A stretch of DNA of 60,044 nt from an uncultured Rhodanobacteraceae bacterium (GTDB taxonomy: Bacteria; Pseudomonadota; Gammaproteobacteria; Xanthomonadales; Rhodanobacteraceae), in contig CBFGSA010000001.1 of the NCBI GenBank assembly GCA_965651365.1, positions 1-60,044 of the forward strand, in the 5' to 3' direction. Under the pieces are notes generated by a model. It ran no database searches and had not been told where the DNA came from. It was given only the letters and a program-made list of their open reading frames with translations. Made by a program: the position numbers and the translations under genes. This document shows positions 1-60,044 of the stretch, one piece after another. The first letter of the stretch is position 1, and each line of letters begins with the position of its first letter.

Positions 1-25
1 CCGATTCCCGATTCCCGGTTCCCGG
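1..25. repeat. 7-nt periodic array (CCGATTC CCGATTC CCGGTTC CCGG) directly 3' of the ETF-QO stop codon; truncated by the window edge
   Basis: Read directly. Same CCCGA-type heptamer family as 3964-4026, 33119-33150 and 35862-35882. Confidence 0.7.
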
Positions 26-31
26 CGCGCA

Positions 32-1666
32 CTACAAATTCTGGTAGTTGGGCCCAGCGCCGCCTTCGGGGGTGACCCAGTTGATGATTTCGTAGGGGTC
101 CTTGATGTCGCAGGTCTTGCAGTGGACGCAGTTGGCGGCGTTGATCTGCAGGCGCTTGCCGTGCGGCTGGTCGGCGTCTTCCACCATTTCGTACACGCTG
201 GCCGGGCAGAAGCGGGTGCAGGGGTTGTCGTATTCCTCGACGCAGCGGCCGACGCAGATGTCCGGATCGAGAATCTGCAGATGCACCGGCTGATCTTCGT
301 CGTGTTCGGTGGCGGCGAAGTAGACACCGGCCAGGCGATCGCGCGGCGGCAGGCTGCGCTCGATCCAGTGGCGGTCGGGTGCGGTGAACTCGTCGAGCTT
401 TTGCATCGCCGACCAGTCCGCGTGGTTTTTCAGCGTCCATGGCGACAGGCCGAAGGTGGCGGTTTCCCACATCGCGTTGGCCAGGCCGGTCCACATGCCC
501 TTGTGGAAGCCGGGGCGGATATTGCGCACTTTCTTCAGTTCTGCCATGACCGGCGAGGCACGCAGCGCGGCGTCGAAGCCTTGCGGGGTTTCGTTCTGCG
601 CCAGATGTTCGGCAGCCAGCATGCCGGAACGCATGGCCTGATGGGTGCCCTTGATCTTGGGCACGTTCAGGAGTCCGGCGCTGTCGCCGATCAGCAGGGC
701 ACCCGGCATCTCGCATTTGGGCAGTGACTGATAACCGCCCTCGATCAGCGCGCGCGCGCCGGCGGAGAGGATTTCGCCGCCTTCGAGCAATGCCTTGATC
801 TTCTTGTGGTTCTTGAGTTGCTGGAAAGCCTCCCACGGCTTGAATTCCGGGTCGGCGTAGTCCAGCCCGGCCACGAAGCCGATGGCCAGGCGGTTTTCGT
901 CGAGGTGGTACATGAAGCTGCCGCCGTAGGTCATCGTGTCCAGCGGCCAGCCCAGGGTGTGCACGATCTTGCCCGGCTCGACGCGGCCCTCGGGCAGTTG
1001 CCACAGCTCCTTGATGCCGATGCCGTAGGTCTGCGGATCGCTGTCGGCATCCAGCGCAAATTTCTTGATGAGCTGTTTGCTGAGGTGGCCGCGACAGCCC
1101 TCGGCCAGCACCGTGATCGGCGCCAGGATGTCGATGCCCTGGGTGTAGCCGGCTTTGTGCGATCCATCCCTGGCCACGCCCATGTCGCCGATGCGCACTC
1201 CGCCGACCGAGCCGTCTTCGTTGAAAAACGGTTCGGCCGCCGCGAAGCCGGGGAAAATGTCCACGCCCAGTGCTTCGGCCTGCGGCGCCAGCCACCCACA
1301 CAGGGCACCCAGGCTGACAATGAAGTTGCCCTCGTTATGCATCTGCGGCGGTGTGATCGGTGCCTTGATGGCGCGCTCGCCGTCGCGCAGCAGCCAGAAC
1401 TCATCTTGCTTGGCCGGCACACAGATTGGCGGCGGCTGCTTGCGCCAATCGGGCAGCAGGGCGTCCAGCGGCTCGGGCTCGATCACGGCCCCGGAAAGGA
1501 TGTGCGCGCCGACCGTGGCGCCTTTTTCGATCACGCAGATGTTGCAGTCCGGCTTGAGCTGTTTCATGCGGATGGCAAAGGCCAGTCCGGCCGGGCCGGC
1601 ACCGACCGTGACGATGTCGTATTGCATCGATTCGCGTTCGCTCATGAGGTCTTCCGAGGTTTGCAT
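32..1666 (-). CDS. electron transfer flavoprotein-ubiquinone oxidoreductase (ETF-QO)
   Basis: N-terminal FAD fold DIVTVGAGPAGL. C-terminal 4Fe-4S region CVHCKTCDIKDP...NWVTPEGGAGPNY is typical of ETF-QO. Start could also be Met8 (1645). Confidence 0.9.
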   Translation of the reverse strand: MQTSEDLMSERESMQYDIVTVGAGPAGLAFAIRMKQLKPDCNICVIEKGATVGAHILSGAVIEPEPLDALLPDWRKQPPPICVPAKQDEFWLLRDGERAIKAPITPPQMHNEGNFIVSLGALCGWLAPQAEALGVDIFPGFAAAEPFFNEDGSVGGVRIGDMGVARDGSHKAGYTQGIDILAPITVLAEGCRGHLSKQLIKKFALDADSDPQTYGIGIKELWQLPEGRVEPGKIVHTLGWPLDTMTYGGSFMYHLDENRLAIGFVAGLDYADPEFKPWEAFQQLKNHKKIKALLEGGEILSAGARALIEGGYQSLPKCEMPGALLIGDSAGLLNVPKIKGTHQAMRSGMLAAEHLAQNETPQGFDAALRASPVMAELKKVRNIRPGFHKGMWTGLANAMWETATFGLSPWTLKNHADWSAMQKLDEFTAPDRHWIERSLPPRDRLAGVYFAATEHDEDQPVHLQILDPDICVGRCVEEYDNPCTRFCPASVYEMVEDADQPHGKRLQINAANCVHCKTCDIKDPYEIINWVTPEGGAGPNYQNL

Positions 1667-1749
1667 TTACAGCTGATTGTCGGGCTTCACGCGCGCAACG
1701 GCAAATGTGTTCGTGGCGTGGCTGTGGCGCATGGGCCATAATCGCGCGA

Positions 1750-3147
1750 ATGAATGATCGTCCGAAGTCCTCACAACTCCCATTGCGCGGCGCCGATGTA
1801 TGCCAGAGCCTGCACTGGCTGGCGATGGGCCACTGCAATCCGGAAGAACTGACCGCGAGCTATCTTGATGCGGTCGAGCGCATCAATCCGCAACTCAATG
1901 CGTACGTCGATGTGCGCCCGGCTTTGGTACGCGACCAGGCCGAGGGTGCGGCACGCCGCCGTGCCAAGGGTGTGCTGGGGCGGCTCGACGGCATTCCGGT
2001 GGCGGTCAAGGACAATATCGATGTGGCCGGCTGGCCCACGCGGGCCGGTCTGCCGGGACGCGACGAACGCACGGCACGCAATGATGCCCAGGTGGTATCG
2101 CGTCTGCGTGCCGCCGGTGCGGTGCTGGTGGGCAAGACCAACCTCGACGAAGGTGCCTTGGGTGCGGTGACCAACAATCCGCACTTCGGTGCCACGCACA
2201 ATCCGTTCCGTCATGGTTATACCGCGGGCGGTTCTTCCGGCGGTTCGGCGGCGGCGGTTGCAGCCGGGCTCGCGTCGGTGGCGATCGGCAGCGACAGCCT
2301 GGGGTCGGTACGTATTCCGGCCAGCTATTGCGGACTATGCGCATTGAAGCCGACCCACGGCGAAATTTCCACACGCGGCATGTTGCCGGCCGCGCGGCGG
2401 CTTGATGCGGTTGGCGTGCTGGCGCGCAGCGTGGCCGATCTTACCGTGCTGTTGCAGGTACTGGGTGGCTACGACGCCGACGACCCGCGTTCGCGGCGCC
2501 GTCGCGTGGCATTGGCGACGCCGGACTGGGAGCCGGGTCGGCTGCGCACGGGCGTGCTGGCCGAGCTCGAATCGGTTGGCGTGGATGATGCGGTGGCAAC
2601 GGTGTTCAGTGAAGCGGTTGAGCGTTTGCAGCATGAGCTGGGTCAGCAGCACGAAGTGGATTTCTCCGACTGGCCGCTGGCGCGCGCCCGCCGCGCCGGC
2701 CTGCTGCTGATGGAAGCGGAGATGTGCAATACCTTCGCAGATGACCTTGCCGACGTCGACAAACCGGTGTCGGATGGCTTTCGCAAGATGCTGGATTGGG
2801 CTGCCCGGCGCAGCGCCCCGGAATATGTGGCTGCCGATCGCGTGCTGGATGCAGCGCGGCTCAAGGCCCGGCGCCTGTTTGCGCGCATCGATGTGCTGGT
2901 CACCCCGACCACGCCGCAGACGGCCTTTGCGCTGGATGGGCCGGTGCCCGATTCCCAGGCCGACCTGACCAGCTTCGCCAGCCTGGCGGCCTGTCCGGCG
3001 GTCAGCATTCCGATGGGCATGGTCGACGGCCTGCCGGTGGGCATGCAGTTTGTGGGCCCACCGGGATCGGACCTGCGCCTGCTGGAACTGGCCAGCGTGT
3101 GCGCGGCGGCGCTGGACAGCACGCCCGAATTCCCGGTGCATTCGTAA
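1750..3147 (+). CDS. amidase (amidase-signature family, GatA-like)
   Basis: Amidase signature GGSSGGSAAAVAAG and catalytic-Ser context GSDSLGSVRIPA. ATG at 1750 preferred over the ORF-track start at 1705. Confidence 0.85.
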   Translation: MNDRPKSSQLPLRGADVCQSLHWLAMGHCNPEELTASYLDAVERINPQLNAYVDVRPALVRDQAEGAARRRAKGVLGRLDGIPVAVKDNIDVAGWPTRAGLPGRDERTARNDAQVVSRLRAAGAVLVGKTNLDEGALGAVTNNPHFGATHNPFRHGYTAGGSSGGSAAAVAAGLASVAIGSDSLGSVRIPASYCGLCALKPTHGEISTRGMLPAARRLDAVGVLARSVADLTVLLQVLGGYDADDPRSRRRRVALATPDWEPGRLRTGVLAELESVGVDDAVATVFSEAVERLQHELGQQHEVDFSDWPLARARRAGLLLMEAEMCNTFADDLADVDKPVSDGFRKMLDWAARRSAPEYVAADRVLDAARLKARRLFARIDVLVTPTTPQTAFALDGPVPDSQADLTSFASLAACPAVSIPMGMVDGLPVGMQFVGPPGSDLRLLELASVCAAALDSTPEFPVHS

Positions 3148-3172
3148 CGCCATTGCCGGGGCAGCGAAAGGC

Positions 3173-3369
3173 CGTCATCCTGGGGCCGACCGCAGGCCGG
3201 CGCGTTGGAAGCGGGAAACCCGGGATCCATTGTCAAGAATGCTGATACCCGTGCAGCCCGTTGGTTTTGCACAAAATCAAAATGGGTCCCGGGTTCCTCG
3301 CTGCGCTCGGCCCCAGGACGACGTGCGGTGTGGGTCCCGGGTTCCTTGCTGCGCTCGGTTCCAGGACGG
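3173..3369. repeat. three copies of a ~40-55 bp REP-type element (one inverted at 3173-3228, two direct at 3284-3323 and 3332-3369)
   Basis: GGGTCCCGGGTTCCTCGCTGCGCTCGGCCCCAGGACGACG occurs twice in tandem. Its reverse complement (CGTCATCCTGGGGCCGA...CCCGGGATCC) lies upstream. Confidence 0.8.
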
Positions 3370-3373
3370 TGGA

Positions 3374-3952
3374 TTACGCGAAGTCTTCGGCCAGTGCCTG
3401 CTGCTGCGATTTGTCGAGTTGTGTCGATACTTCAAGCGCGGGATGCGCGCTGCGCAGGGTGACTGCGGCGCCCTGGCGCCAGTTGGCAATCATCGCCGCG
3501 TCGAACTCGAAGCGCAGAAAATGCACTGCGGTGGTTTTCTCGTCATTGCCGCGCGTCAGGTCCTCGTCGGCGATGGCGGTGACCGGATCGTGGCCGGCGA
3601 CCTGAAACTGCAGTTTGTTCTCGATGCCGCGCAGGCGCACCAGCGCCTGGCGGCGCTCGTCCACGTCGTCGTACTCGATCAGCAATGTCGCCTTGAGGTT
3701 GCGGCCGTCGGGGATCAGCGGATTGTAGGTATCCAGTTCCTCCTGGATCGCGGCGGCCTCGAAGATGCGCTCGGCACGCAGCATTTCCTGCACCTGGTAC
3801 TGGATCGTCAGCTTGTCCTCGAACAGGAAGGTGAGGTGCTCGCCCACGTGCACGGTGCGCCGCTTCTTGTGTGCCATGACGCGGGCACGGAAGTCGTTGC
3901 GCTGGTCGGCGTAGTGTTCGAGGCTGAGCAGGTCTTGGCGGGTCAGGATCAT
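3374..3952 (-). CDS. DUF3501 family protein
   Basis: MILTRQDLLSLEHYADQRNDFRARVMAHKKRRTVHVGEHLTFLFED...IQEELDTYNPLIPDG matches the DUF3501 pattern as I recall it. Last gene of the rubrerythrin/Fe-S operon. Start moved to the internal ATG at 3952. Confidence 0.75.
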   Translation of the reverse strand: MILTRQDLLSLEHYADQRNDFRARVMAHKKRRTVHVGEHLTFLFEDKLTIQYQVQEMLRAERIFEAAAIQEELDTYNPLIPDGRNLKATLLIEYDDVDERRQALVRLRGIENKLQFQVAGHDPVTAIADEDLTRGNDEKTTAVHFLRFEFDAAMIANWRQGAAVTLRSAHPALEVSTQLDKSQQQALAEDFA

Positions 3953-3963
3953 TGTGGCGGCAT

Positions 3964-4026
3964 TCGGGACTCGGGACTCGGGACTCGGGACTCGGTGCGC
4001 GAGAGCGGGCAAATCCCGAATCCCGA
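3964..4026 (-). repeat. heptamer-array hairpin: (TCGGGAC)x4 at 3964-3991 facing (ATCCCGA)x2 at 4013-4026
   Basis: Read directly. The arms pair fully only in the minus-strand RNA (the seventh position is a U-G wobble there and a C-A mismatch on the plus strand). The element fills the gap between the Fe-S gene stop (4028) and the DUF3501 start (3952). Confidence 0.75.
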
Positions 4027-4027
4027 C

Positions 4028-5371
4028 CTACAGGTCATAGGCGATACGGAGCAGGGTCAGCGGATGTTCGTTGGGCGGATGATCGTCGAGGCCGTGGGCG
4101 ATGTGGCTGCCGGCCATGGGGCAGTCGCTGGTGAAGTGGTCTGGCTCGGCAGCGGCGATGCGCTTTTCGACCGGCCTGGCGATCTTGCGCGACAGCGCGT
4201 AGGTGGACTTCTTGACGCCGTAGGTGCCGTCGTGACCCGAGCAGCGCTCGATGGTGACGATCTCGGTATTCGGGACCAACTCGAACACCTCGCGGGTCTT
4301 GGGGCCGATCTTCTGCACGCGCTGGTGGCAGGCAACGTGCCAGGCGATCTTGCCCAGGGGCTTGGCAAAGTCGGTCTTCAGCAGGCCGTCCCTGTGCCGC
4401 AACATCAGGTACTCGAACGGATCAAAGATGTGCTCGCGCACCAGCGCCACGTCCTCGTCACCGGGGAACATCAACGGAAGTTCCTGCTTGAACATCAAAA
4501 TGCAGGACGGAATCGGTGCGCTGATGTCCCATCCGGCGCGGATCATTCGCGCCAGCTCCGGGATGTTGCGCTGCTTGTACTTCTTCACCGTTTCCAGGTC
4601 GCCCAGTTCCATCTTGGGCATGCCGCAGCAGGCCTCTGATTCGACCAGTTTTACCGGGATGTCATTGTGCGCAAACACGGCAGCCATGTCCTCGACGGCG
4701 CCGGGCAGCGAGTGGTCGCAATAACAGGTGGCGAAGATGGCCAGCTTGCCGCGGGTACGACCAGCGGGCTTTGCGTCGCCGGCACCGTCAAGGCCTTGCA
4801 GGCGCTGGCGGGCAGTGGGGTGGTGGTAGGCCGGCACTCTAGCGTCGGCGTCCACGCCCAGGGTTTTTTCCAGCAGCTTGCGCGCCGGCTTGTTGCGATT
4901 GGCTGCGTTGACCGTCTGCACCACCACGGGAATCGAAGCCAGCTTGCCTACGGTGCGGGTGTTGGAAAGGATGCGTGCCGACAGCGGTGCGCCCTCGCGC
5001 CGGAAGTGTGCGGCCTTGGCGCGCAGCATCAGATGCGGAAAATCCACGTTCCACGGATGCGGCGGCACGTAGGGGCACTTGGTCTGGTAGCACAGGTCGC
5101 ACAGGTAGCACTGCTCGACCACCTTGGAGTAGTCGGCCTTGTCGACACCGTCGACTTCCATGGTTTCCGATTCGTCCACCAGGTCGAACAGGGTTGGAAA
5201 GGCATGGCACAGGCTGACGCAACGGCGACAGCCGTGGCAGATGTCGAAGATGCGTTCCATCTCCGCTTCCAGCGCGGTCTGGTCGCAGAACTCCGGCTCG
5301 GTCCACGCCAGCGGGTGGCGCGTGGGCGCCTCCAGATTGCCTTCGCGGGTGGATTCGGATGCTTCAGCCAT
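4028..5371 (-). CDS. (Fe-S)-binding protein, HdrD/GlpC-like (two 4Fe-4S ferredoxin motifs plus two CCG domains)
   Basis: CHGCRRCVSLC and CYLCDLCYQTKCP cluster motifs. Cys-rich CCG-type motifs CCGMP and CSGHDG. Confidence 0.85.
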   Translation of the reverse strand: MAEASESTREGNLEAPTRHPLAWTEPEFCDQTALEAEMERIFDICHGCRRCVSLCHAFPTLFDLVDESETMEVDGVDKADYSKVVEQCYLCDLCYQTKCPYVPPHPWNVDFPHLMLRAKAAHFRREGAPLSARILSNTRTVGKLASIPVVVQTVNAANRNKPARKLLEKTLGVDADARVPAYHHPTARQRLQGLDGAGDAKPAGRTRGKLAIFATCYCDHSLPGAVEDMAAVFAHNDIPVKLVESEACCGMPKMELGDLETVKKYKQRNIPELARMIRAGWDISAPIPSCILMFKQELPLMFPGDEDVALVREHIFDPFEYLMLRHRDGLLKTDFAKPLGKIAWHVACHQRVQKIGPKTREVFELVPNTEIVTIERCSGHDGTYGVKKSTYALSRKIARPVEKRIAAAEPDHFTSDCPMAGSHIAHGLDDHPPNEHPLTLLRIAYDL

Positions 5372-5424
5372 GACGGTGCTCCGGCATTAGAGTACGCGTG
5401 GGCCTGCGCGTACACTTGTCGCGT

Positions 5425-5507
5425 GAGCGGAAAGTGGTAAGCGGTAAGCCGTGGGCGGAAAAGCGGGTACTGGCTCCGCTCACCGCTTACGGCTCTCCGC
5501 TTTCGGG
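5425..5507 (-). repeat. imperfect inverted arrays of a second heptamer family (AAGCGGT/GAGCGGA type) between the rubrerythrin and Fe-S genes
   Basis: Left arm is GAGCGGA AAGTGGT AAGCGGT AAGCCGT GGGCGGA. Right arm is CTCCGCT CACCGCT TACGGCT CTCCGCT. Most mismatches are transitions. Confidence 0.6.
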
Positions 5508-5514
5508 CAACGCC

Positions 5515-5937
5515 TCAGGCGTTCAACTCGCCCAGCGCCTTGGTGAAGCGGTTGGCGTGCGAGCGTTCGGCTTTGGCCAGGGTCTCGAACCAGTCGGCGA
5601 TCTCGTCGAAGCCTTCCTCGCGTGCAGCCTTGGCCATACCCGGATACATGTCGGTGTATTCGTGGGTCTCGCCGGCGATGGCGCTCTTGAGGTTGGCCTC
5701 GGTGCCGCCGAACGGCTCGCCGGTGGCCGGGTCGCCGACCTCTTCCAGGTATTCCATGTGGCCGTGGGCGTGGCCGGTCTCGCCTTCGGCGGTGGAGCGG
5801 AATACGGCCGAGACATCGTTGTAGCCTTCCACGTCCGCCTTGCTGGCGAAATACAGGTAGCGGCGGTTGGCCATCGACTCGCCGGCAAAGGCGTCCTTCA
5901 GGTTCTGCTCGGTCTTCGAGCCCTTCAGATTGCTCAT
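5515..5937 (-). CDS. rubrerythrin-family protein (erythrin type, no rubredoxin domain)
   Basis: [24 protein letters not shown]...[14 protein letters not shown]...[13 protein letters not shown] gives the diiron ExxH motifs in a four-helix-bundle pattern. Confidence 0.9.
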
Positions 5938-6034
5938 GATGTCACCTCGTACAATGGGAACAAGGGTTCAGCGGCAATGAGCGGGCGCATGGCCGCTTGC
6001 ATCAAGCCTACGCTTATTCCCTGTGGCTGGCAAA

Positions 6035-6071
6035 ATTGATTGTATGTATCGTGCTGATAGTCAATGTCTAT
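6035..6071. promoter_or_regulatory. putative OxyR operator upstream of the rubrerythrin operon
   Basis: ATTG-N7-GTAT-N7-ATAG-N7-CTAT matches 14 of 16 defined positions of the OxyR consensus ATAG-N7-CTAT-N7-ATAG-N7-CTAT. It lies in an AT-rich patch about 100-135 nt upstream of the rubrerythrin start, next to oxyR. Confidence 0.5.
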
Positions 6072-6204
6072 TAACGAGATATCAATGCCGAGCCACCCAG
6101 GTGGTTCTTGCCGGTGAGCGCTGAGCCGTCAGCGGAACCGTCATCTGCTTTTTCCGCGAACCGCTCACCCCTGGCGTGCACACCTTCGCGGGCATGGTCC
6201 GCTC

Positions 6205-7143
6205 CTACATTTTTGTCTTCACGGCACGATTTGCGGTGGCGTGCGCGTCCAGCAGTTCGGGTGGCAATTGCCGGATCACGGCCGCCAGGCTGAGCAGAAA
6301 TTCGTGCTGCGCCGAGCTCTTGCGCCATACCATGGCCAGGCGGCGGTGCGGCGGCGGCGCGGCAAACTCGACCAGGTGCACATTGTCCACCCGCGCCACG
6401 GGCGGGTTGACCGCCAGGGTCGGCAGCAGGGTGATGCCGACATCGGCGGCCACCATCTGGCGCAGGGTTTCCAGGCTGGTGGCGCGAAAACCGCGGCGCT
6501 CGCCGGCGCCAGCCAGGTGGCAGACCTCCAGTGCCTGGTCACGCAGGCAATGGCCGTCTTCGAGCAGGAGCAGGCTTTCATTGGCCAGGTCAGCCAGTTT
6601 CAGCCGCTTGCGTCGGGCCAGCGGGTGTGAATCCGGTACCGCGAGAAGAAAGGGTTCCTCGAACAGCAGTTCCTGATGCAGGCTGTCCTCGTGGATCGGC
6701 AAGGCCAGAATGCCCGCATCCAGTCGGCCTGCCCGCAGCCGTTCCAGCACCACTTCGGTCTTCTCCTCCACCAGCAGCAGCTCCAGGCGTGGAAAGGCCT
6801 TGTGCACCAGCGGCACCACGTGCGGCAAAAGATAGGGTCCCAGTGTCGGGAAGATGCCCAGCCGTACCGTACCCGACTCCGGGTCGCGGGTGCGGCGCGC
6901 AATCGCCCGGATCTGGTCCGCCTCGTGCAGCACGTCACGGGCGCGCCTGGTGATTTCCTCGCCGACCTCGGTCAGGAGGATATTGCGCGGTGCACGCTCG
7001 ACCAGGGTCACGCCCAGCTCGTCCTCCAGCTTGCGGATCTGGGTCGACAGCGTCGGCTGGCTGACGAAACAGGCCTCGGCCGCGCGGCCAAAGTGCTTGT
7101 GTTCGGCCAGCGCCACCAGATAACGCAGATCTCTGAGGTTCAC
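6205..7143 (-). CDS. oxyR: LysR-family peroxide-sensing transcriptional regulator OxyR
   Basis: N-terminal HTH MNLRDLRYLVALAEHKHFGRAAEACFVSQPTLSTQIRKLE. Redox cysteine pair in LLLLEDGHCLRDQALEVC (equivalent to Cys199/Cys208). Confidence 0.9.
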   Translation of the reverse strand: MNLRDLRYLVALAEHKHFGRAAEACFVSQPTLSTQIRKLEDELGVTLVERAPRNILLTEVGEEITRRARDVLHEADQIRAIARRTRDPESGTVRLGIFPTLGPYLLPHVVPLVHKAFPRLELLLVEEKTEVVLERLRAGRLDAGILALPIHEDSLHQELLFEEPFLLAVPDSHPLARRKRLKLADLANESLLLLEDGHCLRDQALEVCHLAGAGERRGFRATSLETLRQMVAADVGITLLPTLAVNPPVARVDNVHLVEFAAPPPHRRLAMVWRKSSAQHEFLLSLAAVIRQLPPELLDAHATANRAVKTKM

Positions 7144-7258
7144 CGCAAGTCTCCGAGCCGTATGCTTCGCCTACGATAGCAACAATCGTGACTTCTGGGC
7201 GGTGCGAAGGGCAGGGCAGGCGGACTAGGCTGCACGCATACCGTTCCGGAGATCCGTG

Positions 7259-9922
7259 ATGAAACGTCTTGCCGCCTTGCTTGCCAGCCTTGCGCTGGCG
7301 CTTCTCAGTCCCGTCGTGCTGGCCGGGGACACGATTCCGCAGGGGCTGCTGCCGACCTGGGCCGTGCCGCAACACTACAGCCTGGATTTGAAGGTCGATC
7401 CGCGCCAGGACCGCTTCAATGGCACCAGCACGATCAAGGTGAAGCTGGACAAGGCTGCTGATCATGTGTGGCTGCACGGCCAGGACATGACGGTCGACTC
7501 GGTGCAGGTCACTCCGGCGGACGGCGAGCCCTTCGTTGCCAAGTGGGTCGAGGCCGACGGCAAGACCGGCGTGGCGCGGATCGATTTCGGCCACGAGCTC
7601 AAGCCGGGCATGCTGGATCTGGCGATCCATTTCAACGCGCCGTTCAACCAGCAGCTGCAGGGCCTGTACAAGGTCAGCCGCGACGGGCGCGACTACGCGA
7701 TGACCCAGTTCGAGCCGATCAGCGCCCGCTACGCCTTCCCCGGCTTCGACCAGCCCGACTACAAGACACCGTTCGACATCCGCATCACGCTGCCGGCTGA
7801 TCAGGTGGCCGTCGCCAACAGCGAGGAAACCGGCGTCAAACAGGGCGGCAAGGGCTGGAAGACCGTGACGTTTGCCACCACCCAGCCGCTGCCGACCTAT
7901 CTGGTGGCCTATGCGGTCGGGCCGTGGGATGTGATCAAGGGCAAGGCCATCGCCGCCAACCCGTGGCGCAAGCAGCCAATTCCCTTGCGCGGTATCGCGC
8001 CGCACGGCGAGGGCCAGCGCATGCACAAGGCGCTGGAACAGACCCCGGCGATTATCGAATATCTGGAGAACTACTACGCCTTCGGTTACCCCTTCGACAA
8101 GCTCGACCAGCTCGCCGCGCCCGATTTTGCCGCCGGCGCGATGGAAAACGCAGGGCTTGTGACCTACCGCGACTGGCTGATGCTGCTGGATGACAACTCG
8201 CCCATGCGCAACGTGCGTGGCTCGTTCAATACCGCGGCGCACGAGCTGGCGCACCAGTGGACCGGCGACACCGTGACCATGAAATGGTGGGACGACATCT
8301 GGCTCAACGAGGCGTTCGCCACCTGGATGCAGAAAAAGGTCACCGAAGCAATCCACCCCGAATACCGTGCCGACCTCGACCGCGTGGATGGTGCCGAGGG
8401 CGCGATGGGCAATGACAGCCTGGTCAGCGCGCGCAAGATTCGCCAGCCGATCACCGGCAACGGCGACATCAAGACCGCCTTCGACGGCATCACCTACCAG
8501 AAAGGTGCGGCGGTGCTGGCGATGTTCGAGAACTATGTTGGCGAGGACACCTTTCGGAAGGGCATGCGCGACTACATCCAGAAGTACAAATTCGGCAATG
8601 CCGATGCCAACGACCTGGTCGATGCCATCGCCGCGGCAGCCGCCAAGGGTGATGAATTCAAGCAGGCCTTCAACAGCTTCCTCGACCAGTCCGGCGTGCC
8701 GCTGGTGTCCACGCGTCTGGATTGCTCCGGCGACCACCCGGTGCTGCATCTGAAACAGAGCCGCTACCTGCCGCTCGGCTCAAGCGGTTCCAGCGACCGC
8801 AACTGGGGTATCCCGGTGTGTGCGCGCACGCCTGCGGGTACCGACTGCACGCTGCTGGACAAGGCCGAAGGTGAGCTTAACTTGAGCGGCAAGTCGTGTC
8901 CGGCCTGGGTCATGCCGAATGCCGATGCCCGCGGCTACTACCGCTTCGTGATGCCGCACAAGGACTTTGCTGCCTTGAGCAAGGTCGCGGCCAAAAAGCT
9001 CAATGATGCCGAGAAGCTGGCCTGGGCCGATGCGGTCGATTCCGGCTTCCGCCATGGCGATTTCCATGCCGCCGAAGCGCTGACCGCGATGAAGGTGCTG
9101 GCACCGTCCAAGACCGCCGATGTGGCCACCGCGCCGCTGGGCACGGTGGGCTGGATCTGGCGTCACGAACTGAGCACCGACGCGGAGCGCGACAAGGTGC
9201 GCAAGCAGGTTTCCGATGCCTATCTCAAGCGCCTCGAGTCGCTGGGTTACACGCGGCGCAAGGGCGATACACCGCAGGACGTGCAGTTGCGCGGTCAGCT
9301 TGCCGGCACGCTGGCGTTGACCTACAAGGTTCCCGCGGTCCGCGCGGCCTTGCGCAAGCAGGGCGATGCCGTACTCAAGGGCGATGGCAAGGGCCATCTG
9401 GCCTTTGCTGCGGCCAATCCGGACCTGATCGGCACGGTCCTGGCCGTGACGGTCGAAGAAGAAGGCAAGCCGGCCGTCGACAAGCTGGTCAAGGCACTGA
9501 AGACCACCACGGCGCCCGCGCACCGCAACGCCATCCTTGGTGGTCTGGGCAGTGCCAAGGGTGACCAGACCATCCGGGTGCGCAATCTGGCGATCAGCAA
9601 GGAAGTCAAGATGGGCGAAATGGCCCGCCTGTTCTTTGCCGATCGCGATACGCGCGCCGGGCGTGACGCGATGTGGCACTGGTTTGTCGACAATTACGAT
9701 GCCATCTACAAGCGCATCGGCGCCTTCGCCAGCGGCTACGTGCCCCGCCTGGCCGGCGGTGGCGGCTGCTCCGACGCCGAAGCCGAACGGCTGACCAAGT
9801 TCTTCCAGCCACGCCTCAAGGATCTCCCCGGTGCCGACCGCGGCCTGGCCCAGACCACCGAATCCATCCGTCTGTGTGCAGCTCTGAAAGCGGCGCAGCA
9901 GCCGGCAACCGCGATCCAATAG
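7259..9922 (+). CDS. secreted M1-family aminopeptidase (aminopeptidase N-like)
   Basis: GAMENAG exopeptidase motif and HELAHQW...WLNEAFA zinc site (HExxH-18-E). Signal peptide MKRLAALLASLALALLSPVVLA. Confidence 0.9.
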   Translation: MKRLAALLASLALALLSPVVLAGDTIPQGLLPTWAVPQHYSLDLKVDPRQDRFNGTSTIKVKLDKAADHVWLHGQDMTVDSVQVTPADGEPFVAKWVEADGKTGVARIDFGHELKPGMLDLAIHFNAPFNQQLQGLYKVSRDGRDYAMTQFEPISARYAFPGFDQPDYKTPFDIRITLPADQVAVANSEETGVKQGGKGWKTVTFATTQPLPTYLVAYAVGPWDVIKGKAIAANPWRKQPIPLRGIAPHGEGQRMHKALEQTPAIIEYLENYYAFGYPFDKLDQLAAPDFAAGAMENAGLVTYRDWLMLLDDNSPMRNVRGSFNTAAHELAHQWTGDTVTMKWWDDIWLNEAFATWMQKKVTEAIHPEYRADLDRVDGAEGAMGNDSLVSARKIRQPITGNGDIKTAFDGITYQKGAAVLAMFENYVGEDTFRKGMRDYIQKYKFGNADANDLVDAIAAAAAKGDEFKQAFNSFLDQSGVPLVSTRLDCSGDHPVLHLKQSRYLPLGSSGSSDRNWGIPVCARTPAGTDCTLLDKAEGELNLSGKSCPAWVMPNADARGYYRFVMPHKDFAALSKVAAKKLNDAEKLAWADAVDSGFRHGDFHAAEALTAMKVLAPSKTADVATAPLGTVGWIWRHELSTDAERDKVRKQVSDAYLKRLESLGYTRRKGDTPQDVQLRGQLAGTLALTYKVPAVRAALRKQGDAVLKGDGKGHLAFAAANPDLIGTVLAVTVEEEGKPAVDKLVKALKTTTAPAHRNAILGGLGSAKGDQTIRVRNLAISKEVKMGEMARLFFADRDTRAGRDAMWHWFVDNYDAIYKRIGAFASGYVPRLAGGGGCSDAEAERLTKFFQPRLKDLPGADRGLAQTTESIRLCAALKAAQQPATAIQ

Positions 9923-9929
9923 GTTGGAA

Positions 9930-9967
9930 CCGCATGCGGCCCTGGACTTCGGGCTGGCCGCATGCGG
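9930..9967 (+). terminator. 12-bp perfect stem-loop (CCGCATGCGGCC / GGCCGCATGCGG) 8 nt after the M1 peptidase stop; no U-tract
   Basis: Read directly. A terminator or mRNA-stabiliser role is inferred only from position. Confidence 0.35.
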
Positions 9968-10094
9968 CAGTTGACAGTTCGTGCCACGTCGGGCCCGGCT
10001 GCGCCGGTTCCGACCTGCGGTTTCGTTACCCTCAGCCTTGCCGCCGCGCGCCACTGCGCGCATCATGGGCGTTTCTCTTGATGCGGGACTTGCC

Positions 10095-12146
10095 ATGAAA
10101 CTGCTCACTTTGTTTGCCGCGCTCAGTGTCAGCGGTGCTGCCCTGGCGGCGCCGCACGCCTTCGATGTCAAGGATCTGGTGATGATGGAACGGGTCGGTG
10201 TCCCGGTGCTCTCGCCCGATGGCAAGACGGTGGCCTTCACGGTGCGCTCAACCGATTACGAGGCCAACAAGGGCCAGACCAGCCTGTGGACGGTGCCGCA
10301 AGCCGGCGGCGAGGCGCGGCAGCTTGTCGGCCATGAGCCGGGCGCCACCGGCCCGCGTTGGGCGCCCGATGGCAAGGCGATCTACTTTCTTGCAGGCAAG
10401 GACGAGCACACCCAGTTGTGGCGGGTTCCGGCAAGCGGTGGCAAGGCCGGTGCGATCAGCGATCTGCCGCTGGACATCAATGGCTACCAGCTTGCGCCGG
10501 ACGGCACGCGCGCACTGCTGTCGATCGCCGTGTTCACCGATTGCCCGCAGGGCGAGGCGATTGCCTGTACCCGCAAGCGTCTGGACGAGCGCAAGGACAG
10601 CAAGATGAGCGGCATGCTGTACCAGCGCATGTTCGTGCGCCACTGGAGCCAGTGGATGGACGGGCGTCGCTCGCAGTTGTTCATTGCCGACATCGGCAAA
10701 AACGGCAAGCTGGGTGCGCCGCGCTGGATCACGCGCGGCATCGACGGCGACATTCCCTCCAAACCTTTTGGCGATGCCAGCGAGTACGCCTTCGCGCCCG
10801 ATGGCAAGACGGTCTTCTTCGACGTGCGCATCGCGGGCAAGAGCGAGCCCTGGTCGACCAATTTCGACATCTACCGTGTGCCGGCCGACGGCTTGGCCGC
10901 ACCGAAGAACCTGACCGCGGCCAACCAGGCCTGGGATGCCTATCCGCTGCCTTCGCACGATGGCAAAACGCTCTATTATCTGGCCATGAAGACGCCCGGT
11001 TTCGAGGCCGACCGTTTCGCCATCAAGGCCATGGATCTGGCCAGTGGAAGCATCCGCGAGGTCGACCCGCGCTGGGATCGCTCGGCCGGGCCGATGAAAC
11101 TCTCGGCCGACGGCAAGACGCTGTACACCAGCGCCGACGACGAGGGCAACCATCCGCTGTTTGCGGTCGATATCGCCAATGGCGAAGTGCGCAGCCTGTC
11201 CGGCAAGGGCGCGATGAAGGGCTTTGACGTGAAGTCCGGCAACATCGTGTTTGCGCGCCAGGACTTCAAGCACCCGACCGATTTGTATACGGTCGCCGGC
11301 GACGGTGTGCGGCAACTCACCCATTTCAATCGCAAACGACTGGCCGACATCCAGTTCGGTGATGCCGAATGGTTCCGATTCCCCGGCTGGAACAACGAGT
11401 CGGTGCAGGGCTACGTGATGAAGCCGGTTGGCTACCAGGCGGGCAAGAAGTATCCGGTGGCCTTTCTGATCCACGGCGGGCCGCAGGGGGCCTGGACCGA
11501 TGATTTCCACTACCGCTGGAACCCGGAAATCTATGCCGGTGCGGGTTTTGCCGTAGTGGCGATCAACTTCCACGGATCGACCGGCTACGGCCAGGCTTTC
11601 ACCGACGCGATCAGCCAGCACTGGGGCGACCGTCCGCTGGAAGATCTGAAAAAAGGCTGGGTCGCCGCGCTCGACAAGTATGCCTTCCTCGACGGTGATC
11701 GCGCCTGCGCGCTGGGCGCCAGCTATGGCGGCTACATGGTGTACTGGATGGCAGGCAACTGGAACAAGCCGTGGAAGTGCTTTGTCGATCACGACGGCGT
11801 GTTCGACACGCGCACCATGTACTACGCCACCGAGGAACTGTGGTTCGTCGAGCACGAGAACGGCGGGCCGGAATATTCCGATCCGGCAATCTACGAGAAG
11901 TACAATCCCATCAACCACGTCAGGGACTGGAAGGTGCCGATGCTGGTGGTGCATTCCGACCGCGACTACCGCATCCCGGTCTCGCAGGGACTGTCGGCGT
12001 TCACCGCGCTGCAGCGCCAGGGCATTCCCAGCGAGTTCCTGCACTACCCGGACGAAACCCACTTCGTGTCCAAGCCGCGCAACAGCGTGCAGTGGCACCA
12101 CGCGGTGATCGACTGGCTCAAGCGCTGGACCAAGCCGAAGATGTAG
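10095..12146 (+). CDS. secreted S9-family serine peptidase (prolyl oligopeptidase/dipeptidyl peptidase type) with N-terminal beta-propeller
   Basis: Nucleophile elbow GASYGGYM. C-terminal catalytic region DRDYRIP...YPDETHF. Signal peptide MKLLTLFAALSVSGAALA at ATG 10095. Confidence 0.85.
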   Translation: MKLLTLFAALSVSGAALAAPHAFDVKDLVMMERVGVPVLSPDGKTVAFTVRSTDYEANKGQTSLWTVPQAGGEARQLVGHEPGATGPRWAPDGKAIYFLAGKDEHTQLWRVPASGGKAGAISDLPLDINGYQLAPDGTRALLSIAVFTDCPQGEAIACTRKRLDERKDSKMSGMLYQRMFVRHWSQWMDGRRSQLFIADIGKNGKLGAPRWITRGIDGDIPSKPFGDASEYAFAPDGKTVFFDVRIAGKSEPWSTNFDIYRVPADGLAAPKNLTAANQAWDAYPLPSHDGKTLYYLAMKTPGFEADRFAIKAMDLASGSIREVDPRWDRSAGPMKLSADGKTLYTSADDEGNHPLFAVDIANGEVRSLSGKGAMKGFDVKSGNIVFARQDFKHPTDLYTVAGDGVRQLTHFNRKRLADIQFGDAEWFRFPGWNNESVQGYVMKPVGYQAGKKYPVAFLIHGGPQGAWTDDFHYRWNPEIYAGAGFAVVAINFHGSTGYGQAFTDAISQHWGDRPLEDLKKGWVAALDKYAFLDGDRACALGASYGGYMVYWMAGNWNKPWKCFVDHDGVFDTRTMYYATEELWFVEHENGGPEYSDPAIYEKYNPINHVRDWKVPMLVVHSDRDYRIPVSQGLSAFTALQRQGIPSEFLHYPDETHFVSKPRNSVQWHHAVIDWLKRWTKPKM

Positions 12147-12331
12147 GAGCGGGCCATGCCCGCGATGGCCTGGCCCGGATGAAGTCGCGCAGCGAGGCAA
12201 TCGGGGAATTGGGTCCCGGATTTCGCTGCGCTGCATCCGGGCTACACGGTGTTCTGCGCTGGCGTGCGTCGCGATGTTCGGCGCTGGCGATGCCGTAGCC
12301 CGGATGAAGTCGCGCAGCGACGCAATCCGGG
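12143..12331. repeat. REP cluster: GTAGGAGCGGGCCATGCCCGCGAT (12143-12166) followed by GTAGCCCGGATG...CATCCGGGCTAC-type palindromic units (12171-12245, 12295-12331)
   Basis: Same families recur at 25699, 32146, 32184, 37555, 37607 and 38386. The first unit contains the TAG stop of the S9 peptidase gene. Confidence 0.8.
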
Positions 12332-12355
12332 AAGCCAGCCTGCTATTCTTGCCCC

Positions 12356-14587
12356 ATGCGCGAGGTGCCCAAACGCAGCTACCAGTTCGCCGATTGCGTG
12401 CTCGATCCGACACGGCAAACGCTGCTGCGTGATGGTGCGTCGGTGGAGGTGCAAAACCAGGTTTTCGACCTGCTGCACTTTCTGCTGCGCCATCCCGACG
12501 AGGTCATCAGCAAGGATCGCCTGCTGGCCGAGGTCTGGCACAACCAGCACCTGACCGACGCCACGATCGCCCAGGCCGTGCGCAAGGCGCGCTTGGCGGT
12601 GGGCGACGACGGCCACCGCCAGGCGGTCATCCAGACCGTGCACGGTCGCGGCATTCGTCTGATTGTTCCGGTACGTGTTGCCGATGCCGGACCCCCAGCC
12701 GATGCATCCGTCTCCGGCGACCCGGCGGCCTTGAGTGCAAGCCGCGGAACCCGAACCTTGACGACTGCGCAATGGTCGGCAGGTCTGTTGATTCTGCTCC
12801 TGGCCGTGGCGGCGATACTGGTCTTGTGGCAGTGGCAAAAGCCTGCCGCGGGTCCGGCGCTGGCCGTGCCATCGGTTGCGGTGTTGCCGTTCGAAAACGC
12901 CACGGGCGATCCCGAGTACCAGTGGCTGCAGTTCGGGTTGGCGAAAACCGTCGGCCTGCTGCTGCAGGAATCGGGTGTCGTGCGTGCGGTTGGCCCCGAG
13001 GTAACGGCGGACCTGCCCGAAGGCGACCTGGCGGATCGAACGGCCGTGCTCGGCACCGATTTCGGCATGGCGGCGCGCATCCACCGGTCGGCCGGGCGAT
13101 TCGAGGTCCAGTGGCACCTGTCGCAGCGCACCGCGCAGCCTGTCACCGGGCAATTCAGCACGGCCGATGCATCCAGCATCGCGCGGCAGTTGGTGGAAGT
13201 GGCGGTCGCTCATGCTGCCGGGACACCGAAAGCACCGGTGCCCGCGCAGCCCGTGTTGGATGATCCGCTGGCTCTGGAGCTGTACAGCCGCGGGATCGAA
13301 GCGCAGTACGCGGATGACCGGGCGCAGGCTGCCACCTTGCTGGCCGCGGCACTGGCGCGCGAGCCCGGCTCCCACGTTCTTGCGGTGGCGCTTGCCGTGG
13401 CCCGATTCGACCCGCGCGATGCAAAGAATTCCCTCGTACGTTATCGGAAGCTGCGCAAGGCGCTGCCCCCCGATGCGCGCTCGGCGCGCACCCAGCTGGC
13501 CTACGAGATCGGCAATCGCCTGTGGTACGAGGGCGAAGTGAAACTCGCCGAGCCACTGCTGCGGCAGGCACTGCAAAGCAGTCGCGAAGACCCGCTGCTG
13601 CGGGCGCGCATACTCAACAGTCTGGCGTTCGTGTGTCAGTCGCGGCTCAAGCATGAGCAGGCCTGGGAATATGCCAAGCAATCCGAGATGATTCTACGCG
13701 AACTCGATGATCCCTACGATCTCAGCATGGCAATGACCAACCTCGGGTATCTGGCCGAAGACATGGGCCGCTTGCTGGAGGCCGGCAACTACCATCGGCA
13801 GGCGCTGGAAATACGGCTGCGCTACCGTTTTCCATCACTGGTTGCCGCGTCCCGCTACGGCCTGGCCCGGATCAACCGCCGCCGGGGCGATTTTGCAGCG
13901 GCCGATGCGCTGCTGCAGCAGTCGCTGGCCGAGGTGGTTCGACTGAAACTGCCCTACGACCATTTCGACAATCTCGAAGAGTTGGCCGAATTGCGCATGC
14001 ATCAGGGCCGTTTCGATGATGCCGCTGCGGCCCTCAAGCAAGCGGACGCGCTGGCCCACGAATCGGGTGACGAAATCGGCCAGGCCTGGGCGCAGCAGGT
14101 CCGGGTACGGCTCAAGCTGCGGCGCGGGAACGCCGATGCGGAGGCGTTCGCACTGATTGACAAGGCCCGGGAGACTTTCGAGAAGCTGGGCGAGAATCAG
14201 GATGCGATTGGCGCGCGGGTGGAGCGTGCGCAGTTGCTGATGCTGGCCGACCGCACCGTCGAGGCGCGTGCAGTGATCGACCAAATTGTGGCCGGAAGCC
14301 CGCCCGGCAACCCGGTGCTGGCTCTGCGCGTGCGCCGCGTCCAGGCACGACTGGCTGCCCGTGACGAGCCGCATGCGGCGATCGCGGCCTGGCAGGACAT
14401 TGTGCGCGATGCACGTGCGATCGGTGCGCTGGACCTCGAGGCCGAAAGCGCGATCGATCTGGGACACCTCGCGCTGGCTCGATCACAGCCAGCGCTGGCG
14501 AAACGCATGCTGGCCATCGCGCGGTCCTGGTCACCCGATTATTACCGTTGTACCGAGCTGGCGCAGGCTATTCAAAGCCGTGCCTGA
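12356..14587 (+). CDS. CadC/ToxR-like membrane transcriptional regulator: OmpR/PhoB-type winged helix, one TM segment, TolB_N-like domain and TPR repeats
   Basis: YQFADCVLDPTRQTLLRDG...VFDLLHFLLRHPDEVISKDRLLAEVW (trans_reg_C pattern). TM segment LLILLLAVAAILVLW. VAVLPFENATGDPEYQWL, then TPR-like repeats. Confidence 0.8.
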   Translation: MREVPKRSYQFADCVLDPTRQTLLRDGASVEVQNQVFDLLHFLLRHPDEVISKDRLLAEVWHNQHLTDATIAQAVRKARLAVGDDGHRQAVIQTVHGRGIRLIVPVRVADAGPPADASVSGDPAALSASRGTRTLTTAQWSAGLLILLLAVAAILVLWQWQKPAAGPALAVPSVAVLPFENATGDPEYQWLQFGLAKTVGLLLQESGVVRAVGPEVTADLPEGDLADRTAVLGTDFGMAARIHRSAGRFEVQWHLSQRTAQPVTGQFSTADASSIARQLVEVAVAHAAGTPKAPVPAQPVLDDPLALELYSRGIEAQYADDRAQAATLLAAALAREPGSHVLAVALAVARFDPRDAKNSLVRYRKLRKALPPDARSARTQLAYEIGNRLWYEGEVKLAEPLLRQALQSSREDPLLRARILNSLAFVCQSRLKHEQAWEYAKQSEMILRELDDPYDLSMAMTNLGYLAEDMGRLLEAGNYHRQALEIRLRYRFPSLVAASRYGLARINRRRGDFAAADALLQQSLAEVVRLKLPYDHFDNLEELAELRMHQGRFDDAAAALKQADALAHESGDEIGQAWAQQVRVRLKLRRGNADAEAFALIDKARETFEKLGENQDAIGARVERAQLLMLADRTVEARAVIDQIVAGSPPGNPVLALRVRRVQARLAARDEPHAAIAAWQDIVRDARAIGALDLEAESAIDLGHLALARSQPALAKRMLAIARSWSPDYYRCTELAQAIQSRA

Positions 14588-16046
14588 AAATCACGTCGTC
14601 GGCTGCCTGGAATTCAACGGCACCGATGTCGCACCGATCACCGCTGCCACTGGCCGGCCGCGGCTGGCCGCGTTCATCCTCACCCAGCGATGCTCCGAAT
14701 ACGGTCTTGCACGGGCCGGTCTTGCCGCCATCGACGGCCGGGCTGCCCGGGCGGGGCAGAAAGCTCAGCAACTCGACATAGCTGCTGCCGTCGCCATTGT
14801 CTGCCAGGGTCATGAGTTGCGGATCGGTCATCGGCTGGTCGGTGGCTTCGCTGGTACAGGTGCCGCTGGTGTCGATATTGAAGCCCAGTGAGTTGTAGGT
14901 GCCATTGCCGGCTTGCACGTGGCACTCCTGTTCAGCACTGGATGCGGGGCTGTAGACGATGCTGTGGCCCATGCTGAGACTGGCGCCATCGGAAATCGAC
15001 AGGGCCTTGTCGATGACGCGGTTCTTGTAGTCATTGTTGATCAGGCTGTTGTGGAACATCGCCACAACTGCCGAGAAGCGTGCACTGATGGCATTGCCGA
15101 AGGATGTGTCGGAGATGTTCTTGCTGAAGCTGCTGTTGTCGATGAGGATGACACCATCATGCACGCTCAGCGCGCCGCCGTCTGTGCTGGCGTGATTTTC
15201 TGCAAAGGTGCTGGCCGTGATGTAGGCCAGCGCCGTGGAATCGGGTGCCTGCACCAGGATGGCTCCGCCTGCCTTGCCGCTGTCGTTGCCGTCAAAGCGG
15301 CTGTGGTCGATGTTAATGCTGGTGGTCACATCATCGCTGTAGATCGCACCGCCCGAGCCGGTGCTGGAATTGTCGCTGAAGGTGGATTCGCTGATGTTGA
15401 GATGGGTGACTGGCTCGGCGGCAGGGAAGCCCTGGATGGCCAGTGCACCGCCCGTGCCGCTGGTCTGGTTGCCGGAGAACACGCAGCGCTTGATGGTCAG
15501 CGTCGATGCATCGTGGCGTGGCAAGGTGGTGGCAATGGCACCCCCCTTGCCCTGGCTGCCATTGCTGGCGTTGTCGGCAAAGCGAATGCCCTCGAAGGTG
15601 AACGCGCCGCCACGCTTCAGCCACACGGCTCCGCCGGGCAGGGCATCGCCCGCATTCTTGAGCGTCATCAGACTGAGTTTGAAGTCGTGGCTGTCATCGG
15701 GCATGTCGACGATGAAGATCTGGCTGCTCGAGTGCGCATCCAGCGTCAGCGTATTCATGCCCAGTGCGAAAATCGTCACCCGCTCGGTGACCAGCATGGC
15801 CTGATTCACGGCGATGATGCCGGCCACGGCGACGTAGATGCTGTCGGTGCCGGTGCCGCTTCCGGCCACGCAATTGTCGGCAGCCGTGTTGTCATTGGCT
15901 GCGCGAAGGGCCTCGCGCAGCGAGCAGTCGCCGTCGCTGTTGTCTTCGTTGTCGAGGGTGTCCACAGTGATGAAGGCGGCCTGGGCGGGCAGGCAAATGC
16001 CGGCGGCGAGGGCCATCCCAAGAACGATGCGAAGTATCGGGGTCAT
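14568..16046 (-). CDS. secreted right-handed beta-helix protein with choice-of-anchor Q domain (paralog i)
   Basis: Signal peptide MTPILRIVLGMALAAGICLPAQA. DGDCSLREALRAANDN motif and repeated GGA(I/L) beta-helix rungs. C-terminal DERGQPRP...CDIGAVE. Start set at ATG 16046; the longer track ORF (to 16619) is an unsupported 5' extension. Confidence 0.8.
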   Translation of the reverse strand: MTPILRIVLGMALAAGICLPAQAAFITVDTLDNEDNSDGDCSLREALRAANDNTAADNCVAGSGTGTDSIYVAVAGIIAVNQAMLVTERVTIFALGMNTLTLDAHSSSQIFIVDMPDDSHDFKLSLMTLKNAGDALPGGAVWLKRGGAFTFEGIRFADNASNGSQGKGGAIATTLPRHDASTLTIKRCVFSGNQTSGTGGALAIQGFPAAEPVTHLNISESTFSDNSSTGSGGAIYSDDVTTSINIDHSRFDGNDSGKAGGAILVQAPDSTALAYITASTFAENHASTDGGALSVHDGVILIDNSSFSKNISDTSFGNAISARFSAVVAMFHNSLINNDYKNRVIDKALSISDGASLSMGHSIVYSPASSAEQECHVQAGNGTYNSLGFNIDTSGTCTSEATDQPMTDPQLMTLADNGDGSSYVELLSFLPRPGSPAVDGGKTGPCKTVFGASLGEDERGQPRPASGSGDRCDIGAVEFQAADDVIFRHGFE

Positions 16047-16209
16047 GATCGGTGTCCAGTGTTGGGGCGTTGTCCACACTGCGCGGCCCGCGCCGATATT
16101 GCTTGATCCGGGCATGACCGGTTCATGATCTGTGCGCTGGCCAGCCCGTTTTGCACAATGGCAACAAGGCTTGGGTACACTGGGGCCGGGCATCCTTCGG
16201 GGAAGGCGA

Positions 16210-19200
16210 ATGCGTGGGATCTGGACGGGGATTTTGGCGTGCGTGCTGGCGACTTGCGCCGCGGCACAGGACATTCCGAAGGCCTTGCAGGGGTGGCAAG
16301 GCTGGGTGCTGCATGACCGGCCGCAGCATGGCTGTCCGTTTCTGAGCGGCAGCATGCCGACGCCCGATTCACGGCGCTGCCTGTGGCCGCGGGCCCTGCA
16401 GATCAAAGCCGGCCGCAAGGGCGGCGATTTTCGCGTGCGGGTCGATGTGGATGCGCCGAGCTGGCTGGATCTGCCCGGCAATACCCGGCACTGGCCGCAG
16501 GGCGTAACCGACCACGGCGTTCCCGTGCTCGTGCACGAGCGCAACGGTACGCCCACGCTGCATCTGGAGGCCGGTTCGCACGAACTGGCCGGGCACTGGC
16601 AATGGTCGTTGATGCCCAACCGCCTGGCGCTGCCGGATGACTACGGTCTGGTCCGCCTGCAGGTGAACGGCAAGGCTGTGCCGGATTTCAGGCGTGCCGG
16701 CCGATCCTTGACTCTGGGCGAGAGTCCGGCCGCGCCGCGTCAGACCGACAGTTTGTCGCTGAAGGTTTTTCGGCGCCTGGACGACGGCTTGCCGCCGATG
16801 CTGGACACGCGCCTGCAACTGGATGTCAGCGGCCGCGCGCGGGAAGTGACGCTGGGGCCGGTTTTGTCAAAGGATTTCGTGGCCACGCGGCTGGATGCGC
16901 CGATTCCGGCGCGTCTGGATGGCGACGGCAAGCTGCATCTGCAGGTGCGTGCGGGGCACTGGCAGATCACGCTGGCCGCACGGGGAACGCAAACCCTGGG
17001 CACGCTGGCCATCAAGCTGCCGCCCAAGCCGTGGCCGCAGAGTGAAATCTGGAGCTACGCCGACGCTCCGAACCTGCGCCAGACGCGGGCGGAGGGCCAG
17101 GCGGTGGATGCCGCGCAGGCCGGCGTGCCGGGAGACTGGCGCGATCTGCCAGCTTTCGCGATCGGCAACGGCCAGGGCCTTGAGATCAAGCCGGGCGCAC
17201 GCGCGGGCCAGAGCGGTGTGCGCGAGAAGATCCGCGTTCAGCGGAAACTGTGGTTGGCGTTCGATGGTGACAGTTTCACCGCCAGCGACCATGTGACAGG
17301 AACGCTCGACCATCCGCGGCGGCTTTCGGTGCAGCCGCCCTGGGTGCTGCAGCGCGCCAGTGTCGCGGGCCAAGCGCTGCTGGTCGGCAAGGGAGCCAAC
17401 GGCAGCCGCGGCGTGGAGTTGCGCCGACGGAATCTGCAACTTGATGCCGGCCTGGAGCTGCCACGCAGCGCGCTGGGCAGCATGCCGCTGGCCGGCTGGC
17501 AGGTGCCGCTGGATCAGCTCAGCGTCGACCTGCAACTGCCGTCGGGGTACCTTTTGCTGGGTGCGCCGGGGGCCGATCAGTCGCGGCAGTCGTGGGTGGC
17601 GAGCTGGACCCTGCTGGACCTGTTTCTGGTCGCCCTGATCGCCCTGGTGTGCGGCCGCCTGCTGGGCTGGCCGATGGCGCTGGTGGCGCTGGTGTACCTG
17701 GTGATTGCCCACGACGAGGTCTGGGCGCCGTATCTGACCGTGTTGCTGGCCGCGGCCGTGGCGCTGCTGGTGCGGGCCTTGCCCGCGGGCCGCCTGCACT
17801 CGGTGACCCGTGCCATCGCCTGCGGATTTGCCGTGCTGGCCTTGCTGTGGGCCTTGCCGTATGCCGGCAGCCAGTTGCGCGCGGCGCTGTATCCGCAGCT
17901 GCCGACGCGCGCCTCGCTGGTCGGCTTGCCGGCGATGCAGATGGCAACGAGGGTGGATGTCGCGCGCGACACAGGCTTCGCCGACAACGCGCGGCGGCGG
18001 GCACCGGGCAAGTCCGCACCGGTCGTGGTCGAGGAAAAGAGCATGATGGCCGCGGAAGCGCCTGCTCCAGCCCCACCGCCGCCGAAAGTCGCCCAATCGC
18101 TTTCGTCGCTGTCACTGGACGCCAGCCCCGGGCCGGTGCAGTCGGGGCCGGGCATTCCCCAGTGGCGGGTCGGCAAGCACTACCGGCTGCAGTGGTCAGG
18201 GCCGGTTACGCCGCAGCAGCAAATGCGTCTGGTGATCGTGCCGTCGTGGCTGGTACGGCTGCTGCGGGTGCTGGCCGTGGCCGCGTTGCTGGTCTTGCTG
18301 GCGCGTCTGTTCACGCACCTGTGGCCGGCCCAATTGCGCCGCTGGCGCCTGGCGGGTGGCAGTGCGGCCTTGCTGCTGGCGGCCTTGCTGGCTTCGGCCC
18401 CGGCTTCGGCCCAGGTCGCGCAAACGCCGCCGCAGTCGATGCTCGATCAACTCAAGCAGCGCCTGCTGCAGCCCCCGGAGTGCGCGCCCGATTGCGCCTT
18501 GTTGGCGAACGGCCGATTGCAACTCCAGGGCGAGCGTCTGCGATTGCTGCTGCAGGCCCAGGCCGAAGCCGAGGTGGCCGTGCCCATGCCCGACATCAAT
18601 GCGGCGGCCAGTCTGCTGGCGGTACGAGTCGATGGCCAGCCCGCCGGTCTGTTGCGCGACGGCCAGAAGCCTCTGCTGCGTCTGACCCGCGGCGTTCACA
18701 GCGTGCAACTGGAGTGGCAGATCCATGGAGACGAGCTGCGTCTGGCCTTTGCCGGGCTCAAGCCCCAGCGCATGCAGGTGGATGCCGCCGGCTGGAAAAT
18801 CAGCGGCCTGGATGACGCGCGCCTGAGCGGCGACACCATCACGCTGGCGCGTGAACGCCAAGGCACACCGAAAGGCCAGCCGGCTCCGGCGCATGCCGCG
18901 CAGGCTTTTCCACCGTATGTGCGCTTGCGCCGCAGTCTGGTGCTGGGAACCGATTGGCGCATCGTCAATACCGTGGAGCGCATCGCGCCGGCGCAGGGCG
19001 GCTTCACGGTCACGCTGCCGCTGCTGCCGGGCGAGCATCCGCTGGGCGAGGATGCCCGCGTGCACGACGGGCGGATCGAGCTCAGCTTCAGTGCCGACCA
19101 GCAACAGGCGCGCTGGAGCAGCCGCATCGAGCAAACGCCGGACTTGACTTTGCAGGCACCGCCGCTGACCCAGCGCAGCGAGACCTGGCAGGTACGTGCC

Positions 19201-20286
19201 GCGTCGATCTGGCATGTCGAGGCCGAGGGCGTGCCGCCGCAACCGGCCGACGGCATGCTGGCCTTCGCGCCGCTGCCCGATGAAACCCTGCAGCTTGCCG
19301 TGAGTCGGCCCGAACCGGCACCGGGTAGCGAGGTGGCGATGGATCAGGCCAGCGTGCATGTGCGCCAGGGTGAGCGCGTGCGCTCGACGGCGCTTGCCCT
19401 GACCAGCCGCAGCACCCGGGGTGGTGAACATGCCATTGACGTGCCAGCAGATGCCCAACTCACGCGTGCCCGCCGCGACGGGCACGCGCTTGCCCTGACG
19501 CTGCGCGATGGCCAGGTCAGCCTGCCGCTGCGGCCCGGCGTGCAGAAATTCGCCATCGATCTGCGCGAGGCCCGCGATTCGGGCCTTGTGATGCGCACGC
19601 CCGCACTTGATCTGAAGGTGCCTGTGGCCAACATCCATCTGCAACTGGATCTGCCGCACGATCGCTGGGTGCTGTGGACCTGGGGCCCACGCAACGGCCC
19701 GGCGGTACTGTACTGGCCGCAGATCCTGCTGCTGATCCTGGTCGCCTGGCTGCTGGCACGCTTCGCGCCCGCACCACTGCGCTTCCATCACTGGCTGCTG
19801 CTGGGCCTGGGTTTTTCGACCTTTGCCTGGAGCGCCTTTGCCCTGGTGGCTCTGTGGTTGATCCTGCTGGGTGTGCGCGAGCGCCTGTCGGGCGCCACTG
19901 CCTGGACCCGCCTGCGCTTCAATGCGATGCAGCTTGGCCTGGCTGCCCTGACCGTGCTGGCCCTGATCGTTCTGGTGAGTGCCGTACCGCGCGGCCTGCT
20001 CGGTCTGCCCGACATGCATGTGGCCGGCAACGACTCAACCGCCTGGAATCTGAAGTGGATGCTGGATCAGTCCACGGGCGAGCTGCCGCGTGGTGGCGTG
20101 CTCAGCCTGCCGCTGTGGTGCTACAAGCTGGCGATCCTGGCCTGGGCGCTGTGGCTGGCCAACGCCCTGGTCGGCTGGCTGCGCTGGGCCTTCGGCGCCT
20201 GGAGCGCCGGCGGCTACTGGCGCCGCCCGGAGCCCGAGGCTGTGCCGTCAGCGACGGCAGAAGCCTCGCTAGACGACAAGGCTTGA
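16210..20286 (+). CDS. 1358-aa multi-pass membrane protein of unknown function with two-module architecture
   Basis: Signal peptide MRGIWTGILACVLATCAAAQ. About 450 aa soluble region, then 4 TM segments, a Pro/Ala linker, a TM plus internal signal-like AALLASAPASA-Q, about 500 aa soluble region, and 5 or more C-terminal TM segments. No family recognised. Confidence 0.7.
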   Translation: MRGIWTGILACVLATCAAAQDIPKALQGWQGWVLHDRPQHGCPFLSGSMPTPDSRRCLWPRALQIKAGRKGGDFRVRVDVDAPSWLDLPGNTRHWPQGVTDHGVPVLVHERNGTPTLHLEAGSHELAGHWQWSLMPNRLALPDDYGLVRLQVNGKAVPDFRRAGRSLTLGESPAAPRQTDSLSLKVFRRLDDGLPPMLDTRLQLDVSGRAREVTLGPVLSKDFVATRLDAPIPARLDGDGKLHLQVRAGHWQITLAARGTQTLGTLAIKLPPKPWPQSEIWSYADAPNLRQTRAEGQAVDAAQAGVPGDWRDLPAFAIGNGQGLEIKPGARAGQSGVREKIRVQRKLWLAFDGDSFTASDHVTGTLDHPRRLSVQPPWVLQRASVAGQALLVGKGANGSRGVELRRRNLQLDAGLELPRSALGSMPLAGWQVPLDQLSVDLQLPSGYLLLGAPGADQSRQSWVASWTLLDLFLVALIALVCGRLLGWPMALVALVYLVIAHDEVWAPYLTVLLAAAVALLVRALPAGRLHSVTRAIACGFAVLALLWALPYAGSQLRAALYPQLPTRASLVGLPAMQMATRVDVARDTGFADNARRRAPGKSAPVVVEEKSMMAAEAPAPAPPPPKVAQSLSSLSLDASPGPVQSGPGIPQWRVGKHYRLQWSGPVTPQQQMRLVIVPSWLVRLLRVLAVAALLVLLARLFTHLWPAQLRRWRLAGGSAALLLAALLASAPASAQVAQTPPQSMLDQLKQRLLQPPECAPDCALLANGRLQLQGERLRLLLQAQAEAEVAVPMPDINAAASLLAVRVDGQPAGLLRDGQKPLLRLTRGVHSVQLEWQIHGDELRLAFAGLKPQRMQVDAAGWKISGLDDARLSGDTITLARERQGTPKGQPAPAHAAQAFPPYVRLRRSLVLGTDWRIVNTVERIAPAQGGFTVTLPLLPGEHPLGEDARVHDGRIELSFSADQQQARWSSRIEQTPDLTLQAPPLTQRSETWQVRAASIWHVEAEGVPPQPADGMLAFAPLPDETLQLAVSRPEPAPGSEVAMDQASVHVRQGERVRSTALALTSRSTRGGEHAIDVPADAQLTRARRDGHALALTLRDGQVSLPLRPGVQKFAIDLREARDSGLVMRTPALDLKVPVANIHLQLDLPHDRWVLWTWGPRNGPAVLYWPQILLLILVAWLLARFAPAPLRFHHWLLLGLGFSTFAWSAFALVALWLILLGVRERLSGATAWTRLRFNAMQLGLAALTVLALIVLVSAVPRGLLGLPDMHVAGNDSTAWNLKWMLDQSTGELPRGGVLSLPLWCYKLAILAWALWLANALVGWLRWAFGAWSAGGYWRRPEPEAVPSATAEASLDDKA

Positions 20287-20801
20287 GCTTTTGTCACACT
20301 GGTTTCACGCCCTTCGGGCGCGACTTCATTTTCTCTGTTTGGCCAGAGAAAACGAAGCACAAACGCGTCTGGAACGCGTTTGAACAGCGAAGCTGGCCCG
20401 AAGGGCGGAGGGCAGGATGCCCGGAGTAAAAGAGAGGCCACCCCGCTTCCGCGCTTTGTGGACTTCCTGTCCACAAAGTCCGCGCCGGCTTGCGGGGTTT
20501 TTCGACAGCATAAGGATGTGCTGTCGAAAAGCCCAGCCACCAGCCACGAACCCGAAGGGCAGGATGCCCGCAGGGCGCGTAAAAGGGGTGCCCTTCTCTT
20601 TGGTTCCGTTTCTCTTGGGCATGCAAGAGAAATGAACTCGCGCTCGGAGGGCGCGAAACCATTGGCAAATCGATTGCTTCTCGCAACGTGAAGCCGTCTG
20701 CCGCCACAATGAGTGGTGTTGGGTTTCGCCTGTGGCTCAACCCAACCTACGCGCGTAGGGCGGGAGGAGCCGCGCAGCGGCGTATCCCGCCGTGGCGTGA
20801 T
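20287..20801. repeat. repeat-dense, lower-GC intergenic region with at least 8 perfect hairpins and two degenerate copies of a widespread repeat
   Basis: Stems include TTTTCTCTG/CAGAGAAAA, AAACGCGT/ACGCGTTT, TTGTGGAC/GTCCACAA, TTTTCGACAGCA/TGCTGTCGAAAA, TTTCTCTTG/CAAGAGAAA and GTTGGGTT/AACCCAAC. CGAAGGGCAGGATGCCCG recurs twice. Confidence 0.75.
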
Positions 20802-21437
20802 TCAGGAGTCTGCGGGCGCAGCCGCCGCCTCGGCCATTTCCTGGCAGACCCAGCGGGTGAGCTTGGCCGCGAGCTGGTCAGACGCCTTGCCGAAAGTGTT
20901 GACGACGGCGGGAATGGCGCTGCCGCTGCTGGCGATGGTCAGGCGAAAGTGGTGGTGGGCGATCACCTCGCTGCCATTGCGCAGCAGCATGGCGTCGTAG
21001 TCGATCACCACCACCGGCTTTTGCTGCTGCCGGTTCTCGGCCTGGAATGCGTTGAGGGTTCCGGTCAGCACGAAGTCGGCGTGCAGGCCGCTGTCGTCGC
21101 TGAACACGGCCTTGAGCTGGCCGTTGTCGCGGAAGGAGGCGATCAGGCGGTCACGCAGCAGTTGCGGTGCCGACTGGTTCCAGCGTGCGCCGTGGTAGAC
21201 GCTGACTTCGTTGCCTTCGGGGAAAATCACGATGCGCTTGCTGGCGATCAGGCCGGCGGCGTGCGGGGTATCGACGCGCAATTGCAGTTGGCCGACGCCG
21301 GGGGCCGTGGTCGGAGCCGGATTGGCGACCGCCGGCAAACGGTAGATGTCGAGGGGCTCGGCGCGCGGCAGCAGGCCGCCACAGGCAGTCAGCAGCACGG
21401 GCAGGGCGAATGCAATCCAGCGTGGACGAATGCTCAT
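20802..21437 (-). CDS. ABC-type transport auxiliary lipoprotein (PqiC/DUF330-like)
   Basis: Lipobox LLTAC. Position directly after an MlaD/MCE gene with a 4-nt overlap. Confidence 0.75.
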   Translation of the reverse strand: MSIRPRWIAFALPVLLTACGGLLPRAEPLDIYRLPAVANPAPTTAPGVGQLQLRVDTPHAAGLIASKRIVIFPEGNEVSVYHGARWNQSAPQLLRDRLIASFRDNGQLKAVFSDDSGLHADFVLTGTLNAFQAENRQQQKPVVVIDYDAMLLRNGSEVIAHHHFRLTIASSGSAIPAVVNTFGKASDQLAAKLTRWVCQEMAEAAAAPADS

Positions 21438-22378
21438 TGGGGTGTGTACTCCCGAGGGCGGCGGCTGCCGAGCAGGTAGCCGGCGGGATTGTCGCCAAGG
21501 CGGTTGCTGATCGACTGCAGGGATTTCAGGGTCTGCTTCAGTTGCCGGATAGCCGGCCCCAGGTCGGCCAGGCCATTGGCTCCGCTGGCGATTGAAGCGC
21601 GATTGTTGCTGAGGATCTGGTCGAGCTGCTGCGCGGCGCTGTTCAGCGAGGCCATGGCCTGACTGGCGTCGTTCATCAGTTTTTTGCCGTTTTCATCCAG
21701 CAGGCGGTTGGTCGTACCGGCCAGCTTCGTGGTCTGGTCAAGGGTCTGGTTGAGCTTGCCGCTGGCCTCGGCCAACTGGTGTACCAGCACGCCCAGATCC
21801 TTGCGCTGATCGGCGATGGCTCCGGTGGCCTGGTCGAGATGATCCAGCGTGGCCGAGATGCGCTTGACATTGTCGCTGGACAGCAGCTCGCTGGCGCGGG
21901 TGATGATGTCGTTGACCTTGGTGACCAGATCCTCGCCGCCGGCCAGCAGCTTGCTCAGCGCCGAGTCATCGGCCTGGATGCGCGGGATCTTGTTGCTGCC
22001 GGGTGGTTTCAACAACGGACTGGACGGGCTGCCGCCAGTGAGCTGGATGAAGGCCACGCCGGTCAGGCCGGTCAGGCCCAGCTTGGCCCGGGTGTCGATC
22101 TTGACCGGGGTGTCACCATTGACGCGAATGCGGACCAGCACCTTGCTCGGGTTCTTCGGGTCCAGGCGCAACTGCGACACGTCGCCGACCTTGATGCCGT
22201 TGTACTGCACCATGCCGCCTTGCGACAGGCCGGTGACGGCCTCGGTGAACACGATGTCGTAATAATCGTACTGCCTGGCGATGCTGGATTTGGCCAGCCA
22301 CAGGGCAAAGGCCATCGCGGCACCCACCACCAAAATGGTAAAGGTGCCGATCAGAATGTGATGAGCACGAGTTTCCAT
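21434..22378 (-). CDS. MlaD/MCE-family substrate-binding protein
   Basis: N-terminal TM segment then MCE domain (YYDIVFTEAVTGLSQGGMVQYNGIKVGDV). Long C-terminal helical region. Confidence 0.85.
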   Translation of the reverse strand: METRAHHILIGTFTILVVGAAMAFALWLAKSSIARQYDYYDIVFTEAVTGLSQGGMVQYNGIKVGDVSQLRLDPKNPSKVLVRIRVNGDTPVKIDTRAKLGLTGLTGVAFIQLTGGSPSSPLLKPPGSNKIPRIQADDSALSKLLAGGEDLVTKVNDIITRASELLSSDNVKRISATLDHLDQATGAIADQRKDLGVLVHQLAEASGKLNQTLDQTTKLAGTTNRLLDENGKKLMNDASQAMASLNSAAQQLDQILSNNRASIASGANGLADLGPAIRQLKQTLKSLQSISNRLGDNPAGYLLGSRRPREYTPQ

Positions 22379-23173
22379 TCAAACCTCCTGGGCAAGGTCC
22401 GCCCTGCCAGCTTCGGCCGCGCGGCCGCGCGGGCCGTGAAAATAGTCCTGGATCCACGCATCGGGATTGGCCGCCACCTGCTGCAGCGGGCCAACGTCCA
22501 GCACCCGGCGCTGCGACAGAACGGCCACACGATCGCAGATGGCGTACAAGGTGTCCAGATCGTGGGTGACCATGAACACGCTCAAACCCAGCGCATCGCG
22601 CAGAGTGCGAACCAGGCGGTCAAACCCGGACGCGCCGATCGGGTCCAGCCCGGCCGTGGGTTCGTCCAGGAACAGGATTTCCGGATCCAGTGCCAGCGCC
22701 CGGGCCAGCGCCACGCGCTTGCGCATGCCGCCGGACAACTCCGCCGGGGTCTTGCTGGCCACGTCCTGGGTCAGCCCGGCCAGGGCCAGCTTCAGGCGTG
22801 CCAGGTGCTGGGCCTCGTGGCGTGGCAGTTTGGCGTGTTCGACCAGCGGCAAAGCCACGTTCTCGCACACCGTTAGCGAAGAAAACAGGGCGCCTTCCTG
22901 AAACAGCACGCCAAAGCGCTGCTCCAGACGCGAGCGCTGCTCCGGATCCAGCGCCAGCAGGTCCTGTCCGAAAACCCGGATGCTGCCGGCGGCCGGCCGT
23001 TGCAGGCCGACAATCGAGCGCAGCAAGACCGACTTGCCGGTACCCGAGCCGCCGACGATGCCGATGATTTCGCCTTGCCGGATATCGAGATCCAGGTCCT
23101 CGTGTACCACCTGTTCGCCAAAGCGGTTGACCAGGCCGCGCACCTCGATGACGGTTTTGGCAGTCTCGCTCAC
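22379..23173 (-). CDS. ABC transporter ATP-binding protein (MlaF-like)
   Basis: Walker A GGSGTGKS, signature LSGGMRKRV, Walker B ILFLDEP. Confidence 0.9.
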   Translation of the reverse strand: MSETAKTVIEVRGLVNRFGEQVVHEDLDLDIRQGEIIGIVGGSGTGKSVLLRSIVGLQRPAAGSIRVFGQDLLALDPEQRSRLEQRFGVLFQEGALFSSLTVCENVALPLVEHAKLPRHEAQHLARLKLALAGLTQDVASKTPAELSGGMRKRVALARALALDPEILFLDEPTAGLDPIGASGFDRLVRTLRDALGLSVFMVTHDLDTLYAICDRVAVLSQRRVLDVGPLQQVAANPDAWIQDYFHGPRGRAAEAGRADLAQEV

Positions 23174-24306
23174 CAGCCCATCTCCATGAAAAACAGCGCC
23201 GCCAGCGCATCGAACAGGATCACCACAAAAATCGACTGCACCACGGCCGAGGTGGTCTGGCGGCCGACCGATTCGGCCGAGCTGCCGGCCTGGAAACCCT
23301 CAAGACACCCGATCATCGAGATCATGAAGGCAAACACCGGTGCCTTGCTCAGACCGATCCACAATTGCCGGATGCTGGTATCGGCCTGGAACACGGACAG
23401 GAACATGGCCGGCGTGATGTCCAGCGCAACCACGCACACCACCGCGCCGCCAAGGATGCCGGCCAGCATGGCCAGAAAGGTCAGCATCGGCAGCGTAATG
23501 ACCAGAGCCAGCATGCGCGGCAGTACCAGCAGCTCGATCGGGTCCAGGCCCAGGGTGCGGATGGCGTCGATTTCTTCATTGGCCTTCATCGAGCCGATCT
23601 GGGCGGTGAAAGCGCTGGCGGTGCGACCGGCCAGCAGGATCGCGGCCAGCAGCACACCGAATTCGCGCAAGAAAGCATAGGCAATCAGATCCACCGTAAA
23701 CACGGTGGCACCGTAATCGGCCAGCACCGTTGCGCCGAGAAAGGCGATCACGGCCCCGACCATGAAACTGAGCAGCGCCACGATCGGCACCGCATCCAAT
23801 CCGGACTCTTCCATGTGATGCATCATGGCCGTAACGCGCCAGCGCTGCGGGCGCAGGATCAGCCGCATGCTGGTTTCAAGGCTCAGGCCAATGAAGCCCA
23901 GCAGCGCGAACGATTCGTGGCGGACTCGAAGCACCGCTTTGCCGACGCGCTCAAGCATGGCTACCAGTCCATGCTCCCGCGGCCCTCTGGCGGTTCGGTA
24001 GGAGGCCTTGAGTGAGCCGCCCACCAGGCCCAGCAAGCGGCGGCGTTCGGCGCTCAGGATAGAGTCGTGGCTGGCCAGGTCGCACAGTCGGTCGTTGCCG
24101 AACAATTCGGCCAGCAGACCGGCTCCGGCGGTGTCCAGCGCCTCCAGCCCGGAGAAGTCGACCTGTACGTCATCGCCGAGCCCGGGCGCCAGCGCATCGA
24201 TCTGCCGATCCAGGTCAAGATAGTGCGCCAGCGTCCACTCGCCACTGACGCGCAGTTGCGTGTTCTGGCCGTCCGTATCGGCCCAGTCAATGGCGCCAGC
24301 ACTCAT
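23170..24306 (-). CDS. MlaE-family ABC permease with N-terminal STAS-like domain
   Basis: N-terminus LRVSGEWTLAHYLDLDRQIDAL...VDFSGLEALDTAGAGLL has a STAS/anti-sigma-antagonist-like pattern. It is followed by the MlaE multi-TM core. Start could be 24333. Confidence 0.8.
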   Translation of the reverse strand: MSAGAIDWADTDGQNTQLRVSGEWTLAHYLDLDRQIDALAPGLGDDVQVDFSGLEALDTAGAGLLAELFGNDRLCDLASHDSILSAERRRLLGLVGGSLKASYRTARGPREHGLVAMLERVGKAVLRVRHESFALLGFIGLSLETSMRLILRPQRWRVTAMMHHMEESGLDAVPIVALLSFMVGAVIAFLGATVLADYGATVFTVDLIAYAFLREFGVLLAAILLAGRTASAFTAQIGSMKANEEIDAIRTLGLDPIELLVLPRMLALVITLPMLTFLAMLAGILGGAVVCVVALDITPAMFLSVFQADTSIRQLWIGLSKAPVFAFMISMIGCLEGFQAGSSAESVGRQTTSAVVQSIFVVILFDALAALFFMEMGW

Positions 24307-24389
24307 GGCGCGAACTTTACCAGAGGCGTGCACACCGCGGGCGACGCTGCCACACTGTGCGGCCTGTAAATCCCGTCAGGATCGAGGGC

Positions 24390-25619
24390 ATGCAAGAACT
24401 TCTCAAACGGCGCGCCGGTTTCGTTGTGGAGCTGGCACGCCAGCTGCACCAATACGGCACATCGGCGTCGCGATTTGAACTCGCGGTGACCCAGGCGGCT
24501 GCCAGTCTCGATCTGCGCGCCGAAGTCTGGTCAAGTCCCACCGCGATCATTCTGTCCTTCTACGATCCGGATGATGGCGAGGACGGTCTGGCGACCCTGA
24601 CCCAGGTGCTGCGCCTGCCGCCAGGGGATGTGAACCTTCGCAAGTTGTGCATGGTCGATGACATTGCCGATCAGGTCATTGCCGGTGCGGTGGATGTGCG
24701 GGAAGGGCGCCGGCTTTTGCGCAAACTGGACGAGCCGATGTCGCGCAAGTGGCATGTTGCCCTTGTCGCCAGCTATGGGCTCGCGGCAGCCTGTGTCGCC
24801 GTGCTGCTGCGTGTGGCTTGGCCCGGAGCGCTTGTGGCCGGTGTTTTGGGCACGCTGGGTGGGGCCATGGCGGTGGCGGGAGCCACGCGCCCGCGTCTGG
24901 CGCTGGCAGTTGAGGCGGTCAGCGCCTTTGTGTCGACTGTGCTGGCCATCGTCGTCAGCGCCCTGCTCTGGCCGATCGCCGTCAAACCGGTCGTGCTGGC
25001 CAGTCTGATTGTTCTGATCCCGGGCATGAGCCTGACCACGGCAGTACGGGAATTGTCCACTCAGCAATTGATGTCGGGCATGGCGCGGCTGGCTGGTGCG
25101 ACGGCGTCCTTGTTGAAGCTGGCCTTTGGGGTGGTGGCGGCTGCCAGTCTGTGCAGTCTGTTCGGACTCGCGGCCAGTGACGCCGCGTTCGCTCCGAATG
25201 TGATCTGGATTGAATGGCCGGCCGTGGTGGTGGCTGCGTTCGCCTTCGCAGTGCTGTTTCAGGCCGCGCGCCGCGACTGGCTGGTGGTTGCCAGTGCCGT
25301 TGTGGTCGGCTATGCGGTCGCGCGATTCAGCGGCCTCGGCTTCGGGCCCACGGCAGGCGTATTTGCCGGAGGACTGGTGCTGGGTGCTGCCAGCAACGCC
25401 TGGGCGCGCTGGGCGCAACGACCCGGCGCCATGATCCGGGAGCCCGGCATTATCTTGCTGGTTCCCGGCAGCGTGGGTTTTCGCAGTCTGTCCTATCTGA
25501 TGGAGCAGGCCATCGGCCCGGGCGCCAATACCGGCATGCTGCTGGTCAAGTTGCTGGTCGGCCTGGTCGCCGGTCTGCTGATTGGCGATCTGTTGATTTC
25601 GCCAAGGCGCAACCTTTGA
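24390..25619 (+). CDS. threonine/serine exporter family protein (ThrE; fused DUF1212 and DUF3815 halves)
   Basis: FVVELARQLHQYGTSASRFELAVTQAAASLDL followed by about 10 TM segments. Confidence 0.75.
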   Translation: MQELLKRRAGFVVELARQLHQYGTSASRFELAVTQAAASLDLRAEVWSSPTAIILSFYDPDDGEDGLATLTQVLRLPPGDVNLRKLCMVDDIADQVIAGAVDVREGRRLLRKLDEPMSRKWHVALVASYGLAAACVAVLLRVAWPGALVAGVLGTLGGAMAVAGATRPRLALAVEAVSAFVSTVLAIVVSALLWPIAVKPVVLASLIVLIPGMSLTTAVRELSTQQLMSGMARLAGATASLLKLAFGVVAAASLCSLFGLAASDAAFAPNVIWIEWPAVVVAAFAFAVLFQAARRDWLVVASAVVVGYAVARFSGLGFGPTAGVFAGGLVLGAASNAWARWAQRPGAMIREPGIILLVPGSVGFRSLSYLMEQAIGPGANTGMLLVKLLVGLVAGLLIGDLLISPRRNL

Positions 25620-25698
25620 GCTGTATTGCCTGGTCCAAATATATGGACACGCGAAGTTCTGCAGGAGCGCGCCATGCGCGCGAATGGGCTTTGCCGTA

Positions 25699-25724
25699 AT
25701 CGCGGCCATGGGCCGCTCCTGCAG
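25699..25724. repeat. REP unit (ATCGCGGCCATGGGCCGCTCCTGCA, inverted orientation of the GTAGGAGCGGCC family)
   Basis: Direct sequence match to the units at 12143 and 32146. Confidence 0.75.
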
Positions 25725-25755
25725 AAGCGGGGCTTGGGTCAGGGCAGGCCCGCAC

Positions 25756-25782
25756 AAAAAAACGGGCCGCTCAACGGCCCGT
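25756..25782 (-). terminator. intrinsic terminator of hns
   Basis: The minus-strand RNA reads ACGGGCCG-UUGAG-CGGCCCGU followed by UUUUUUU, about 20 nt after the hns stop. Confidence 0.8.
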
Positions 25783-25802
25783 TCACAATTCCAGTGGCGC
25801 CG

Positions 25803-26129
25803 TCACTTGATCAGCAGGTCCTTTTCCTTCTTGCCGGATTTCAGCGCGGCATCGAACCAGCGCGGGTGCTTGCCGCGCCCCGACCAGGTCCGGGACGGAT
25901 CCTTCGGATCCTGATACTTGGGCGGTACCTTGCCGGTGCGCTTGCCGGCGCGCTTGGTACGGCGGCCCAGTACCTCATCCAGCGTGAAACCTTCCTTCTT
26001 GACCATTTCGTTGATGCGCTTGCGCAGATCATTCAATGTGTTCTTGCGCATCTCGACTTCACGCGAATCCAGCTTGTTGCGCAGTGCATCGATCTGCTTG
26101 CGGTTGAGTTTGCTGATATCAATTGTCAT
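25803..26129 (-). CDS. hns: H-NS family nucleoid-associated protein (XrvA-like)
   Basis: N-terminal coiled coil. C-terminal DNA-binding motif TWSGRGKHPRW. AT-rich upstream region. Confidence 0.85.
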   Translation of the reverse strand: MTIDISKLNRKQIDALRNKLDSREVEMRKNTLNDLRKRINEMVKKEGFTLDEVLGRRTKRAGKRTGKVPPKYQDPKDPSRTWSGRGKHPRWFDAALKSGKKEKDLLIK

Positions 26130-26355
26130 TCATTACTCCGGGGGGGAATGGTTTGGTCGTTTCTTTCACTCAATTGAAGATACGGCCATATGAAATTTCC
26201 ATGACCTGCGTCCATGACGCAATTATAAACAAACGCGAATGGGCGGCAAGCCATCCGGCATGACCTGTCCAGGCGCGCAACGGCAGCACTGCGGGAAACT
26301 GTCAGTTGAAGCGGCATGTGGTGAAAAAGGTTTCCGATCGAGTACACTGAATTGC

Positions 26356-26562
26356 ATGGTGAACCAGGCGGCATTGTGGTGGGGGCTTGTTCTCGGCTCA
26401 ATCGGGCTGGGCTATCTGATGTACGGTCGGCGCCAGCGCGCGATCATGCCGACGCTGTGCGGCATCGGCCTGATGATTTTTCCGTGGTTTGTTTCCGGCA
26501 CCTGGGCACTTGTGCTGATTGGCGCCGTGCTGCTTGTGGTGCCCTTCCTGTTTCATTTCTGA
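26356..26562 (+). CDS. small (68 aa) membrane protein with 2-3 TM segments
   Basis: MVNQAALWWGLVLGSIGLGYLMYGRRQRAIMPTLCGIGLMIFPWFVSGTWALVLIGAVLLVVPFLF. The upstream part of the track ORF is not hydrophobic and lacks support. Confidence 0.55.
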   Translation: MVNQAALWWGLVLGSIGLGYLMYGRRQRAIMPTLCGIGLMIFPWFVSGTWALVLIGAVLLVVPFLFHF

Positions 26563-26586
26563 TGCATTCCGCGGGAGGCCGCGAGC

Positions 26587-27951
26587 ATGAAAATCCAGGT
26601 TTGTCTGCTGCTGCTTCTGACGTGCCCGGCCGGGCTCCTGCACGCGGCAGATGGCACGCTGGATCCGACCTTTGGCAATAATGGTCGCGTCACCATCAAT
26701 TGGATGCCGGGTGACGCCGAGCCCGCTGCCATTGCCATCGGTACGAATGGAAACATTTTCATTGCGGGAGACGCTGCCGAGTTCGGCAGTGTTCCGGAGT
26801 TTTTGTTGCTGAAACTGCATCCTGCAGGGCAGATCGATACCGCTTTTGCCCCGCTCCAGGGCGGCTTTTTCCGCTTCGATTTTGCACTCAATGGCATTGG
26901 GCCGGGTGGTGGCAATACCGCCAATGCCCTGGCAGTTCTGTCCGATGACAAAATCGTGCTGGCCGGTTGTACACAAATCGGCGTTTCGTCTACGCATTTT
27001 GCGGTGTTGCGGGTTGATTCGACGGGCCAGCTCGATCCGACATTCGGCAGCACTGGGAGCGTGCATTTTGCCGCTCCTTTCGCCATTGAAAACTGCGTCG
27101 AGGACCTTTTTGTCAGGCCCGACGGGGCGATCGTCCTTGGCGGTCATACCCGCGTACCCAGCGACGCGGGCGGAAGCCTGGTTTACAGGTTCTATGCCGC
27201 AACGGCCGTGCTGACATCAAGCGGGCAGCTGGATCCAGCCTTCCTGGGTGGCGGTGTCAGCGAAATCCGTTATGCGGCCAATGCCTGGCTCAGCTACGGT
27301 ATTGCTCTCGCTGCCGACTCTGATGGAGGCGGTTTTCTGGCTGGTCTGGTCGATGCTGCGGGTGGTACCGACGCCGCGATACTGCATTTGCAGAATGACG
27401 GAATGGTCGATGCGGGCTTCGGCAACCTTGGCCGACTGACGCTCGGCATGCCTGCCGCTGAAGCCCACGCGATCCGGGTCCTGCCTTCGGGCAGGGTCGT
27501 GTTGGCAGGAGTCAGCAGCAACCCCGGACAAGGCCTGGCCGTATTTCTGGCCCGCCTGAATTCCGATGGCACGCTCGACACAAGCTTTGGCCAATCCGGC
27601 ATTGCCCGCTTTCCGATCGCCGATGCGGGTTTGGTCGGGCTGTTGGCACCGACAAGAAATCATGGCTGGCTGGTGGAAGCTGCCGATACGGGCCGTGCCG
27701 GGATATGGCTGGTGCGTGTGGATGAAAATGGCCACCCCCAGGCCGGCTTCGGCACCGACGGGGTCTTGCATGTTGCTTTCGGTCCCGCAAATGGCAGCGG
27801 ATTTGGTGCCTCCAAGGTAGCCTTGCAGCCGGATGGCAAGTTGGTGGTTGCCGGCGCATTGTCCGGAAATGCCGCCGACGATTTTGGTGTCATGCGCATT
27901 CTGGCCGACTACGACACCCTGTTCGTGGACGACTTCGAGTTGCGGCAATGA
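26587..27951 (+). CDS. secreted delta-60 repeat (beta-propeller) protein
   Basis: Signal peptide, then at least 7 repeats of the pattern G(T/Q)LD(P/T)(T/A)FG.(N/S/T)G (GTLDPTFGNNG, GQLDPTFGSTG, GTLDTSFGQSG and others). Confidence 0.8.
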   Translation: MKIQVCLLLLLTCPAGLLHAADGTLDPTFGNNGRVTINWMPGDAEPAAIAIGTNGNIFIAGDAAEFGSVPEFLLLKLHPAGQIDTAFAPLQGGFFRFDFALNGIGPGGGNTANALAVLSDDKIVLAGCTQIGVSSTHFAVLRVDSTGQLDPTFGSTGSVHFAAPFAIENCVEDLFVRPDGAIVLGGHTRVPSDAGGSLVYRFYAATAVLTSSGQLDPAFLGGGVSEIRYAANAWLSYGIALAADSDGGGFLAGLVDAAGGTDAAILHLQNDGMVDAGFGNLGRLTLGMPAAEAHAIRVLPSGRVVLAGVSSNPGQGLAVFLARLNSDGTLDTSFGQSGIARFPIADAGLVGLLAPTRNHGWLVEAADTGRAGIWLVRVDENGHPQAGFGTDGVLHVAFGPANGSGFGASKVALQPDGKLVVAGALSGNAADDFGVMRILADYDTLFVDDFELRQ

Positions 27952-27970
27952 GCGCTGTTGGACGGTACTG

Positions 27971-29668
27971 TCAGTCGAACAGCGCCAGCAGTGCCTGTCG
28001 GTCCAGGTTGCGGTTTTCGCTCTCGTCGCGGCGGCGGTATTCGAAGGTGCCGGCCTCCAGACCACGCGGGCTGACCACGATGCGGTGTGGAATGCCGATC
28101 AGTTCGATGTCGGCGAACATGGCGCCGGTGCGCAGGCCGCGGTCGTCGATCACGGCATCCACGCCACGCTCGCTGAGCGCTTGCTGCAAGTCGTCCGCGG
28201 CTTGGTTGACGGCTGCGTCGTTCTTCGAATTGATCAGACAGATTGCTGCCTGCCACGGTGCCATCGCTTCGGGCCAGCGGATGCCGGCCTCGTCATGGTG
28301 CTGCTCGATGGCGGCGGCGACGATGCGGCTGACGCCGATGCCGTAGCAGCCCATCAGCAGGGTGCGCGACTTGCCGGTTTCATCCAGCACGCTGGCATTC
28401 AGCGCCTGGGCGTATTTGTCGCCGAGTTGGAAGATGTGGCCCACCTCGATGCCGCGGGCAAGCTGCAGTCTGCCCTTGCCGTCCGGGGCGGCATCGCCTT
28501 CGATCACGTTGCGCAAATCGCAGATCTGGTCGATGCGCGCATCCCGCACCCAATTGGCACCGGTGTAATGGCTGTTGTCGGCATTGCCGCCACACACGAA
28601 GTCGGCCAGCATGGCCGCGTCGCGGTCGACGATCACCGGGATCGACTCGGGCAGGCCGACCGGGCCGATGTAGCCGGGGCTGGTGCCGGCCAGCTTGCGG
28701 ATTTCAGCCTCATCGGCCAGTTGCGGCTCGTCACCAATGAGGTCCAGTTTGGCCGCCTTGATCAGGTTGACCTGGTGGTCGCCGCGCAGGCACAGGGCAA
28801 CCAGGCCATCGCGACCCTTGACCAGCAGGGTCTTGAGACATTGCGCCGGTGTCACGCCGAGGAAAGCGCTGATGTCTTCGATGGTCTTCTGGCCGGGCGT
28901 GTCGACGCGGACCAGTTCGGCCTGCGGTGCCGGGCGGTCGCCACTCGGTGCCAGGCCGCTGGCCATTTCCACGTTGGCGGCATAGTCCGACGCGTCGGAA
29001 AAGGCGATGGCGTCCTCGCCGGCATCGGCCAGCACATGAAATTCGGTGCTGGCGCTGCCGCCGATGGCCCCGGTGTCGGCAGCCACGGCGCGGTAGGCCA
29101 GACCCAGGCGCTCGCAGATCCGCCCGTAGGCGCCGTACATCTGCTGGTAGACCTGCTCCAGTGATTCGGCATCGAGGTGGAAGGAGTAGGCATCCTTCAT
29201 CAGGAATTCACGGGCCCGCATGACGCCAAAGCGCGGCCGGATCTCGTCACGGAACTTGGTCTGGATCTGGAATACCGTGAGCGGAAGCTGCTTGTAGCTT
29301 TTCAGCTCGTGACGGGCAAAATCGGTCACCACCTCTTCGTGGGTGGGGCCATAGCAGAACTCCTGCTCCTTGCGGTCGCGCATCTTCAGAAGCTGCGGGC
29401 CGAACTTTTCCCAGCGCCCGCTTTCCTGCCACAGTTCGGCCGGTTGAATGGCCGGCATCAGCATTTCGATGGCGCCGATGCGCTGCATTTCCTCGCGCAC
29501 CACCGCTTCGACCCGCTTGAGTACCCGCAGGCCCAGCGGCGACCAGGTGTACAGGCCCGAGGCCAGCTTGCGGATCATGCCCGCGCGCAGCATCAGTTGG
29601 TGGCTGGCAATTTCCGCGTCGGAAGGGACTTCGCGGGTGGTTGCGATATGGAACTGACTGAGGCGCAT
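27971..29668 (-). CDS. proS: proline--tRNA ligase
   Basis: [42 protein letters not shown] is the canonical bacterial ProRS N-terminus. Length is consistent with the INS editing domain being present. Confidence 0.93.
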
Positions 29669-29847
29669 CGGGCCGATCCTGAACAAAGATCAGGCCAGTC
29701 TACACAGCAAGCGGCGGCGGCCCAAGCGCTATTGGCCTCGCGTGAGCAGCTCGCTGTCCGCGGTGAACGGAGCGCACTGCCGAATGCATGTTCGGCTCAC
29801 GGCCCACGGTTTACCGCCATCGCGCGCTTGGCGCGCTTGTATGTTTC

Positions 29848-30288
29848 CTACTTCGAGCAGTATTGCTGTTGCTGTTTCTGAGCCTTGGCCAACTGCTCGG
29901 CGCGCTGGTCGGCGGTCATGGCTGTGCCGCTGTTGCCCATGGTCAGAACCTGCTGGCTTTGCAGCACCTTGATGTTGTCCGCAAGCTGCTGGCACAGTTT
30001 CGCCCGGTTTTCCGGGGTGTCCTTGACTGTCTTGGCGCCGCTGTCGGCAGGGCTTGCCGCGGGCTTGTCGGCGGTGCTGGCCGGTTCAGCCGGTTTGGCC
30101 GGCTTGGGCGGATCGCGGGTCACGCCGGTGTTGATATTGACGATCTTGTACTTGATGCCATCCGGCGGCGGGGCATCGGCGAAGTGGACGACGCCGTTGG
30201 CATCCTTCCAGCGATAGACCTGGTTGGCCGCCACGGCGAGGCACGGCGCCAGCATGGCCAGTACGAGCAGAACAGTGCGAACACGCAT
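29848..30288 (-). CDS. DUF4124 domain-containing periplasmic protein
   Basis: Signal peptide followed by VYRWKDANGVVHFADAPP, the DUF4124 hallmark. Confidence 0.75.
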   Translation of the reverse strand: MRVRTVLLVLAMLAPCLAVAANQVYRWKDANGVVHFADAPPPDGIKYKIVNINTGVTRDPPKPAKPAEPASTADKPAASPADSGAKTVKDTPENRAKLCQQLADNIKVLQSQQVLTMGNSGTAMTADQRAEQLAKAQKQQQQYCSK

Positions 30289-30460
30289 GTGAAACTCCGG
30301 GGCAGGGGACCGGGCACGGCCCGGTGAATGGAATCGATGCCGCTACAGTAAACCAAATCCGGGCGGGGCGCATCGTGAATCGACGCACGCTGCAGGAAGT
30401 TTGTGCAGGTTCGGCACTGGTACACTAGCGGCATTACCGCGTTCGAGAGGCTGCCCGTTC

Positions 30461-31237
30461 ATGGACAAACCGGAAACTCCGGTCATGCCGCGCCGCGGCA
30501 TCTACCTGCTGCCCAACCTGTTCACCACCGGTGCCATGTTCGCCGGCTTCTACGCCATCGTGGCCGGAATCCAGGGCCGCTTCGTGGCAGCGGCCGTGGC
30601 GGTATTCATCGCTGCCTTGCTGGACAGCATGGACGGCCGCATCGCCCGGCTCACCAACACCCAGACCGACTTCGGGGTGCAGTACGATTCACTGTCCGAT
30701 ATGGTCAGCTTCTCGCTGGCCCCGGCGCTGGTCATGTACTCGTGGTCCTTGTCGCAGTTGAACAGCCTGGGGCCGGGCTGGGGCAAGCTGGGCTGGGCGG
30801 CGGCCTTTCTGTACGCTGCCTGCGGCGCCTTGCGCCTGGCCCGCTTCAACACCCAGGCCGGCGTCGCCGACAAGCGCTATTTCCAGGGCTTGTCCAGCCC
30901 GGCTGCGGCCGGCTTGCTGATGGCCTGCATGTGGAGTGCGGAAGAACTGGGCGTCAGCGGTGCGCAGATGATGGTCGTGACCCCGTTGCTGGTCGTGGTG
31001 GCGGGCCTGTTGATGGTCAGCCGCGTGCGCTACTACAGCTTCAAGTCCAAGCCCAGGAATGGCCGGGTGCCGTTCGTGGCGATTCCGGCCGCCGTCATCG
31101 TGTTGGTGTTGCTGGCCCTGAAGCCGCCGTTCATGCTGGTGGTCGGGTTTGCCGTTTACGTTTTGTCCGGGCCGATATTGACCTTGCACGGCATCCAGCA
31201 GCGGCGCCGACACCGCAAGCGGCCTGCGGAGCACTGA
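30461..31237 (+). CDS. pssA: CDP-diacylglycerol--serine O-phosphatidyltransferase
   Basis: CDP-alcohol phosphatidyltransferase motif DSMDGRIARL...GVQYDSLSDMVSF. Multi-TM protein. Confidence 0.88.
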   Translation: MDKPETPVMPRRGIYLLPNLFTTGAMFAGFYAIVAGIQGRFVAAAVAVFIAALLDSMDGRIARLTNTQTDFGVQYDSLSDMVSFSLAPALVMYSWSLSQLNSLGPGWGKLGWAAAFLYAACGALRLARFNTQAGVADKRYFQGLSSPAAAGLLMACMWSAEELGVSGAQMMVVTPLLVVVAGLLMVSRVRYYSFKSKPRNGRVPFVAIPAAVIVLVLLALKPPFMLVVGFAVYVLSGPILTLHGIQQRRRHRKRPAEH

Positions 31238-31240
31238 TTC

Positions 31241-31663
31241 GTGGCCAGTGTCGCCGCACGGATTGATCCGCCTTCGCGCCAGTGCATCCTGCGCGAAATG
31301 GGCATCGAAGCGTTGCGCCGCAAAGCCTCTGGCCAATCCGGCGGGCGCACGGCTTGCCTGATTCTGGCGCCGGCAGCAGCGCGCGGGAATGAATCGCGCG
31401 AGCGGCTGCTGCAGCGGATTGTGACGGCAAGTGGATTGCCCGAGTCATGCTGCAAGCTGCTGTGGTTGCAGCCGGGCACGGGCACGGCGACCCTGCCGGC
31501 CCATGCGTGTTGTCTGGTTTTTGGCGCCGAGTTGGCCGGGTTGGGCGGGGATTCGGCCTGGCAATTGCCGCCCTTGCAACAGTTGCTTGAGCAGCCCGCC
31601 GAAAAGCGCCAGGTCTGGAAGGCCCTGGGCGAGGTGCGTCGGCGCATTTCGGTTGAGGAATGA
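31241..31663 (+). CDS. probable DNA polymerase III psi subunit (HolD-like), divergent
   Basis: Lies immediately upstream of rimI, as holD does in E. coli. Colinear similarity by eye: RQCILREMGIEALRRK vs E. coli RDWQLQQLGITQWSLRR, and LPPLQQLLEQPAEKRQVWKAL vs LTDLRANPTARAALWQQI. Similar length (140 vs 137 aa). GTG start. Confidence 0.5.
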   Translation: MASVAARIDPPSRQCILREMGIEALRRKASGQSGGRTACLILAPAAARGNESRERLLQRIVTASGLPESCCKLLWLQPGTGTATLPAHACCLVFGAELAGLGGDSAWQLPPLQQLLEQPAEKRQVWKALGEVRRRISVEE

Positions 31664-31666
31664 GGC

Positions 31667-32149
31667 GTGGTTGCCGTTGTTCAGCCGGCCCCGGAGCGCA
31701 TTCGCAAGATGCGCCGGGCGGATGTCGACGCCGTTCACGAGATCGAATCGGAAGCGTATGAGTTCGGCTGGACGCCGGGCATCTTTCGCGACTGTCTCAA
31801 TGCAGGGCATGAGTGCTGGGTGCTGGAGCTGGATCGGGAAATCCTCGGCTACGCCGTGGTCGCCAGCCAGGTCGATGAAGCGCACCTGCTGAATCTGTGT
31901 GTTTCACCGACCTGGCAGGGCGTGGGTCATGGCCGGCACCTGCTGCGACGCATGATTGACGTGGCGCGCTGGCATGCTGCCGTGCGGCTGCTGCTGGAGG
32001 TGCGACCGAGCAACGAGGCCGCCATGTACATCTATCGCCAGCACGGCTTCGAGGAAATCGGTCGCCGACCTCGCTACTACCCGGCGCGCCACGGCCGCGA
32101 GGATGCCGTGGTCATGGCGCTGCGTCTGCGCCCGCAAGTGCAAATGTAG
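31667..32149 (+). CDS. rimI: ribosomal-protein-alanine N-acetyltransferase
   Basis: GNAT motif A (VSPTWQGVGHGRHLL) and a C-terminus RRPRYYPARHGREDAVVMAL that parallels E. coli RimI. Start is GTG 31667 or ATG 31709. Confidence 0.85.
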   Translation: MVAVVQPAPERIRKMRRADVDAVHEIESEAYEFGWTPGIFRDCLNAGHECWVLELDREILGYAVVASQVDEAHLLNLCVSPTWQGVGHGRHLLRRMIDVARWHAAVRLLLEVRPSNEAAMYIYRQHGFEEIGRRPRYYPARHGREDAVVMALRLRPQVQM

Positions 32150-32206
32150 GAGCGGCCCGTGGCCGCGATCGGCACAACCCGCAATTACGGCCATGGGCCG
32201 CTCCTG
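32146..32206. repeat. inverted pair of REP units (GTAGGAGCGGCCCGTGGCCGCGAT ... ATTACGGCCATGGGCCGCTCCTGC)
   Basis: Read directly. The first unit contains the rimI TAG stop codon. Confidence 0.8.
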
Positions 32207-32264
32207 CGAGGGCCGATCTGCACCAGGACCTGTGAGGGCGGATTGGGGCCGCGGAGGCCTGCGG

Positions 32265-35114
32265 TCAGGCAGAGGCCAGCTTGTCGCGTTGCTCGCTCAA
32301 CGCATCGCGCTTTTGCTGCCATTCGGCAAGGCGCGCGCGTTCCTGTTCCACGACCTCGGCCGGCGCATTGTCGACGAAGCGCGCATTGCCGAGCTTGCCC
32401 TCGCACTTGGCGATTTCCTGGCCGATGCGGACAATTTCCTTGTCCAGACGGGCCTTTTCGGCGTCCAGGTCGATCAGGCCGGCCAGCGGGATCAGGATGC
32501 GCAGCTTGCCGACCACGGCGGTCGCAGCGGCCGGCTCCTCGCCATCGCCCAGCCATTGCGGGGCCTCGCTGTGGGCGAGAAAGGCGATCTGGTCGGCAAA
32601 GCGCTGCACGCGGGCACGATCCCCGCTGTCGCCGTCTGCCAGCAGCAGGGGAATGGTCTTGCCCGGCGCAATGTTCATTTCCGCACGGATGCGGCGGATG
32701 CCGCCCAGCACGGCCTTCAGCCATTCGATATCGGCGCTGGCGGCCTCGTCGCTGGCGATGGTGCCGGTATCGGGCCACGGCCGCTGCATGATGCTGTCGC
32801 TGTCCAGGCCCAGTCGGGGAGCCACCTGCTGCCAGATCTCCTCGGTGATGAACGGGATGACCGGGTGCAGCGCGCGCAGCACGGTTTCCAGCACCACCAG
32901 CAGCGTGTGCCGGGTCGACGCCGCCGCTTCCGTGTCGCCCCCTTGCAGCGCCGGCTTCGACAATTCCAGAAACCAGTCGCAATACTCGTTCCACACAAAC
33001 TCGTAAAGCGCCTGCGCCAGATGGTCAAAGCGATAGGTCTCGAAATGCTGCTCCACTTCGAGCAGCGTCTCTTTGAGCCGTGACAAGATCCAGCGCTCCG
33101 CCGCGGTCGCCGGCATTTCCCGAGTCCCGAGTCCCGAGTCCCGAGTCCCGTCCCCCACATTCATCAACACAAATCGCGACGCATTCCACAGCTTGTTGCA
33201 AAACGCCTTGTACCCCTCCGCCCGGCTGATATCGAAGTTGATGGTGCGGCTGTAGCTGGCCAGGGCAGCAAAGGTGAAACGCATGGCGTCGGTGCCGATG
33301 GCGCGGATGCCGTCGGGATAGTCCTTGCGGATGCGCTTTTCGACTTTCTCGCGCACCTGCGGGATCAGCAGCGAGCGGGTGGATTTTTCCACCAGCGGCT
33401 CCAACTCGATGCCGTCGATCAGGTCCAGTGGATCGAGCGTGTTGCCCTTGGATTTGGACATTTTCTTGCCTTCGGCGTCGCGCACGATGGCGTTGATGTA
33501 GACCTCGCGGAAGGGCACCTCACCAATGAAGTACCGGGTTGCCATGACCATGCGCGCGACCCAGAAGAAGATGATGTCGAAGCCGGTCACCAGCACCGCG
33601 CTGGGCAGGAAGATGCGATCCGCATTCCAGTTGGCGATGATCTCGCCGCGCTCATTGCCGATCGGCCCGCCGGCGGGCCAGCCCAAGGTCGAAAACGGCC
33701 ACAGCGCCGAGGAAAACCAGGTGTCCAGTACGTCGCTGTCCTGGGTCAGCGTGCCCACCGGTTCGGACTCGGCATGCTGGCGCGCATCGGCCTCGTTTTC
33801 GCCGACGAAGATGTTGCCGGCCTCGTCGTACCAGGCCGGAATCTGATGGCCCCACCAGAGCTGGCGGCTGATGCACCAGTCCTGGATGTTCTCCAGCCAC
33901 TGGGTGTAGGTCTTGGTCCAGTTTTCGGGCACGAACCGGATCTCGCCCGAGGTGACCGCTTCCAGTGCCGGTCGGGTGATGGCCGTGTGCCCGCCGGGGC
34001 GGCCGTCGTCCAGCGTGTCGCGGGTCAGATCCACGAACCACTGGTCGGTCAGCATCGGTTCGATCACGGCGTCCGAACGCTGGCTGACCGGTACCTGCAG
34101 CTTGTGTGCTTTGGTTTCCACCAGCAGATTCGCAGCTTCCAGGTCGGCCAGCACGGCCTTGCGCGCCGCGTAGCGATCCATGCCGCGATACTTCGCCGGT
34201 GCGTTGTCGTTGACCTTCGCATCCAGGGTGAAGATCTCGCGCGACTCCAGGCCGTGCCGCTGGCCGATGGCGTAGTCGTTGAAATCGTGCGCCGGCGTGA
34301 TCTTGACGCAGCCGGTGCCGAATTCGCGGTCGACGTAGTCGTCGGCAATGACCGGAATCTGCCGCCCGCACAATGGCAGCTCCAGCGTCTTGCCAACCAG
34401 GTGCGCATACCGCTCGTCTTCGGGATGCACCGCCACGGCCACGTCACCGAGCATGGTTTCCGGGCGCGTGGTGGCGATTACCACCGACTCGTCGCTGCCC
34501 GTGACCGGATAGCGGATCGACCACAGGTGGCCGTCGCGCTCGACGTTGTTGACCTCCAGGTCGGACACGGCCGTGCCCAGCACCGGATCCCAGTTGACCA
34601 GCCGGTTGCCGCGGTAGATCAGCCCGGAGCGGTACCATTCGACGAACACCTTGCGCACCGCGGCCGACAGGCCCTCGTCCATGGTGAAACGCTCGCGCGA
34701 CCAGTCGGCCGCCACGCCCAGTCGACGCATCTGGCGGGTGATGATCGAGCCGGACTGCTCCTTCCACTGCCACACCCGATCAACGAAGGCCTCGCGCCCC
34801 AGCGCGTGCTTGTCGCTGCCCTCGGCCGCGAGCTGATTCTCGACGATCTTCTGTGTGGCGATGCCGGCGTGGTCGCTGCCGACCTGCCACAGCGTGTTGT
34901 CGCCCTTCATCCGGTGGTAGCGGATCAGCATGTCCATCACGGTCTGCTGGAAGGCGTGGCCCATGTGCAGGGTGCCGGTGACATTCGGCGGCGGCAGCAG
35001 GATGCAGTAGGGCGAGCCCTCACCGCTGGGCCGGAAATACCCCGCAGCTTCCCACTGCGCATACCACTTCGACTCGATCTGGGCGGGCTCGAAACTCTTT
35101 TCCATGGGCGTCAC
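32265..35114 (-). CDS. valS: valine--tRNA ligase
   Basis: HIGH motif [13 protein letters not shown] and KMSKS motif. C-terminal coiled coil. 949 aa. Confidence 0.95.
33119..33150 (-). repeat. (CCCGAGT)x4 plus a partial heptamer array inside the valS coding sequence
   Basis: Read directly. It encodes [13 protein letters not shown] in a variable surface segment between the conserved FVLMN and ERWIL blocks. Confidence 0.85.
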
Positions 35115-35213
35115 GGCATCAGGTGCCGCAATGGCGGCACGTGGAAATTCGGGGAACCCGGCATTGTACGGTGAAAGAACCGCACCGCAACAGCAGACAG
35201 AAGCCTGGCTGAC

Positions 35214-35242
35214 TTGACGAGTGTAAACAAATTGTTTATGTT
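35214..35242 (+). promoter_or_regulatory. putative higBA-1 promoter TTGACG-N17-TATGTT with operator palindrome TAAACAA-A-TTGTTTA (35224-35238) in the spacer
   Basis: Hexamers and 17-nt spacing read directly. There is no Shine-Dalgarno sequence before GTG 35250, which lies 7 nt after the -10 element. Confidence 0.5.
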
Positions 35243-35249
35243 GATCATT

Positions 35250-35531
35250 GTGATTCGGAGCTTCGCCAGCAAGAAAACCGAAGCGCTCTTTGTCGACGGA
35301 CGGTCACGACGCATGCCACCCGCGATCTTCAAAAGGGCAGCGATGCGGCTGACGCAACTCGACAACGCCACCGACATCAACGATATGCGTGAACCCCCGT
35401 CGAATTGTTTGGAGCGCCTGTCGGGAAGCCGGAAAGGGCAATGGAGCGTGCGCATCAATGACCAGTGGCGGCTGTGTTTCCGTTTTGCGCGTGGCGACGC
35501 TTTCGATGTTGAGATTTGTGACTATCACTGA
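35250..35531 (+). CDS. higB: type II toxin HigB (RelE/ParE superfamily, plasmid-maintenance killer protein)
   Basis: (V)[13 protein letters not shown]...[35 protein letters not shown] parallels Rts1 HigB (MIKSFKHKGL...WRITF...GDAY...YEDYH). GTG 35250 chosen by N-terminal homology; ATG 35238 lies inside the -10 hexamer. Confidence 0.8.
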
Positions 35532-35541
35532 GGCCGTGATC

Positions 35542-35847
35542 ATGACTGCTACCACTTCGAGGAACGCCTTGCCTGCCATTCATCCGGGTGAGTTTCTGGC
35601 TGAAATCCTGGAGGACCATGGCATGAGCCAGGCACAATTGGCGCGTACCATCAATGTTTCGCCGATGCGCGTTTCCCATCTGCTTCGGTGCCAGCGACCG
35701 ATGAGTGCCGAGCTGGCGCTGCGCCTGGGCCGTGCATTTGGCCAGTCCCCACAGTATTGGCTGAATCTGCAAAACGCGTACGATCTGAAAACCACCGAAG
35801 CGCGCATCAGGCAGAGTCTCGACAAGGTGCAGCAGGTCGCCGCCTGA
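35542..35847 (+). CDS. higA: HigA-family antitoxin (HTH_XRE)
   Basis: IHPGEFLAEILEDHGMSQAQLARTINVSPMRVSHLL...SAELALRLGRAFGQSPQYWLNLQNAYDL. Confidence 0.85.
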   Translation: MTATTSRNALPAIHPGEFLAEILEDHGMSQAQLARTINVSPMRVSHLLRCQRPMSAELALRLGRAFGQSPQYWLNLQNAYDLKTTEARIRQSLDKVQQVAA

Positions 35848-35861
35848 TTGGCGGCATGCCA

Positions 35862-35882
35862 ATCCCGAACCCCGAATCCCGG
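35862..35882. repeat. heptamer array ATCCCGA ACCCCGA ATCCCGG between the convergent higA-1 and sdaA stops
   Basis: Read directly. It is preceded by the hairpin GCCGCC-TGATT-GGCGGC (35839-35855), which contains the higA stop. Confidence 0.65.
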
Positions 35883-35886
35883 CCCT

Positions 35887-37269
35887 TCAGCACTCGATCA
35901 CGTTTACGGCCAGCCCGCCGCGTGAAGTTTCCTTGTACTTGTCGCGCATGTCGCGGCCGGTGTCACGCATGGTCTTGATCACCTTGTCCAGCGACACGCG
36001 GTGCTTGCCGTCCGAGCGCATCGCCATGCGGCTGGCGTTGATGGCCTTGACCGAGCCCATGGCATTGCGCTCGATGCAGGGGATCTGCACCAGGCCGCCG
36101 ATCGGGTCGCAGGTCAGGCCGAGGTTGTGTTCCATGCCGATTTCGGCCGCGTTCTCGATCTGCCAGATCGTGCCGCCGAGCGCGGCGGTGAGGCCGCCGG
36201 CGGCCATCGAGCAGGCCACGCCGACCTCACCCTGACAACCGACTTCGGCGCCCGAGATCGAGGCGTTTTCCTTGTACAGAATGCCGATGGCACCGGCCGT
36301 GAGCAGAAAATCCAGGATGCCTTGCTCGTTCGCTGCGGGGCAGAAGTCGTGGTAGTAGTGCAGAACGGCGGGAATAATGCCGGCCGCCCCATTGGTGGGT
36401 GCGGTCACCACGCGGCCTCCGGCGGCGTTCTCCTCGTTGACCGCCAGCGCGTACAGATTGACCCAGTCCAGTTGCGTCAATGGGTCCTTGACCGGTTCAT
36501 CGCTGCGCTGCTGCAGATCCTCGTACAGTTTGGGTGCGCGGCGGCTGACACGCAGGCCACCCGGCAGTTCGCCCGGCGAGCGCAGTCCGCGGCTGACGCA
36601 GCCCTGCATCGCGCGCCAGATCGTCAGCAGGCCCTCACGAATCTCGTCCTCGCTGCGCCAGACCTTTTCATTCTCCAGCATCAGCCTGGCGATCGTGATG
36701 CCGTGCTTGTCGCACAGCGCGAGCAATTCGTCACCGGATGAAAAACCGTACGGCTGCGGCGTGGTGTCGGCCACGATGCGGTCCTCGGCGGCCTCGTCGT
36801 GGTTGACCACGAAACCGCCGCCGACCGAGTAGTACTCGCGCGAGGCCAGCTCCGCACCGTCGGCGTCGAAAGCTGCGAAACGCATGCCATTGGGGTGAAA
36901 GGGCAGTTTTTGGCGCTTGTTGAACTTCAGGTCCGCCTTTTCGTTGAAGTCGATCTCGTGCCGGCCCATCAGCCGGATGCGGCCACTGCTGCGGATGCGT
37001 TCGAGGATTCCCGGGATTGCGTCGGGATCGACCCGGTCCGGCCAGTGGCCCTCCAGGCCCAGCAGCACCGCCTTGTCGGTGCCGTGCCCGCGACCGGTCA
37101 GGGCCAGCGAGCCGAACAGCTCGCACTGAATGCGCGCCGCCTTGTCGAGGCGGCCTTCTTCATCCAGCCAGTGGCTGATGAAACGCGCGGCCGCGCGCAT
37201 CGGCCCCACGGTGTGCGAGGACGACGGCCCGATGCCGATCTTGAACAGGTCGAAAATGCTGACGGACAT
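35887..37269 (-). CDS. sdaA: L-serine ammonia-lyase (iron-sulfur dependent, single chain)
   Basis: [25 protein letters not shown]-terminus. 460 aa, colinear with SdaA/SdaB. Confidence 0.92.
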
Positions 37270-37333
37270 GGGTTTGGCCTCGCCGGCTGGCTAAAATGGC
37301 ATTGTACGAGCTGCCACCGGCACGGATAAACCT

Positions 37334-37558
37334 TTGCCCGAACTGATTCTCTACCAGCGCGACGACTGCAAGCTTTGTGATCAGGCACTGGCACTGCTGG
37401 CCGCCGCCGGCGTGCCGGACTTTGAAAGCGTCTGGATCGACGACGATCCCGACCTCGAAGCCCGCTACGGCGACCGCGTGCCCGTGCTGCGCAACCGCCG
37501 CTCCGGCAGCGAGCTGGACTGGCCCTTCAGCACGCAGCAAATCCAGGCGCTGCTGTAG
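37334..37558 (+). CDS. glutaredoxin-like family protein (DUF836)
   Basis: LILYQRDDCKLCDQA (CxxC) ...YGDRVPVL. TTG start as in the ORF track. Confidence 0.7.
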   Translation: MPELILYQRDDCKLCDQALALLAAAGVPDFESVWIDDDPDLEARYGDRVPVLRNRRSGSELDWPFSTQQIQALL

Positions 37559-37699
37559 GTGCAGCCCATGCGCGCGACAGTCGTGCAGTCATCCCGCGCA
37601 AGAGGATAGCTCGGATGAAGGCGCGCCGCGCTGCAATCCGGGGTGCGGATGGCATGAGAAAGCCTGGCCCCGGATTTCGCTGCGCTGCATTCGGGCTAC
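37555..37699. repeat. REP cluster (GTAGGTGCAGCCCATGCGCGCGAC at 37555-37578; GCTCGGATGAAG...CATTCGGGCTAC pair at 37607-37699)
   Basis: Read directly. The outer units contain the TAG stops of the glutaredoxin-like gene (plus strand) and higA-2 (minus strand). Confidence 0.8.
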
Positions 37700-38019
37700 G
37701 GGTGTGTCGCGGGTACCAGCGGCTTGATTCTGGCCAGGTTCTTCACCGCGGCCTGCTCGGCGTCCCAAAGATCAACGGCGCGTTGTGCATTGGCCCAGAA
37801 CTCCGCCGAATTTCCAAAAAGGCGTGCCAGGCGCAAAGCCATTTCGGGGCTCACGGCGCGGCGCTCGCGCAGCAGTTCGTTGACGGACTGGCGCGATACG
37901 CCCAGGCGTTTTGCCAAGCTGGAAACGGTCAAGGCGTAATCGGGCAGAAAGTCTTCGCGCAGCATCTCACCCGGATGGGTCGGTCGGCGCTGCAGACGGA
38001 GGGTGTTTGAGATAGTCAT
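37696..38019 (-). CDS. higA: HigA-family antitoxin (HTH_XRE), second copy
   Basis: THPGEMLREDFLPDYALTVSSLAKRLGVSRQSVNELLRERRAVSPEMALRLARLFGNSAEFWANAQ. Confidence 0.85.
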   Translation of the reverse strand: MTISNTLRLQRRPTHPGEMLREDFLPDYALTVSSLAKRLGVSRQSVNELLRERRAVSPEMALRLARLFGNSAEFWANAQRAVDLWDAEQAAVKNLARIKPLVPATHP

Positions 38020-38033
38020 TTGTGGCGTCATTT

Positions 38034-38315
38034 TCAGTGGTAGTCGCAAAACTGGACGTCGAAGGCATCGCCATCAACGAGGCGGAAGCAGATGCGCCAT
38101 TGATCGTTGACCGAAATCGAATATTGTCCTTTTCGGCTGCCTGCCAGTGCGTGCAGCCGATTCCCGGGCGGAACCTTCAAATCGGCCAGGCACGTCGCCA
38201 GGTTGACGTATTCCAGCTTGCGGGCGGCACGCTTGCCGATGTCCGGTGGGCAACGCCTGGTGCTTCCGGTGAGGAAGAGCTCACGGGTGGCGCGGTCTGC
38301 AAACGTTTTGATCAC
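38034..38315 (-). CDS. higB: type II toxin HigB, second copy
   Basis: (V)IKTFADRATRELF...GSRKGQYSISVNDQWRICFRLVDGDAFDVQFCDYH. 93 codons, the same length as copy 1. GTG start at 38315. Confidence 0.8.
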   Translation of the reverse strand: MIKTFADRATRELFLTGSTRRCPPDIGKRAARKLEYVNLATCLADLKVPPGNRLHALAGSRKGQYSISVNDQWRICFRLVDGDAFDVQFCDYH

Positions 38316-38321
38316 TGGACA

Positions 38322-38350
38322 AACGTAATGCGTCACGTGACGCACGTCAA
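38322..38350 (-). promoter_or_regulatory. putative higBA-2 promoter TTGACG-N17-TACGTT with 14-bp perfect operator palindrome GCGTCACGTGACGC (38330-38343)
   Basis: Read on the minus strand. The GTG start is 6 nt after the -10 element and there is no Shine-Dalgarno sequence. Confidence 0.5.
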
Positions 38351-38385
38351 GCACGCAGGCCCTTGCGTACCGTGCACAGCCGGGC

Positions 38386-38480
38386 GTAGCCCGGATGAAG
38401 GCACAACGCGCTGCATCCGGGGAATGGCGTGGCATGAGCGAAGCCTGATCCCGGATTGCGCTGCGCTGCATCCGGGCTAC
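38386..38480. repeat. REP pair (GTAGCCCGGATGAAGGCACAACGCGCTGCATCCGGG ... CCCGGATTGCGCTGCGCTGCATCCGGGCTAC)
   Basis: Direct match to the units at 12171-12331 and 37607-37699. Confidence 0.8.
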
Positions 38481-38540
38481 GGACTGGCCAGGTTCTTCGT
38501 GGGCGAGGAATTTCTGACTCGTTGCGCGCATGGCGCGCTC

Positions 38541-39890
38541 TTACAAGCGCTTGAGGATCTGGGTGCGGGCTTCGCGCAGGATGGAGTCGCGGTCGAGGCT
38601 TTCGACCACCTCGCGCACGGCGCGCTTGGCGCCCTTGGCACCCCAGGACTTGCCGTGGATCAGATAGTGTTCGGCGGCGCGGCCGATCAGGGTGGTGGCG
38701 TACCAGGCCAGCGCGCCCTGAAAGCCGGCCGTGACCACGGTAGAAAGCCCGACACTGACGCCCTTGAGCGCCGAGGCGACCAGGTGCACACCCCAGATCG
38801 CGCCCATCAGGGCAATGAGCTGGGCGCTGATGGTGGCGACCAGGCGTCCGGATTCCGAGCGCGTCAGCGGCAGGCCGTAGATGCGTGAAAGCTGCACCAC
38901 CATGGCCGCATCGAGCCCGGCCGCGGCCAGCAGGTCGGCGACCGGGACCGGGTTCAGCGCCACGGCCACGCCCTTGGCCAGGCAGTACTGGCGGATCAGC
39001 TTGCTGGCGAGTTGCCGTCTCGTTTCGGCAATGCGGCGGCTGACGCGGTCGGTGAGGCGGCCGGCAAACAGACCGGCGTTGATCGCGGCCAGCTCCTTGC
39101 CTTCGCGTTCGGCGATCTGCACCAGCCGCGTGCGCAGGGCGCTGACATCGGGCGCTTGGGCCTGTTCGGTTTCGTGCACCGCGCCGTGTGCATCCACCTG
39201 CACGCTGCGCAGCGGCGCGGGCAGGGCCGCGACGGCAACGACGTTCTCCGCTTGCACCAGGCCGACGCTGCGCTGGCGCAGATGGGCCAGCAGGCGATCG
39301 AGATTCTCGTCCGAGAAGCGGTCACGCTTGTTCAGCGCTACCAGCAGTGGACGGTGGGTTTCGCCCAACGCGTGCAGTGCGTCCAGTTCCTCGCGGGTAA
39401 AATCGCCGTCGACCACGAACACCACCAGATCGCTGACTTCGGCGACCTCGTAGGCCAGTTTTTCGCGTGCCTCGCCGTCCAGCTCGTTGATGCCGGGCGT
39501 ATCAATCAGCACCAGCCCGGCGTGGCTGGCCTCGTCCAGCGCCTGTTGCGCCGATTGGGTGGTGGTGCCGTGCAGCACGCCGACGGCAAACGCGTCCCGA
39601 CCGAGCAGGGCGTTGCACAGTGCGGATTTGCCGGTGGACACACGGCCGAACACGGCCACGTGCAGCTCGCCCTTTTCCAGCCGCGCCAGCATGCGTTCGA
39701 TGTCGGCAAATTCGCTGGCCAGCTCGGCGCGAACGTCGTCCGGAATCTGCTCGTCATCAAGCAGGCTGCGCAGACTGCCAGTGACCGGGTCCGCACGCCT
39801 CGGCACAGTAGCGGCAGGGCCCGGTTTTGTCTTCCGGTTGCCGCCTGGTATGCGTCTCAGCAGCTTGCGCCATGCGCCCGTCAGATCCAT
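38541..39890 (-). CDS. GTPase with C-terminal DUF697-like membrane domain (paralog 2)
   Basis: G1 GRVSTGKS, G3 DTPG, G4 NKRD. C-terminal hydrophobic region resembling the YcjF/DUF697 family. Confidence 0.7.
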   Translation of the reverse strand: MDLTGAWRKLLRRIPGGNRKTKPGPAATVPRRADPVTGSLRSLLDDEQIPDDVRAELASEFADIERMLARLEKGELHVAVFGRVSTGKSALCNALLGRDAFAVGVLHGTTTQSAQQALDEASHAGLVLIDTPGINELDGEAREKLAYEVAEVSDLVVFVVDGDFTREELDALHALGETHRPLLVALNKRDRFSDENLDRLLAHLRQRSVGLVQAENVVAVAALPAPLRSVQVDAHGAVHETEQAQAPDVSALRTRLVQIAEREGKELAAINAGLFAGRLTDRVSRRIAETRRQLASKLIRQYCLAKGVAVALNPVPVADLLAAAGLDAAMVVQLSRIYGLPLTRSESGRLVATISAQLIALMGAIWGVHLVASALKGVSVGLSTVVTAGFQGALAWYATTLIGRAAEHYLIHGKSWGAKGAKRAVREVVESLDRDSILREARTQILKRL

Positions 39891-39897
39891 GGACGGC

Positions 39898-40461
39898 TCA
39901 ATGCAACACGAGGTGGGCGTGGACCGGCACGTCGTTGCCGATATCGGCCCAGTCCTCGCTGCTGCCGAGGCCGAATTCGAGGCGCTTCAATGTGGTATGC
40001 ACATCCAGCGTGGCACCGCCGCCGGTGGGCTTGAAGTCGACTTTCAGACTCACCGGGCGCTTCACCCCGTGCAGGTCCAGCGAGCCATTGGCGTACACGG
40101 AGCCGTCATCCCGGCGCTCAAACCCGGTGGTCACGAAGCGGGCGCTCGGAAATTTCCTCGTCTCAAAGAAGTCGCCGCCGGTCAGCGTCTGGTCGCGCTC
40201 GCGGGATTGGGTGTCGACGCTGGCGAGCTTGACTCTGACATCAAAGCTTGCATCGGCCAGTTTGTCGGGGTCGTAGATGATTGTGGCATCGAATTCCCGG
40301 AACTGGCCGGTAAACGGCTCGTCCTGGTAGCTGGCGGTGAACTGCAGTGTGCTCTGATCACTGACGACCTTCCAATCGCGCGCTTTGGCCGCCAGTGGCG
40401 CGGACAGCGCGAGCGCCAGGATTGTGCAGAGAAAAATACGCGTCACGGTCGGATACCTCAC
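39898..40461 (-). CDS. YceI-family periplasmic polyisoprenoid-binding protein
   Basis: Signal peptide ...RIFLCTILALALSAPLAA, then WKVVSDQSTLQFTASYQDEPFTGQFREF. GTG 40461 overlaps the upstream stop as GTGA; GTG 40446 is an alternative start. Confidence 0.8.
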   Translation of the reverse strand: MRYPTVTRIFLCTILALALSAPLAAKARDWKVVSDQSTLQFTASYQDEPFTGQFREFDATIIYDPDKLADASFDVRVKLASVDTQSRERDQTLTGGDFFETRKFPSARFVTTGFERRDDGSVYANGSLDLHGVKRPVSLKVDFKPTGGGATLDVHTTLKRLEFGLGSSEDWADIGNDVPVHAHLVLH

Positions 40462-41015
40462 AGATTCGGTTTGCGTCCGGCCCCAGGCAGCATGCGCCGC
40501 AGGGTGTCGTCGCGATCGAGGAAATGGTGCTTCAGGGCGGCGCCAACATGCAAGACGGTGACCGCCACCAGCGCCCAGAACAGGCTCTCGTGCCAGAGCT
40601 GGAAAACATCCGCCAGCTCGCGGTTGGCGCCGCCGGTGAGGCTGGGCAACTTCAGCCACCACCACCAGTACAGCGGGCGCAGGCTGCTGTAGGAATCGAA
40701 CAGCCAGCCGCTGATGGGGATCGCGAACAGCAGAACGTACAGGGCCACATGGGTGCCGCGTGCCAGCCCGTCCTGCCAGCCCGGCATCGGCAGCTTGGGC
40801 GGTCGGCGCTGAAACAGGCGAAAGCCCAGACGCAGCACGGCCAACAGCAGGATCGTGATGCCGAGTGACTTGTGCAGGGTGTAGACCCAGATGATGTCGG
40901 GGCGCCTGGGCAACTGCACCATGGTCAGACCGATCGTGGCCTGCACCAGGATCAGCGCCGCGATCAGCCAGTGGAACAGCCGCGCCGCACGGCTCCAGAC
41001 TTCAACTGTTGACAT
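40458..41015 (-). CDS. cytochrome b561 family protein (YceJ/CybB-like)
   Basis: RLFHWLIAALILVQ...LHKSLGITILLLAVLR...THVALYVLLFAIPISGW...HESLFWALVAVTVLHVGAALKHH shows the four-helix di-haem His pattern. Confidence 0.85.
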   Translation of the reverse strand: MSTVEVWSRAARLFHWLIAALILVQATIGLTMVQLPRRPDIIWVYTLHKSLGITILLLAVLRLGFRLFQRRPPKLPMPGWQDGLARGTHVALYVLLFAIPISGWLFDSYSSLRPLYWWWWLKLPSLTGGANRELADVFQLWHESLFWALVAVTVLHVGAALKHHFLDRDDTLRRMLPGAGRKPNL

Positions 41016-41649
41016 TACTGTCTCCCTTTTCGGGGCGCGCCTTGCGGTATTCGTCGAGCGCGTCGCGATCGGCCACGGCCTCGATCTCCAGGCGTACGCT
41101 GACCCAGCGACCGATTGATCCGGAATGGGCGGTGATGCCGAACTGGCGCCGGTCGAGTTGGGCTCGGGCAGAAAAGCCGATGCGTTTCTCCATGCCGAAA
41201 ATCGTCGTGCCTTCGCGATTGAGGGTGAAGGCCACGTCCACGGGTACGCTGTGGCCATTGAGGCTCAGCTTGCCGTGCAGCGTGCCCTGCCGCTCATTGG
41301 TGAGGTCAACGGACGTGCTGAGAAAGTGCGCGTAACGCTGCCTGCCGGCATCCAGCAGGCGCGGACCGCGCACGGCCTTGTCCCAGTCGGCATCGCCCAT
41401 GTCCACACCGGCCAGGTCGATCTCGGCCTCGGCTGCACCGCTGGCCAGGTTTTCGGAATCCACCTTGAGCCAGCCGCGCGTGACGGGCAGGCGCCCGACC
41501 GGGCTGGAAAAGCCGTTGTGGCTGACCGAAAACAGTACCTGCGAGTGTACGGAATCGATGCGGTACAGCTGCTCGGCAGCGTGGGTGCTGCCGGCCATGG
41601 CCAGCAATACCGCAAAAAGAGCAACTTGAAGCGCTTGAAATCGGCTCAT
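41002..41649 (-). CDS. YceI-family protein
   Basis: Signal peptide, then YRIDSVHSQVLFSVSHNGFSSPVGRL. Overlaps the downstream cytb561 start by 14 nt. Confidence 0.85.
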   Translation of the reverse strand: MSRFQALQVALFAVLLAMAGSTHAAEQLYRIDSVHSQVLFSVSHNGFSSPVGRLPVTRGWLKVDSENLASGAAEAEIDLAGVDMGDADWDKAVRGPRLLDAGRQRYAHFLSTSVDLTNERQGTLHGKLSLNGHSVPVDVAFTLNREGTTIFGMEKRIGFSARAQLDRRQFGITAHSGSIGRWVSVRLEIEAVADRDALDEYRKARPEKGDSNVNS

Positions 41650-43121
41650 GCGTCGTCCTTCGTGGCTGCGGCCGGATGTCTTGCGGCGTCCACGGTCAAG
41701 GCGGCCAGGCGCCGGATGCGTTGGTGGTTGGACTGGCCAAGCAAATCGCGCAGTCGTTCACCGGCCTCGTCGGTGTCCAGGCGCTGGCGTGCGGCCAGGG
41801 TGCCGGCCAGCGCCTTGCCCAGGCTGTCGAAGATCAGTGCGTAGGCGAAGGCGTGCAGCACGCCGCCACCCAGCGTGCCCAGACCGGGAAAGGCCTTGAG
41901 CGCATTGCCGGCAATGGCCAGCACCACCGAGGCACTGGTGCGCAGATTCATGCGCGCCTGCTTGAGAAAGTCGTCGATCTGCAGGTCGCTGACGGCAATG
42001 CCGTGTAGTTTGCCCAGCTCGCGTGCCATGGCCGTGGCCAGCGCGCCCTGGATCACCAGATCGCTGCCGGGCGCCACGGCAGCCAGTGCGCCGACCACGG
42101 CGCGGCGGGTGTAGCGGGCCACGATGCGTTCGACTTCGATGGCACGCTGGCTGGCTTCCAGCTCGCCGGTACGCTGGTGCAGGCGGGCCAGCACGGCGCG
42201 TTCGCGGGCGGCTTCCAGCGCCTGCGCGCCGGGCGCGGTGACATGCTGCAGGGCCCGCTTCAGGTCCTCGACTTCGGCCAGCGCGCTGCGCTCGACCTGC
42301 TCGGTGCGGCCATCGGCCAGGACCCGCTCAAAGCGCTCGCTGCCGCCGGCGCGGGTAGCCACCACCGCATCAACCAGGCCGCCGGCATGACGTTGCAAAG
42401 CCTCAAGCAGTTGCGTTCGTTCCGGACCGCTCCACTGGTCGGCCTTGTTCAGCGCCAGCAGCATCGGTTTGCCGAATTCGGCCAGCCAGCGCAGTTCTTC
42501 CATCTGGCTGCGGGTGAGATCGGCCGCCGTGACATAGACCACGGCATGGGCGCGCAGGGCCTCGTCGCGGGCCACTGCCTCGCGTGCTTCGCCACCGGCC
42601 TCGCGGCTGCCGGGCACATCGGCCAGGCGGATGCCGCGGCCGTCGGGCAGACGGCTGTCGTGGTGGTGGACGCTTTGCGTGCTGCCGCCGATCACATCGG
42701 TGCGCATTTTTGCGCCGGGCACCAGCGCGGCAACCAGGCTCGACTTGCCACTGGAAATCTCGCCGAACAGCGCAACGTACAGCCTGCCTTCCGCATGGCG
42801 TGCATCGAGCTCCCGGAGCTCGGCGCGCAGTGCGCCGGTGTCGGCGCCGCGCTGACCCAGCACATCGATGCGCCGGTCGATCGTGCCGCGATCCACCTCG
42901 GCCATCCTGGGCTTGCGCCGCGGCCGCAGCCAGATCCAGGCCAGCCAGGCCGCCACCAGCGCAAACGCGATCAGCACGGCTCCGACCAGCCATTGGAGCC
43001 AGCCGGGCAGGCCGGCAACCCGCTGTGCCAGCGCCACGGCGCGCTCGGCCGTGAGCAGCAGCAACAGCAGCGCCGCCAGTAGCGCCACAGCCACGATCAG
43101 CTTGCGGATGCGGGAACTCAT
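41646..43121 (-). CDS. membrane-anchored GTPase with C-terminal DUF697-like domain (paralog 1)
   Basis: Two N-terminal TM segments. G1 GEISSGKS, G3 DVPG, G4 NKAD. ATGA overlap with the yceI start. Confidence 0.7.
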   Translation of the reverse strand: MSSRIRKLIVAVALLAALLLLLLTAERAVALAQRVAGLPGWLQWLVGAVLIAFALVAAWLAWIWLRPRRKPRMAEVDRGTIDRRIDVLGQRGADTGALRAELRELDARHAEGRLYVALFGEISSGKSSLVAALVPGAKMRTDVIGGSTQSVHHHDSRLPDGRGIRLADVPGSREAGGEAREAVARDEALRAHAVVYVTAADLTRSQMEELRWLAEFGKPMLLALNKADQWSGPERTQLLEALQRHAGGLVDAVVATRAGGSERFERVLADGRTEQVERSALAEVEDLKRALQHVTAPGAQALEAARERAVLARLHQRTGELEASQRAIEVERIVARYTRRAVVGALAAVAPGSDLVIQGALATAMARELGKLHGIAVSDLQIDDFLKQARMNLRTSASVVLAIAGNALKAFPGLGTLGGGVLHAFAYALIFDSLGKALAGTLAARQRLDTDEAGERLRDLLGQSNHQRIRRLAALTVDAARHPAAATKDDA

Positions 43122-43169
43122 GCAGCCATTGTAGACTTGAAAGCCGTGCAGGATGCTGGGGAGAACGAG

Positions 43170-46100
43170 ATGCTGGGTGCAGTATTCATGGTCGGTGCAT
43201 TGCTGTCATCGGCGGCTTCGCCGCCGGTGGGGCTTCCGCCGACGCCGTGGTTTCGCCGCTACGGTGTCAGCGAGGGACTGCCCTCGAGTCGCGTGTACGC
43301 CACGGTCCAGGATCGCGCGGATTACATCTGGGTGGGCACGGGCGACGGCCTGGCTCGTTTTGACGGGCAGAACTTTCGCGTGTACCGGCATGATCCAGGC
43401 CATGCCGACTCTCTGGCGGCCAATGATGTGTCCGCATTGCTGGTGGATGACCAGGGGCAATTGTGGGTTGGCGGCGGCGACAACGGTCTCAACCGCCTGA
43501 ACAGCGCAGGCACCGGTTTTGATCACTGGCTGCATGACTCCAACAAGGCTGACAGCCTGTCCGGCAATGACGTGATGGGCCTGGCCCAGGATGCGGACGG
43601 GCGCATCTGGGTGGGTGTGTATGCCGGCGGCGTCAACCGGCTCAAGCCCGATGGCAGCGGGTTTGTGCACTGGCGCCACAAGGCGGGCGATCCAGGCAGC
43701 CTGGCGTCGGACAACGTGATGTCGCTGCATGCCGGCCGGGCGGGACGCGTGTGGATCGGCACCGACAAGGGTCTGGATTTGATCGAACCCGATGGACATC
43801 TGCGCCACATCCCTTTTGCCGGATCGCCGACCGCGCCCTGGGTGTGGCAGATTCGCGGTGAAGATGAAGATGTGCGCCTGGGAACCAGCGATGGCTTGTA
43901 CCGTGTCGGCAAGGATGGCGTGGCACGGCGCTGGCCCGGCGAAAAGAACCGGCACGGGGATGTGTTTGCCAGTCTGCGCGACCGCAGCGGCGAGGTCTGG
44001 GTCGGGGGGCGGGGCGCCGTGCGCCTGCACACCGGCACGGGTCGCAGCTACAGCTTTCCCACCCGTCCGATGGTGCCCGGTGGCTTGTCGGCGAGAACGG
44101 TTGTGGATGTTGAGGTCGATCGGGAAGGTGGCCTGTGGCTGTCGAGCGCGGATGCCGGCTTGTTCTACCTGGGGCCGGATTGGCGCGACTTCAGCCGTTT
44201 TGCGCACATTCCCGAGGATCCGAAAAGTCTCAGCAGCAGTCGCATCATGGCGCTGGCCGTGGACGATGAGGGGCAGTTGCTGGTTGGCGGCATGGCCGGC
44301 CAGCTTGACCTGCTTGATCCGGCAACGGGCAAGGCCTTGCACCTGGGTGGCGCCGGGCGTTTGCCATCGACATCGGTATTGAGTCTGGCGCCGGACGGGC
44401 CGGGACGCGTCTGGATCGGCATGCAAGGTCACCTGTACCTGCATGATGGCAAGCATCTGCGCGAGGTTCCCGACCCACGTCTGAAGACCGGCATTCGCGA
44501 TTTGCTGGTGCAGGCGGATCACAGCGTGCTGGTTTCGCCGCTGGGGCAAGGCATTGTTCGGGTGAATCCGCAGTCACTGGCGGTGAGCGAGGTGGCACTG
44601 GCATTCGATGCGGCGCAGGCGGGGCAGACTCTGCACCTGGCGCAGATCGGCCACGAGGTCTGGCGCGCGAGTGCGGGTGGCCTGTCCAGGCTCACCGCTG
44701 ATGGCACCCGTTTTGCCCCCGTTGGTGGCGTCAAGTCGGGGCGGATCAATGCCTTTGTGGCAAGCGGCCAGCAGGTCTGGCTGGCCCGCCCTGACGCACT
44801 CGAGCAGTATCGTCGCGACGGCAAGCAGCTGCTGTTGACACGCACGGTTTCGGCAGCGGACGGCTTTCCGGCCATCAATATCAGTCGCCTGGTGATTGAT
44901 GATGACGGACGGGTGTGGATGACCAGCCGTGTCGGTCTGTGGCGCTTTGATCCTTCCAGTGGCAAGTTTCGCCGTTATGGAACCGCCGACGGCCTGCCCA
45001 GTCCGGAATTCACCGACACCCTGGTGCGCCTGCCCGGTGGCGTCGTGTTTGCGGGCACCCTGTCGGGTGTGGCGGGATTCCAGCCCGATCGGCTGCACGA
45101 TCATGCGCGGCGACCGGCCATTGCACTGGAAGAACTCAGTGTGCAGCGTGACGGCCAGCGCGTGCGCCTGGACGCCAATGCCGACAGAGTGCATCTGGCC
45201 TGGGACGATCGCAACCTGCAGGCAACGGTCAAGGCGCTGAGTTACATCAATCCCGAGCGCAATCACTATCGCTTCCGGATGACCGGGTTTGACAGCGAGT
45301 GGGTGGATACGGGGGCGCGCGGTTCGCGTGAATTCACGGGTCTGCGCGCCGGTGATTATTCACTCGAAGCCGAGGCTGCCGGGGCCAGCAATACCTGGTC
45401 CAGGTTGCCGCAAGCCATCAAGATCACGGTCGCCGCACCGCCCTGGAGAACACCTTTGGCGTGGGCCGTGTATCTGGCGGCGACGTTGCTGCTGGCCGTG
45501 CTCGTCTGGCGAACGCTGAAACTGCGCCTGCATCGGCGCATGGAGATTGAACTGCTGGACGAACAACGCCGCCTGGCCGAGGACGCCAACGCCGCCAAGA
45601 CCCGTTTTCTGGCCACCATGGGCCACGAGATCCGCACACCCATGACCGGTGTGCTGGGCATGGCCGAGCTGCTGACCCACACCCGGCTCGATGCCGAGCA
45701 AAAAGACATGGTCGGCACCCTGCGTCACTCTGGAGAAGTGTTGTTGAAACTGGTCAATGATGCGCTGGATCTGGCGCGCATCGAGGCGGGCCGCTTCGAG
45801 CTGGAGCAGCGCCCGGTCGATCCGGTTGCGCTGCTGCACGAAGTGTCGGCACTCGAAACAGGCCTGGCCAGCGGGAAAGGCATCGCGCTGCGCGTCGATG
45901 TCGGCAACGGCATTCCGGCACGGGTCCGGGGCGACGCGATTCGTCTGCGGCAGATTTTGCTCAACCTCACCAGCAATGCCATCAAGTACACGCAAGATGG
46001 CACCGTGATGCTGGCCTTGGACATGGTGGATGGCCGCTTGTGCTACCGGGTGACCGACAGCGGCCAGGGCATGGACGCCGAGCTGAAACGGCGCCTGTTT

Positions 46101-46679
46101 GATCGCTTTGAGCAAGGCGATTCAGGCTCCAACAGCGGCGGCAGCGGTCTCGGACTTGCCATTTGCAAGGAGCTGGTGGCCTTGATGGGGGGCGAAATCG
46201 AAGTCGATTCCGAGCCCGGTGTTGGCAGCACATTTCGTGTCATTCTGCCATTGCCTGCTTGCGATGTGGCGACCCGTTCAGACGCCGCGGAAACCGGCCA
46301 GGGTATGCGCGAGCAGAAGATCCTGCTGGTCGAAGACGATGCCACCATTGCCCGGGTTCTGCTCGGGCTGTTGAAGGAAATGGGCCATCAGGCCAGTCAT
46401 GCAGCCAATGCACTGGCGGCCCTGGCCGAGCTTGAGGGTGGCCGTTTCGACACCGTGCTGGTCGATATCGACTTGCCGGATCTCGATGGCTTCGAGCTGA
46501 TCCGGATGCTGCGTGCGCGCCCCGAAGGCCGACGCTGGCGCATCATCGTGGTCACCGCACGTTCCAACCGCGACGATGAAACCCGGGCCGAACAGGCCGG
46601 TGCCGACGACTTCCTGCGCAAGCCGGTGACCGGGCGCCAGCTGCAGGTTGCGCTCGGCAAGGACCAGCGGCCAGGTTGA
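43170..46679 (+). CDS. hybrid sensor histidine kinase/response regulator with two-component-regulator propeller (Reg_prop) repeats and Y_Y_Y domain
   Basis: Repeated D..G.(L/I)W(V/I)G...GL.R motifs. TM segment, H-box HEIRTPMTGVLG, HATPase G-boxes DSGQGM and GGSGLGLAICK. C-terminal REC domain (LLVEDD...DIDLPDLDG...K). Confidence 0.88.
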   Translation: MLGAVFMVGALLSSAASPPVGLPPTPWFRRYGVSEGLPSSRVYATVQDRADYIWVGTGDGLARFDGQNFRVYRHDPGHADSLAANDVSALLVDDQGQLWVGGGDNGLNRLNSAGTGFDHWLHDSNKADSLSGNDVMGLAQDADGRIWVGVYAGGVNRLKPDGSGFVHWRHKAGDPGSLASDNVMSLHAGRAGRVWIGTDKGLDLIEPDGHLRHIPFAGSPTAPWVWQIRGEDEDVRLGTSDGLYRVGKDGVARRWPGEKNRHGDVFASLRDRSGEVWVGGRGAVRLHTGTGRSYSFPTRPMVPGGLSARTVVDVEVDREGGLWLSSADAGLFYLGPDWRDFSRFAHIPEDPKSLSSSRIMALAVDDEGQLLVGGMAGQLDLLDPATGKALHLGGAGRLPSTSVLSLAPDGPGRVWIGMQGHLYLHDGKHLREVPDPRLKTGIRDLLVQADHSVLVSPLGQGIVRVNPQSLAVSEVALAFDAAQAGQTLHLAQIGHEVWRASAGGLSRLTADGTRFAPVGGVKSGRINAFVASGQQVWLARPDALEQYRRDGKQLLLTRTVSAADGFPAINISRLVIDDDGRVWMTSRVGLWRFDPSSGKFRRYGTADGLPSPEFTDTLVRLPGGVVFAGTLSGVAGFQPDRLHDHARRPAIALEELSVQRDGQRVRLDANADRVHLAWDDRNLQATVKALSYINPERNHYRFRMTGFDSEWVDTGARGSREFTGLRAGDYSLEAEAAGASNTWSRLPQAIKITVAAPPWRTPLAWAVYLAATLLLAVLVWRTLKLRLHRRMEIELLDEQRRLAEDANAAKTRFLATMGHEIRTPMTGVLGMAELLTHTRLDAEQKDMVGTLRHSGEVLLKLVNDALDLARIEAGRFELEQRPVDPVALLHEVSALETGLASGKGIALRVDVGNGIPARVRGDAIRLRQILLNLTSNAIKYTQDGTVMLALDMVDGRLCYRVTDSGQGMDAELKRRLFDRFEQGDSGSNSGGSGLGLAICKELVALMGGEIEVDSEPGVGSTFRVILPLPACDVATRSDAAETGQGMREQKILLVEDDATIARVLLGLLKEMGHQASHAANALAALAELEGGRFDTVLVDIDLPDLDGFELIRMLRARPEGRRWRIIVVTARSNRDDETRAEQAGADDFLRKPVTGRQLQVALGKDQRPG

Positions 46680-46690
46680 GACATGAGATT

Positions 46691-47290
46691 TCAGGGCGCG
46701 CGGTCTTTCAGGGCACGCGTCACTTCGGCCTTGAGCACAGGCAATACCCGGTCGGCAAACCAGGGGTTGCGCTGGAACCAGCCGACATTGCGCGGGCTGG
46801 GGTGGGGCAGCACGAAATATCCTTGGCCCAGATGCTCGCGCCACTGACGGCAGGCCTCGGTCATGTTGCGGGCGGCCTTCGGTCCGAGCTTGTGGCGAAT
46901 GGCGTAGCTGCCGACCAGCAGGGTCAGGCACACCTCGGTCAGCCGCGGCAGCAGACGCGGATGCCAGGTGGGCGCACATTCGCGCCGCGGCGGCAGGTCG
47001 CCGGACTGGCCCTTTCCCGGGTAGCAAAAACCCATCGGCATGATCGCCACCCGACGCGGATCGTGGAAGGTCTTCTTGTCGATACCCATCCAGTCACGCA
47101 ATTTGTCGCCGCTGGGGTCATCAAACGGAACACCGCTTTCATGCACGCGCCGCCCCGGTGCCTGGCTGATGATCAGCAAACGCGCTGTGCTGGAAGCCTG
47201 CAGCACCGGCCGCGGACCCAGCGGCAAATGCGCCTCGCAAATCCGGCAGGCACGGATTTCGGCCAGCGAAGAATCCAGAGAACGGGTCAT
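46691..47290 (-). CDS. uracil-DNA glycosylase family protein
   Basis: CRICEAHLPLGPRPV...LLIISQAPG...HPSPRN follows the UDG-superfamily motif A/B pattern. Confidence 0.7.
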   Translation of the reverse strand: MTRSLDSSLAEIRACRICEAHLPLGPRPVLQASSTARLLIISQAPGRRVHESGVPFDDPSGDKLRDWMGIDKKTFHDPRRVAIMPMGFCYPGKGQSGDLPPRRECAPTWHPRLLPRLTEVCLTLLVGSYAIRHKLGPKAARNMTEACRQWREHLGQGYFVLPHPSPRNVGWFQRNPWFADRVLPVLKAEVTRALKDRAP

Positions 47291-47391
47291 TTGCTCACGA
47301 TAGCAGCAGGTCGGGATCAGGCGCAGCTTGAATGCGACGCCACACCGGCCACCGCCGCGGCGTCAGAACCGGCCCCGACCTCCGGACATGC

Positions 47392-48813
47392 TCACTTGCG
47401 CAAGGGCAGCAGGCCGAAGCCATCCGCGAAGATACTGTCGGACGGCATTGCATCAACTTCGACGGCCCCGAGGTCGCAGCGCGCAGCAAGACCCGCGCTG
47501 AGCGGATCCGGCCGCGGTGCGCCACGTTGGTCCTGGAATGGTGCCCGGCTGCAGGAGACGGCATCAATGGCTGCACTCCAATCCTGCGGCAGCATGGTCG
47601 GCGTGAATCCGCCGTTGTCCTGGAGCGGTCCCAGCAAGGGATCGGCGATGACGACCGCCTGACAGTTTGCACCGACCGGGCAACCTGCATGGACAATCGA
47701 TCGCTGGATTGTCATCGTCGACACACCCCCGACAAATTCGCCAGCATAAGCGTTGCCAGTATCCCAGATGATGGCATTTCTGATCGCCGCGCCACAGGTG
47801 CCGTTGTTGCACGACAGCTGCATGGCATTGCCCTGGGCGCTGGCCTGGTTGCCGGAAAAAGTCACGTTCGTCAGGATCGGACTCACGTGACCGCTGGTTG
47901 ACGCGCTTCCGCTGATCGCGCCGCCATACATGGACGTATTGCCCACAAAGCTCGCGTTGACAATAATCGGATCGCTGCGGCCATTGGCATAGCCGCCGTT
48001 ATAGATTGCGCCACCGGCGACATCTGCGCTGTTGTGCGCAAAGGTGGCGCGTTCGATCCGCGGGCTGCTGTTGCCGTTGCTGTATCCGGAATTGTAGATT
48101 GCGCCGCCGCGTTCGGTTGCCCGGTTGGAGACGAAGGACACATCCGCCAGACGGGCCGTGCTGGCGGCTCCGGCCTCGCCTCCAAAATAGATGCCCCCGC
48201 CGTTCGCGGCGCGGTTTCCCTGGAAGCGGAGCCGACGCAGTTGCGGGCTGCATTCGGATGTGGTTTTGAGCGATGCCCGACACCACAAGCCACCGCCGTC
48301 GTCCGTGGAGTCGGCCGCGGTGATGATGAATCCGTCCAGCACGGTCGACGGGCCAATCGGCACGTCATTGCCGTTCATGGTTACCACATGTTCGCTGTTC
48401 GTTCCGACGATGGCGCTCGTGTCCGGTGTGATGCCGTCACTGTCGATTGCATCGTTGTTGTCGATGTCGCCGGAAAGGATGGTCAGGTGGGCCGCCGGGT
48501 CGCGCTGTGCGCGTGCGGTCTCGTTGCCGGAAAACCCGCCAAACACCCGCGTGTCGGCGGGCACGACAAAACTCTCGCCGGGCGAGCTGCCCGGTTTGTA
48601 GCGACCCGACGCAACCCAGATTTCGGTGCAAGCGGGGGAATGCAAGGCACCTTGCAGGGGCATTGCGCTGGCCCAGGTGGTGCCGTCGTTGCCGGCCAAG
48701 CCGTTCACGGCAACGCGGCAGGTGCCGGCCTCTGCGGCACCTGCTCCCAGCAGTGTCAGGCCGACCAGGAAACAAGCGTTCGTGAGGATATGAGAAAAGG
48801 AGAGGCGATTCAT
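47392..48813 (-). CDS. secreted beta-helix protein with choice-of-anchor Q domain (paralog ii)
   Basis: Signal peptide. TCRVAVNG...GALHSPACTEIWV, RAQRDPAAHLTILSGDID, GGAIY rungs, DPLLGPLQDNGGFTPT...DQRGAPRP...CDLGAVE. AAGGAG Shine-Dalgarno sequence 6 nt before the ATG. Confidence 0.85.
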   Translation of the reverse strand: MNRLSFSHILTNACFLVGLTLLGAGAAEAGTCRVAVNGLAGNDGTTWASAMPLQGALHSPACTEIWVASGRYKPGSSPGESFVVPADTRVFGGFSGNETARAQRDPAAHLTILSGDIDNNDAIDSDGITPDTSAIVGTNSEHVVTMNGNDVPIGPSTVLDGFIITAADSTDDGGGLWCRASLKTTSECSPQLRRLRFQGNRAANGGGIYFGGEAGAASTARLADVSFVSNRATERGGAIYNSGYSNGNSSPRIERATFAHNSADVAGGAIYNGGYANGRSDPIIVNASFVGNTSMYGGAISGSASTSGHVSPILTNVTFSGNQASAQGNAMQLSCNNGTCGAAIRNAIIWDTGNAYAGEFVGGVSTMTIQRSIVHAGCPVGANCQAVVIADPLLGPLQDNGGFTPTMLPQDWSAAIDAVSCSRAPFQDQRGAPRPDPLSAGLAARCDLGAVEVDAMPSDSIFADGFGLLPLRK

Positions 48814-48910
48814 GACGACTCCTTGCAGTGAAGGTCTGTTTCTGTCAACGACACTCGCGCGCCAATCCCATCATGCCCGAAGCGGCCGGGAAATCAATTC
48901 GCAGTAGACT

Positions 48911-49492
48911 TTGAGGCCTGATTCCGGATTTGCGGGAGATGTGGTGGTAGCGATCAGCGAACAACTGCAGGCGTGGCGCGGTGGTGATGCGGAGGCTTTC
49001 CGTACCCTGCTGCCCCAGGTCTATGCCGAATTGCGCCGCATCGCGGGACGCCTGATGCACGAGCAGTCGCCGGCCCACACCCTGCAGCCGACCGCGCTGG
49101 CCAACGAGGCCTGGCTGAAGCTGGCGGGCAGCGGCGTGATCTGCCGCGACCACGCACATTTCATGGCGGTGGCGGCGCGCGCCATGCGCCAGATCCTGGT
49201 CGACCATGCCCGCGCTCTGTCACGCAAGAAGCGCGATGGCGGCGTGCGCGTGTCATTGACTCTGGCCAGCGGTGAACTGTTGGCCGCCGACGAAAATCTG
49301 CTGGCACTCGAGGACGGTCTGGTGGCGCTGGAAACCGAGGAACCGCGCGCGGCCCAGGTCACCGAACTGTACTACTACGGCGGCATGACCTATGCCGAAA
49401 TGGCCGAAGTGGTTGGTGTTTCTCCGGCCACGATCGATCGTGACCTGCGTTTTGCGCGCGCCTGGCTGGCCGACCGGATGGCGAATCCGTGA
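48911..49492 (+). CDS. ECF-type sigma factor (Sigma70_ECF / TIGR02999-like, the kinase-associated ECF group)
   Basis: LQAWRGGDAEAFRTLLPQVYAELRRIAGRLMHEQSPAHTLQPTALANEAWLKL is the family hallmark as I recall it. C-terminal sigma-4 HTH (MTYAEMAEVVGVSPATIDRDLRFAR). Start uncertain (TTG 48911 or GTG 48941). Confidence 0.8.
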   Translation: MRPDSGFAGDVVVAISEQLQAWRGGDAEAFRTLLPQVYAELRRIAGRLMHEQSPAHTLQPTALANEAWLKLAGSGVICRDHAHFMAVAARAMRQILVDHARALSRKKRDGGVRVSLTLASGELLAADENLLALEDGLVALETEEPRAAQVTELYYYGGMTYAEMAEVVGVSPATIDRDLRFARAWLADRMANP

Positions 49493-52014
49493 CCCGCGTC
49501 GGGTCCACGCTGAAGGAGCAGTTCGAGCGTGCGCTGGAAATGGGTGCGCCCGAACGCGAGGCATGGCTGGCGTCCCTGCGCGCCATGGATCCGCAACGTG
49601 CCGCACGCCTCGAACGGCTCATTGCTCAGGATGCCGGAGGTGTCGACCCGTTCGGCCGTTCCATTGAATCGCTCAAGCGCAGCCTCGACTTCAAGGCCAA
49701 CCATTGGGTCGGTCGCGAGATTGCCGGTTTCCGGCTGGTTCGGCTGCTGGGCGAAGGCGGCATGGGTGCGGTGTTTCTGGCCGAACGTCACACGGCCGAC
49801 CTGCGCCAGCTCGTGGCGCTGAAGCTGCTGCGGGGCCAATGGCTGGATGAGCGTGCGGTGGCCCGTTTTGGCGACGAACGGCGCATTCTGGCGCGGCTCC
49901 ACCACCCGAACATTGCCACCCTGATTGATGCCGGAGCCGACAGCGACGGACGGCCGTTCCTGGCGATGGAATTCATCGACGGCGTGCCGCTGGGTGAGTA
50001 TTGCGACCGGGCCGGCCTGGATGTGCCGCAGCGCCTGCGCTTGTGCCGCGGCCTGCTTTCGGCCCTGGCGTATGCCCACCGCATGCTGGTGGTGCATCAT
50101 GATCTCAAGCCGGGCAATGTTCTGGTCACTCCCGACGGGACGTCCAAGCTGCTCGATTTCGGCATTGCACGCCTGATTGACAACGATGCGCTGGAACGGG
50201 CGACTGCCACGCGCCCCTTCACGCCGGCGTATGCCAGCCCGGAGCAGATGGCGGGCGAGGCGGTGGGCACGGCCAGTGACGTGTACAGCATGGGCGTACT
50301 GTTGTACGAACTGGTTGTCGGCGTGTTGCCTCGGGGCGGGTCGGTGCGCCCCGGGACGGAGGCCGGGTTGACGCTGCCGGCAACCCGCTTCCGGCAGCTC
50401 GATCCGCAGAAGCGCCACGAATTGGCGCGCCAGCGCGGTGGTGATGCACGCGCGCTGCTGCGCTCCCTGCGCGGCAATCTCGGTCGGGTCATCGAGCGCG
50501 CGCTGAAGCCCGACCCCGAGCATCGATACGCAACGATGGAAGCGCTGGCCGGCGATCTGGAAGCGGTGCTGGCCGGGCGCCCCCCCTCCGGCATTCACAC
50601 CACGCGCGCGGCACGGGCGATGGCGTTCGGCCGCCGTCACGCCTGGCCGCTGGCGCTGGCGGCTTTGGCGCTCCTTGCCGGCGGCGGCGTGCTGGTGCAG
50701 GCCTGGATCGGTGCCAGGAGCTTGCAGCTTGAACGCGACCGGGCGCTGGTGGCGGCTGAAAAATCGCAGCAGATTGCCGGCTTTGTCGAAGCCATGCTCA
50801 GTGCCGTCGATCCGGACCGCGCCCAAGGCATGGACCGCAAGCTGATGTCCCTGGTGCTGGATTCGGCCGGCCAGCGGGCACAGCACGATCTGGCCGGACA
50901 GCCGGACGTGCGCATGGCCATCGAGCGCACCATTGCGCGCAGCTACAACAGCATCGGCGAGTACGCGCGGGCCGTGCACCATTTCGACCTCGCGCTGGGA
51001 GCCGTGAACAAGGCCGGCAGCTCCCCGGCGCAACGGGTGGACCTGCTGGCGAACAAGGCTCGAGCACTGGGCAACAAGGGTGATCGGGACGGGGCGGTGA
51101 CGGCCGCACGCCAGGCCGTGGTGCTGGCCGGGGCGCTGCCCGAGGATTCACGTGCGCGCCTGTTTGCGGAGAGCACTCTGGCCGGTTTCCAGTGCGACAG
51201 CGGTCACTTCAAATCCTGCCGCACCGCCTACGCCCAGGTACTCCCGGTCCAGCAGCGTGCGCTGGGAGCGACCGACCCGGACACCGAGGAAAGCCTGCGC
51301 GGCCTGGCCTATGCCCAGTCCAGACTGGGCCACTTCGGGCCGGCACGTGCGCTGTACGGCGAACTTCTTGCACAGGTGCGAAAACAGTATGGCGAAGACG
51401 ATTCGCGCACGCTGAACACCATCAACGGGCTGGCCATCACCTGGCTTGAGCAAAAGCAGTTTGCGCGGGCCGAAAAACTGCTGCAGCCGGCCGTGCAGCG
51501 CGCCGAAAAGATCTTTGGTCCCGACCATCCGCTGACTATCAACATGCTGTCCAACCTGGGCGGCGCGATTCGTCAGCAGCGCGGCCGCAATGCCGAGGCG
51601 CGGCCGTACTACGAAAAGGTGCTGGCGGTGACCCGCGAACGGTACGGTCCGGACAGCATGCGCACCGTTTTCGCCGAAAGCAACCTGGCTTCGCTGCTGC
51701 GCGATGCAGGTGAGCTGAAGGCTGCCGAGCAGCACATGCGCACGGCGATGGCGCACATGGACGCGGCCTTCGGCAGTGACAGCGTCTATCGTGGCATGCT
51801 GCTCGATACTCTCGGCAGCATCCTTGTGGCGGAGCACAAGCATGCCGAGGCCGCGCACATTCTGGATCGGGCTTGGGCGATATTCGACCGCGCGGGCTAC
51901 GCCGCGGATAATCCGGCCGTGCAGTCGGTAGTCGAGCATTGCGTCGAGCTGTACAGCGCATGGGGCCAGCCCGAAGAGGTCGCGCGCTGGAAATCCAGGC
52001 TCAAGTCCCCGTAG
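49489..52014 (+). CDS. Ser/Thr protein kinase with one TM segment and C-terminal TPR repeats
   Basis: GEGGMGAVFLA, HHDLKPGNVLV, DFGIARL, ASPEQ. TM segment AWPLALAALALLAGGGVLV. TPR_12-like repeats. The GTG start overlaps the sigma stop (GTGA). Confidence 0.88.
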   Translation: MTRVGSTLKEQFERALEMGAPEREAWLASLRAMDPQRAARLERLIAQDAGGVDPFGRSIESLKRSLDFKANHWVGREIAGFRLVRLLGEGGMGAVFLAERHTADLRQLVALKLLRGQWLDERAVARFGDERRILARLHHPNIATLIDAGADSDGRPFLAMEFIDGVPLGEYCDRAGLDVPQRLRLCRGLLSALAYAHRMLVVHHDLKPGNVLVTPDGTSKLLDFGIARLIDNDALERATATRPFTPAYASPEQMAGEAVGTASDVYSMGVLLYELVVGVLPRGGSVRPGTEAGLTLPATRFRQLDPQKRHELARQRGGDARALLRSLRGNLGRVIERALKPDPEHRYATMEALAGDLEAVLAGRPPSGIHTTRAARAMAFGRRHAWPLALAALALLAGGGVLVQAWIGARSLQLERDRALVAAEKSQQIAGFVEAMLSAVDPDRAQGMDRKLMSLVLDSAGQRAQHDLAGQPDVRMAIERTIARSYNSIGEYARAVHHFDLALGAVNKAGSSPAQRVDLLANKARALGNKGDRDGAVTAARQAVVLAGALPEDSRARLFAESTLAGFQCDSGHFKSCRTAYAQVLPVQQRALGATDPDTEESLRGLAYAQSRLGHFGPARALYGELLAQVRKQYGEDDSRTLNTINGLAITWLEQKQFARAEKLLQPAVQRAEKIFGPDHPLTINMLSNLGGAIRQQRGRNAEARPYYEKVLAVTRERYGPDSMRTVFAESNLASLLRDAGELKAAEQHMRTAMAHMDAAFGSDSVYRGMLLDTLGSILVAEHKHAEAAHILDRAWAIFDRAGYAADNPAVQSVVEHCVELYSAWGQPEEVARWKSRLKSP

Positions 52015-52179
52015 GGCGGGATCGGCGCAGCCGGACGCGACAGAGGCAGTAGCCACTGGAGCCCGTCCAAGCGCGAAACGCGGGAAACATCATCCGCGAT
52101 GAGGTGATCGGCCAGGCAATGTCGTGATACCGGGCAAGGCGCGGTTTTGCGCGCCATCCAGCCATTCCGGGAGATTGCC

Positions 52180-54212
52180 ATGCTGCACGACATCAGATTC
52201 CACCATTCCATCCTTCGGCCCCGCCGGTTGCTGTTGTTGCTTGGCATGTTGGCCATGAGCGGTGGCGGGATCGCCAGCGCCGACGCCGCCACCTGCCGCG
52301 TCAGCACGAGCGGAAGTGCCGCCAGCGACGGCAGCAGCTGGCTTGCCGCGAAAAGTCTGCAGGGCGCACTCGCAGATACCACCTGCACGGAGCTGTGGCT
52401 CAAGGCGGGGGTGTACCTGCCCGTGGTGCCGGCGGACCCGGGCCATGTCACTGACACCGAGCGTGGCATCAGTTTCGACATCCGGCCCGGGCTGGCCGTG
52501 TACGGCGGCTTTGTCGGCACCGAGGTCACGCGAGCCCAGCGCGATCCGGACCTGCATCGCACCATCCTGTCCGGTGATATCGATGGCAATGACAGTGTCG
52601 ATGCCGACGGAGTGACCGCCGATGCCGATGACATCGTCGGCGACAACAGCTATCAGGTGGTGCTGATGGATGGCACCACCGATACCCCGATCGGACCGGA
52701 CACGGTTCTCGATGGCCTGACCATCACCGCCGGCAGTGCGCAGACGTCTCAACAGTGGGGCGGCGGCGGTTTGTTCTGCGACGGAAGCGGTGCCGGCAGC
52801 AAGTGCAGTCCGAGTCTGGACAACCTGCGCTTTGTGGGCAACCAGGCCTATTACGGTGGTGCGATGTATTTCTACGGCGGCGAAGGTGAAGCCAGCCCGA
52901 CGCTGACGCGGGTCGTGGTCCGCGGCAATGCGGCCAGCGATGCCGGCGGAGGCCTGGTGGCCGACGTGGCGTCCGGCACGTATCCCGGGCAGAGTCGGGT
53001 GACCATCGTGGCCGCGCGCTTCATCGACAACCGGACAAGGTTTGACGCTGGCGGCCCCGCGGTGTACCAGCTCAACGGCGGCGGTGCGATCGCCACGCTG
53101 GCCAGTGGCACCGGGCTTCCCGATCTACACCTGAGCATCACCGACAGCAGCTTTGTCAACAACACCTCGCCTGCCCAGGGCGGTGCTTTGCTGTTTGCCT
53201 GCCCCAGGTTCGTGGGATCGCCGATGTCGACGCTGACACTGTCCGATGTCACCTTTGCCAGCAATCACGCGGAGTACAACGGCGGTGCCATCGCCGTTGC
53301 CGGCAAGTATTCGCCGCTGGCGGCAAGTATTCGCCGCTGGCGGCCACCCTGCGCAACGTCACCTTCGCCGACAACACGGCCGACAATGGTGGCGGCCTGA
53401 TGATCGACGGCATGGGTTCCAGTGATCCGCAGCTAACGCTGGACATGCACAACACCATTCTGTGGGGCAACATCGCCACCAATTCGGGCTCCCAGATTGC
53501 CAACCGGAGATTCACCGCGACAATCGAGCACAGCCTGATCCAGGGCGGTTGCCCGGGGGGCACAACGTGCAGCGTGATCGTCACCAGCGATCCCCTGCTG
53601 GGGTCGTTGGCCGACAACGGCGGCTTCACCCGCACCCTGCTGCCGGCGCCGGGCAGCGCCGCCATCGATGCCGGCAACGATGCGAGCTGCACCGCGCAGG
53701 ACCAGCGCGGCATTCAGCGGCCGCAAGGCTGGCACTGCGACATCGGCGCCGTCGAGGTCGGCGGGCAGCCGGTGCTGAGCGTCAGCGACGGCAATGACTA
53801 TGCCCGTTACGGCCAGACCCTGCAGTACGTGGTGATCCTGCACAACCCGGCATCGGCGACGTTTGCCGGCGTTACGGTGTCTGCCAATGTGCCGAGCCAG
53901 CTCGACGGCAATTCCATGCACTGGACCTGCCTGTCGCCGCCATCGCTTTGCACCGCCTCGGGCAACGGCCCGCTCAATGATGCGGCTGCGAACCTGCCGC
54001 CGTACGGCAGCATCAGCTGGCTGGTCAGCGCACCGGTACGCAATGATGCCGACGAAACGGGAGGCATCCAGTTCACGGCAAGCGCCGGTGCGGCTGGCGG
54101 TCTCAGTCAGCAGGTGACCGATACCGACACGCTGGGCCTGTTCCGCGATGGCTTTGACACCAGTGGCGCCAACGGTACCAACGCGACCGGTCTGCCGGCG
54201 GTTTCGCGGTGA
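52180..54212 (+). pseudogene. beta-helix / choice-of-anchor Q / DUF11-like surface protein (paralog iii) frameshifted by a 20-bp tandem duplication
   Basis: Track ORFs 52147-53400 and 53400-54212 are consecutive parts of one protein. Deleting one 20-bp copy restores ...AIAVAGKYSPLAATLRNVTFADNTADNGGGLMIDGMGSS... as a continuous 670-aa frame. Confidence 0.85.
53301..53340 (+). repeat. perfect 2 x 20-bp tandem duplication CGGCAAGTATTCGCCGCTGG, followed by CGGC microhomology
   Basis: Read directly: 53301-53320 equals 53321-53340, and 53341-53344 repeats the first 4 nt. Confidence 0.95.
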
Positions 54213-54258
54213 TATCGAGTTTGCACTGTGCGCGACCCCGGCCTGCGGTCAGGCGAGC

Positions 54259-54337
54259 GTAGGTCGGGACCAGCGAAGCTGGACCCGACGACTCGATCCG
54301 CAGTGTCGGGTTCGCGCTTTGCGCGATCCCGACCTAC
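54259..54337. repeat. two GTAGGTCGGGA...CCCGAC-type REP hairpins between convergent genes
   Basis: GTCGGGACCAGC-GAA-GCTGGACCCGAC and GTCGGGTTCGCGC-TT-TGCGCGATCCCGAC. The second unit contains the TAG stop of the BON gene (minus strand). Confidence 0.75.
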
Positions 54338-55056
54338 GGTTGCGATGTGGAGCTGGCCGGGGCGGGGGTGGTTTCGGTGCCGTAGGTCTGGGCACCGCCC
54401 GCTGCGCTGCTTGCAGAAGCGGGTGCGGGCGTGCTCGGCGGCTCGCCCTGGTCGGCGCCGTCGGTGTACTCGAACAGGTTGATGACTTTCTCCACGCCGC
54501 GGGTGTTGCGGGCGTTGTCGATCACGGCCTCGGCTTCGGCGTGTGTGACCAGGCCCATCAGGTAGACCTTGTCGTGCGCGACGGTGATCGACACGCGGCT
54601 GGGGTCGAAGCCGGGAATCGAGGTGATGTCGAGCAGGCCGGTCTTGATCCGGGCGCCCAGCGCGTTGTCGCCGCGCCGGGCCCAGAAGCCGGGCTCGGGC
54701 ATCACGTCCAATTCGTTTACCAGGCGCCGGGCGCCAATGAAACCCGAGGCGAGCTCGCCGGCACGTTCGCGCGCATCTTCGTTGACCACCTCGCCCACCA
54801 GCGCGATCACGCGATTGTAGACCACCACGCGGATATGATTGTGGCTGGCCAGTTGCTCGTCACTGTCGATGGCCTTCTTGACCGACAGCTGCAGGTTGCG
54901 ATCATTGATGATGGTGCTGGTGGCGCGGCGACTGTGGGCCACGTTGGCGCCGGTGGCCACGGCGGCCGCACCCCCCACCACGGCGGCAGTCACGCAGCCG
55001 GTCAGAACGAGGGGAATGCACAGCGCCAGCAGTACGGGGTGCAGGGCCGAAAGCAT
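54334..55056 (-). CDS. BON domain-containing lipoprotein (DolP/YraP-like) with low-complexity Pro/Ala/Ser tail
   Basis: Lipobox LVLTGC. Two BON-type repeats (IRVVVYNRVIALVGEV...; ISITVAHDKVYLMGLV...). Synteny after lpoA-yraN. Confidence 0.8.
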   Translation of the reverse strand: MLSALHPVLLALCIPLVLTGCVTAAVVGGAAAVATGANVAHSRRATSTIINDRNLQLSVKKAIDSDEQLASHNHIRVVVYNRVIALVGEVVNEDARERAGELASGFIGARRLVNELDVMPEPGFWARRGDNALGARIKTGLLDITSIPGFDPSRVSITVAHDKVYLMGLVTHAEAEAVIDNARNTRGVEKVINLFEYTDGADQGEPPSTPAPASASSAAGGAQTYGTETTPAPASSTSQP

Positions 55057-55060
55057 GGAA

Positions 55061-55426
55061 TCAGAACGCGTCGAAGGCATGGCGGATCCATTGGCTGGAT
55101 TGAGGGGACGATTCGGCGCCGAACGCTAGCACATCAAACCTGCACGGTTGCTGTGCGAGCGCCGGGTGCGACTGCAGGTAGATGCTGGCTGCCCGGATCA
55201 GGCGCTGGCGCTTGCTTCGGGTGACCGACAGCACCGCGCCACCGAAACCCTCGCCACGGCGGAAGCGCACTTCGACGAAGACCACGGTTTCGCCATCACG
55301 CATCACCAGGTCGATTTCGCCATAGCGGGTGTTGAAATTGCGCTCCAGCAGCGTGAGTCCGGCCTGCTGCAACTGCTCCAGAGCCCGGTTCTCGTAGTTG
55401 TCGCCGGTAGTGCGGCGCCAGCTCAT
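55061..55426 (-). CDS. YraN family protein (UPF0102 endonuclease-like)
   Basis: GDNYENRALEQLQQAGLTLLERNFNTRYGEIDLVMRDGETVVFVEVRFR. 4-nt overlap with lpoA. Confidence 0.85.
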   Translation of the reverse strand: MSWRRTTGDNYENRALEQLQQAGLTLLERNFNTRYGEIDLVMRDGETVVFVEVRFRRGEGFGGAVLSVTRSKRQRLIRAASIYLQSHPALAQQPCRFDVLAFGAESSPQSSQWIRHAFDAF

Positions 55427-57216
55427 GTCGGTGGTTGGCCACCATCCTCGGCTTGCAGGGCGCCGGTGACCGGTACCGCGATACCGTTGACGAAGCGGGC
55501 CCAGATCGGCGTGCGGTGGATGCGGCCGAAGCTGTCCATGGTGAGCTGGCCGGTGGCGCCGGACAGGTAGCTGCCCGGATGCTTGCGCAGCCATTTCAGG
55601 TACGGCATCAGTGCCCAGGCATCCATGCCGAAGGCAAACAACCGCGCGGCCGGACCTTGTGCATTGGGATCGGTATCGGTCAGCTTGCTGCGCCTGGGCA
55701 GTCCCGGTTGGGCGTTGAACAGCCAAGGCGCGTCACAGAAGGTCACGCCGTCCAGGTCTCGGTCCAGGCCCGGGCTGGATTCCGCACCGTAGATGTGCGA
55801 AGTGGCAAAAAGCGGCTGGGTGACCTGGGCGATGCGCAACTGCGGTACCAGCAGCCGGCCCTGTTGCGGGGTCATGGCAATGAAAACGCCGGTGGCCGGG
55901 CCGGCATTGGCCATCAGGGCATTGATGGCATCGGCGTAGTTGACTTCGGTGCGCGCCAGGGTGGCGCTGCCCAGGATCTTGCCGCCGTGGCTTTCGAACT
56001 GGGCCTGGAACGCGCGTGCTGCACGTTGCGCAAAACTGGCATCAGCCAGGAACAGCACCGCTTCGCTCAAGCCCTGTGTGGCCATGCGTGCGGCAATCTG
56101 CATTCCTTCGGCTTCGGGCGGCAGTGCAAATTCGGCGCTGCCGTCAGGCGGCAGACCCTGCGCTGGATGATTGAGGGCCAGCAGGGGCACCGGCAGTTGT
56201 CCGTGCTGGAACAGGGCGGCCACCGCATCCGGGGACAGGGGGCCGACCACAAGATCCGCTCCAGCGGCGACCGCCTGCTGGTAGGCCTGCACAGCGCCGG
56301 CCTGGGTGCCGGTGCTGTCCAGCATGTCAAGCTGCATCTGTGCCGATTGTTCGGGATGCGCTTTCCAGGCCGTGCTGAAACCGTCCTGAACGGCCAAGCC
56401 GGGGGCGGACAGGGGCCCGCTGATGGGCAGGATCAAGGCTACCTTGCCCGGCGCATCGTAGCCTTCGGCGCTGACGGCATTGCCGCCATGTGGCAGCAGG
56501 GTGCCGACGGGGTTTTGCAGTTGCGGCAGCGAGCTGGCAAGTGCGCTGCCCTTGTTTTTCAGTGCTTCGGCAATCCAGGCCCGCATCGGGTCGTGTTCGT
56601 CCAGCGCGTTGGCACGATCCTGCAGTTCGTTGTTGTCGATGCTTTCCAGCAAGCCCAGGATCTGCTTTTCATTCTGGCTTTTCGCGTAGCCACCCAGCGC
56701 TGCATCCATGGCCAGGCGCGAACGTGCCGCGGCCATGGCCTGACCGTCGGCGGCCTGGCCCCGCGCGCGCAGCTCCAGCGCACGCAGGCGCCACTTGTCT
56801 GGCAGCTCGTGGACGTTGGCCGTGAGTTGCAGGGCGCGGGGAGCGTTGCCCTGGGCCAGTGCTGCGCCGGCGCGCAGCAGGTCGAACTGGATTGCCTTGT
56901 CGGCGTCCAGGCGCTTGCGGCGAATGTGTGCGAGCAGGGGCTCGGCCGAGGCCCAGTCATCGAGCTGGCGGTAGCTTTCGGCGGCGTTTAGCAGGTATTC
57001 GTCGCGCCAGTGCGGATATTGTGCCGCCAGATTTTTCCATGCCTGAGCGGCCTGTTGCAGTTCGCCGCTCCACTGCAGCGAGCTGGCATGCTGCACTGCT
57101 GCCTGCTGCGCCGGGCTGGTCCGTGTGGTGGTGCCGGCGCAGCCGACCAGCATGGCCATGACCAGGGCGAGTACAAAGGCAGTTGCGGCAGATTTCTTGT
57201 TCACAGGCATATGCAT
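55423..57216 (-). CDS. lpoA: penicillin-binding protein activator LpoA
   Basis: Lipobox MLVGCAG, TPR-like N-domain, C-terminal type-1 periplasmic-binding fold (VALILPISGPLSAPGLAVQDGF). Divergent from rsmI, as in other gammaproteobacteria. Confidence 0.8.
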   Translation of the reverse strand: MHMPVNKKSAATAFVLALVMAMLVGCAGTTTRTSPAQQAAVQHASSLQWSGELQQAAQAWKNLAAQYPHWRDEYLLNAAESYRQLDDWASAEPLLAHIRRKRLDADKAIQFDLLRAGAALAQGNAPRALQLTANVHELPDKWRLRALELRARGQAADGQAMAAARSRLAMDAALGGYAKSQNEKQILGLLESIDNNELQDRANALDEHDPMRAWIAEALKNKGSALASSLPQLQNPVGTLLPHGGNAVSAEGYDAPGKVALILPISGPLSAPGLAVQDGFSTAWKAHPEQSAQMQLDMLDSTGTQAGAVQAYQQAVAAGADLVVGPLSPDAVAALFQHGQLPVPLLALNHPAQGLPPDGSAEFALPPEAEGMQIAARMATQGLSEAVLFLADASFAQRAARAFQAQFESHGGKILGSATLARTEVNYADAINALMANAGPATGVFIAMTPQQGRLLVPQLRIAQVTQPLFATSHIYGAESSPGLDRDLDGVTFCDAPWLFNAQPGLPRRSKLTDTDPNAQGPAARLFAFGMDAWALMPYLKWLRKHPGSYLSGATGQLTMDSFGRIHRTPIWARFVNGIAVPVTGALQAEDGGQPPT

Positions 57217-57317
57217 CGGTCCACGGCGTTGCGCTGATCATAACCGATGCCAATCTGTTGCCGGACAGCAGGCTTGTGAACGCGTACACTGCGCCGTGCA
57301 GTGCGAGTGGAGGTTTG

Positions 57318-58181
57318 ATGGTGGCATCGGACATGGGCAAGGGGACCTTGTGGGTGGTGGCCACCCCGATCGGGAATCTGGACGACATCAGTCTGCGTGC
57401 GCTCAAGGTGTTGCGCGAGGTGGTGGTGATCGCCGCCGAGGACACCCGGCACAGCCGCACCCTGTTGCAACATCACGGCATCGATACGCCGATGCTCGCC
57501 GTGCATGATCACAATGAACGCACTGCGCTGGATTCGGTGCTTGAGCGTCTGGCCAGTGGTGAAGATGTGGCCCTGGTGTCGGACGCCGGCACACCGCTGA
57601 TCAGTGATCCGGGCTTCCGGCTGGTGCGGGCAGCGCGCGAGCAGGAATATCCGGTGGTGGCCGTGCCCGGCGCTTGCGCGGCCGTAGCCGCGCTGTCGGT
57701 GGCCGGCCTGCCCACCGACCGCTTCGTCTTCGAGGGCTTTCTGCCGGCCAAGGCCGCAGCACGGCGCGCGCGTATCACCGCGCTGGCGGCCGAAACGCGC
57801 ACCCTGGTGCTATACGAGTCGAGCCACCGGGTCGCACAGTGTCTGGACAACCTGGCCGCCATTTTGGGTCATGACCGGCCCGCGGTTCTGGTGCGCGAAT
57901 TGACCAAGATGCACGAGACCGTGCTGAGCATGCCATTGGCTGAACTGGCAGCCCGGGTGGCGGCCGATCCGAATCAGCAGCGCGGTGAAATCGTGCTGCT
58001 CATCGCCGGCCACGAGGCGGGCGACGGCGGCGAACGTCTGGCCGAAGGTCGCCGGGTACAGGGCATCCTGGCAGCGCATCTTCCACCCGCCAAGGCGGCC
58101 AAGCTTGCCGCTGCAATCAGCGGCGCGCCGCGCAAGGCCTTGTACTCACCAGGGGACAGGGGACTGAAGACAGAGGACTGA
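57318..58181 (+). CDS. rsmI: 16S rRNA (cytidine1402-2'-O)-methyltransferase
   Basis: GTLWVVATPIGNLDDISLRALKVLREVVVIAAEDTRHS. Start is ATG 57318 or 57333. The last ~10 codons are encoded by the purine-rich heptamer array. Confidence 0.9.
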   Translation: MVASDMGKGTLWVVATPIGNLDDISLRALKVLREVVVIAAEDTRHSRTLLQHHGIDTPMLAVHDHNERTALDSVLERLASGEDVALVSDAGTPLISDPGFRLVRAAREQEYPVVAVPGACAAVAALSVAGLPTDRFVFEGFLPAKAAARRARITALAAETRTLVLYESSHRVAQCLDNLAAILGHDRPAVLVRELTKMHETVLSMPLAELAARVAADPNQQRGEIVLLIAGHEAGDGGERLAEGRRVQGILAAHLPPAKAAKLAAAISGAPRKALYSPGDRGLKTED

Positions 58182-58368
58182 GCTGAGGACAGAGGACAGA
58201 AGACAGTGAACTGTAAAGGCAAGGAGCCACCTGCTTTGCCCCGTTTACCGGCATGAGCCGTTCGTGCGGAACAATGCGGTAGGCGGAAGAGTGCCGAACT
58301 GCGCTGCTTTTGCAGACATCGGTCCTCAGTTTCCTGTTTTCTGCCTCTGTCTTCTGTCCCCTGTCTCC
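58152..58368 (+). repeat. composite structured element upstream of rnpB: purine-rich (GGACWGA)n array 58152-58206, module GTGAACTGTAAAGGCA...CTTTTGCAGA 58206-58316, complementary pyrimidine-rich array 58324-58370
   Basis: 58152-58176 is 23/25 complementary to 58344-58368. The module ends form an 11-bp stem only with G-U pairs on the plus strand. Confidence 0.75.
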
Positions 58369-58379
58369 TGTATTCTGGT

Positions 58380-58748
58380 GATGAGTCGGCCGGACAGTCG
58401 CGGCACGCTTGCGTGTCGAGGAAAGTCCGGGCTTCAAAGGGCAGGGTGCCAGGTAACGCCTGGGCGGCGTGAGCCGACGGAAAGTGCAACAGAGAGCAGA
58501 CCGCCGAACGGCGTCGCAAGACGTGCGTGGCAAGGGTGAAAGGGTGCGGCAAGAGCGCACCGCGTGCGGGGACAACGCCGCACGGCACGGCAAACCCCAC
58601 CTGAAGCAAGACCGAATAGGGGAACATTGGCGCGGCCCGCGTCGTTCCCGGGTAGGTCGCTTGAGGCCTGGTGGCGACATCAGGTCCAGAGGAATGACTG
58701 TCACGCCTTCGGGCGCACAGAACCCGGCTTACAGGCCGACTCATTATC
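58380..58748 (+). ncRNA. rnpB: RNase P RNA, bacterial type A
   Basis: Colinear with E. coli M1 RNA: GAGGAAAGTCCGGGCT, GGGCAGGGTGCCAGGTAACGCCTGGG, AGTGCAACAGAGAGCA, GGTGAAAGGGTGCGG.AAGAGCGCACCGC, ACAGAACCCGGCTTA. P1 helix is GAGTCGGCC / GGCCGACTC. Ends are accurate to about +/-5 nt. Confidence 0.95.
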
Positions 58749-58750
58749 AC

Positions 58751-58869
58751 AAGACAGAAGACGGAGGACAGAGGGCCGAGCGGAGGAACAGAGGACAGGG
58801 GACGGTGAACTGTAAAGGCAGAAGAGCTCGGATATTGAGCGTGCCGGTTGCACGGCTTGTTTTTGCAGA
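58751..58869 (+). repeat. second copy of the purine-rich heptamer array (58751-58804) plus GTGAACTGTAAAGGCA...TTTTGCAGA module (58805-58869), downstream of rnpB
   Basis: The 16-nt GTGAACTGTAAAGGCA is identical to 58206-58221. The same closing stem logic applies. Confidence 0.75.
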
Positions 58870-58898
58870 TTGTGCTCGGCCATCGTGCGCGATCTGCT

Positions 58899-59804
58899 TC
58901 AGTCTTGTGTCAGACACACCGTCTTGCGCTTGCCTTCGGGCAGGGGAATGAATTCGTCATCGCCGGCAACCATGGGCCAGCGCTGTTCACGCCAGGCCTG
59001 GCGTGCCTGCTCCAGCTTCGCTTCACTGCTGGCGACAAAGTTCCACCACAGATAGCGCGGCGCATCCAGCGGTACGCCGCCCAGCAGCACCACGTGGGCG
59101 TCGCTTGTGGCGCGGATGTGGCGTTCCTTTCCAGGGGCGAACAGGGCCAGTTCGCGCTGACGCAGGGCTTCGCCGCCGACCTCGGCTTCGCCTTCAATCA
59201 GATAGGCCGCGCGCTGCGGGTATTCGTCGGGCAGGGGCAATTCTGCACCGGCGGGCAGGTGCGCATCGACATAGAAAAGCTCGCTCTGTACACTGACCGG
59301 TGAGCGTTTGCCCCAGGCGCTGCCAGCCACGATGCGCACCGTGGCATTGGCGATTTCCAGTTGCGGCAATGCACTGGCGTCGGTGTGTTCGAACATCGGC
59401 TCGTCCTGCTCGTGCTCAAGCGGCAGGGCGACCCACAATTGCAGGCCGTGCATGGCCTGCGGCTTGCCCCGGTCTTCTGCGGCGGTGCGCTCGGAATGCA
59501 CGATGCCCTTGCCCGCGCGCATCCAGTTGACGTCACCTGGTTCGATGATCTGGACATTGCCGAGTCCGTCGCGGTGCTCGATCCGGCCCTGCCACAGGTA
59601 GCTCACCGTGGCCAGGCCGATATGCGGGTGCGGGCGCACGTCCATGGCCTTGTCCGCGGCCATCGTCAACGGGCCGAAGTGGTCCATGAACACGAACGGG
59701 CCCACTGCCCGGTGCGATTTTGGGGGCAGCACGCGGTGTACGTGGAAGCCGTCGCCGAGGTTATGCGAAAAACCGGCCAGGTGTTCGCTGATCAGATTGC
59801 TCAT
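58899..59804 (-). CDS. pirin family protein
   Basis: GPFVFMDHFGP...RPHPHIGLATVSYLWQG.IEHRDGLGN...G.VNWM.AG.GIVHSE is the cupin metal-site pattern of pirins. Confidence 0.9.
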   Translation of the reverse strand: MSNLISEHLAGFSHNLGDGFHVHRVLPPKSHRAVGPFVFMDHFGPLTMAADKAMDVRPHPHIGLATVSYLWQGRIEHRDGLGNVQIIEPGDVNWMRAGKGIVHSERTAAEDRGKPQAMHGLQLWVALPLEHEQDEPMFEHTDASALPQLEIANATVRIVAGSAWGKRSPVSVQSELFYVDAHLPAGAELPLPDEYPQRAAYLIEGEAEVGGEALRQRELALFAPGKERHIRATSDAHVVLLGGVPLDAPRYLWWNFVASSEAKLEQARQAWREQRWPMVAGDDEFIPLPEGKRKTVCLTQD

Positions 59805-59979
59805 TGTGCTTCTCCAGATTGCATTGCGATAGCCAAAATGGTGTCATCCTGCGCGCAGGCCGCGCAGCGACCGGAGTCGCAGGGTCTGTGTTCGGGAGTA
59901 CCGGACATTGGATTCTGCGTACTGCGACTGCACGCAGCATGACGCGCCTCGCTGGGCGCAGAATGAGTTTCTCGGCTTC

Positions 59980-60044
59980 TCAGCCAATTTGCGCCTCACG
60001 GGTGATTTCGCCCATCCTGCCCGACTGGTAGTCGGCGAAGGCCT
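59980..60044 (-). CDS. 3' end (21 codons, ...AFADYQSGRMGEITREAQIG*) of an unidentified gene running off the window
   Basis: Only an open frame ending in TGA at 59980-59982. No family recognised. Confidence 0.25.
   Translation of the reverse strand, partial: AFADYQSGRMGEITREAQIG

Follow-up and report, generated by a model that had tools for sequence, protein, structure and literature searches.

What does it mean when a gene is interrupted by a short stretch that occurs twice in a row: has the gene been inactivated, is it turned on and off by the repeat, or does the repeat exist only in the assembly? This question is raised by a locus in the 60044-bp stretch of DNA analysed here (the window), which comes from an uncultured soil-type bacterium. 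An earlier note on this DNA had pointed to a perfect 20-bp tandem duplication at 53301–53340 that splits a gene for a 670-aa beta-helix protein, and had left three readings side by side: a slippage-based ON/OFF switch, a fresh inactivation and an assembly artefact. Among these, fresh inactivation is the best supported by the analysis that follows.

The repeat itself is as the note had described it. On the forward strand, the first copy of the unit, CGGCAAGTATTCGCCGCTGG, occupies 53301–53320 and is followed by an identical second copy at 53321–53340, the two standing head to tail without a spacer as in slippage-type tandem duplications; the unit's first four nucleotides, CGGC, appear again 3' of the second copy (53341–53344, forward strand), so that the proposed junction microhomology is indeed present at both ends of the unit. 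The second copy is extra compared with all relatives, in which a 20-nt gap stands at its place (L001, L002, L003 and L010), and either copy can be removed from 53301–53340 with an unchanged outcome. Tandem Repeats Finder assigned to positions 53291–53344 a period of 20, 2.7 copies and a score of 94, the maximum for the window. No other perfect tandem duplication in the 60-kb window has a unit of at least 15 nt, and a unit longer than 10 nt was obtained in none of 30 Markov shuffles. The two-copy allele was found in one of the eight sampled sequences, on a single contig.

Since 20 is not divisible by three, the duplication shifts the reading frame, and the ORF calls bear out the proposed break at 53400. 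The 5' fragment (ORF A, 52180–53400, forward strand; 406 aa, recorded as protein P0241) starts at the ATG at 52180, or alternatively at a TTG at 52147, stops at the TGA at 53398–53400 and comprises a signal peptide, 382 native beta-helix residues and 24 out-of-frame residues. The remainder, read at an offset of +2, is a 270-aa 3' fragment (ORF B, 53400–54212, forward strand) equivalent to residues 401–670 of the intact protein, and contains the last beta-helix rungs, the choice-of-anchor Q domain, a C-terminal beta-sandwich and an LFRDGFD tail. Removal of either copy in silico yields a single 670-aa ORF with ...GGAIAVAGKYSPLAATLRNVTFADNTADNGGGLMIDG... at the join, exactly the seamless sequence that had been predicted. 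The +2 shift truncates the product after residue 382, within a rung of the beta-helix, and appends 24 aberrant residues; what the product lacks is the final rungs together with the choice-of-anchor Q domain, the beta-sandwich and the conserved tail.

All six orthologues examined (L001, L002, L003, L009, L010 and P0244) carry one copy and a continuous ORF of 667–670 aa. One of them, L010, is an independent public contig (Logan SRR17295756) whose protein (P0242) is 100% identical to the restored 670-aa protein; over 7.7 kb (window 49292–56982) it differs from the window by six SNPs and the 20-nt indel (99.92% identity), and inside the gene the sole difference besides the indel is synonymous. The five further orthologues show 64–91% identity, each with one copy. 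The two comparative checks put forward in the earlier note, with related genomes and by a full-length search with the restored protein, thus returned a continuous single-copy gene in the relatives, no split genes, and full-length matches including one natural protein identical throughout. An exact-pattern scan of JGI metagenomes with both alleles gave no match, a scan of genome contigs gave one true orthologue (a MAG, the same as L002) and two distant Anaerolineae matches, the window's own genome not being among them, and no mention of SRR17295756 was found in the literature. Look-ups with the window's 270-aa, 597-aa, 841-aa and 406-aa products returned no record.

In the restored protein, the choice-of-anchor Q model NF041518 matches residues 464–520 (E 3.9e-23; 81.5 bits, cut-off 25), and matches above cut-off were also obtained for Chlam_PMP PF02415 (25.8 bits, cut-off 20.6) and the POMP repeat TIGR01376 (19.3 bits, cut-off 15). 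Of the two domains that the note had placed downstream of the break, the choice-of-anchor Q domain therefore stands, whereas the "DUF11-like" one does not at the level of sequence (PF01345, 14.7 bits against a gathering cut-off of 24.6, E 0.039) and amounts to a likeness of fold: the AlphaFold model of a 91%-identical orthologue (pLDDT 83.9) has a C-terminal beta-sandwich that resembles CARDB/Ig-like beta-sandwiches. In the same model, residues 37 to about 470 form a right-handed parallel beta-helix (pLDDT mostly above 90), the duplication junction corresponds to the strand at residues 380–390 of this helix, and the C-terminal tail is disordered; a C-terminal (I/L)F.DGF motif is common to the family. 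The best Foldseek match (9cdv_A, E 3e-4; TM-score 0.31/0.44, sequence identity 14%) is Rhombotarget A (PDB 9cdv), the closest solved fold. The protein shares with the choice-of-anchor Q/Pmp-repeat family both NF041518 and a Pmp repeat above cut-offs, but differs in having no recognised C-terminal sorting signal, as no model of such a signal matched at E ≤0.1, GlyGly-CTERM, PEP-CTERM and LPXTG included. It is probably located at the surface or secreted. Because the truncation removes the C-terminal parts of a beta-helix protein that bears a signal peptide, the two-copy allele is most likely a loss-of-function allele. As a caveat, the 406-aa product retains the signal peptide and most of the helix.

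The origin of the second copy is suggested by the one-copy allele. The ancestral one-copy state would have contained two 14-nt quasi-repeats on the forward strand, TCGCCGTTGCCGGC (R1, 53291–53304) and, 20 nt downstream, TCGCCGCTGGCGGC (R2, now present at both 53311–53324 and 53331–53344), which are identical at 12 of 14 positions and each end in CGGC. Identity of at least 12/14 at a lag of 20 occurs in the one-copy allele only at the duplication site in the entire 60 kb (frequency 1.7e-5), and a 4/4 match at this lag is found at 0.57% of window positions. Identity between R1 and R2 is 12/14 in the window's species, 10–11/14 in the sister species and 5–7/14 in distant orthologues. A quasi-repeat at lag 20 together with a 4-nt microhomology is the signature of slipped-strand mispairing, and R1/R2 is the predisposing slip site: the nascent strand would have shifted from the second CGGC back onto the first, with the 20 nt in between then copied a second time. 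Gene-inactivating indels are documented to arise commonly by slippage at direct, gapped and quasi-repeats (PMC4948707). We consider it likely that the 20-bp tandem duplication is real, arose by replication slippage, is recent, most probably abolishes function and does not belong to an evolved switch.

Its recent origin is supported by the state of the flanking sequence, for which the earlier note had reported no other decay. The dN/dS ratio against L001 is 0.28 upstream and 0.32 downstream of the junction, and the only SNP within the gene relative to L010 is the synonymous one, which agrees with that claim; the lineage-specific changes downstream number 22 synonymous and 19 non-synonymous in the window and 15 and 25, respectively, in L001. 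On the best reading, the frameshift is very recent and segregates among near-identical Rhodanobacteraceae strains. The OFF allele should in principle be revertible, and more readily so than a point mutation, because two perfect copies can be lost by the same slippage. This revertibility is a by-product of the allele's origin; positive evidence for an evolved switch was not found, since there is no repeat tract in the single-copy allele and no conservation of the quasi-repeat.

The duplication has the appearance of an ordinary loss-of-function mutation that happened very recently and involves no new mechanism. Slipped-strand duplications at short direct or quasi-repeats show the same perfect head-to-tail copies, the same microhomology and quasi-repeat at the exact lag, the same frameshift of a length not divisible by three and the same single-copy ancestral allele in close relatives, and there is no essential difference from them, except that the present case is one two-copy event in a metagenome-assembled genome. 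The lacI CTGG hotspot is one example of this classic class of spontaneous frameshifts. Repeat-associated indels in Sodalis symbionts (PMC4948707) are another. The locus offers a clean natural slippage frameshift caught before decay, with the ancestral allele kept in a 99.92%-identical strain, although taken alone it carries little weight; for work on strain-level variation in metagenome-assembled genomes it is a useful test case, and for annotation a warning, as both ORFs are one disrupted gene.

An alternative is that slippage moves the 20-nt unit back and forth between one copy and two, whereby the population would turn OFF and ON one of its two beta-helix surface proteins linked to ECF43, for instance in response to phages, predators or immune-like pressure. 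If true, populations of this Rhodanobacteraceae species in nature would show phase variation based on a long tandem duplication of low copy number, in place of a simple-sequence tract, and one of two paralogues under an ECF43 sigma/kinase module would have an OFF state that is heritable yet easily reverted. Perfect direct repeats are a good substrate for precise deletion by RecA-independent slippage, and two perfect 20-nt copies plus 4 nt would favour such deletion, making the OFF to ON step relatively frequent. One- and two-copy alleles are both present in strains that are 99.92% identical and come from different assemblies; the surface is the probable location of the product, whose loss can be buffered by the intact paralogue. 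There is also a precedent in Ralstonia solanacearum, where tandem duplications in phcA are tied to phenotype reversion in planta (Poussier et al. 2003, as cited in bioRxiv 10.1101/2023.04.27.538605). As in that case, the present duplication is short, lies within a coding sequence and most likely inactivates the gene, and its precise excision could in principle bring back the wild type; but phcA is a regulator, whereas the gene hit here encodes a structural, probably secreted protein.

Against toggling, the ON allele contains only the 12/14 quasi-repeat and no repeat tract; ON to OFF changes would therefore take place at the ordinary mutation rate and the switch would be strongly asymmetric. 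Contingency loci in Neisseria, Haemophilus and Campylobacter share with this locus the slippage, the copy-number-dependent frame and a probable surface target, but they consist of many units of 1–7 nt in both the ON and the OFF state and their tracts are conserved, whereas the ON state here is a single 20-nt unit and the quasi-repeat declines to 10–11/14 in the sister species and to 5–7/14 in distant orthologues. The duplication, moreover, occurs in just one of the eight sequences sampled. An internal duplication in agrA of S. aureus gave no revertants when screened in serial passage (PMC6686034), and reversibility is therefore not automatic. A further observation concerns L012, a near-identical SPAdes contig from another sample with the window's SNP haplotype, which ends inside the repeat unit (window 53330). 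This could reflect a region that resists assembly, or the presence of both alleles in that sample, which could have tangled the assembly graph and would leave room for switching; a one-/two-copy mixture, however, predicts a graph branch at 53321, 9 nt away, and so did not account for the contig end. Taken together, a switch of this kind appears doubtful, with perhaps an outside chance of being correct.

The repeat might instead be absent from the cells, two sequence ends having been joined uncollapsed either with an overlap of k−1 = 20 nt (k=21) or during gap closing or merging. The unit length of exactly 20 is k−1 for k=21, the smallest k of common metagenome assemblers (MEGAHIT and SPAdes defaults), and is what an end-to-end join of two de Bruijn contigs gives. 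The window is a whole metagenome-assembled contig, the two-copy allele was seen on this contig only, and L012, which was assembled independently, ends within the unit, possibly marking a recurrent contig boundary. Far from being unrelated to the local sequence, however, the duplication sits exactly where the window has its sole lag-20 quasi-repeat, and next to a 4-nt microhomology, a coincidence unlikely in a random join at the frequencies given above (1.7e-5 and 0.57%), and an artefact is for this reason unlikely. Most k-mers across the junction are also absent from the one-copy allele (16 of 20 at k=21, 26 of 30 at k=31 and 50 of 54 at k=55), and a de Bruijn assembler could not have built a path through them without reads containing them. 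There is no N in the window, the genes checked included no further split one, and ValS, ProS and SdaA gave full-length matches, which speaks for the soundness of the rest of the assembly. We accordingly give the artefact only a slim probability. That two independently translated genes have always stood here, or that a programmed ribosomal frameshift joins them, is extremely improbable and was rejected on comparative evidence: the stop and start codons overlap by one base (TGATG, 53398–53402), an arrangement able to couple translation, but each relative has one continuous ORF without an insertion at the site, the 270-aa piece has no signal peptide and starts in the middle of the beta-helix, and a ribosomal frameshift is unable to delete 20 inserted nucleotides.

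The recently disrupted gene lies, as the earlier note had stated, directly downstream of an ECF sigma factor and kinase pair. The kinase-associated, ECF43-like sigma factor (48911–49492, forward strand; TIGR02999, 186 bits, cut-off 126) contains ...HTLQPTALANEAW..., with LQPTAL where ECF43 has the QTTA phospho-threonine motif; by comparison by eye with the description in PMC13147305, its region 2.2 has the threonine of Q-P-T-A in place of the acidic DxxD, as is characteristic of ECF43. The stop codon of the sigma gene is overlapped by the gene for a PknS-like Hanks-type Ser/Thr kinase (49489–52014, forward strand); this kinase is extended at its N-terminus, has a single transmembrane segment and carries TPR repeats in its C-terminal part. 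The pair is also found at sister and distant loci. In EcfK/PknS of Xanthomonas citri and EcfP/PknT of Vibrio parahaemolyticus, for which the PknS architecture and ECF43 hallmarks have been described (PMC13147305), the sigma gene is likewise directly upstream of, and overlaps, the kinase gene, and the Ser/Thr kinase is, as here, a transmembrane protein extended at its N-terminus and with TPR repeats in the periplasm; EcfK/PknS, however, control a type VI secretion system, while the present pair adjoins genes for beta-helix proteins that are probably at the surface.

On the other side of the pair lies an intact paralogue of 473 aa (47392–48813, reverse strand; beta-helix and choice-of-anchor Q, ending in IFADGF; 41% identity to P0001), which is transcribed divergently from the sigma gene and has the same 473-aa counterpart in the sister locus L009. 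A link to rhomboids or rhombosortase was considered, since a rhomboid adjoins the kinase in L008 and the best fold match is Rhombotarget A, and was rejected for this locus, where the paralogue's neighbour is a uracil-DNA glycosylase family protein and GlyGly-CTERM is absent. Both paralogues have in common a promoter-like motif of the form ATGAnGnnATnnGC(N7)TGTCGT, which is present as ATGAGGTGATCGGCCAGGCAATGTCGT at 52099–52125 (forward strand), 54 nt upstream of the ATG and conserved in orthologous loci, and as ATGATGGGATTGGCGCGCGAGTGTCGT at 48848–48874 (reverse strand), upstream of the paralogue. We regard it as a putative ECF-type promoter, and the beta-helix paralogues as putatively controlled by the ECF sigma factor. 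The split gene thus points to a conserved module, in which an ECF43 sigma factor and a PknS-like kinase stand between two beta-helix choice-of-anchor Q paralogues with a common promoter-like motif, and in which kinase-activated sigma factors of Xanthomonadales-like bacteria may have a new regulon.

The observation of the duplication is real, and its description in the earlier note is right in all details, as is the structural interpretation: the unit CGGCAAGTATTCGCCGCTGG occupies positions 53301-53320 of the window and again 53321-53340, and CGGC comes next. Tandem Repeats Finder reports the region as 53291-53344 (period 20, 2.7 copies), with the highest score in the window (94); it is the sole perfect tandem duplication in the 60,044 bases whose unit reaches 15 nt, and in Markov shuffles (n=30) the tandem unit never exceeded 10 nt. 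The 5' piece of the disrupted beta-helix gene, ORF A, runs on the + strand from an ATG at 52180 to a TGA at 53398-53400, which is where the frame had been said to terminate, and the remainder continues on the same strand as ORF B, from an ATG at 53400 to 54212, in the +2 frame relative to ORF A. Deletion of either 20-nt copy in silico restores the gene, as had been proposed, to a single ORF of 670 aa.

The restored protein was used for database searching and the orthologous loci were compared, two checks which the earlier note had suggested, and continuous orthologues were obtained in the form of P0001 (670 aa, 91% identity), P0002 (667 aa, 70% identity) and P0003 (670 aa, 66% identity, from a Rhodanobacteraceae MAG), the DNA of which shows, against the window, a clean 20-nt gap exactly at the duplication. 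The sister-species locus L009 (a 162-kb ENA contig) has the same gene order and an intact 669-aa gene. The 90%-identity cluster of P0001 has five members, including P0241, which is the window's own 5' fragment (406 aa), P0243 and P0244 (669 aa each), and P0242 (670 aa), which is 100% identical to the protein restored in silico. The contig carrying P0242, L010 (Logan assembly of SRR17295756, 7671 bp), differs from window 49292-56982 by 6 SNPs and the 20-nt indel only, the sole SNP inside the disrupted gene being synonymous; a natural strain with 99.92% identity over that stretch thus carries the ancestral allele. ValS places the organism in Rhodanobacteraceae, with the nearest relatives 87% identical (further members of the best relative's cluster are labelled Rhodanobacteraceae bacterium MAGs), Oleiagrimonas at 83-84% and Dyella, Rhodanobacter and Frateuria at ~81%.

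The one-copy allele contains two 14-mers, TCGCCGTTGCCGGC and TCGCCGCTGGCGGC, which are offset by exactly 20 nt and agree at 12 of 14 positions; nowhere else in the window does identity at lag 20 reach 12/14 (frequency 1.7e-5). A 4-nt match such as the CGGC microhomology is shown by 0.57% of window positions. Slipped-strand mispairing would have copied exactly the interval between both CGGC, and the length of the duplication is the one this mechanism would predict; inactivating indels are well documented to arise by slippage at direct, gapped and quasi-repeats (PMC4948707). The quasi-repeat match falls from 12/14 in the window's species to 10-11/14 in the sister species and 5-7/14 in orthologues further away, and so it is not a conserved, selected slip site.

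Relative to L001, the locus of the 91% orthologue, dN/dS is 0.28 upstream of the junction and 0.32 downstream, and the changes downstream of the frameshift number 22 synonymous and 19 non-synonymous on the window lineage (L001 lineage: 15 and 25), so no relaxation of constraint is visible. This and the identical protein in L010 date the event as very recent, in agreement with the earlier claim of a recent or reversible event accompanied by no other decay. Most likely it is an ordinary, very recent slippage frameshift segregating among near-identical strains, and we consider it quite probable that the two-copy sequence is a plain, recent loss-of-function allele. The duplication is one more case of a known kind of event. 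Divergence within 52180-54212 is mosaic (dS vs L001 0.095 upstream of the junction and 0.308 downstream), pointing to recombination or to faster evolution of the C-terminal beta-sandwich domain.

An adaptive, reversible ON/OFF switch seems unlikely. Precise excision could use the 24 nt of perfect homology in the two-copy allele, which should therefore revert more readily than a point mutation would, and tandem duplications in R. solanacearum phcA are tied to reversion of phenotype in planta, according to the passage citing them in bioRxiv 10.1101/2023.04.27.538605. However, with no tract in the ON allele the forward step rests on the 4-nt microhomology, the quasi-repeat is not conserved, the duplication is present in only 1/8 sampled sequences, and an internal duplication in S. 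aureus agrA yielded 0 revertants on serial-passage screening (PMC6686034); these points therefore weigh against the switch and leave plain loss of function as the probable reading.

That the duplication is an assembly artefact, absent from the cells, is unlikely: although its unit length equals k-1 for k=21 and the SPAdes contig L012 from another sample (ERZ23579493, coverage 11.8) stops at window 53330, within the second unit, a random join is not expected on a unique quasi-repeat with microhomology, the window contains no N, ValS, ProS, SdaA and neighbouring genes are full length, and most junction-spanning k-mers (16/20 at k=21, 26/30 at k=31, 50/54 at k=55) are missing from the one-copy allele, so that a de Bruijn assembler needs reads containing them. 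L012 carries the window's haplotype at three diagnostic SNPs, and the chance of a contig end inside the 44-nt repeat region is estimated at ~1%. Its break would fit the presence of both alleles in that sample, but a branch would then be expected at 53321, 9 nt from where the contig ends, 10 nt into the second unit. The window and L012, from otherwise near-identical strains, also differ by a 3-nt indel at 58025-58027 and by 24 SNPs packed in 133 nt of the pirin gene (58899-59804, -) at 59103-59235, which looks like a small recombination patch.

The restored protein has an N-terminal signal peptide (by inspection, …GGGIASADA before ATCRV), Pmp/POMP repeats (PF02415, 25.8 bits vs cut-off 20.6; TIGR01376 also matches) and, at residues 464-520, the choice-of-anchor Q domain named in the earlier note (NF041518, E 3.9e-23). 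The match to DUF11, which the note had also named, stays below threshold (E 0.039). AlphaFold was run on P0001 with a 45-sequence alignment (mean pLDDT 83.9), giving a model with a right-handed beta-helix at ~residues 37-470, the choice-of-anchor Q segment at lower confidence, a beta-sandwich at 525-645 and then a disordered tail; the top Foldseek PDB match is Rhombotarget A (9cdv_A, E 3e-4), and the C-terminal domain is similar to CARDB- or adhesin-type Ig-like folds. The junction falls at residues 381-383, within strand 380-390 of the modelled beta-helix, so that the 406-aa product consists of 382 native and 24 aberrant residues; the 270-aa ORF B corresponds to residues 401-670 and has no signal peptide. 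Family members share a conserved (I/L)F(A/R)DGF motif at their extreme C-terminus or close to it (residues 645-653 of the restored protein, the paralogue at 47392-48813 (-), and ~900-aa homologues; alignment A3). No recognised sorting signal accompanies it, and it may serve in secretion or anchoring as a tag not described before. In many homologues the whole beta-helix and choice-of-anchor Q module is duplicated in tandem.

The disrupted gene starts 165 bp downstream of the sigma/kinase operon, in keeping with the position first assigned to it. The ECF sigma factor (48911-49492, +) matches TIGR02999 above the cut-off and carries LQPTAL in place of the QTTA phospho-threonine motif of ECF43 sigma factors (PMC13147305); the Ser/Thr kinase (49489-52014, +), with an ~80-aa N-terminal extension, a Hanks kinase domain, one transmembrane segment and TPR repeats, has the domain layout of Xanthomonas citri PknS (PMC13147305). 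Divergent and upstream of the sigma gene lies the intact 473-aa paralogue (47392-48813, -; 41% identity), with choice-of-anchor Q and Pmp repeats. Both paralogues are preceded by ATGAnGnnATnnGC(N7)TGTCGT, at 52099-52125 (+) and 48848-48874 (-), the only two matches in the window vs 0.01 expected by chance, a statistic that is partly circular because the pattern was refined after the sequences were seen; the orthologues in L001, L003, L009 and L010 are preceded by the conserved motif as well. We infer that the regulon of the kinase-activated sigma factor includes both paralogues, in which case one of them may compensate when the other is lost. Xanthomonadaceae bacterium JHOS43 encodes a distant homologue that likewise stands divergent beside a Sigma70_ECF and Pkinase-TPR pair, an arrangement not shared by other homologues. 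The module of ECF43-type sigma factor, PknS-like kinase and flanking beta-helix choice-of-anchor Q proteins recurs (window 47392-54212, L009 5210-12010, L008 6657-12754); with the shared promoter-like motif it may constitute a new ECF43 regulon and promoter, and it is a more interesting by-product than the frameshift.

Downstream of the disrupted gene are core genes (dolP/yraP, yraN, lpoA, rsmI and RNase P RNA). An intergenic REP-like palindrome, GTAGGTCGGGA…TCCCGACCTAC, lies just 3' of the gene (54255-54345), and its core is related to TCGGGAC heptamer arrays. This heptamer (reverse complement TCCCGAG) is repeated ~4.6 times at each of 3964-3995 and 33118-33150, the latter within valS (32265-35105, -), where it encodes a variable 11-residue surface-loop insertion that is common to the closest relatives; Dyella, Rhodanobacter and Oleiagrimonas differ there. 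Heptamer arrays also flank the RNase P RNA (58382-58747), at 58150-58225, 58325-58377 and 58750-58825, with (RGGACAG)n and GTGAACTGTAAAGGCA both upstream and downstream of it and the reverse-complement array (CTGTCYY)n directly 5' of rnpB; in the sister locus L009 both upstream arrays are present and none downstream. The 5' and 3' flanks of rnpB can pair over ~60 bp (-71 kcal/mol, z = -6 vs shuffles).
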